Positions 1-37,527 of a stretch of DNA of 37,527 nucleotides are shown one piece after another. The notes under the pieces were generated by a model, which worked only from the letters and a program-made list of their open reading frames with translations, was not told where the DNA came from and ran no database searches. The stretch spans positions 1 through 37,527 of the forward strand of contig NW_021835826.1 of the NCBI RefSeq assembly GCF_006345805.1, read 5' to 3'. This DNA comes from Octopus sinensis. Taxonomy: Eukaryota. Position numbers and translations under genes: made by a program. The stretch's first letter is position 1; the number at the start of each line of letters is the position of its first letter.

Positions 1-109
1 TAATTTTATATATTATATATTTTGTATATTATATTAATATCATTATTTTTGTTTTGGTTTATGTTTTTCACTGTTTGATTTACCTAATAGTGGTTTTATC
101 TCTAATTTA

Positions 110-200
110 ATTTATATTTATACTGTGAAATTTGATTTAATCCTAAATCTAATTTTTCCCTGTAAGTTTGGATTTACTCCCTAATATTATTATTATTATA
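110..200 (+). mobile_element. AT-rich interspersed repeat 3' end running into (TA)n; second copy at ~8405-8480
   Basis: tgtgaaatttgattta...aatttttccctgtaagtt(t/a)ggatt...ccct occurs at 124-182 and 8409-8472, each followed by (TAT)/(TA) tracts. Family not identified; resembles the other PLE-type 3' ends in the window. Confidence 0.45.
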
Positions 201-222
201 ATTATTATATATATATACATAT

Positions 223-252
223 ACAGAGAGAGAGAGAGAGAAACAGAGAGAC

Positions 253-289
<37 letters not shown>

Positions 290-290
290 A
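223..290. repeat. (GA)n microsatellite
   Basis: Directly visible. Confidence 0.95.
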
Positions 291-696
291 AGGAATACGT
301 ATATAACCGTGATATCTCGAAAATTATAATAGTTTTATTATAGAAAATGGCACAGTCGTTCCAAGCGACGAGTCAAGCCATTGATGAATTTATCTAAAGT
401 CTTTGGCCTTTGTATTCAATAATAAAATACTACACATTGTTCTTAGCCAAAGACCCGAGACAAATACTTCACGAATGAGACCATGAACACCGTCCTTTGA
501 ATATGATGGAACATTGCGGTTTATCAGTCGATATCCACCTGTACCCTAAAAATAACACATTAACTTATTAATTACAAATGGAAATTCGTATGGTCCACTG
601 ACCTGTTTTACGACAGCTCGAACAAATTAATTAAAAATGATGATTCTATGTTTGTAAAATGGTTAGAAGCATCATTTACGAAAGACTAGGAATATT

Positions 697-1230
697 AGTT
701 TCAAATTTTGGCACAAGGCCAGCAATTTTGGGAGAGGGTTAAATCGATCATATCGATCCCAACGCTCAACTTGTACTTATTTTATCGAACCCAAAAGAAT
801 GAAAGTTTCAAATTTTGGCACAAGGCCGGCAATTTTAGGAGAGGGGTAAATTGATCACATCGACCCCAACGCACAACTGGTACTTATTTTATCGAACCCG
901 AAAGAATGAAAGTTTCAAATTTTGGCACAAGGCCGGCAATTTTAGGAGAGGGCTAAATTGATCACATCGACCCCAACGCACAACTGGTACTTATTTTATC
1001 GAACCCGAAAGAATGAAAGTTTCAAATTTTGGCACAAGGCCGGCAACTTTAGGAGAGGGGTAAATTGATCATATCGACCCCAACGCTCAACTGGTACTTA
1101 TTTTATCGACCCCGAAAGAATGAAAAATGAAGTGGACATCGGCGGAATTTGGACTCAACGTAAAAACGGAACAAATGGCGCTTAACAATTGGTCCGGCGT
1201 GCTAACGATTCTGCCAGCACGACGTCTTAA
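697..1230 (-). mobile_element. tRNA-derived SINE (family A head/core, variant tail) whose 3' 107 bp is tandemly repeated 4 times
   Basis: Units start at 697, 804, 911 and 1018 (agtttcaaattttggcacaaggcc...). The last unit runs into the reverse complement of the family A head (ggcggaattt...ctgccagc). Confidence 0.85.
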
Positions 1231-1333
1231 GAACATATATTTCAGGTCTATATTTAAGAGATGAAGAATTATGTACATTATTTACATTATTTACATTCAA
1301 TAGATATTTGTCCTCATCTTGTTTGTTGCCCAC

Positions 1334-1650
1334 GAGCATATGGCGTAGTGGTTAAGAGCGCCACCACCACCACCACCACCACCACCACCACCACCACCAC
1401 CACCACCACCACTACCACCACCACTACCATCATCATCACCAACGATAGCAACACTGTCACCACCACCACTACTGTCATCATTGCAACCAACACCACCACC
1501 ACCACCATTACCATTACCACCACCATCATCATTTCCTACACTACGAGCACCACTTCTGTTACTAACGACGCCGCCACCGCGTAAGCAGTATTACCACCAC
1601 CACCACCACCACCACCACCACCACCACCCACTACCACCACCACTACTGAC
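1334..1650 (+). repeat. 28-bp SINE-like head (A-box TGGCGTAGTGG) fused to a long (ACC)n/(ACT)n microsatellite
   Basis: gagcatatggcgtagtggttaagagcgc (1334-1361) continues directly into ccaccaccacc... Confidence 0.7.
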
Positions 1651-1920
1651 ACCTCGAAAAGTGTTTTGTACGGTAATAGACATTCATTGAAAGTCAAATA
1701 CCGGTTGACAACCACCACCAACCCGAGACCCCCGCCCCCGCCTATCAAATATCTCATTGTAAAAGTAAAGAACACACATTCTTTTGTCCCGTCACGCCTC
1801 TAATCTACTTATCTCTCTCTACTCCTCATACACTTTATCCCTACTCATCTTCACATTTCACCTCCCTCCATTTTTCTCTCCCTCTTTCTCTCCCCCTTTC
1901 CCCCCTCTCTCAATATACAA

Positions 1921-2216
1921 ATGTGTGTGTGTGTGTGTGTGCGTTTATGTACATATATGTGTGTGTCTGTTTGTTTGTGTGTGTATGCGTTTACATATAG
2001 ATATAGACATATATATATATATATATATATACATATATGCATGTGTATGTATGTACGTATACTAGTTGGCTTATTTCTGGGTACGTATGTCGTACCCAAC
2101 TTGCATTCAGGCTAGGAATCTTTGCTAATGAATTATTATTAAGCTAATGAGTAAATGTTTGAGCTAGTATGTTATGCGTGAATATGTATGCATGTATACA
2201 TACATACATATATATC

Positions 2217-2247
<31 letters not shown>

Positions 2248-2427
2248 TATATAAAAATATAATATATATGTATATTTATATTTATATATATGTATATATA
2301 TATATATACATATATCTATATATATATATATATATATATATATAATGTATATATATATGTATATATATATACATATATATTACATAAATATATATATATA
2401 TATTTATATATTTATATATATATATAT

Positions 2428-2479
<52 letters not shown>

Positions 2480-2540
2480 ATATACTATATATATATATAT
2501 ATATATATTATCTGTATATATATATGTATATATATATTCA
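1921..2540. repeat. (TG)n and (TA)n microsatellite field
   Basis: Directly visible. Confidence 0.95.
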
Positions 2541-2890
2541 CTTCTATCTTCGATACGCCAGTCTTCATACACTACGTAATCTATTGATTTATTTCAGTAG
2601 ACGCATAGTGACCTCTCGGGTTTTTATGGGGTGTTCACTCACCAAACCTCTTAATAGGCTCCGAGTCACCGAAGATGCAAAGGGGGGCAGTATATTCCAA
2701 CACCGAAGCTCCAGAGAGGGTCTCTAGGTGGCTTTTGGATAAAGGGGACAGGCTGGGGCTTCGCGACTCTTGAGCAGCAGGACCTTAACGATGTTCCGTT
2801 GGATCAAAAGGACGAACGGGTTTGATGCTTTTGGCGATGCGTGGTCAGTGAAGCTGCATGGATCTTACTGGGTATACGAGTAAGTCTTTC
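2541..2890. other. Unclassified GC-richer island between (TA)n tracts, probably a retroelement fragment
   Basis: Complex sequence bounded by TA repeats like the other insertions here. No convincing ORF and only a very degenerate HHR-like motif. Confidence 0.3.
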
Positions 2891-3038
2891 AGCATCTATA
2901 TATATATATCGTGTGTAGGCGCGCATGCGCGTATATCTTTTATCTTTCACTTGGTTCAGTCATTAGACTGCGGCCATGCTAGAGCGTACGTGCATGTGTG
3001 TGTTCGTGAGTATGTATACCGTGTCTGTATTTATATGT

Positions 3039-3253
3039 TTCTTTATTACCCACAAGGGGCTAAACACAGAGTGGACAAATAAGGACAGACAAACGGATTA
3101 AGTCGATTATATCGACCCCAGTGCGTAACTGGTACTTAATTTATCGAAAGGCAAAGTCGACCTCGGCGGAATTTGAACTCAGAACGTAACGGCAGACGAA
3201 ATACGGCTACGCATTTCGCCGGCGTGCTAATGTTTCTGCCAGATCACCGCCTT
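3039..3253 (-). mobile_element. SINE family A with 20-bp target-site duplication
   Basis: Reverse complement of ggcggtgatctggcagaaac...gagttcaaattccgccgaggtcgac... TSD ccgtgtctgtatttatatgt at 3019-3038 and 3254-3273. Confidence 0.92.
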
Positions 3254-4174
3254 CCGTGTCTGTATTTATATGTATGTATTATATATGTGCATATATCTAT
3301 CTTTTGCAAATGTAAATTGATTTTAAATATATGCGCAGCCGCATTGGCATACATGAACATCCTTATACACAAGCACAAATATATACCCATATTCAAATCT
3401 GCATACAAACGCACGCAAACACACGTACATACACACACAGAGACACAGAATGTTAAGTATCGCAACTAAATATTCATGTCGAAAATGTGAAATGTCATAT
3501 ATCGCGATGGCATACTTTGTGTCGCTCTACCGACTCTACTACGCACTTCGGTAATATCATCTTTGCGCAAGTTTACACTTGTTGAATGGAGTGAATAATC
3601 AAGACAAAATTCCGTCTTACCTTAACGTTTCAAGGCACTATTTTATCATCATCGCGGAAGGATAAAAGAACAAATCGTCCACGGCGGGGAAATTGAACAC
3701 AGGATGTTATAAGAGAGAAATTTGAAGGGAAGGGAGTAGTAAATGCGACATACACACCAATTATTTTACTGTGCTCACTCCTCGATACTTTCTTATATTT
3801 AACATCGGTCAATCAGTCAGTCACCTTCGACACGGATTTGAACGCGGAACGTAAAGGGAGGTAACTCGATTGCACTGGATATATTTTGTCGGTCGCTTTA
3901 CTGGTTCCACCAGCAGCGATTTTACGATTTTACGATTTTAGCGATTATAATTCACTTTTGGGGTTGTTCGCGTTCGTGTTTTAGTTATTTTATTTTATAT
4001 AATTATTAATTTTTTTTTTGTTGTTATCGTTGTTGTTGCTGTTATTGGTTTTTTACCTTTTGGAATATGGAGTGTTTTACCTGCGGAAATTTCCTGAGGA
4101 GAGTAAAGGTAAGAAGATGACGTTTCATTATTCACAAACTCTGTGTGACGTCATACGTACATATGTTTATATAT

Positions 4175-4341
4175 GCATATTCTGTTGTGTCTGGGGAGAG
4201 TCATTTTCTTTTTGTGCCTTATTATTTAACACACTCACCGGTAAAATTTTCACTTTTTTCTCATTTTTATTGTCCTAAAATCTTTGTTGCGTCTTGCAAC
4301 CTTTTCAATAGTTTTGACTCCCCAGACACAACAGAATATGC
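4175..4341. mobile_element. MITE (~167 bp) with ~27-bp terminal inverted repeats
   Basis: gcatattctgttgtgtctgggg(ag)agtca (4175-4203) pairs with tgactccccagacacaacagaatatgc (4315-4341). TA-containing ends suggest a Tc1/mariner type. Confidence 0.75.
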
Positions 4342-4774
4342 TTCAACACACGAACTCATATAAAGAATCTTGCAAACCAAATCCCAAAACGAAATATATA
4401 TGCATATATAAATATAATGGCGGTGCCCCAGCATGGCCACAACTCGTGAGCTGAAACTAGATAAAATAAATATAAAATAAATAAATATATATGCTTGTAT
4501 ACTTATATTTATAGATATGTGGGCGGATGTGTGAATGTAAACAATATGCATACGTACATATATTTGGAAGTATATTTACATATATATAAGCATGTGTGTG
4601 TATGTGTGTGCGTGCGTGTGCGTGTGTTCTCGTGTGAAAGCAGTTATGTGTATGTATATCTAGAGCTCGGCTATACATTTGTTTAGTAAAAGTTACAAGG
4701 GTACACAGTGCACACCTGTATACATACACCTGTATACACCTGTATACATAGTTATATACACCTCCATTCGCACG

Positions 4775-4810
<36 letters not shown>

Positions 4811-4900
4811 TATCTATGTACACACGCTTACATACATATGAATATTTATGTACCAATCATATACATATAACTGTATATATATATATAATATTATATATAT

Positions 4901-4947
<47 letters not shown>

Positions 4948-5108
4948 CCGGAGTAAACACTTTAAATGTGAAACAAGGTGGAAAAAAGAGTACTCAAATA
5001 CAAGTGGTAGAGTAATATGCTTTATTTAAAGCAGCAGAAATTCAACAAAACCTGTTACTCTGAGTTTCACGTTGCCGTTCGTCGAACGGCAACGTGAAAC
5101 TCAGAGTA
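4948..5108 (-). mobile_element. Penelope-like pLTR 3' end with hammerhead motif, 5'-truncated by a perfect 26-bp fold-back
   Basis: Minus strand reads (t)cgacga-ACG gcaa CGT-GAAA-CTC a GAG-T-A-acagg (HHR stems II and III). Palindrome arms 5056-5081 and 5083-5108. Tail ends in (TA)n at ~4947. Confidence 0.75.
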
Positions 5109-5304
5109 TATGTATGTATATATTTAAAAAATCCGTAGATTAAAACTTTTTTTACATACAAAATTTAGAGGAATGTATATAAATTTTTTTTTTAATCTTC
5201 GGAATTTTTAAAAAATATGCTAGGCCACTGGTTTTAATTGATTAACATCAATCTCTACACTTATTTAATTATATATATCATATATATATAGATCATATAT
5301 AGAT

Positions 5305-5337
<33 letters not shown>

Positions 5338-5421
5338 TTTTACAGATGAAATTTTCTCTATATATAGAACACTGTATATTTGAGCCATAGGAGAATAAGA
5401 AAAATAAGGATGAGAGATATT

Positions 5422-5428
5422 GTGTGTA

Positions 5429-5510
<82 letters not shown>

Positions 5511-5900
5511 GGGATATGTTGTATAGAAATGTATCTTAGAAAGGATGTCCTTTCGGCTTCAACCGACTTCAACAATATTCACTCTATAAAACTCTCTTCT
5601 ATTGAATTACTTGACGTCACACTCTACTATTTGTTTTAGCAACCACCGAGTCTATGCTCTTCACTCTATATGTTTGCCTATCTGTCTGTTTGTCAGTGTG
5701 TGTATGTGTGTGTGTGTGCGTCTGTCTGTATGTCTGTCTGTCTGTCTGTCTGTCTGCCTGTCCTTGTCTCCTTTCTATCTGTCTATCACTGTCTTTTTGT
5801 CTCTGTCATTCGCTCTTTCATTGCCTGTCTTTCATTGCTTAATTAGTCTGCTCGTCTATCTGCTTGCCTGTCTGTCTGTCTGTCTGTCAGCTTATCTGTC
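5422..5900. repeat. (TG)n and (TCTG)n microsatellites
   Basis: Directly visible. Confidence 0.9.
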
Positions 5901-6039
5901 TGTCTTTTTGCCTCCGTTTGTCAGTGTTTGTATTTGTGTGTGTGAGTTGTGTGTCAGTGTGTCTGTGCATGTCTTCTTTCTATCAATGTTTATCACTGTC
6001 TTTTTGCCCCTCTGTCATTCGGCCTTTCGATTAGCTATG

Positions 6040-6905
6040 TCCTTGAGCAAGAAACTTTATTTCATGCTGCTCTAGTTCATTCGGTCATCAAGAATCAGTT
6101 ATACCTCTAATTCAAAGGGCCAACAATTTCACATTTTGTGTCATAAGGCGGCGAGCTGGCAGAAACGTTAGAACGCCGGGCGAAATGCTTAGCGGTATTT
6201 CGTCTGCCGTTACGTTCTGAGTTCAAATTCCGCCGAGGTCGACTTTACCTTTCATCCTTTCGGGGTCGATAAATTAAGTGCCAGTTACGCACTGGCGTCG
6301 ATATAATCGACTTAATCCCTTTGTCTGTTCTTGTTTGTCCTCTCTGTGTTTAGCCCCTTGTGGGTAGTAAAGAAATAGAAATAGGTATTTCGTCTGCCGT
6401 TGCATTCTGAGTTCAAATTCCGCCGTGGTCAACTTTGCCTTCCATCCTTTCGGGGTCGATAAATTAAGTACCAGCTACGTACTGGGGTCGATGTAATCGA
6501 CTTAATCCGTGTGTCTGTCCTTGTTTGTCCTCTCTGTGTTTAGCCCCTAGTGGATAGTAAAGAAATAGGTATTTCGTCTGCCGTTACGGTCTGAGTTCAA
6601 ATTCCGCCGATATCGACTTTGCCTTTCATCCTTTCGGGATCGTTAAATTAAGTACCAGTTACGCACTGGGGTCGATATAATCGACTTAATCCCTTTCTCT
6701 GTCCCTGACCTTGTTTGTTCCCTCTATGTTTAGCCCCTTGTGGGCAATAAAGAAATAAAATTTTGTGTCACGCTGAATCTCCCTGAGAACTACACTAAGG
6801 GTACACGTGTCTGTGGACTACTCAACCATTTGTACATTAATTGAAGATCCGGGTGTTTCGTTGATCCGACCAACTGGAACTCTCATCGTCGTAACCCATG
6901 GCGTA
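6040..6905 (+). mobile_element. Old chimeric SINE (family D-like core plus family B1 tail) interrupted at 6144-6759
   Basis: ccttgagcaagaaactttatttcatgctgctctagttca matches the D core. ttcaaagggcc...tgtgtca|cgctgaatctccc...tcgtcgtaacc matches the B1 tail seen intact at 32310-32480. Confidence 0.7.
6144..6759 (+). mobile_element. Head-to-tail trimer of SINE family A flanked by a single 11-bp TSD
   Basis: Full monomer 6144-~6384, then two monomers starting at gtatttcgtctgcc (6385 and 6569). TSD attttgtgtca at 6133-6143 and 6760-6770. Confidence 0.92.
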
Positions 6906-7081
6906 ACAGTTTTATCCTTATGTTCTTTAGCCTCTCTGTTCCTCTGACTGTCTGTCTTTCCCTCTATCCTTATGTAACTCTATGCGTCAGCATCTCTGTC
7001 AGTCCTTCCGCCTCTATGCCATTCTACCTTTCAGTTACTCTATACGTTTGATTCTCTGTCTGCCGCACTCTCATATATTGA

Positions 7082-7418
7082 GAGCCCCTTCGGTCATGCC
7101 TGACCGTGGGATTGCACCTAGAAAGTTACCCTCCCAGGCACAAGTCTGGGCAAGGTTGTTTATGGAAGTCCAGAAGTCGCCTATGCATAGCGACCTCGCC
7201 TCTCCACGCCACCAGTGTTATCCAAGGGAAAGCAAAGGGGCCGATACAGCTTGGCACCCGTGACCTTGCAACTCATTTCTACAGCTGAGTGAACTGGAGC
7301 AACGTGAAATAAAATGTTTTGCTCAAAAACAAAACACGTTGCCCGGTTCGGGGGAATCGAACTCACAACCTCACGATCGTAAACTCGACGCTCTAACCAC
7401 TGAGCCATGCGCCTTCAC
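7082..7418 (-). mobile_element. SINE family D, full length
   Basis: Reverse complement of gtgaaggcgcatggctcagtggttagagcg...gttcgattcc (A and B boxes); colinear with 31043-31377. Confidence 0.92.
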
Positions 7419-7667
7419 AACATCGTGCTATATATATGTCACATATAGTACTTATCTCCACTGTTCGCTATACCCATATACTGTAGCCAGAAATTTTTGT
7501 TTTCAAGATTATTGAATGCCACCTCTATTAGAACATGTAAACATGAATATCTAGGCTAGTGAAAACAAGGCTGTCTACTTTTAACCTCATTTTATTACTA
7601 TTTTCAACATATTTAAGTAAGATATGGTATTTACCGATTTTATTTAAGACTAAATTACATTATCCCT

Positions 7668-7805
7668 CTACAGCTGAGTGAACTGGAGCAACGTGAAATA
7701 AAGTGTCTTGCTCAAGAACACAACACGCATCCCGGTCCGGGATTCGAACTCACAACCTCACGATCGTAAGCTCGACATTCTAACCACTGAGCCATGCGCC
7801 TTCAC
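7668..7805 (-). mobile_element. SINE family D, 5' half
   Basis: tRNA-like head and core up to cagctgtagag. Confidence 0.88.
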
Positions 7806-8109
7806 ATATTACTCTGTATGTCCGTATGTTCGTTATCTATAACAGATCTGTTCTTAGGTTAATTACTAATAGATTTCAGCTGCGTAAAAACAACATTGAA
7901 CTAAGTGTGAATACTTTTTAAGAGATTACCAAACATCTAATTAGAAGTATTTCTAGGGTGAGGAGAGGGTATCATTTGCTCAACGACTAATATTATTTTG
8001 ATTAATTCAGTAAGTGGATCAGGCAAATATATCTCCTTATATATGTGTGTGTATACATATATACATACATAATACATATATCTAAGAGAACAGAGTTGTA
8101 CGTACGTCG

Positions 8110-8122
8110 CCAAATATATATA

Positions 8123-8182
<60 letters not shown>

Positions 8183-8185
8183 GAT

Positions 8186-8230
<45 letters not shown>
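8110..8230. repeat. (TA)n-(GATA)n compound microsatellite
   Basis: Directly visible. Confidence 0.95.
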
Positions 8231-8248
<18 letters not shown>

Positions 8249-8513
8249 TAGAAAAAAAACACCTTTTATCAATTCAAAATTAACAATTAAATTACACCAT
8301 CTAGAAAATACATAAAATAGAAATATTAAATCTAATATAACAAGAATATACCGATGATTAAGTAAATTGCAAAAAAAATAATAAAAATGTATATAATATA
8401 TTATATTGTGTGAAATTTGATTTAGTATTTCTAAATTGAATTTTTCCCTGTAAGTTAGGATTAATATTCCCTCAAATAATTATAATGATATATATATATA
8501 TATTATATATATA

Positions 8514-9123
8514 TAAAACATTATGGTGAATTGAAGAATGGAGCTGAACGCAGATTGAACAGAAATCGTTTATTTTCCATTCTAACGTGTTTCGAAAGGC
8601 ACAAATTACCAAAATCCGATTGAATAATGGGACCATATTGTGTCTTTTCTCTTCAGGGAAGAAAAAGAAATCCGTTGGAAAAAACAAAACAAAACAGAGG
8701 CAGAGCAAAAACAATCGAACTGTGCTCCTAAGAGCCCATGGCGAATCGCGTGGGCTCTTAGGGTAGCACAGACGATTGTTTGTTTGCGTCTGCGCTGTTC
8801 TGTTTTTGTTTTTCCAACGGATTTCCTTTTTTCTTCCTGAGAGAAAGACACAATATGGTCCCATTTTCAATCGGATTTTGGTAATTGGTGCCTTTCGAAA
8901 CACGTGTAGAATGAAATAAAACGATTTTCTGTTCAATCTGCGTTCAGCTCCATTTCTTCAATTCACCAATAATGTTTTAATTTCAATTATCCCACCAACG
9001 CACGGTTGCAACGCCAGATGGTTGTAACCTCCAACCGTGCTGTTTACTGCTGTGATTTTTGCTACTAAGGTATCGGTTAAACTTTTGATTAATCTACTAC
9101 AGATTATTCAGCTTTCTATTCAC

Positions 9124-9124
<1 letters not shown>
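8514..9124 (+). mobile_element. Penelope-like pLTR cassette: ~225-bp-arm palindrome (8514-8979, centre ~8745) plus unique tail ending in (TA)n
   Basis: Arms are reverse complements with several indels. Each arm carries an HHR motif, and both outer ends abut (TA)n. Confidence 0.75.
8830..8916 (+). ncRNA. Type I hammerhead ribozyme motif with long stem II and palindromic stem III (one core base missing in this copy)
   Basis: tttcttc-CTGA-GA-GAAAGACACAAT...ATTGGTGCCTTTC-GAAA-CACGTG-T-A-gaa(t)gaaa. The mirror copy (minus, 8656-8581) has intact CTGAAGA but lacks one stem III G. Predicted cleavage after GUA at 8908. Confidence 0.7.
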
Positions 9125-9180
<56 letters not shown>

Positions 9181-9182
<2 letters not shown>

Positions 9183-9280
9183 ATACAAAATGGGACAAGA
9201 ACGCAAAACATCTGGACGACTAGGAGAGACAAAAAGGGACAACAAAACAAAACATCCAGATAGAGGATACAAAAAAAACA
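9181..9280 (-). mobile_element. Retroelement (PLE-like) 3' end, related to 33218-33505
   Basis: taatacaaaatgggacaagaac...aaaagggacaacaaaa...atccaga matches the reverse complement of 33420-33506 and abuts (TA)n. Confidence 0.6.
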
Positions 9281-9817
9281 ATATATGTATGTGAGTGCTT
9301 CTGTGTGCGTGTGTGTGTGTGTGTGTGCGGTGTGTGCGCGCGTATGTGTGTGTATCGTCAGTACATTATAAATCTGAAAGAGAAGTACACTCTAAGTTAT
9401 AGAGCAGTAGAATTAGATAAAGATAGTCGTGGCCGGTCTATGGGGTTACCCAGAGTTTCACGTCCATAATGCGCTTAGCTTTACAACGTCTCTCGAGACT
9501 CTAAATGCCTGGTGGTCTATATCCTCTCTTCAAAGTGGAGGAAGAAAAGTCCTTGTGGCTAGTTGCTTAACACACAGATAAAAGAAAAAGGTTAAGCGCC
9601 AGGGATTATAAGTATATATATATATATATATATTTTGATTTGAAAACCCCACTAGAATGGGAGAAAGCGCTAATGATCTGAATGATATGATATATATATG
9701 TAAAAAATGTAATATATAAATAAATATCTGTAAATATGAACCATCCGATCTTCTGATTACCTCATTTCTTCTAATATATATATATATATACATACATACA
9801 TGTATACATACAGATCA

Positions 9818-9948
9818 GGATTCCTCACAGTTTCTGTCCACTCACAAGTGTCGGCGTTATAGTAGAAGATACTCACCCAATTTGCGGCGTAGGGGGATTG
9901 AACCCGAAACCACCTGGTTGCAAAGCGAGCTACTTAATCACATAGGCT
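9818..9948 (-). mobile_element. Diverged SINE family C fragment
   Basis: tatagtagaagatact...gaacccgaaaccacctggttg...ctacttaatcacataggc. Confidence 0.7.
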
Positions 9949-10029
9949 TGAGACTAAAACAATTATCCATATCCTACCAAACCTGTTATAATATCGAAAA
10001 TATGAGCAGTTATACAACTGGTGCGGTTC

Positions 10030-10494
10030 TCAAGCGATGTTGGGGGTACAAACACAGATACACAAACATATACATACACACACATACATATATATATATA
10101 CGACGGGCTTCTTTCAGTTTCCGTCTCCCAATTCTACTCACTAGGCTTTGGTCGGCACGGGGCTATAGTAGAAGACACTTTACAAAGGGACTGAACCCGG
10201 AACCATGTGGCTGGTAAGCCAGGTAGTTACCTATTTCTTTATTACCCACAAGGGACTAAACATAGAGGGGACAAGCAAGGACAGACAAACGGATTAAGTC
10301 GATTACATCGATCTCAGTGCGTAACTGGTACTTAATTTATCGACCCCGAAAGGATGAAAGGCAAAGTCAACCTCGGCGGAATTTGAACTCACAACGTAAC
10401 GACAAGCGAAATACCGTTAAGCATTTCGCCGGGCGTGCTAACGTTTCTGCCAGCTCTCCGCCTTGTAGTTACCACACAGCCACTCCTGCGCCGA
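10030..10494 (-). mobile_element. SINE family C interrupted by a family A SINE
   Basis: Family C body on both sides of 10232-10464; head ends at cactcctgcgcc. Confidence 0.88.
10232..10464 (-). mobile_element. SINE family A nested in family C, 9-bp TSD
   Basis: TSD gtagttacc at 10223-10231 and 10465-10473. Confidence 0.92.
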
Positions 10495-10879
10495 TATGTA
10501 ATAGTACACGAATTCTCAATGTTCATTGAATTGAAAAAATATTTTAATACTATATCTGTCATTCTCGGGTTGAAAATGAAAAACGAATAAATACGCAAAA
10601 ATACAGAAATTCAAAATTTGAATTGGAAGAACCACGTTTCTTTCTAGATAAAAAGATGTCATCCATTTATGCTTGTTCACAAATGGTAAGAAGGAATAAA
10701 TAAATAAATAAATAAAAAATAATAAATAAATAAATAAATAAATAAAAATGGAAGAAAAGAATCTAACTGAAAACAAGAAACAGAACATTTCGTTAAAACG
10801 TTTGGAGTAAATCCGATGAAATTCTTCTGTCATTTTATTCATTCCTCGAAACCGTGACGCTAGTAACACACAAATATAT

Positions 10880-11160
10880 ATGTATTCTCAAATGTCTGAG
10901 TGCTGAAAGCGCAGTGGAATCAGAATATCTTCTTAGAATGTTCACTTTGAAGTGTTTTTCTTTTCAAATTTATATCCATTTGATGTAAAATGATCGCCAT
11001 GTTTCGTCGAAGTAATGTTATCGTGCCTGACATCATACCTATACTCGTTGAATCGTTTGCTTATTTTTCCCGTGGTGCAACCATCATAGATAAAGCTGTG
11101 TTTAGTGCATTCAGCTGCTGACATCAATTGGAAAATGTTACAGGATCGACCTGCACAAAT
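10880..11160 (-). pseudogene. Penelope-like GIY-YIG endonuclease relic
   Basis: Translation RSCNIFQLMSAAECTKHSFIYDGCTTGKISKRFNEYRYDVRHDNITSTKHGDHFTSNGYKFE matches the PLE pattern C..C...YIG.T.R.L..R..EH......S....H....H.F. After a frameshift it continues ILRRYSDSTALSALRHL. Confidence 0.75.
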
Positions 11161-11400
11161 TGAGGTGGTTTCGTGGCAAAGAATTCATCAAGGTATCTTT
11201 TTACGTCATCCAAGGTATTGAAATTTTTACCATTCTCAAGACTATTCTGCAGAGACGTGAATAAGTGGAAATCCGAAGGAGCAATATCTGGTGAATATGG
11301 AGGGTGGGGTAACACATCCCAGCCGGGCTGCAGCAATATTTTTCTGGTTCCCAAAGAATCAAGTGCCGAAAATGAATTTTCTGATTTGTGATGGAGCAGA
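11160..11400 (-). mobile_element. Internally deleted mariner fragment (copy 2)
   Basis: Translation GWDVLPHPPYSPDIAPSDFHLF (mariner YSPDLAP motif). N-terminal KIHFRHLILWE is fused through tttggga. Confidence 0.92.
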
Positions 11401-11532
11401 CCTGATTTACGATGTTGCACAATGAGCAGATCTTACCTACCTTGCCACTGCTTTTAGGAATGCAGCGCTGTGAAACTCCAATGTAGTGTCTTTTTATTAC
11501 TATTTGAGGTACTGGGAAACAGCTGTCTTATA

Positions 11533-12098
11533 TTGGGTTGTCCGGAAAGTTCATGCCGATTTATAGTAGCTTACGTTTTGACTTATTTCAGAACATGGTT
11601 GAGGCCATAAAATAGGATTTGACTACTCCTCCATTTAGAGCACAGTTTAAGCTATCTTTTCGTGGAAGAGGGTTTATGTTCCTATAACCTGTGTTAATTC
11701 TGTAACCCTTTAAAATGGAAGACAAGAAAGTTCATTTTCGGCGCTTGATGCTTTGGGAACCAGACAAAAATTGCTGCAGCTCGGCTGGGATGTATTACTC
11801 CACCCTCCATATTCACCAGATATTGCTCCTTCGGATTTCCACTTATTCAGGTCTCTGCAGAATAATCTTAATGGTAAAAATTTCAATTCGATGGATGACG
11901 TAAAAAGATACCTTGATAATTCTTTGCCACGAAACCACCTCAATTCTGGGAAGAGGGTAATTTCAAATTAAAGGAAAGATGGAGACGCATTGTGCAACAT
12001 AATGGTTCATATTTTATTGATTGAAAAGTGTAATGGCAAGTATTTATTGGCCTTTTTCTTTCCTATAAAATTCGGCACGAACTTTCCGGACAACTCAA
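11533..12098 (+). mobile_element. Non-autonomous mariner, 566 bp, complete TIRs and TA TSD
   Basis: TIRs ttgggttgtccggaaagttcatgccgattt and aaattcggcacgaactttccggacaactcaa; TA at 11531-32 and 12099-100. Encodes MEDKKVHFRRLMLWE fused to GWDVLLHPPYSPDIAPSDFHLFRSLQN. Confidence 0.95.
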
Positions 12099-12410
12099 TA
12101 CTTTTGTTGCGTGTAAAGACTACAAAATGAAGATGAGTTATTTGTTTGAAATATTTCTTCAAAATATGTGGGTACATTTCATGCAACACGTTTGAAGTGC
12201 CAGCGAAATTCAGGTGCCAGCTAATCACTAAAGGAATTCGGTCCCAAATTTTGTTTTAACCTCTACAATTAGGTGTGAAAATTTGGCATTTTTTGATATT
12301 TTAGCTTTGCCATTTGCGATTTCCTTTAATTATGGATCAATATAATCGAGTCTGGCGTAATGACTTTTAAAATCAATTGCATGTTTTTGTTAATCCCCTA
12401 TGTCTGTGTG

Positions 12411-12604
12411 ACTTCCTTCGGTCATGAATGACCATGGAATTGCACCTAGAAAGTTACCCTCCGAGGTACAAGTCTGGGCAAGGTTGTTTGTGGAAAGCCA
12501 GCAGTCGCCCACGCCACCAGCTTCCTCTCTCCATGCCACCAATGTTTATCCAAGGGAAAGGCAAAGGTCGATACAGCTTGGCACCAGTGACATCGCAGCT
12601 CATT
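12411..12604 (-). mobile_element. SINE family D, 3' half
   Basis: Matches the reverse complement of 31185-31370. Confidence 0.88.
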
Positions 12605-12925
12605 TATTAACGTGCAAGTGGCTGAGCACTCCACAGACACGTGCACCCCTAACGTAGTTCTCGGGGAGATTCAGCCTGACACAGAGTGTGACAAGGCTGG
12701 CCCCTTTGAAATACAGGTACAACAGAAACAGGAAGAAAGAGTGAGAGAAAGTTGTGGTGAGAGAGTACAGCAGGGTTCATTCACCACCACCCGCTGCCGG
12801 AGCCTCGTGGAGCTTTAGGTGTTTTCGCTCAATAAACACTCACAATGCCCGGTCTGGGAATCGAAACCGCGATCCTACGACCGCGCGTCCGCTGCCCTAA
12901 CCACTGGGCCATTGCGCCTCCACAC
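12605..12925 (-). mobile_element. SINE family B (tail B1), 3'-truncated
   Basis: Reverse complement of gtggaggcgcaatggcccagtggttagggcagcgg...; colinear with 32108-32420. Confidence 0.92.
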
Positions 12926-13044
12926 CTATGTCTGTACAGATATTCTAAAAGAACGAGGATTCGAGATTTGGTTTATATGTATGTTGTGGATGATCGGAGA
13001 GGCGATGAACATAAATGCGACATGAGCAGGTTTGCAAGATAACA

Positions 13045-13255
13045 CTGTATGCGACTTTCCGAAAACTTTTGTCTAAAACATCGACATTGGCATTGAAAAA
13101 TCGATGAGAGTTGTATGCCAAAAAGAAATTTTCCAGTTGCTGTTCGTTGATGACGTCTTTCTTGTCTGGAAAGGAACACAGGATGGTTTAATTAAGTTTT
13201 TTTTTCAAATGTTTGACAGCTTCACGCAAAACTATGGTTGAAAAGAAAACCTGAA
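13045..13255 (+). pseudogene. Penelope-like reverse transcriptase relic (catalytic DD motif)
   Basis: Frame from 13134 reads QLLFVDDVFLVWKGTQDGLIKFFFKCL, resembling the PLE RT motif W.RYVDD.F..W.......F...LN. Upstream YAT...ELY is in another frame. Confidence 0.6.
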
Positions 13256-13500
13256 ACCACATAAAAAAGCAACAAACGATGTATAGGTGTATATGTATGT
13301 ATGTATGCATGTATGTATGTATATGTGTGTATGAATGTATGTATGTATGTATGTATGTATGCATGTATGTATATGTGTGTAAGAATGTATGTATACATAT
13401 ATAGCCAGAGAGAAAAAGTGTGCATGTATGAATGGTGGTGAGTTTGTGAGTATATATATATATATATATGCGTACGTGCGAGCTTGTGTATATGTGTGCA

Positions 13501-13536
<36 letters not shown>

Positions 13537-13619
13537 CGCGCCCGCGTGCGTGTGTGTGTGTGTGTGTATGTGTGTGTGTGACGCAGTGCGTACATTACGT
13601 GGTGTGATATGCGTTGCAT

Positions 13620-13810
13620 GTTCTGGAATATATAAATATTTATAGTGAAATCAAATAAACGAAGAATAGGATTGACAATAACCAACAAGAAGAGAATGTG
13701 CAGAAGGATTGTATTAGTTTGACACTCAGGAAAGAAAGAGAGAAATTTTGCAGTTTCGAGCATAGCACTTTGTTGGAAAGGAGAAAAGAATTCACCAACA
13801 GCACGTATGT
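13620..13810 (-). mobile_element. PLE-like 3' end with decayed minimal HHR; same family as 15330-15565
   Basis: Minus strand tttCCAACAAagtgctatgctcGAAActgcaaaa aligns with tttCCGACGAagagctccgcccGAAAcgttaaa. Both are followed by ...ctttcctgag(t/c)gtc.aa.taatac. Confidence 0.6.
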
Positions 13811-13929
13811 AATATATATATATATATACATTATATGTTATATATTATATATACATAGTATATATATACATATATATATGTATATGCATAGGTAAATATA
13901 CATACATACATATATATATGTATATGTGT

Positions 13930-13945
13930 AGATAGTTAGATAGAC

Positions 13946-14040
<95 letters not shown>
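13930..14040. repeat. (GATA)n microsatellite
   Basis: Directly visible. Confidence 0.95.
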
Positions 14041-14042
<2 letters not shown>

Positions 14043-14193
14043 TCTCTGTCATTATATGTGTCTATAATGTTAAACGTTAAAATGTTAGATACTTATCTAA
14101 TTCTATTTGTATCACGATGATAACATATCAAACAATGTAATACATAAAGATTTAAAGGAATAAAAATCATTATAAAAAATAGGTATAAAAAGT

Positions 14194-14285
14194 GCCTACA
14201 CGTGTTTCGGATCATTAGAATTCGAATCATGTTAAGAGTTAGACATGCAAAAGAACCCCACAGTATGACCGGATTTCATCAGGGC
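14194..14285 (-). ncRNA. Candidate type I hammerhead ribozyme within a PLE-like 3' end (14040-14300)
   Basis: Minus strand gcc-CTGATGA-aatcc-ggtcat...atgatcc-GAAA-CACGTG-T-A-ggc: intact core, 3-bp stem I and palindromic stem III. There is an atypical 5-nt insert before stem II. Confidence 0.55.
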
Positions 14286-14459
14286 TGTGTTTTTTCAAAA
14301 GACGAATGCTTACATAATGGTAGTAAATAATGAACTAAATAAGATGGATGAGGACTATATTTTCAAATATCCGAATAACGTAAACAATAAATAATTTCAG
14401 CAAAACTATAGAATTTTGTCTGCAACGGTTGGATGCTAACTTAACCGTGGTATGACCAG

Positions 14460-14686
14460 GCGAGCTGGCAGAAACGTTAGCACGCCGGGCGAAATGCTTA
14501 GCGGTATTTCGTCTGCCGTTACGTTGTGAGTTCAAATTCCGCCGAGGTCGACTTTGCCTTTCATCCTTTCGGGGTCGATAAATTAAGTACCAGTTACGCA
14601 CTGGGGTCGATGTAATCGACTTAATACCTATGTCTGTCCTTGTTTGTCTTCTCTGTGTTTAGCCCCTTGTGGGTAATTAAGAAATA
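14460..14686 (+). mobile_element. SINE family A with 11-bp TSD
   Basis: TSD ggtatgaccag at 14449-14459 and 14687-14697. Confidence 0.93.
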
Positions 14687-15329
14687 GGTATGACCAGCAT
14701 CTTTCCTCATGCCTCTTGGAACTTATACCCACATCTTTATGAGTAAATTTATCTTCTCTGGGATGTTAATAATCATTTTAAAAACTTTGTATTGTTGGAA
14801 AACATATATAGTCTGCTTGGAGTCTTACTTCAGATTCATGGAACTCACTCCTATATCTTTATAAGGATATTTACACTCTCTAAGATATTTGGAAAACCTA
14901 TATGTGATTTAGCTGATGAATATTTGACATTATATTTGTTGTAATATTTGCAGCTTGAAATAAAATGTTTATAGTATGAAACAATTGTACTAATCTACCG
15001 ATCCATTCTTGTTGCTTTTTTCCTGGTAAACAATAAATAGTTAGGAAAGATAGGACGGTGAGGTAGCGGCACGGAGAGATATTGTCTAATGAAACCTTAC
15101 TAAAATACTATGATGTTATAGGTGTTAAGGGTCATAAAATAATCATTTAAGTAGAATATAAGTTTTTATGGGTAGTAAAGAAAATTGAGACATGAAACAA
15201 ATAAGGGTACAGAGAGGAACGGATTTTTCAGAGGGAAAAGAATAACAAAATGGGGCTAAAGTGGGAATAAAAATGGAAATAATTATAAATGATTTGGGAT
15301 TTAAAATATTAAGAAATAAAAGTTGGCTA

Positions 15330-15565
15330 CCCATTTCCTTCCGGTCTTTAAAAATGTGACCTGTGTGTGACCGTTGGCGATTTTTTTCCTCTGTCTTCCC
15401 TTCTCTGGATATTTCCTTCTCCTATGTTTCCGACGAAGAGCTCCGCCCGAAACGTTAAACCCTCCTTCTTTTCTTCTTTCCTGAGCGTCCAATAATACTT
15501 TCTTTGTTCCACGTCCTCGCGTTGCTGTGTTTTTTTGTGCTTTCTTGTTTGGATTAACTTTATAA
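15330..15565 (+). mobile_element. PLE-like 3' end with minimal (dimer-type) HHR motif at 15426-15460
   Basis: gttt-CCGACGA-a-gagc tcc gccc-GAAA-CG-T-T-aaac. Stem I gttt/aaac and ACGT palindromic stem III; U4>C and a stem II mismatch indicate decay. Confidence 0.65.
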
Positions 15566-15616
15566 TATTTTAAAGTTATAGTTAAGGGGGAAATGTTATT
15601 CCATATTGTATACTAA

Positions 15617-16016
15617 ACTAGCAGTGTCGCCCGGCGTTGCTCGGGTTTGTAAGCGAAATAACTATATAAGCATTTTTAGAGAGTTATAGCCAAAAAAATA
15701 GCAAAACAATGCATTAAAAATGGGGAAAAAATGATGGTAATTTTTTTTTTAAATCGTTGACTCATCGTAGACATTTTTAGAGAGTTACTTCCCTTATATA
15801 ATAGCGAAAAAATGCATTAAAATGGAAAAAAATGATGGTAATTTCTTTTTAAATCGTAGACTCATCGTAGACGCGCGCTAATACCCAGAAGGGCTCGATA
15901 TGAATCACGACAATAAGATACCCGGTTTTGGTTAAACTGCACCGCAAAATGTGGGAGTAGTTAGGAATCTAAATCGTAGGAGACAGACACACAACTTCAC
16001 TTTTATATATAAAGAT
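15617..16016 (+). mobile_element. Non-autonomous Helitron/Helentron-like element with ~101-bp internal tandem duplication
   Basis: 5' actagc followed by hairpin cccggcgttgctcggg (15630-15645); 3' end acagacacaca...ttttatatataaagat. Duplicated blocks start at 15671 and 15772. Classification is by recalled end architecture only. Confidence 0.6.
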
Positions 16017-16366
16017 TAGTAATTCGGAATTTTTCACTCATAAACAGATTTATACCTTCACTAGTTAGAGGAGTAATTTCGTTATGTTGTTTGGTGAACT
16101 TAATCCGTCGCCTGGACCTATAGTGCATTTAGTCGAATTAACTCGGTTGTGACTATTCGGTTCGAGTCTACATTCTTAAGATAATATCCAGTTTCTCTCA
16201 CTTTTCTCGAAGACCCTGAATACAAAAAAAATCGATAAATAAGGTGAGTGTCGACCGGAATCATACTTTTCCTTTCTAAGCCATAAAATCCCCTTTTGGT
16301 CATTTTTAGCAGACAAAGGCAACGACAAGACCACCGAAAATAACAACAATATCAATATCAATTATA

Positions 16367-16779
16367 GGCGCAGGAGTGGCTGTGTGGTAAGTAGCTTGCT
16401 CACCAACCACATGGTTCCGGGTTCATTTCCACTGCGTGGCACATAGGGCAAGTGTCTTCATCTATAGCCTCGGGCCGACCAAAGCCTTGTGAGTGGATTT
16501 GGTAGACGGAAACTGAAAGAAGCCCGTCGTATATATATGTGTATGTGTGTGTATATGTTTGTGTGTTTGTGTTTGTCCCCCCAAAATCGCTTGACAACCG
16601 ATGCTGGTGTGTTTACGTCCCCGTAACTTAGCGGTTCGGCGAAAGAGACCGATAGAATAGAATAAGTACTAGGCTTACAAAGAATAAGTCCCGGGGTCGA
16701 TTTGTTCGACTAAAGGCGGTGCTCCAGCATGGCTGCAGTCAAATGACTGAAACAAGTAAAAGAGTAAAAGAGTAAAGAG
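16367..16779 (+). mobile_element. SINE family C, full length (internal microsatellite, AAAAGAGT tail)
   Basis: Head ggcgcaggagtggctgtgtggtaag...gggttca and tail gactgaaacaagtaaaagagt. Confidence 0.93.
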
Positions 16780-16809
16780 AAACAACAACAGACGCAAAGT
16801 AGATAAATA

Positions 16810-17225
16810 CTCTTTACTCTTTTACTCTTTTACTTGTTTCAGTCATTTGACTGCGGCAATGCTGGAGCACCGCCTTTAGTCCAGCAAATCGACCCCGGGA
16901 CTTATTCTTTGTAAGCCCAGTACATATTCTATCAGTCTCTTTTGCCGAACCGCTATGTGACGGGGACGTAAACACACCAGCATCGGTTGTCAAGCAATGC
17001 TAGGGGGACAAACACAGACACACAAACACACACACACATACATATATATATATACATATATACGACAGGCTTCTTTCAGTTTCCGTCTACCAAATCCACT
17101 CACAAGGCATTGGTCGGCCCGGGGCTATAGCAGAAGACACTTGCCCAAGATGCCACGCAGTGGGACTGAACCCAGAACCATGTGGCTGGTTAGCAAGCTA
17201 CTTACCACACAGACACTCCTGCGCC
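16810..17225 (-). mobile_element. SINE family C, full length, tail-to-tail with the previous copy
   Basis: Reverse complement of the same consensus with a 30-bp spacer. Confidence 0.93.
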
Positions 17226-17709
17226 TACTGTGGAAGCTGGAAAGAGAAAACACGTTTGCTTTCAATGTATTGTTGTGCCAAAACAGAGTTGGGAAGATCT
17301 AAGTTTTAAGAAGGAAGATTAAACTGTAATCTTCCAGAAACACAATATTGTGTAAAAGAAACGATAAGAGAGTTGCTGAAATATAAAAATGATTGAAGGT
17401 CAAAGTTATAAGCGAGTTTGCAAATTACAACAAAAGCTTTCACCAGTAAAATAAGCATTACTAAGCACAGCGTACACACGTACACTCCACATACACAGAC
17501 ACATACGCATATACATATTATGTATTACGTAATTTTCAATGCAATAGTACTTCAGTTCACGACACGGATATTACGGACAGTGAATTGTATGAAATAGAAA
17601 ACAAAAACTGAACCAGATCAATGTCGTACCCGTGGTACACAAATCTATTAATATATATATATATAGTCTTGCTGTGAAATAGAACAATTGAATATAGAGC
17701 TACAAAAGA

Positions 17710-17764
<55 letters not shown>

Positions 17765-17777
17765 GTTGCTGCTGCTG

Positions 17778-17809
<32 letters not shown>

Positions 17810-17841
17810 TACTACTACTACTACTTACTACTACTGCTACT

Positions 17842-17873
<32 letters not shown>

Positions 17874-17902
17874 ACAATAATAATAATAATAATAATATAA
17901 TG

Positions 17903-17936
<34 letters not shown>

Positions 17937-17968
17937 TAATAATGATAATAATGATAATAATAATAATA
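17710..17968. repeat. (CTA)n-(TAA)n compound microsatellite
   Basis: Directly visible. Confidence 0.95.
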
Positions 17969-18256
17969 GGGGATTCTTTGGAGTTTGAATAATTCACCAC
18001 TGTAAACATGGGTGTTTCGTTCAACATCCTTAAACAACCCTTATTCAAGGACCTTTTGTGCAGGATGGGTTACTCGACCAGAAGAGTCATGTGCTGTTTA
18101 TCTTGATATGAGATCACTATGTCGCGCACATATGGTTGTGATGCATGTGCCTAGTGTACCCTTATCAGACGGGTAGTCATGATGGGTATATTGGGCTTCG
18201 TATAATTTACCCCAGTGTCACTTTGATGGCATGCTCTGCTCTCTCACTTAATCATG

Positions 18257-18257
<1 letters not shown>
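17969..18257 (+). mobile_element. Retroposon 3' end embedded in (TAA)n
   Basis: Complex sequence flanked on both sides by (TAA)n, ending ctctctcacttaat(aat)n. Family not identified. Confidence 0.45.
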
Positions 18258-18323
<66 letters not shown>

Positions 18324-18343
18324 TAATAATAATAATAATAATA

Positions 18344-18556
18344 AATCCTACATGAGATATTGTCTATGTAATCTCAAATTTTAAAATAATTTTCTTATGG
18401 TTTCTTAAACATTCTCTAGAACAACACTGTGTACAAACCCAAATATACGGCACCCTAAGCATAACACCAACATGAACATCTAACTTGTCTCTTGAGGTCT
18501 CTGGCTGAGACTTGGAGCGAACTTACACAAATGCAATGCAAAAGTCAAACATAAAA
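18344..18556 (+). mobile_element. 5'-truncated R4/Dong-like LINE 3' end in (TAA)n
   Basis: atc cta cat gag ata ttg tct atg taa = ILHEILSM*, resembling the R4-clade C-terminus (AHILRKVLS*). It is followed by a UTR and a (TAA)n tail; Dong-type elements are known TAA targeters. Confidence 0.5.
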
Positions 18557-18598
18557 TAATAATAACAGTAATAATCATGATAATAATAACAATAATAA

Positions 18599-18643
<45 letters not shown>

Positions 18644-18691
18644 TGATGATGATAATAATAATAATAATAATAATAATTATTATTATTATTA

Positions 18692-18735
<44 letters not shown>

Positions 18736-19268
18736 GCCCCCAATATGGTTTCCCACTGCCAACAGTGACAAATTGTGTGAGTATACACGCAATTTCTATT
18801 AAAATCGAGGGGAAGACAAAGCCATTATGCAGTCTATGATAATATGAATTTTATATAACCTATACACAAAAAAAATAGATAATTAGACAAAACACGATTT
18901 TTCAAACAAAATATGTAATTTAAATAACATAAATATTTAGAGTAACTTATCCACTCAGGCCCGATATGTCTATAGTAACGAAATTGAAGAAGGAATAATG
19001 AATACTCAACACCGGGAAGGTGGATAAGCCATTCAGTTTAATAGTAATTATTTCACTTTCTGGCACCCAATGGTTTCATGCCGACGAACATTAGCAATTC
19101 AAATTGCAAATGAAATTACGCTATTATCCTAATAACTGGGTATTATTTTAAAATTGGATTTTGATTGAAAAATCGTTGATTTTTGCTATTATAAAACCAC
19201 ATGTTTCAGAAAGTTATGATAAAGTGTTAAAAAGGATATATAAGTGTACATACATACATACATACATA

Positions 19269-20116
19269 CATATACAATCACACATGCACGGGCTCCCTAT
19301 ACACATGCACATAGATATGTAGGTGTGGTTGTATTTACGCATATATGAATAAAATTCCATCATTAGGTAAGACAAGCTGACTGAATCAGCTTCGCTGACT
19401 GACAGGTGACGGTCGTTTAGAAAAAGCGCGTGCTAAAACTACGCGCCTTCACTAGTCAGGTAAGGTGAGACAGTGTCACGTGACAACTTGCTGGAGCTGC
19501 CTGCCGGAGCCTATGCGGCAGGTATTTAAAGGGAGAAATTTGACAAGACAGTCAGTCACCGGCTGACACTCGCTGACGATACATCGAAGAGGCGAGGGAA
19601 CAGAAGTAAAAAGACCTGCACCCAACACCAGAGCTGAAGACACCTCCGAAAGGGGAGGCCCCGCCACGTCAAAACGGTAGAGGAGTAGGGGCCGAAACCG
19701 GACGTGGTTCCTCCTGATGATGTCTTGAGCTAACTGGATCCTATAAAGGAGCTGTTGTGGTAGCAGACCACGAGACACGGTTGTAATTCCTCCATTCATA
19801 TACAACCACACACGCACGCGCTCCCCATACACATGCACATAGATATGTAAGTCTGGTTGTATTTACGCATATATGAATAAAATTCCATGGTAGTCTACAT
19901 CAGCGATTCCCATCCGTTTTTGCTGCAGGAATCGGTTTTTATGCGAGACAATTTTGCCATAGAGCAGTGAATCACGCGAATAACAAAACGCAATAAAGTG
20001 CAAACAGCTAAATTAGACCTGTTTATAAAGGTATTATATAGGGTAAATGTAATTTAATTATTACAAATATAATGCAAATGTAACTATTGATCGTATTGGG
20101 CGTACTTTATTTCAAC

Positions 20117-20179
<63 letters not shown>

Positions 20180-20937
20180 GGCGCAGGAGTGGCTATGTGG
20201 TAAGTAGCTTGCTTACAAACCACATGGTCATGGGTTCAGCCCCACTACGTGGCATCTTGGGGAAGTGTCTTCTACTATAGCCAGGTCTAATTTAGCTGTT
20301 TGCACTTTATTGCGTTTTGTTATTCGCGTGATTCACTGCTCTATGGCAAAATTGTCTCACATAAAAACCGATTCCTGCAGCAAAAACGGATGGGAATCGC
20401 TGATGTAGACTACCATGGAATTTTATTCATATATGCGTAAATACAACCACACCTACATATCTATGTGCATGTGTATGGGGAGCGCGTGCGTGTGTGGTTG
20501 TATATGTATGGAGGAATTACAACCGTGTTTCGTGGTCTGCTACCACAACAGCTCATTTATAGGATCCAGTTAGCTCAAGACATCATTAGGAGGAACCACG
20601 TCCGGTTTCGGACCCTACTCCTCCTACCGTTTTGACGTAGCGGGGCCCCCTTTTCGGAGGTGTCTTCAGCTCTGGCGTTGGGTGCATGTCTTCTTCTGTT
20701 GCCTCGCCTCTTCGATGTATCGTCAGCGAGTGTCAGCCGGTGACTGACTGTCTTGTCAAATTTCTTCCTTTAAATACCTGTCGCATAGGCTCCGGCAGGC
20801 AGCCCCAGCAAGTTGTCACGTGACACTGACTCACCTTAACTGACTAGTGAAGGCGCGTAGTTTTAGCCCGCGCTTTTTCTAAACGACCGTCACCTGTCAG
20901 TCTACGAAGCTGATTCAGTCAGCTTGTCTCACTTAAT
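19269..20937. mobile_element. LTR/pLTR-like repeat present as ~660-bp inverted pair (19362-20021 and 20282-20937) with 92-bp direct repeat (19269-19360, 19797-19888)
   Basis: Arms align end to end with scattered substitutions. TATA-like tatttaaag at 19523; the spacer contains (TA)n and a SINE head. Confidence 0.85.
20180..20282 (+). mobile_element. SINE family C 5' fragment fused to the inverted arm
   Basis: ggcgcaggagtggctatgtggtaag...ctactatagcc then caggtctaatt (start of the inverted arm). Confidence 0.85.
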
Positions 20938-21319
20938 AGATATCTCTGTCATTATACGTATCTATAATGTTAAACGTTAAAACCTGAATCAGCAGCAAGC
21001 ATTCATTGCCAGAAACATATTTAGATGCCTTGGCATTTTATTATATAATTCCAACAATTTAACTCACAATAAAGCATTATTCATCCTTCCTTCAATCTTG
21101 TTTGTCCACTAGGTGGAGCAATGGGGTTAGAGTCCTCAGGCATCTCCTCCATAGGGTTTAACATGGGCAATCGTCATAGGACTTTTCTGGCTGGATTCCT
21201 AGATTTCTTCTACAAAACGTACAAGGCGGGGGGGGGGCATCACCATGGCCACAGACCCTTCGATTCTTTATCCCGGCATGGCCGCAGTCCAATGACTGAA
21301 ACAAGTAAACGGTAAAAGA

Positions 21320-21760
21320 TAAATGATCAGAAGAAGAAGAAGAGGTCGAAGTGGAGGAGGAACAGTTGGAGGAGGCGGAAAAGAGGGAGATGATGCGGGA
21401 AACGTCGAGGAGAAGGAGGAGGAGGAAGAAGAAGAGGACGAGGAGGAGGAAGGGGAGGAGGGGAAGGTGGCGGAAGAAGTGGAGGGGGAGAAGGCGGGGT
21501 GGGGGCGGAAGAAGGGAGGAGAAGGAGAATGAGGAGGAAGAGGGGAAGGGGGAAGAGAAAGAGGTGGAAGAGGAGGGGAAGGAGGCGGAAGAAGAGGAGG
21601 TAGAAGTGGAGGAAGAGGTGGAAGGGGGAAGGGGAGGAGGAAGTAAAGGAGGGGCAGAAGCAGAATAGCAGGAGGTGAAGGCGAGCGGGAGGGAAAGGAG
21701 AAGGAGGTGATAGTGGAGGAAGAGAAAGAAGACAGAGAAAGGAAAAAAAAAACAGACGAG
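21320..21760. repeat. Polypurine (GAG/GAA/GGA) low-complexity tract
   Basis: Directly visible. Confidence 0.9.
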
Positions 21761-22005
21761 TGAAAAATGTGTATATGAGGAAAAACGATATTTCAGACAT
21801 TTTATACAAAGGAGAGAGAGACCGCTGTCAACGACCCTGATTCCATTGACCCAGCGGTTTTCTAGGTAAAAGACAGGTGTGTTTAATTGGGTGTGAAGAT
21901 TTCGTGTGTTTGCATACTTTCTAGTGATTGTTTACTTCGATTGAAACCAAATGAAGAGAAGGCTGTTTTGAGTCACCTGATACATCCGTCCCTATACATC
22001 CGTGT

Positions 22006-22280
22006 GTGGAGGCGCAATGGCCCAATGGTAAGGGCAGCGGACTTGCGGTCGTAGGATCGCGGTTTCGATTCCCAGATCGGGCGTTGTGAGTGTTTATTGA
22101 GCGAAAACGCTTAAAGTTCCACGAGGCTCCGGCAGGGGGTGATGACGATCCCTGGTGTACTCTTTCGCCACAACTTTCTCTCACTCTTTCTTCTGTTGGC
22201 CCGCTCGCTTAGCCAACAATGCGAAGCGCATTGTGACCAGCGATGTGTAGCAACATCTGATAGTCTGGTCGGTCACGGTG

Positions 22281-22285
<5 letters not shown>
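22006..22285 (+). mobile_element. SINE family B with alternative tail B2
   Basis: B head/core up to ctctcactcttt, then ctgttggcccgctcgcttagcc...tgtgaccagcgatgtgtagcaac. The same tail occurs at 33546-33640. Confidence 0.9.
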
Positions 22286-22315
<30 letters not shown>

Positions 22316-22320
<5 letters not shown>

Positions 22321-22467
22321 TATTAGAGAGTTACCACTATGTGGATATGTGGTAACTCTCTAATAATTTATGTATAAATTTGTATTTTCTCCCTAGTTTC
22401 TTGTGCTAAGACACCCGGTGTTAAATTAATGGTATTGTTAAATTAATATCAATTTTTCACCCTCACT

Positions 22468-22472
<5 letters not shown>
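22316..22472 (+). mobile_element. Short fold-back cassette: perfect 22-bp arms plus tail between (TA)n tracts
   Basis: taaattattagagagttaccac (22316-22337) and gtggtaactctctaataattta (22349-22370), 11-nt loop. Confidence 0.6.
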
Positions 22473-22521
<49 letters not shown>

Positions 22522-22949
22522 ATATATATGCATGTATGTATGACAAATACAGTGATTCTTACATGTTCGAAAAAGCCCCAAGTATATACGAAAAGATAAC
22601 AGGTTTATATTCCTCCACATAATTGCTTCGCGCTCTCACCACCATATATTACGTATATATTATAGCATACCTTTGATACTGTTTGAACTAAGATCCCCGT
22701 TGATGGGCCGTTGGTATTTATAGTGTCAAACACGCTATGCAAATTAGGGACTCCTTCATAGAGTAACTGCTGCATTTGTTGAGTATATAAACAGTTTGCC
22801 CGTTTGTTTCCCCGGAAGCTGTCAGAATGATATAGGCGCCACTGATAAGCACCCAATAAGGTTCGAAAATCGATTAAGGTTGTTCATCATTTTCTTCAGT
22901 TTGCGGAGAAATGGTTTAAATTTGCTCTGTTTATAATTATGCCATATAT

Positions 22950-22988
<39 letters not shown>

Positions 22989-23159
22989 TATATATATATA
23001 TACATACACATATATAGAGAGAGTGGTTGGACAAAATAATGGAAACACCTGGCATCATAATTTTGAAATATCTATAAAACCATCAAAAGCTTGTTTATTT
23101 TTATGTATTTTGATTTATTATTAGTGTTGCTTAATATGTTTTGCTAAAATTGTTGTTTC

Positions 23160-23583
23160 TCTTCAGATAGTATCAGAAAAAGGTAATTAAAATTCATTAA
23201 AATGACAGATCTATCGGATTTTCAAAGAGGTCGTCAAATTGTTGGTGCTCGTATGGCAGGCGCTAACGTAACAGAAACAACCAAAATGTTTGGTGTATCA
23301 AGAAGTACTGTCTCGAAAGTAATGACAGCCTTTGCGAAAGAGGGGAAAAAAACCCTCGTCGAAACAAAAATCCGGAAGAAAACCAAAACTTTCAGATAGG
23401 GACCGTCGAATTGTTAGAAAGGATCACAAAAGTACAGCTCCTAAAATTACTGCAGGGCTTAATGACCACCTCGAGAAACCACTTTCCTGAAAAACTGTTC
23501 GCTGGGAGCTGAACAACGCCAGATTTCACGGGAGGGCTGCAATAAAAAAACCCCCACCATTTTCAAAAACAAACGTTGCAAAG
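23160..23583 (+). pseudogene. Tc1 transposase N-terminal relic
   Basis: MTDLSDFQRGRQIVGARMAGANVTETTKMFGVSRSTVSKVMTAF (paired-like HTH). After a frameshift: KLSDRDRR..RKDHKSTAPKITAGLN...S*KTVRWELNNARFHGRAAIKKP. Confidence 0.88.
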
Positions 23584-23748
23584 CTTAATTTATTCGACTA
23601 AATTTTTCAAGACGGTGCTCCAGCATGGCTGGAGTTCGAAGACTAGAAACGTGTAAAAGATTAAAAAGTATGCAATTGCGTTTCCTTTAGGTATCTGCGA
23701 AGACACTTAAAGGATAGGACAAATTTTCTAGAGCCTAAAGTTATTATA

Positions 23749-24600
23749 CAGAGTGGTGCACGAAAAATTATCCCGAGTTTCGTAGCATAGTGTAAATGCA
23801 GAAATGAATTTATACACATGACATAGCACCCAGCCTTTCGTTTGAAAGTGTCATTGAGTTATTTCAACCGAAAAAAGTATCCTTGGTTTCGTAGCGTAGT
23901 GTAAATACAGAAAAACATTTTATTCACACGACAAAGCACCCAGCTTTTCGTTTGTAAATGTCAATGTGCTATTTTGACCGAAAAAGTAGCCCGGGTACCG
24001 TAACACACTGTCAATACAGAAATAAACTTTACACACACGATAAAACACTCAACCTTCCGTTTGCAAGTGTCTTTGTGTTATTTCAACCGGAAAAATTATC
24101 CCGGGTTTCGTAGGTTTCTGTAAATACAGAAATATATTTACATACTCGTACACGAAAAAGTAGCCAACCTTTCCATTGCAAGCGTCACTGCATGGTTTCG
24201 ACCTCTTGTAAATGTTGACCAACGATGCCGCCCTTGTCGAATGCTTGCTATGTTATCCTCACTACCTCCTTAATACATTAGTTCATTGAAAGGTTGCATT
24301 AAATGTGCATGCCTAACCTTTTCTGAAAGATAATGTACCCAACAGCAGAATGGCTGGGGGATCGTGGAAACGTATTTGAAAAGGGGTTCTGTTAAACAAA
24401 CACATGAATTTTTTAAAGCCAACTTTCTGGATAAAGGCTTGCCGGCAAAGGAAATGACACAAACGTTGGTTAAAAAGTGGCGCGCTATGGCGTCAGTGCA
24501 CAACACCCCAAAACAAAGAGACCCTACAGTTCGAACGCCGAAATTTATGCACGACATTTGCTAAGGGATTACTCGTAGTCCAGAGAAGGCAACATTAAAT
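23749..24600 (+). mobile_element. Tc1/mariner-superfamily relic (DUF4817-type HTH) with ~109-bp subterminal tandem repeats
   Basis: TA|CAGAGTGGTGCACGAAAA terminus; repeat units start at 23761, 23869, 23979 and 24088. ORF IVETYLKRGSVKQTHEFF...TLVKKWRAMASVHNTPKQRDPTVRTP...ITRSP matches my recollection of the DUF4817 transposase N-terminus. Confidence 0.7.
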
Positions 24601-24670
24601 TGGAGTAACAATATCTCATAAGCAGATCATCCCAACGGGTGTTGAGTAGTCTAAAGTTGAAACTATATTG

Positions 24671-25089
24671 GATATTTTCGGTTTGAACGGCAGTTTTTTC
24701 TAGCGGTGTCATATGAAATTGTTACCCATAATTATGACCCTAGTATCGATCTATTGCATTTCTATCTGTTTCAGGGTTAGGGTTAGGGTTAGGGTGGGGG
24801 GAAGGGTACCTTTTTTTCTTCAAAAATGTAAATAAACCCAATCTGTTTCTTAAACGAGGGACATATTCATACGGCACAGAATGCTTTTTACCTCAATAGA
24901 CGTAATTGATTGGTTGAAATTGCAGAAATTGAAGAAAAAAACAACAAATATCTTACAAACTATAGAATTTTCTCAATAAAGCCAAGAGAAAAAGATGTTT
25001 TATAAACACATTCTACTAGTATACAAAGTTTAAAATTTTTTAGTTACCTAGAAATTATGTTAAAAACTGCCGTTCAAACCGAAAAGATC
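24671..25089. mobile_element. MITE with 28-bp TIRs containing (GGGTTA)3GGG
   Basis: gatattttcggtttgaacggcagttttt (24671-24698) and aaaaactgccgttcaaaccgaaaagatc (25062-25089). Telomere-type repeat at 24774-24794. Confidence 0.8.
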
Positions 25090-25249
25090 TGCTATATTAT
25101 TTCAGATTAAGGCGGTGAGCCTTCATCTGAAATAATATAGCTTCAAATATAAATTAAGTAGCAGTTGCGTACTGGGGTCGATCTAACCGAGTGGACCCCT
25201 CCCCCAAAATTTCGGGCCTAGAGTAGAAAAGTATATTATTTCAGAGTTG

Positions 25250-25430
25250 CAAGACGGTGAGGTGGCAGAACCGTTAGCGCGTCGGGCAAAATGCATAGCG
25301 ACATTCCGTCCTTCTCTATGTTATGAGTTCAAATTCCACCGAGGCTGAATTTGCCTTTCATCCTTTCGGGGTCTGTAAAAGAAGTACCGGTTGAGTACTG
25401 GAGACGATGTAATCGAGTGGTCTTCAAATA
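25250..25430 (+). mobile_element. Old diverged family A-related SINE
   Basis: gacggtgaggtggcagaaccgttagc...gagttcaaattccaccgagg...gcctttcatcctttcggggtc. Confidence 0.8.
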
Positions 25431-25747
25431 GAAAAGATTATTTCACATGCGTACATCCATTACAAAATGGACGACAAGAGCAAACGAGTAAATTACTGCA
25501 CACGACTTCTGAATAGCAGTCACAATCGGTCGAAATAACACGAAGACACTTGCAAACTAATGGCTGGCTGTTTTTGTTTTTTGTTTTTTTTGTTTTTTTT
25601 CGTATGTATAAATTTATTTCTGTTCTTACGCTTTGCTACGGAAGCGAGGCTGCTTCATCACGCGCTATCCCATGTTTCTAAAAAATTTTCGGTACACCTG
25701 ACTTCTCACTGCAGCGCACTATTTGAGAACAACAGGCATGGAAGAAC

Positions 25748-25836
25748 ATATATATATATATATATTATATATATATAAGATGTATATATAGATATATTAT
25801 ATATATAATAATTATATATTATATTTATAATATATT

Positions 25837-25868
<32 letters not shown>

Positions 25869-25948
25869 ATATATTATTATATATATAACTATATATATAT
25901 ATATCTACATATATATATTATATTTATATATATATATATATATATATA

Positions 25949-25994
<46 letters not shown>

Positions 25995-26194
25995 TCTATA
26001 TATATATTTATATTTATATAATATATTTATTATATATATATATATATATAATGTTTATCTTATTTATATATTTATGTGTATAATATATATATATTTTCTA
26101 TATATATACTATATATACATATTATATATATCTATATGTATATGTATATATATTATATACATAATATATGTATGTATATATTATATATGTATAC

Positions 26195-26256
<62 letters not shown>

Positions 26257-26260
26257 ATGA
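25748..26260. repeat. Long imperfect (TA)n field
   Basis: Directly visible. Confidence 0.95.
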
Positions 26261-26619
26261 TTGGTATATGATAACAACAATAGACTTACAGCTATACCGA
26301 GAACGTCAAACTGGTTTTCATAAGCTAAAGAAATAAACTAAACAATAGTTTTCTTCTTTTTCTTTTTCCTTCTCTTCGTACGAGAATCAAATTGCCCTGA
26401 AGTTAGAACATACTCAAGGAAGACAATATGGAAGAGAGAGATACATAGTAAGGCGGCGGCGGCGGCGGCGGCGATGGTGGCCGTAGCGGCGCTTCCGGAG
26501 ACGGGAAGACGAAACAATAGATATACATCACCGTAATTGAAGCAGCATGTTCAGATCAGATGAGTGAGATAGGCTGCGAAATATGTAGCCCTACCCCCCA
26601 CCTCCTACTCACTCTCCTC

Positions 26620-27140
26620 CTCCTCTTTCTACTACTACTACTACTACTACTACTGCTACTACTACTACTACTACGACTACTACTACTACTACAACTGGTG
26701 ATTGTGATCTTCGTCGTGGTCGTGGTAGCAGTAATAAAGGTGGTGGTGGTTGTAGTAGTAGTAGTTGTGGTGATGGTGGTGGTGGTGGTGGTGGTGGTGA
26801 TGGTGGTAGAAGTTGTAGCTGTAGAAATTGCAGTGGTGGTTGTGGTGGTAGTAGTAGTAGTGGTAGTAGTAGTAGTAGTAGTAGTGGTAGTAGTAGTAGT
26901 AGTAGTGGTAGTAGTAGTAGTAGTAGTGTTGGTGGTGTTGGTGGTTGTTGTGGTGGTGGTGGTTGTAGTAGTGATCGTGTTAGTAAAGGTGTTGGCTGTT
27001 ATGCTGGTAGTGGTTTATGTAGTAGTAGTAGTAGTACCAACAGCAGCAGCAGTACCAGCAGCAGCGGTTGTGGTGGTGGTGGTGGTGGTGGTAGTGGTGG
27101 TAGTGGAGGCGGCGGTGGAGGCGGTGGCGGTGCCGGTGCA
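26620..27140. repeat. (CTA)n followed by (GTA)n/(GGT)n/(GCA)n triplet field
   Basis: Directly visible; source of the poly-L/poly-V pseudo-ORF. Confidence 0.93.
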
Positions 27141-27649
27141 GTGAGTGAGTAGGAGTGGGAAATTACTCTAGAAATCTTATCGATTAATTTGCGTTTCTGG
27201 AAGGCCGAAGGCAAGGCAAGGCAAGGCAACGGCAGGCGTTGAAGCAATCTCCTCAGAAGTGCGTAATGTACCCGAATTTGCTGATTTAATAAGAAACTAC
27301 ATCACAAAAGACAAAAAGAATTGATCGAAAGTGGAGACGGCAGGAAGAAACTCGAGGACGATATCTGATTAATTTTGACGACTATGCTCCAGCATGGCCT
27401 TTAGTCGAGACGACTAAAAGAAACCGGAATAACTGGCGAAAGAAGCAAAGAAGCCATTGCTGATAAAACAAGAATCGTCTTTTAGTTGTTTCAGTCATTA
27501 AATGGCGGTCATGCTGGAGCACGGCCTTGACGGGGTTAGTTGAATAAATTGACTTCTTTTATTTAAAGTTTGCTATTTTTTGTTTGTTTGTCATTCTCTT
27601 TTACCGAGCTGGGAAGCTCCGGAAAAGTAAACACACCAACACCGGTTGA

Positions 27650-28267
27650 AGGGGTTCATCATTACAATCTCTCGAGCTTGCTGAATCCTCTCATCAGTTG
27701 ACGGGCGTCCTGCCCCCTCTTCGTGCATCACGCTTGTCCTGCCACTTTTAAAATTCTCTATCCACTCATACACACTTCTACATCGTAGTGCACTGTTCTC
27801 ATATTGTGCTAAATGCCTGACACAAAAAGCAAAAATAAAAGTTAAATAAAAATATATAAGAATAAAATATAAGTGAAAGAAAAATCTAAAAAATACATTG
27901 AAGATTTTAAAAAATAGAAAAAACGTGACAAAATGTGAAAAAAATACCCAGAAACCAAAAGTGTTCTAAGGATCGATATCATATCAATTGCTTTGACGGT
28001 TCGACCATCCATGTCTTACCTGAGCTGTCGATAAATGTTGATTTTTTGATTTTTGGTGAAATCACTGCTCTTTCTTCTTCTTTGGTAAACATTGCTAGTA
28101 GAGCGGCCATGCTTACACTGCAAAGCGACAAATTAAAGCGCGGTCAGAATCAAGCTTCGAGCACGTCACCACAATAGTACCAACTATAAGCATGTATGCG
28201 CAGAAAGCAGTGGAACAATAGTAGATGTAGTATGGCGAAAGTGCGCATAGTTTTTGACTTCACCTCG
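27650..28267 (-). mobile_element. 5' part of a mariner (TIR plus transposase N-terminus) split by a ~230-bp AT-rich insertion
   Basis: Minus strand TA|CGAGGTGAAGTCAAAAACTATG terminus and MAALLAMFTKEEERAVI (28110-28060). It resumes as LAQYENSALRCRSVYEWIENFKSGRTSVMHEEGAGRPST (HTH_48-like). Confidence 0.85.
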
Positions 28268-28271
28268 TATT

Positions 28272-28500
28272 ATTGTTTATTCCTTCTCGAGCCATGCCTG
28301 ACTCACAAGGGCCGGTTTTCCGGTTTCCGGGATGCCGGTCCGTCGCAGGTGAGCTGCAAGATGCAGGAGGAAAGAGTGAGAGAAAGTTGTGGCGAAAGAG
28401 TCAGCAGAAGTTCGCCATTACCATCTGCCGTCTGAGATTCGAACCCGCGATGCCCCGACCGCGAAACCGCTGCTCTAACCACTAGGCCATGTGCCTCCAC
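28272..28500 (-). mobile_element. SINE family B with third tail type B3
   Basis: B-type head and core (gactctttcgccacaactttctctcactcttt), then cctcctgcatcttgcagctcacc... Confidence 0.8.
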
Positions 28501-28814
28501 ACCTCGCATTATGTGTTTATACGTTTAATATATACATACGTTTTGTGTGTATATTAATGTTTATCCCTGTGTCATATGTATAGTAATATGAGTATGAAGA
28601 TGCAACCATTTGGGTGAGGTTGTGTTTATTTTTAACTTTTGAATTATTTTTATAAGTAAAATGCTTATCTCTAGCTAGGTGTGGTGTCTTCAAAACAGTT
28701 TATTGAAAGACAATTCAGCTGAAGGCTATTTGATCTTTTAAATTTATTTGAAAATAACTGTTGCTCAAAATTATCCATTGATTTAATCTTTAAATCTCCA
28801 GCTGTCTGTTCCCA

Positions 28815-29561
28815 AGGAGTGGCTGTGTGGTAAGTAGCTTGCTTACCAACCACATGGTTCCGAGTTCAGTCCCACTGCGTGGCACCTTCGGCAAGTGTCT
28901 TCTACTATAGCCTCGGGCCGACCAAAGCCTTGTCAGTGAATTTGGTTGAAGGAAACAGAAAGAAACCTGTGGTATATATGTATATATATATATATATACT
29001 TTATAATTAGGGTTCAGCAAAGATTTGCTTTACCACATACCGAAGTTTAGAAATAGCAGTCAAAAAACCTTAGCTATTTCTTCTACTTTTTAAAGACCTT
29101 AGCTATTTCTTCTACTTTTTAAAGATCTTAGCTATTTCTTCTACTTTAAAAAGTAGAAGATACAGCTAAGGTTTTTTGACTGCTATTTCTAAACTTCGGT
29201 ATGTGGTAAAGCAAATCTTTGCTGAACCCTAATTATAAAGTATTACTTAAGTTTACCGTGAAATGGTCTTTTTTCATGCCGAATTCTACTTGGTGAAATT
29301 ATTAATTAATTAATTTTACCCTTTGTTACTGTATATATATATATATATGTATGTGTGTGTATATGTTTGTGTGTCTGTGTTTGTCCCCCCAACATCGCTT
29401 GACAACCGTGTGTTTACGTCCCGTAACTTAGCGGTTCGGCAAAAAGGACCGATAGAATAAGTACTAGACTTCCAAAGAATAAGTCCAGTTGTCGATTTGC
29501 TCGAGTAAAGGCGGTGCTCCAGCATGGCCACAGTCAAATGACTGAAACTAGTAAAAGAGTA
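28815..29561 (+). mobile_element. SINE family C split in its internal (TA)n by the 28997-29328 element
   Basis: 5' part 28815-28975; 3' part resumes at ~29330 with gtgtgtctgtgtttgtcccccc...gactgaaactagtaaaagagt. Confidence 0.88.
28997..29328 (+). mobile_element. Unclassified hairpin-plus-tail element, copy 1
   Basis: Palindrome 28997-29242 (outer 79 bp of the arms identical) with a 29-bp unit repeated ~2.7 times at the centre. Unique tail 29243-29328 is homologous to 36787-36888. Confidence 0.8.
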
Positions 29562-30338
29562 CCACACTACTCTAAAGGCTCCGAAAATTCGCAGTCTTAG
29601 AGACATTGGGATAACAGACAATCCAGTACTTGGCTTGTATTGTACTTCATCGATCACGGATAGATGAAAGTCAAAGTTGACTTCGGCAGTATTTGAACAG
29701 CGAATCTGAAGAAACAGAACGAGATGTTGGAAGGTGTCTTTCTACCCCCGCCGTTCTAACAACTTTGCCAAACAAGAAGCGCCTCAGCGCAGTTCATTAA
29801 ACATTCCGAATAAACAGGATTTAGCGTAAAAGTCACTCAATTTAGCGAGATTCGCCCGAAGAAGATTGATCTCCCTTGTCGTTAAACAATAATTAGAAAA
29901 TGCTACAAACCGAAGAAACCCATTGGGACATGTAATCATCTAAATGATTTCACGAACCCCACTGGGACATGTAACCGCCTCGGCAATTTCACTTAATACA
30001 GTAATATCATGTCGGCCGAAGTGTTGCAACGTTTTAATGTAATCTTAGTTCTATAGAAACGGTAAACCACTAAAGACAACAGATGACCGAAAACTGAGAT
30101 AATTGATATAAGAAATAAATTTATTGAAGATGTATTCTAGTAATGGTTCTTTTCAAATTTCTGCCATTCTTTACAATAAATACTACAAGAATATTGAAGC
30201 TTTCGTGAACGGCTTATTTTGTGAAGGCATCATAAATCGCATTTAATAGCTTTGTTTCAAATACATTGTTTTTAGGTGATTAATGCTTTATTTGCGCTGT
30301 ATTGTATAACCGTATAAGTATATAACCTTGTACGTACA

Positions 30339-30344
<6 letters not shown>

Positions 30345-30395
<51 letters not shown>
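30345..30395. repeat. (CA)n microsatellite
   Basis: Directly visible. Confidence 0.95.
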
Positions 30396-30398
<3 letters not shown>

Positions 30399-30723
30399 TA
30401 AGGCCTGTTGTTATTCATTTACAACTTAGAATCCTTCAGGGGAAGATAAAATAACTACCAGCCGTCTGGATTTAGTAGTCTGTTTCTTTTACCTCCGACG
30501 TATGATCTTGTGTGTGTATGTGCTCATAGTACACACACGCACACACACACACACATAAATATATATATGTATACGTATACATCTATATATATAAATATAT
30601 ATATATATTTGTGCGTATGTATTCTTGTATATACACACATATATATAAGTTAGTGGTACGTGTGCGTACACACACACACACATATACACGTGCATACAAA
30701 TATAGACAGACAGACAAACAGAC

Positions 30724-30793
<70 letters not shown>

Positions 30794-31042
30794 AGGGATA
30801 ATGTAATCCAGTCTTCAATAATATCTGTAAATACCATATCTTACTTAAATATGTTGAAAATAGTAATAAAATGAGGTTAAAAGTATACAGCCTTGTTTAC
30901 TTTAGCCTAAATATTTATGTTTATATGTTCTAATAGAGGTGGCATTCAATAATCTTGAAAACAAAAATTTCTGGTTACAGTATATGGGTATAGTGAACAG
31001 TGGAGATAATTACTATATGTGACATATATATAGCACGATGTT

Positions 31043-31377
31043 GTGAAGGCGCATGGCTCAGTGGTTAGAGTGTCGAGCTCACGATCTTGAGGTTGTGAGT
31101 TCGATTCCCGGACCGGGCAGCGTGTTGTGTTTTTGAGCAAGACATTTTATTTCACGTTGCTCCAGTTCACTCAGCTGTAGAAATGAGTTGCAACGTCACT
31201 GGTGCCAAGCTGTATCGGCCCCTTTGCTTTTCCTTGGATAACATCAGTGGTGTGGAGAAGGGAGGCTGGTATGCATGGGTGACTGCTGGTCTTCCATAAA
31301 CAACCTTTCCCGGACTTGTGGCTCGGAGGGCAACTTTCTGGGTGCAATCCCATGGTCATTCATGACCGAGGGGTCTC
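31043..31377 (+). mobile_element. SINE family D, full length, with imperfect TSD
   Basis: A-box tggctcagtgg and B-box gttcgattcc. TSD-like agcacgat(g/a)tt at 31032 and 31384. Confidence 0.93.
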
Positions 31378-31937
31378 CCACACAGCACGATATTTTAAAA
31401 TATAGACAAACCCAAACACTCACATTATATGTGTGCCCGTGCGTGTGTGTTCGTGTGTATGTTTGTATTGTTGGAGACAGTGAGCTAATGTACAGTACAT
31501 ACACTTGATCACTATAAGCCAATCATTTGTGCAGGTCGTTTAGCTGTATGAGCTGAACACTCACGCGTCATCGACGTTGTCTGAATAGGTGCAAGGTGCA
31601 CCACTCGTCAGGTATCGAAGTGATTACAGAGCAAAGTGAGATCAAATATTTTGCTCAAGAACACAATGCACCACCCGGTCTGCGAACTGAAACCGCAATC
31701 TCGCGATCGTGAGTGCAACGCCCAAGCCATTAAGTCAAGCGCCCGATGGTCACGTGTGAGCAATGAGAGAGAGAGAAAAAAAGAAAAAAGAGGAGAGAGA
31801 GAGAGAGACAGATATAAACGGTGAAAGACGGAGGGAAAGAAAGAGCGAATTAGAGAAGGATGTAGGAAGAGAACAGCATAGGATAGAGTCACATCAAAAA
31901 GGTGATGATAAACTTGGAAATGGATTCGTGGCGTTCA

Positions 31938-31975
<38 letters not shown>

Positions 31976-32107
31976 ATTCGTAGGTTATTAGTATGTGCAT
32001 GTGTATCTATAATGTGTCCATTTATGCATATACTTGTATATTTTACGGATTAGACATTTTAGCAAAAGAACAACACTTTCGCTAATTCCTACGTAGATTC
32101 TGTTTTA

Positions 32108-32494
32108 GTGGAGGCGCAATGGCCCAGTGGTTAGGGCAGCGGACTCGCGGTCATACGATCGCGGTTTCGATTCCCAGACCGGGCGTTGTGAGTGTTTATT
32201 GAGCGAAAACACCTAAAAGCTCCACGAGGCTCCGGCAGGGGATGGTGGTGAACCCTGCTGTACTCTTTCACCACAACTTTCTCTCACTCTTACTTCCTGT
32301 TTCTGTTGTACCTGTATTTCAAAGGGCCGGCCTTGTCACTCTCTGTGTCACGCTGAATATCCCCAAGAACTACAATAAGGGTGCACGTGTCTGTGGAGTG
32401 CTCAGCCACTTACACGTTAATTTCACGAGCAGGCTGTTCCGTTGATTCGGATCAACCGGAATCCTCGTCGTCGTAACCGACGGAGTGCTTCCAC
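32108..32494 (+). mobile_element. SINE family B (tail B1), full length, TSD agattctgttt
   Basis: TSD at 32095-32105 and 32499-32509; A-box tggcccagtgg and B-box gtttcgattcc. Confidence 0.93.
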
Positions 32495-33217
32495 ACCCAG
32501 ATTCTGTTTCAGATGGGCTACGTATGAATAAGCGAAATCTGAGAGACTTTGCTAAAACTTTAAATCTCCAGTTGTATTGAACGCTGAAAGCACTTAAAGC
32601 GGATTAAATCCGCACAAAATTTTATTACTGTTGATTGCAAAGAGCAGTTTCACACCAGGTCTTTGAGAGCACCCCTTCTTATGCTGCGAGGAGCGATGAT
32701 ACGCCGAGCGACACTTTTTACAAAAGTCAAAATTTCAAATTTGATAATATCCTCACATATTTCATCATTTAATTTAATAATTTTCTCATATTTCATAATT
32801 TAATTTAATAATTTTCTCACATAATTAATAATTTTCTCACATATTTCATCAGATATTTCCTGTAGAGCAGGAATCCAAAGAGTTTAGTGGTAAATATGAA
32901 AAGCGTACCTACAGGAGATGTTGAAAAAAAGTTTTTCAGAAGTAGAAAATCACAATTCTTAATACTGGTGAATAATTAACACGATTATTGGAATGACATG
33001 AATTTTAATTCCGCAGTCTAACGGTTAACTTGTTCAAAGATTACTTTGCTTTTCTACACTCTTTCATCTTTCCTTCAATTACTTATGTATACACACATAC
33101 ACGCTGCCGGCGCACGCACACACAACACACATACACACACACATAAACACGCATAGACCGACAGACACATTTGTGTGTTTATATAGATATATATACGACA
33201 CCTGTTGTTATGTCCTG

Positions 33218-33505
33218 TTATTTGTAGTTGTATTTGTGTAACATTTCTCTGTTTTTTCCGTCCTTGCTTTCTTTCAAGGAATGAAATGCTCTTAGCTTAT
33301 TTTTTCCTTGGGGCTTGCCAGACTGGAGCAATCTCGAGTATAACAAGCCGAAATTGCAAAGATAATCTGGAACTCGACTGAGGATAGAAAACTCTGAATG
33401 ACCCGTCCTTGTTTTCCTCGTATCGTCTGTCTGGATATTTTGTTGTCCCTTTTTTGTTTCACCTAACTGTGTGGATGTATTGTGTTCTTGTCCCATTTTT
33501 GTATT
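33218..33505 (+). mobile_element. PLE-like 3' end ending in (TA)n
   Basis: Pyrimidine-rich tail homologous to 9181-9280. No intact HHR core found. Confidence 0.55.
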
Positions 33506-33545
33506 ATATATATATATATATGTATATGTATAAATATATATTATA

Positions 33546-33787
33546 TGCTACACATCGCTGGTCACAATGCGCTTCACATTGTTTTAACCTTCAAATGACG
33601 CCACCCCACTGGCTAAGCGAGCAGGCAGACAGAAGTAAGAGTGAGAGAAAGCTGTGGCGAAAGAGTACCTCCTGTCGGTGCCTCGTGGAGTTTTAGGTGA
33701 TTTCGCTCAATAAACACTCACAACGCCCGGTCTGAGTATCGAAACCGCGAGTCCTCTGCCCTGACCACTGGGCCATTGCGCCTCCAC
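33546..33787 (-). mobile_element. SINE family B with tail B2
   Basis: Reverse complement of the 22006-type element. Confidence 0.88.
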
Positions 33788-34226
33788 ATACACACCACAT
33801 ATATATATATATATAATATATATATATATATATTATATATATATATATATATATATGTATATGAGATAGAAACACATAAACCCCTACGAACCAGCAATAC
33901 ATATCAGGTTTCGTCAATGACGAGATGGCGGTTTAAGCTTTTAGCTTGTTATACCACGTATTTACTGGACAAAATTACTATCGATCTGCGATAAATGATT
34001 GGTTTGAACTTTATGGAGTTCTGTGATGGATAATGCTATTTCAGGCTAAAATATTCTTCTTTATTTCATGCCATTACTCCATATTGAATATGTGTTTGTT
34101 TTGCTTTGTGGGAGTTGTTCATTATATACCATAATTATATCTTCTAGTTTGTCAATGAATCTATAAATTATTATGACGTGTAATTACGTGCATGCGCACT
34201 GACATAAACACGCAAGCATATGTAAA

Positions 34227-34263
<37 letters not shown>

Positions 34264-34295
34264 CAGGCAAATACATTTACATGTATATATATATA

Positions 34296-34331
<36 letters not shown>

Positions 34332-34434
34332 TATATATAGATATATATATGTATACACACACAATTAGACCAATAAACACACACACACACAAATACACAC
34401 ATATATATAATCCGTATCGCTTAAACCAGATATG

Positions 34435-34483
<49 letters not shown>

Positions 34484-34552
34484 GTGGTGGATACGTGCGT
34501 GTGTGTATATATACACATATATATGTATATGTATATGTATAAATATATGTAT

Positions 34553-34587
<35 letters not shown>

Positions 34588-34603
34588 ACACACATATATA
34601 TAT

Positions 34604-34646
<43 letters not shown>

Positions 34647-34783
34647 AAATAAGCAATGTTGCTTATTTTGATTTTAATCACCTTATTTTGAAATTGTATG
34701 GATAAATACCGTACTAAATTCTGGTGCCTCGACTTAAGTACCATATTCATCTGTATCTAACTCTTGTTATATATATATGCGCA

Positions 34784-34837
<54 letters not shown>

Positions 34838-34898
34838 TATATATATATACATATATATATATATACATATATATATATACAATTATAGCAATATATAT

Positions 34899-35102
34899 AA
34901 CAATATATGCGCATGCGTGGAATTATATGGTAATAAAGACTCACAGTAAAAATCACGTGCATACATACAGACACACTCGCGCACGCGCATATATATGTAT
35001 GTATATATATATATCAGATTTTTGTCTGTATGTATGCACGTGAATCTTTTTTACTGTGAGTCTTTTATTGCCATATAATTCCACGCATGCGCATATATTG
35101 TT
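34899..35102. repeat. Fold-back inverted repeat, ~75-80-bp arms, 49-bp spacer
   Basis: 34899-34973 pairs with 35023-35102; differences are one substitution plus homopolymer-length changes. Confidence 0.85.
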
Positions 35103-35512
35103 AAACCGTTATAATTTGATATTTTCTGAAACGCTTAACCACGTGTAAACTAATTTAAATTTCTCCAACCAATCATCACTAATCAATACATAGACTCATT
35201 TCTGTTCATTCTTATTTTATTTTTGTCCTACTTTTATTTATTTATTTATTTATTTACTTTATTTTTATCTTTATCTTATTGATTTGATGTTTTATAACTT
35301 TTATTTTTATTGTTATTGTATTTACTTTGTATATTACTTATTCTACCTTATTACGTATTTTACATTCTTTTTCATTATATTCAAATTAGACCGTTATCCC
35401 TCAAACACACACACACAAAATAAAAATGTAATAACTCCATATACTTAGTCAGCCAGTATGAACTAAGATGTCCGCCTGTAATCTTTTAATATATATCTTT
35501 TTCCGTGATGAT

Positions 35513-36287
35513 ATAGTGTTTATACCCTACAAATGCAAATTTAAACCATAATTTGTAATTTATTTAATAAACACAATTGAAACAGCTGTAGGAAGTATGA
35601 AGAATCATCATAATAAATAATTATTAACTTTCAATTCACCATATTCTTTCCTGCTATTAAGCGAATGTGCATTTATATCATAACATATACCTAATGATTT
35701 AGGGGAATTTTATAGTGTTTATACCCTACAAATGCAAATTTAAACCATACATTTGTAATTTATTTAATAAACACAATTGAAACAGTTGTAGGAAGTATGA
35801 CGAATCATCATAATAAATAATTATTAACTTTCAACTCTGCATATTCTTTCCTGCTATTAAGCGATTGTGCATTATATCATAACATATACCTACTGATTTA
35901 GGGGGATTTTATAGTGTTTATACCCTACAAATGCAAATTTAAACCATAAATTTGTAATTTATGTAATAAACACAATTGAAACAGCTGTGAATTATGACGT
36001 ATCATCATAATAAATAATTATTAACTTTCAACTCACCATATTCTCCTATATTAAGCGCTTGTGCATTTTATCATAACATATACCTACTGATTTGGGGAAT
36101 TTTATAGTGTTTATACCCTACAATGCAATTTAAACCACAAAATTGTAATTTATTAATAAACCAATTGAAACAGCTGTAGAAATGACGAATATCATAATAA
36201 ATAATTATTAACGTTCAACTCACCATTTCTTCCTGCTATTAAGCGAAGTGCATTATATCATAACATATACCTATGATTTAGGGGAAT
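35513..36287 (+). repeat. Tandem repeat, 4 units of ~199 bp
   Basis: Units start at 35513, 35712, 35911 and 36104 (atagtgtttataccctacaa...); lengths 199, 199, 193 and ~184. Confidence 0.93.
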
Positions 36288-36658
36288 GTTATTTCCCAAA
36301 AATATATTTGGTAAAGAACCAATGATATTTGGATGTAATCATCCCTTTATGGGCTTAATATAACCTCTTTTTAACTATTATAAATTTAACTATTATATAT
36401 TGGAGTGATGTTTCTCTGTCCGTTAGTGTTTTTTGTTCGTTAATTCTTCTTAGGCCGTTGGTGCAAGGACAACGAAACTTAAACCAGCAACTCCCCTATT
36501 CCCAAGGAATGCCCTAAGCGTGTCTATTGTTTTGAAAGGCCGTATAATTGGGGCCTCCACCGTCCCCTATTTTTACTGCATTTTAAACTAAATACATGGC
36601 ATTGGCGACCAAATCGGAGCAATAGCAATGAATTTCATAATGAACACCCAAGGAGTAT

Positions 36659-36700
<42 letters not shown>

Positions 36701-36786
36701 ATATTATATATATATATATAGATATATATATATATATAGATATATATATTATATATATATATAATATATATTATATATATATATAA

Positions 36787-37083
36787 TAACAAATGGGTAA
36801 AATTATTAATTAAGAAAGAAGTAATCATAAATTTCACCAAGTAGAATTCGGGTGTGAAAACAGGACCGTTACAGGTAAATTTTAGTAATACTAATAAAAC
36901 GGGTTCAGCAAAGAATTGCCTCACCACACATCGAAGTTCAGAAATAGCAGCCAAAAATCTAGCAATTTCTTCTACTTGAAAGGACCCTTTTTAAAGTAGA
37001 CGAAATGGCTAAGATTTTTGGCTGCTATTTCTGAACTTCGGTGTGTGGTGAGGCAATTCTTTGCTGAACCCTTATTATTAGTA
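36787..37083 (-). mobile_element. Unclassified hairpin-plus-tail element, copy 2
   Basis: Tail 36787-36888 and palindrome 36889-37083; homologous to 28997-29328 in opposite orientation; flanked by (TA)n on both sides. Confidence 0.8.
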
Positions 37084-37321
37084 TATATATATATATTATA
37101 TATATTATATATATATATATATATATAATATGTGTGTTATATGTATATTATATGTTAGATTTATTTTATTATATATATAATGCTGTGTGTGTGTGGGTAT
37201 GGTCAGATTTTCTCCTGTCGGAGACAGCTGCGGTTCAGTAGAATAAGCTTTTATCTGTCTATGGACACGAAGGTGTCTCGAGTCTTGCTGGTACCTTAAG
37301 CCTCTATATATATTATATATA

Positions 37322-37355
<34 letters not shown>

Positions 37356-37527
37356 CATGTAGTATGTATGTATGTATATGTATATACACACGCACACATA
37401 TACATATATAGGAGAAAGATGTGTATACATCTATATATTAGGGTACCACTTTCTGTACGGCCCGATTACAAAATGACTCCAAAACTTATTACTGGTTTCC
37501 GGACCCGAGGTTAGAGACCCCGTACTG

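What the first reader, a model, noticed from the sequence alone, without database searches (positions are those of the whole stretch)
28997..37083. Unclassified hairpin-plus-tail element in two copies with mirrored arm evolution
Copies at 28997-29328 (+) and 36787-37083 (-) share a ~90-100-bp-arm palindrome folding at the same point, a one-sided ~90-100-bp tail and (TA)n on both flanks. Within a ~55-bp stretch the copies differ at seven positions (e.g. agaTttgcTtTacc versus agaAttgcCtCacc), and every difference is present in both arms of its copy (seen). It is not a simple MITE because of the asymmetric tail, and it has no HHR core or ORF. Either one arm is regenerated from the other at each mobilisation (hairpin-primed replication), or the arms are homogenised by conversion (inference). 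This is the best candidate for an undescribed element type in the window.
Basis: partly seen in the sequence, partly recalled or inferred. Interest (0 to 1): 0.75.

Follow-up and report, generated by a model that had tools for sequence, protein, structure and literature searches.

The report
Penelope-type retrozyme stubs, inserted head-to-head
The two hairpins are short stubs of a common non-coding jumping element whose longer copies carry a hammerhead-ribozyme motif, and the way its two mirrored arms end at two different fixed points suggests each stub is likely built from two DNA copies made at once by a Penelope-type enzyme, a known kind of element whose insertion mechanism is still unsettled.

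Summary
The two hairpin-plus-tail copies are real, but they are not a new element class. They are short members of two subfamilies (A, B) of a dispersed, non-coding 555-597-bp unit. Longer copies carry a type I hammerhead motif, form head-to-tail partial tandems and end in (TA)n. This is the anatomy of Penelope-like elements (PLEs) and animal retrozymes.

The fold point varies; two outer 3' ends about 96 nt apart are fixed. In 76 motif-sampled insertions, 42 of 49 two-armed ones pair one end of each kind, none has two alike, and arm lengths are uncorrelated. Variants shared by both arms are inherited subfamily variants (54 of 59); conversion is not supported.

Best reading: both nicked target strands likely prime reverse transcription at two RNA sites, and the two cDNAs are joined. 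5' ends pile up at the predicted ribozyme cut. No autonomous driver was found, and cleavage and expression are untested. The scan already reached similar readings on other DNA of this genome.

The parts
28996..29095 (-). Copy A: inverted, tail-less arm, ending outward at the internal 3' site (S2, unit position 499)
   Evidence: 98% to subfamily A unit 400-499
29063..29147 (+). Copy A: 29-bp tandem, 2.9 copies, at the junction of the arms
29144..29243 (+). Copy A: direct arm (unit about 400-499)
29205..29228 (+). Predicted RNA hairpin just 5' of site S2 (base GGU...ACC)
   Evidence: same hairpin predicted in subfamilies A-D; function inferred
29244..29328 (+). Copy A: tail between the two fixed 3' ends, ending at site S1 (unit position 595)
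29292..29321 (+). Predicted RNA hairpin just 5' of site S1 (base GGUGAAAU...AUUUYACC)
   Evidence: function inferred
28815..28995 (+). Host SINE, 5' half, ending in the (TA)n target
   Evidence: 87% to the SINE at 16365-16810; tRNA-SINE label recalled
29332..29561 (+). (TA)n and host SINE, 3' half
   Evidence: 88% to the SINE at 16365-16810
36787..36887 (-). Copy B: tail, ending at site S1
36888..36981 (-). Copy B: direct arm (subfamily B unit 388-482)
   Evidence: 91% over arm plus tail
36983..37084 (+). Copy B: inverted, tail-less arm ending outward at site S2
   Evidence: 96% to subfamily B unit 381-482
36659..36786 (.). (TA)n flank of copy B
37085..37179 (.). (TA)n flank of copy B

Best explanation
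The two copies are 5'-truncated, head-to-head insertions of a non-coding 555-597-bp repeat unit with a hammerhead motif, likely a non-autonomous Penelope-like element (animal retrozyme) that is likely copied twice at each insertion, once from each nicked strand of a (TA)n target. Shown: the unit, its partial tandems, the hammerhead motif, two fixed 3' ends about 96 nt apart, (TA)n at those ends, variable 5' ends, and pairing of one S1 end with one S2 end. Inferred: the unit is transcribed as a more-than-unit or circular RNA; a PLE protein (RT plus GIY-YIG nuclease), probably a dimer, binds two similar hairpins in the RNA's 3' region and nicks both strands of (TA)n; one 3'-OH primes at S1 and the other at S2; both cDNAs stop independently, typically after 100-200 nt, and their ends are joined. 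The tail is the stretch between the two start sites, and the arms share their variants because both come from the same source element. Some templates were likely cut by the ribozyme, which leaves 5' ends at the cut site.
For: Unit and tandems: (44 head-to-tail junction rows, duplicates of one locus included), pairwise 72-79% between subfamilies A-D. Fixed ends: of 125 outer ends, 44 at 499 and 51 at 595 exactly; 97 of 110 such ends followed by (TA)3 within 30 nt versus 256 of 2000 random 30-mers. Pairing: 76 insertions; 49 two-armed = 42 S1+S2, 7 irregular, 0 S1+S1, 0 S2+S2; 27 one-armed = 14 S2, 11 S1, 2 other. Arm lengths: S2 arm longer in 15, S1 arm longer in 12, within 20 nt in 15; Spearman 0.12, p 0.46. 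Shared variants: 54 of 59 occur in at least 3 other copies. Hammerhead: core, palindromic stem III and stem I with compensatory changes between subfamilies, and a U3-A8 core in subfamily D. 5' ends at -1..+2 of the predicted cut: 10 versus 1.65 expected. Intact RT+GIY-YIG ORFs of 775-781 aa are present in the genome. Literature: two RT start sites define the PLE tail and both strands are cut and extended in vitro (PMC11167929).
Against: No autonomous element sharing the unit's sequence was found (58 GIY-YIG loci; 292 other loci). Rfam reported no hammerhead family in 7 loci, and minimum-energy folds of four hammerhead regions were not significant (z -0.9 to -2.0); the motif rests on my own descriptor and covariation. 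The tail (about 96 nt) is longer than the 30-40 bp described for PLEs. In vitro no strand difference in start site was seen and uncleaved RNA was the dominant template (PMC11167929). Many segments read through the cut site (33 of 179 A, 27 of 66 B, 22 of 47 D). The -1..+2 window was chosen after seeing the data, and ends are BLAST ends. 7 of 49 two-armed insertions do not fit the two-site classes cleanly.
Confidence: 0.75

Rival explanations
1. Same element, but the inverted arm is made by self-priming or fold-back on the first cDNA or on an antisense template.
For: Both arms share source variants; 25 of 49 junction rows overlap by 1-12 nt, as short microhomology would give; 15 of 42 have arms within 20 nt of each other.
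Against: Fold-back on the cDNA cannot make the tail-less arm longer than the tailed arm, yet it is longer in 15 of 42, by up to about 400 nt; L006 has a tail-less arm of more than one unit opposite a 200-nt tailed arm; 14 of 76 insertions are a tail-less arm alone.
Confidence: 0.12
2. The unit is only the terminal repeat (pLTR) of an autonomous PLE that I did not find, and the copies are its truncated ends rather than a self-standing non-autonomous family.
For: Truncated PLE ends with hammerheads are common in animal genomes (PMC4209133); searches return only top-scoring candidates (40 scored of about 2000).
Against: Wherever a copy extends past the unit's start it continues into the unit's own tail; no sense-contiguous PLE ORF in 292 loci.
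Confidence: 0.08
3. Arms are homogenised by gene conversion after insertion.
For: Within-copy mismatch is lower than between copies.
Against: Only 3 private variants are in both arms versus 40 in one arm; 112 one-arm variants in all; the window's eight mirrored differences are common subfamily alleles.
Confidence: 0.03
4. A MITE or Helentron-type DNA element with a shared flank, or a sequencing fold-back artefact.
For: Inverted arms and TA flanks in the two window copies.
Against: Arm length 30-426 nt, no unique interior, one-armed and tandem copies, hammerhead motif. Arms differ by 3.5%, and opposite-strand joints are present in contigs of 3 of 4 independent runs.
Confidence: 0.02

Closest known systems
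Insertion units of endonuclease-positive Penelope-like elements (pLTR + inverted 5'-truncated copy + tail; PMC8557442, PMC3846280; read: passages)
   Same: Head-to-head inverted 5'-truncated copy, one-sided tail, partial tandems, heavy 5' truncation, microsatellite/(TA)n bias, hammerhead in the repeat.
   Different: No ORF; tail about 96 nt instead of 30-40 bp; no target-site duplication can be read inside (TA)n; driver unknown.
Metazoan non-LTR retrozymes (PMC7229834, read: passages; bioRxiv 10.64898/2026.07.22.740005, read: first fifth and passages)
   Same: Non-coding, AT-rich, tandem units with one type I hammerhead each; PLEs proposed as origin and driver.
   Different: Unit 555-597 bp versus about 150-450 bp; copies are mostly sub-unit stubs with PLE-type inverted arms and tails, which the passages I read do not describe; circular RNA not shown here.
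Poseidon element of Anolis, PAc (PMC11167929; read: first two of four text parts)
   Same: Two internal RT start sites bracketing the tail; AT-rich target; both strands cut and extended; predicted dimer.
   Different: PAc is autonomous with the sites inside the ORF; no strand preference and no ends at the ribozyme cut were seen there, whereas here ends pair S1 with S2 and 5' ends pile up at the predicted cut.
L1 twin priming (recalled, not read)
   Same: A second target 3'-OH primes internally on the RNA and gives an inverted 5' segment.
   Different: In L1 the second site is variable and the two cDNAs cover different parts; here it is fixed and both cover the same part.

Membership tests
Penelope-like elements (autonomous) | ORF with telomerase-like RT and GIY-YIG endonuclease | tested here: not met
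   Unit closes on itself in tandem; no sense-contiguous PLE ORF in 292 loci
PLE-mobilised non-autonomous element | Partial tandem (pseudo-LTR) arrangement | tested here: met
   44 head-to-tail junction rows in subfamilies A-D
PLE-mobilised non-autonomous element | Adjacent inverted 5'-truncated copy, head to head | tested here: met
   49 of 76 sampled insertions
PLE-mobilised non-autonomous element | Tail at one end, between two fixed 3' ends | tested here: met
   Ends at 499 and 595; about 96 nt, longer than the 30-40 bp in PMC8557442
PLE-mobilised non-autonomous element | AT-rich or microsatellite target | tested here: met
   97 of 110 ends versus 256 of 2000 background
PLE-mobilised non-autonomous element | An autonomous PLE sharing its 3' end | tested here: inconclusive
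   None in 58 GIY-YIG loci of 5029 candidates
Non-LTR retrozymes | Type I hammerhead motif in each unit | tested here: met
   Descriptor and covariation; Rfam gave no hammerhead hit
Non-LTR retrozymes | Non-coding tandem units with at least two consecutive hammerheads | tested here: met
   Two motifs in consecutive units in L168, L180, L182; most copies are sub-unit stubs
Non-LTR retrozymes | Unit length about 150-450 bp | tested here: not met
   555-597 bp; a described range rather than a strict rule
Non-LTR retrozymes | Self-cleavage and circular RNA | not testable with these tools
   Only indirect: 5'-end pile-up at the predicted cut
MITE | Fixed-length terminal inverted repeats at both termini, homogeneous size | tested here: not met
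   Arms 30-426 nt, 27 of 76 one-armed

The most novel reading that the evidence does not exclude
Penelope-type integration is an obligately asymmetric double priming: a protein dimer reads two look-alike hairpins on one retrozyme RNA, starts one cDNA at each from the two nicked target strands, and joins them head to head; the hammerhead really cuts these templates in the germ line. This family would be direct genomic evidence that animal retrozymes are PLE-mobilised, with a spacing between start sites three times the textbook tail.
Probability: 0.5. Interest if true: 0.65.

Novelty: new variant of a known kind. Interest (0 to 1): 0.42.

Why it matters
How PLEs make their inverted repeats and tails is named as open in PMC8557442, and PMC3846280 proposed self-priming. 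This family gives countable predictions: one end of each kind per insertion, independent arm lengths, and 5' ends at the ribozyme cut. These can be tested in the existing in vitro PLE assay. It also ties animal retrozymes to PLEs by their integration signature rather than by co-occurrence, and warns that such stubs can be mis-filed as MITEs or unknown repeats. The class itself is known.

Tried and rejected
Rfam scan of 7 loci at E up to 5: only spurious miRNA/snoRNA hits, no hammerhead. Search for the driver: GIY-YIG search, 58 loci scanned for the unit and for hammerheads, tblastn of six PLE protein pieces against 292 other loci: several PLE families, none joined to the unit. Searches with subfamilies C, D, E and an unrelated look-alike family F led to non-coding tandems or stubs only. 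Expression: no RNA holder listed on record; contigs of four runs were laid but cannot show strand, ends or level. The descriptor caught mostly subfamilies A, B and E (46 motifs), so stems of C and D are cited. No Dfam or Repbase search was available. Literature searches found no paper describing this family or a twin-priming model for PLEs; one search returned one unrelated review. Supplements were not opened; the element lists of PMC8557442 and the repeat library of PMC13282606 may already contain this family. Rejected: MITE, Helentron, conversion, artefact, fixed fold point.
Full report
Observation. Both copies are present as described. Copy A has arms at 28996-29095 and 29144-29243, a 29-bp tandem between them and a tail to 29328. 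It sits in the TA tract of a SINE whose halves flank it. Copy B has arms at 36888-36981 and 36983-37084 and a tail at 36787-36887. Eight positions differ between A and B in both arms, but B's arms also differ from each other at five positions and A's at two. The genome is a 2.72-Gb animal assembly; that it looks like an octopus rests on my recall of its SINEs and size and on labels in earlier notes.

It is a dispersed family. The B copy drew 2688 first-look candidates, of which 40 were scored, and one exact 29-mer of subfamily A occurs 292 times against 0 for the reversed control. Longer copies define a non-coding unit of 555-597 bp in subfamilies A-D, 72-79% alike where they align, with a fifth, E, seen in part. 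Copies that run past the unit's start continue into the unit's own tail (44 junction rows, duplicates included). The window's mirrored differences are common subfamily alleles: seven of eight A letters are the majority among 128 A arms (the eighth is in 50 of 127), and all eight B letters are the majority among 43 B arms. Contigs of four runs, from four coded organisms, hold the family, and three show opposite-strand joints, so the hairpins are not an assembly artefact.

Anatomy in a length-independent sample. I took the first 100 of the 292 pattern matches. They fall in 78 loci; I dropped two duplicate loci, counted one flank-inclusive duplication once, and removed neighbouring fragments in three loci, leaving 76 insertions. 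Outer 3' ends concentrate at unit positions 499 (S2) and 595 (S1); inner ends vary. Of 49 two-armed insertions 42 have one S1 and one S2 end, 7 are irregular, and none has two S1 or two S2 ends. Independent choice of site at even odds would make half of them symmetric. Of 27 one-armed insertions 14 end at S2, 11 at S1, 2 elsewhere. The tail-less arm is longer by more than 20 nt in 15 of 42, shorter in 12, similar in 15, with no correlation (rho 0.12, p 0.46). (TA)3 follows 97 of 110 fixed ends versus 256 of 2000 background 30-mers. The two window copies fold at a similar point because inner ends are commonest about 100-150 nt from S2.

Arm evolution. Arms of one copy differ at 3.5% of sites, arms of different copies at 5.8% (lower within in 34 of 35 copies). 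Of 59 variants present in both arms, 54 occur in three or more other copies and 3 are private; 112 variants are in one arm only, 40 of them private. The arms therefore start identical from one source and then diverge independently. Conversion is not needed.

Hammerhead. About 90 nt 5' of where the window stubs begin, the unit carries a type I hammerhead motif with a long stem II and a short palindromic stem III. Stem I changes in compensating fashion between subfamilies, with 34-45 of 46 motifs paired per position (C and D). Subfamily D has a U3-A8 core, a variant reported for PLE hammerheads (PMC4209133, first two of four text parts read). Against this, Rfam found no hammerhead and four isolated folds were not significant. 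5' ends fall at -1..+2 of the predicted cut 10 times versus 1.65 expected (A 5 versus 0.7, B 1 versus 0.17, D 4 versus 0.78); the window was chosen after seeing the data and B and D were sampled by similarity. Many segments read through the site, so uncut, multimeric or circular templates are also used (inference).

Start signals. Each fixed end lies about 10-15 nt 3' of a predicted hairpin with the same base, in all four subfamilies (three of four 3' regions fold better than shuffles, z -3.0 to -6.4, one does not, z -1.5). That they position the enzyme is inferred.

Mechanism. A PLE protein likely nicks both strands of (TA)n, primes one cDNA at S1 and one at S2, and the two truncated cDNAs are joined, often over 1-12 nt of overlap (25 of 49 junction rows). 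This fits the in vitro finding that a PLE cuts and extends both strands, starts at two internal sites that bracket the tail, and is predicted to be a dimer (PMC11167929, first two of four parts read). That study saw no strand difference in start site and no ends at the ribozyme cut. Self-priming, proposed in PMC3846280 (passages read), does not easily give tail-less arms longer than their partner or standing alone. Intact RT plus GIY-YIG ORFs exist in the genome, but none of 58 loci shares the unit, so the driver is open.

Comparison. The structure is that described for PLE insertions, with an inverted 5'-truncated copy and a 30-40-bp tail (PMC8557442, passages read). The non-coding tandem unit with a type I hammerhead matches animal non-LTR retrozymes (PMC7229834, passages; bioRxiv 10.64898/2026.07.22.740005, first fifth and passages), for which PLEs are the proposed drivers. 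It differs in a tail of about 96 nt, a longer unit and a prevalence of head-to-head stubs. An octopus repeat annotation lists active Penelope families without mention of hammerheads (PMC13282606, passages). Five literature searches found no description of this family; supplements and repeat databases were not seen. Earlier notes of this scan reached similar readings for other pieces of this genome; they are unchecked and not counted as support.

Verdict. A real feature and a variant of a known kind: a non-autonomous PLE-type retrozyme family whose stubs inform an open mechanistic question. Interest 0.42.

Noticed in passing
window 8514-9127: A 466-bp palindrome with a one-sided tail between (TA)n tracts; each arm has a hammerhead-like motif, one with a shortened core. 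A different family with the same architecture.
   Followed up: partly
window 22301-22470, 34898-35103, 5056-5108, 25091-25141: Further short palindromes, some next to (TA)n with a one-sided extension; 22301-22470 ends in a hairpin resembling the S1 hairpin.
   Followed up: no
window 16365-17227 and 19362-20937: A head-to-head pair of SINE copies (87% between arms) and a 660-bp inverted duplication (95%).
   Followed up: no
L291-L320 (family F; e.g. L308, L311): A very young (99-100% identical) 533-bp hammerhead unit with no BLAST similarity to A-D, in arrays of more than four units, with multi-unit arms on both sides and the same two-end pattern by eye. Best material for testing a circular template.
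   Followed up: partly
L123:1174-4877, L126:3242-6318: Young PLE families with intact 775-781-aa RT+GIY-YIG ORFs preceded by an overlapping upstream ORF; they end at (TA)n, and the L123 family appears to have two 3' ends about 35 nt apart and a U3-A8 hammerhead-like motif.
   Followed up: partly
L270 (G000:C2308) versus window 35475-37527: 2 kb including copy B is present on a second small contig at 96.7% identity, probably a haplotype or duplicate of the same locus.
   Followed up: partly
window 697-1125, 6194-6761, 35512-36292: Tandem arrays of 107-, 190- and 199-bp units.
   Followed up: no
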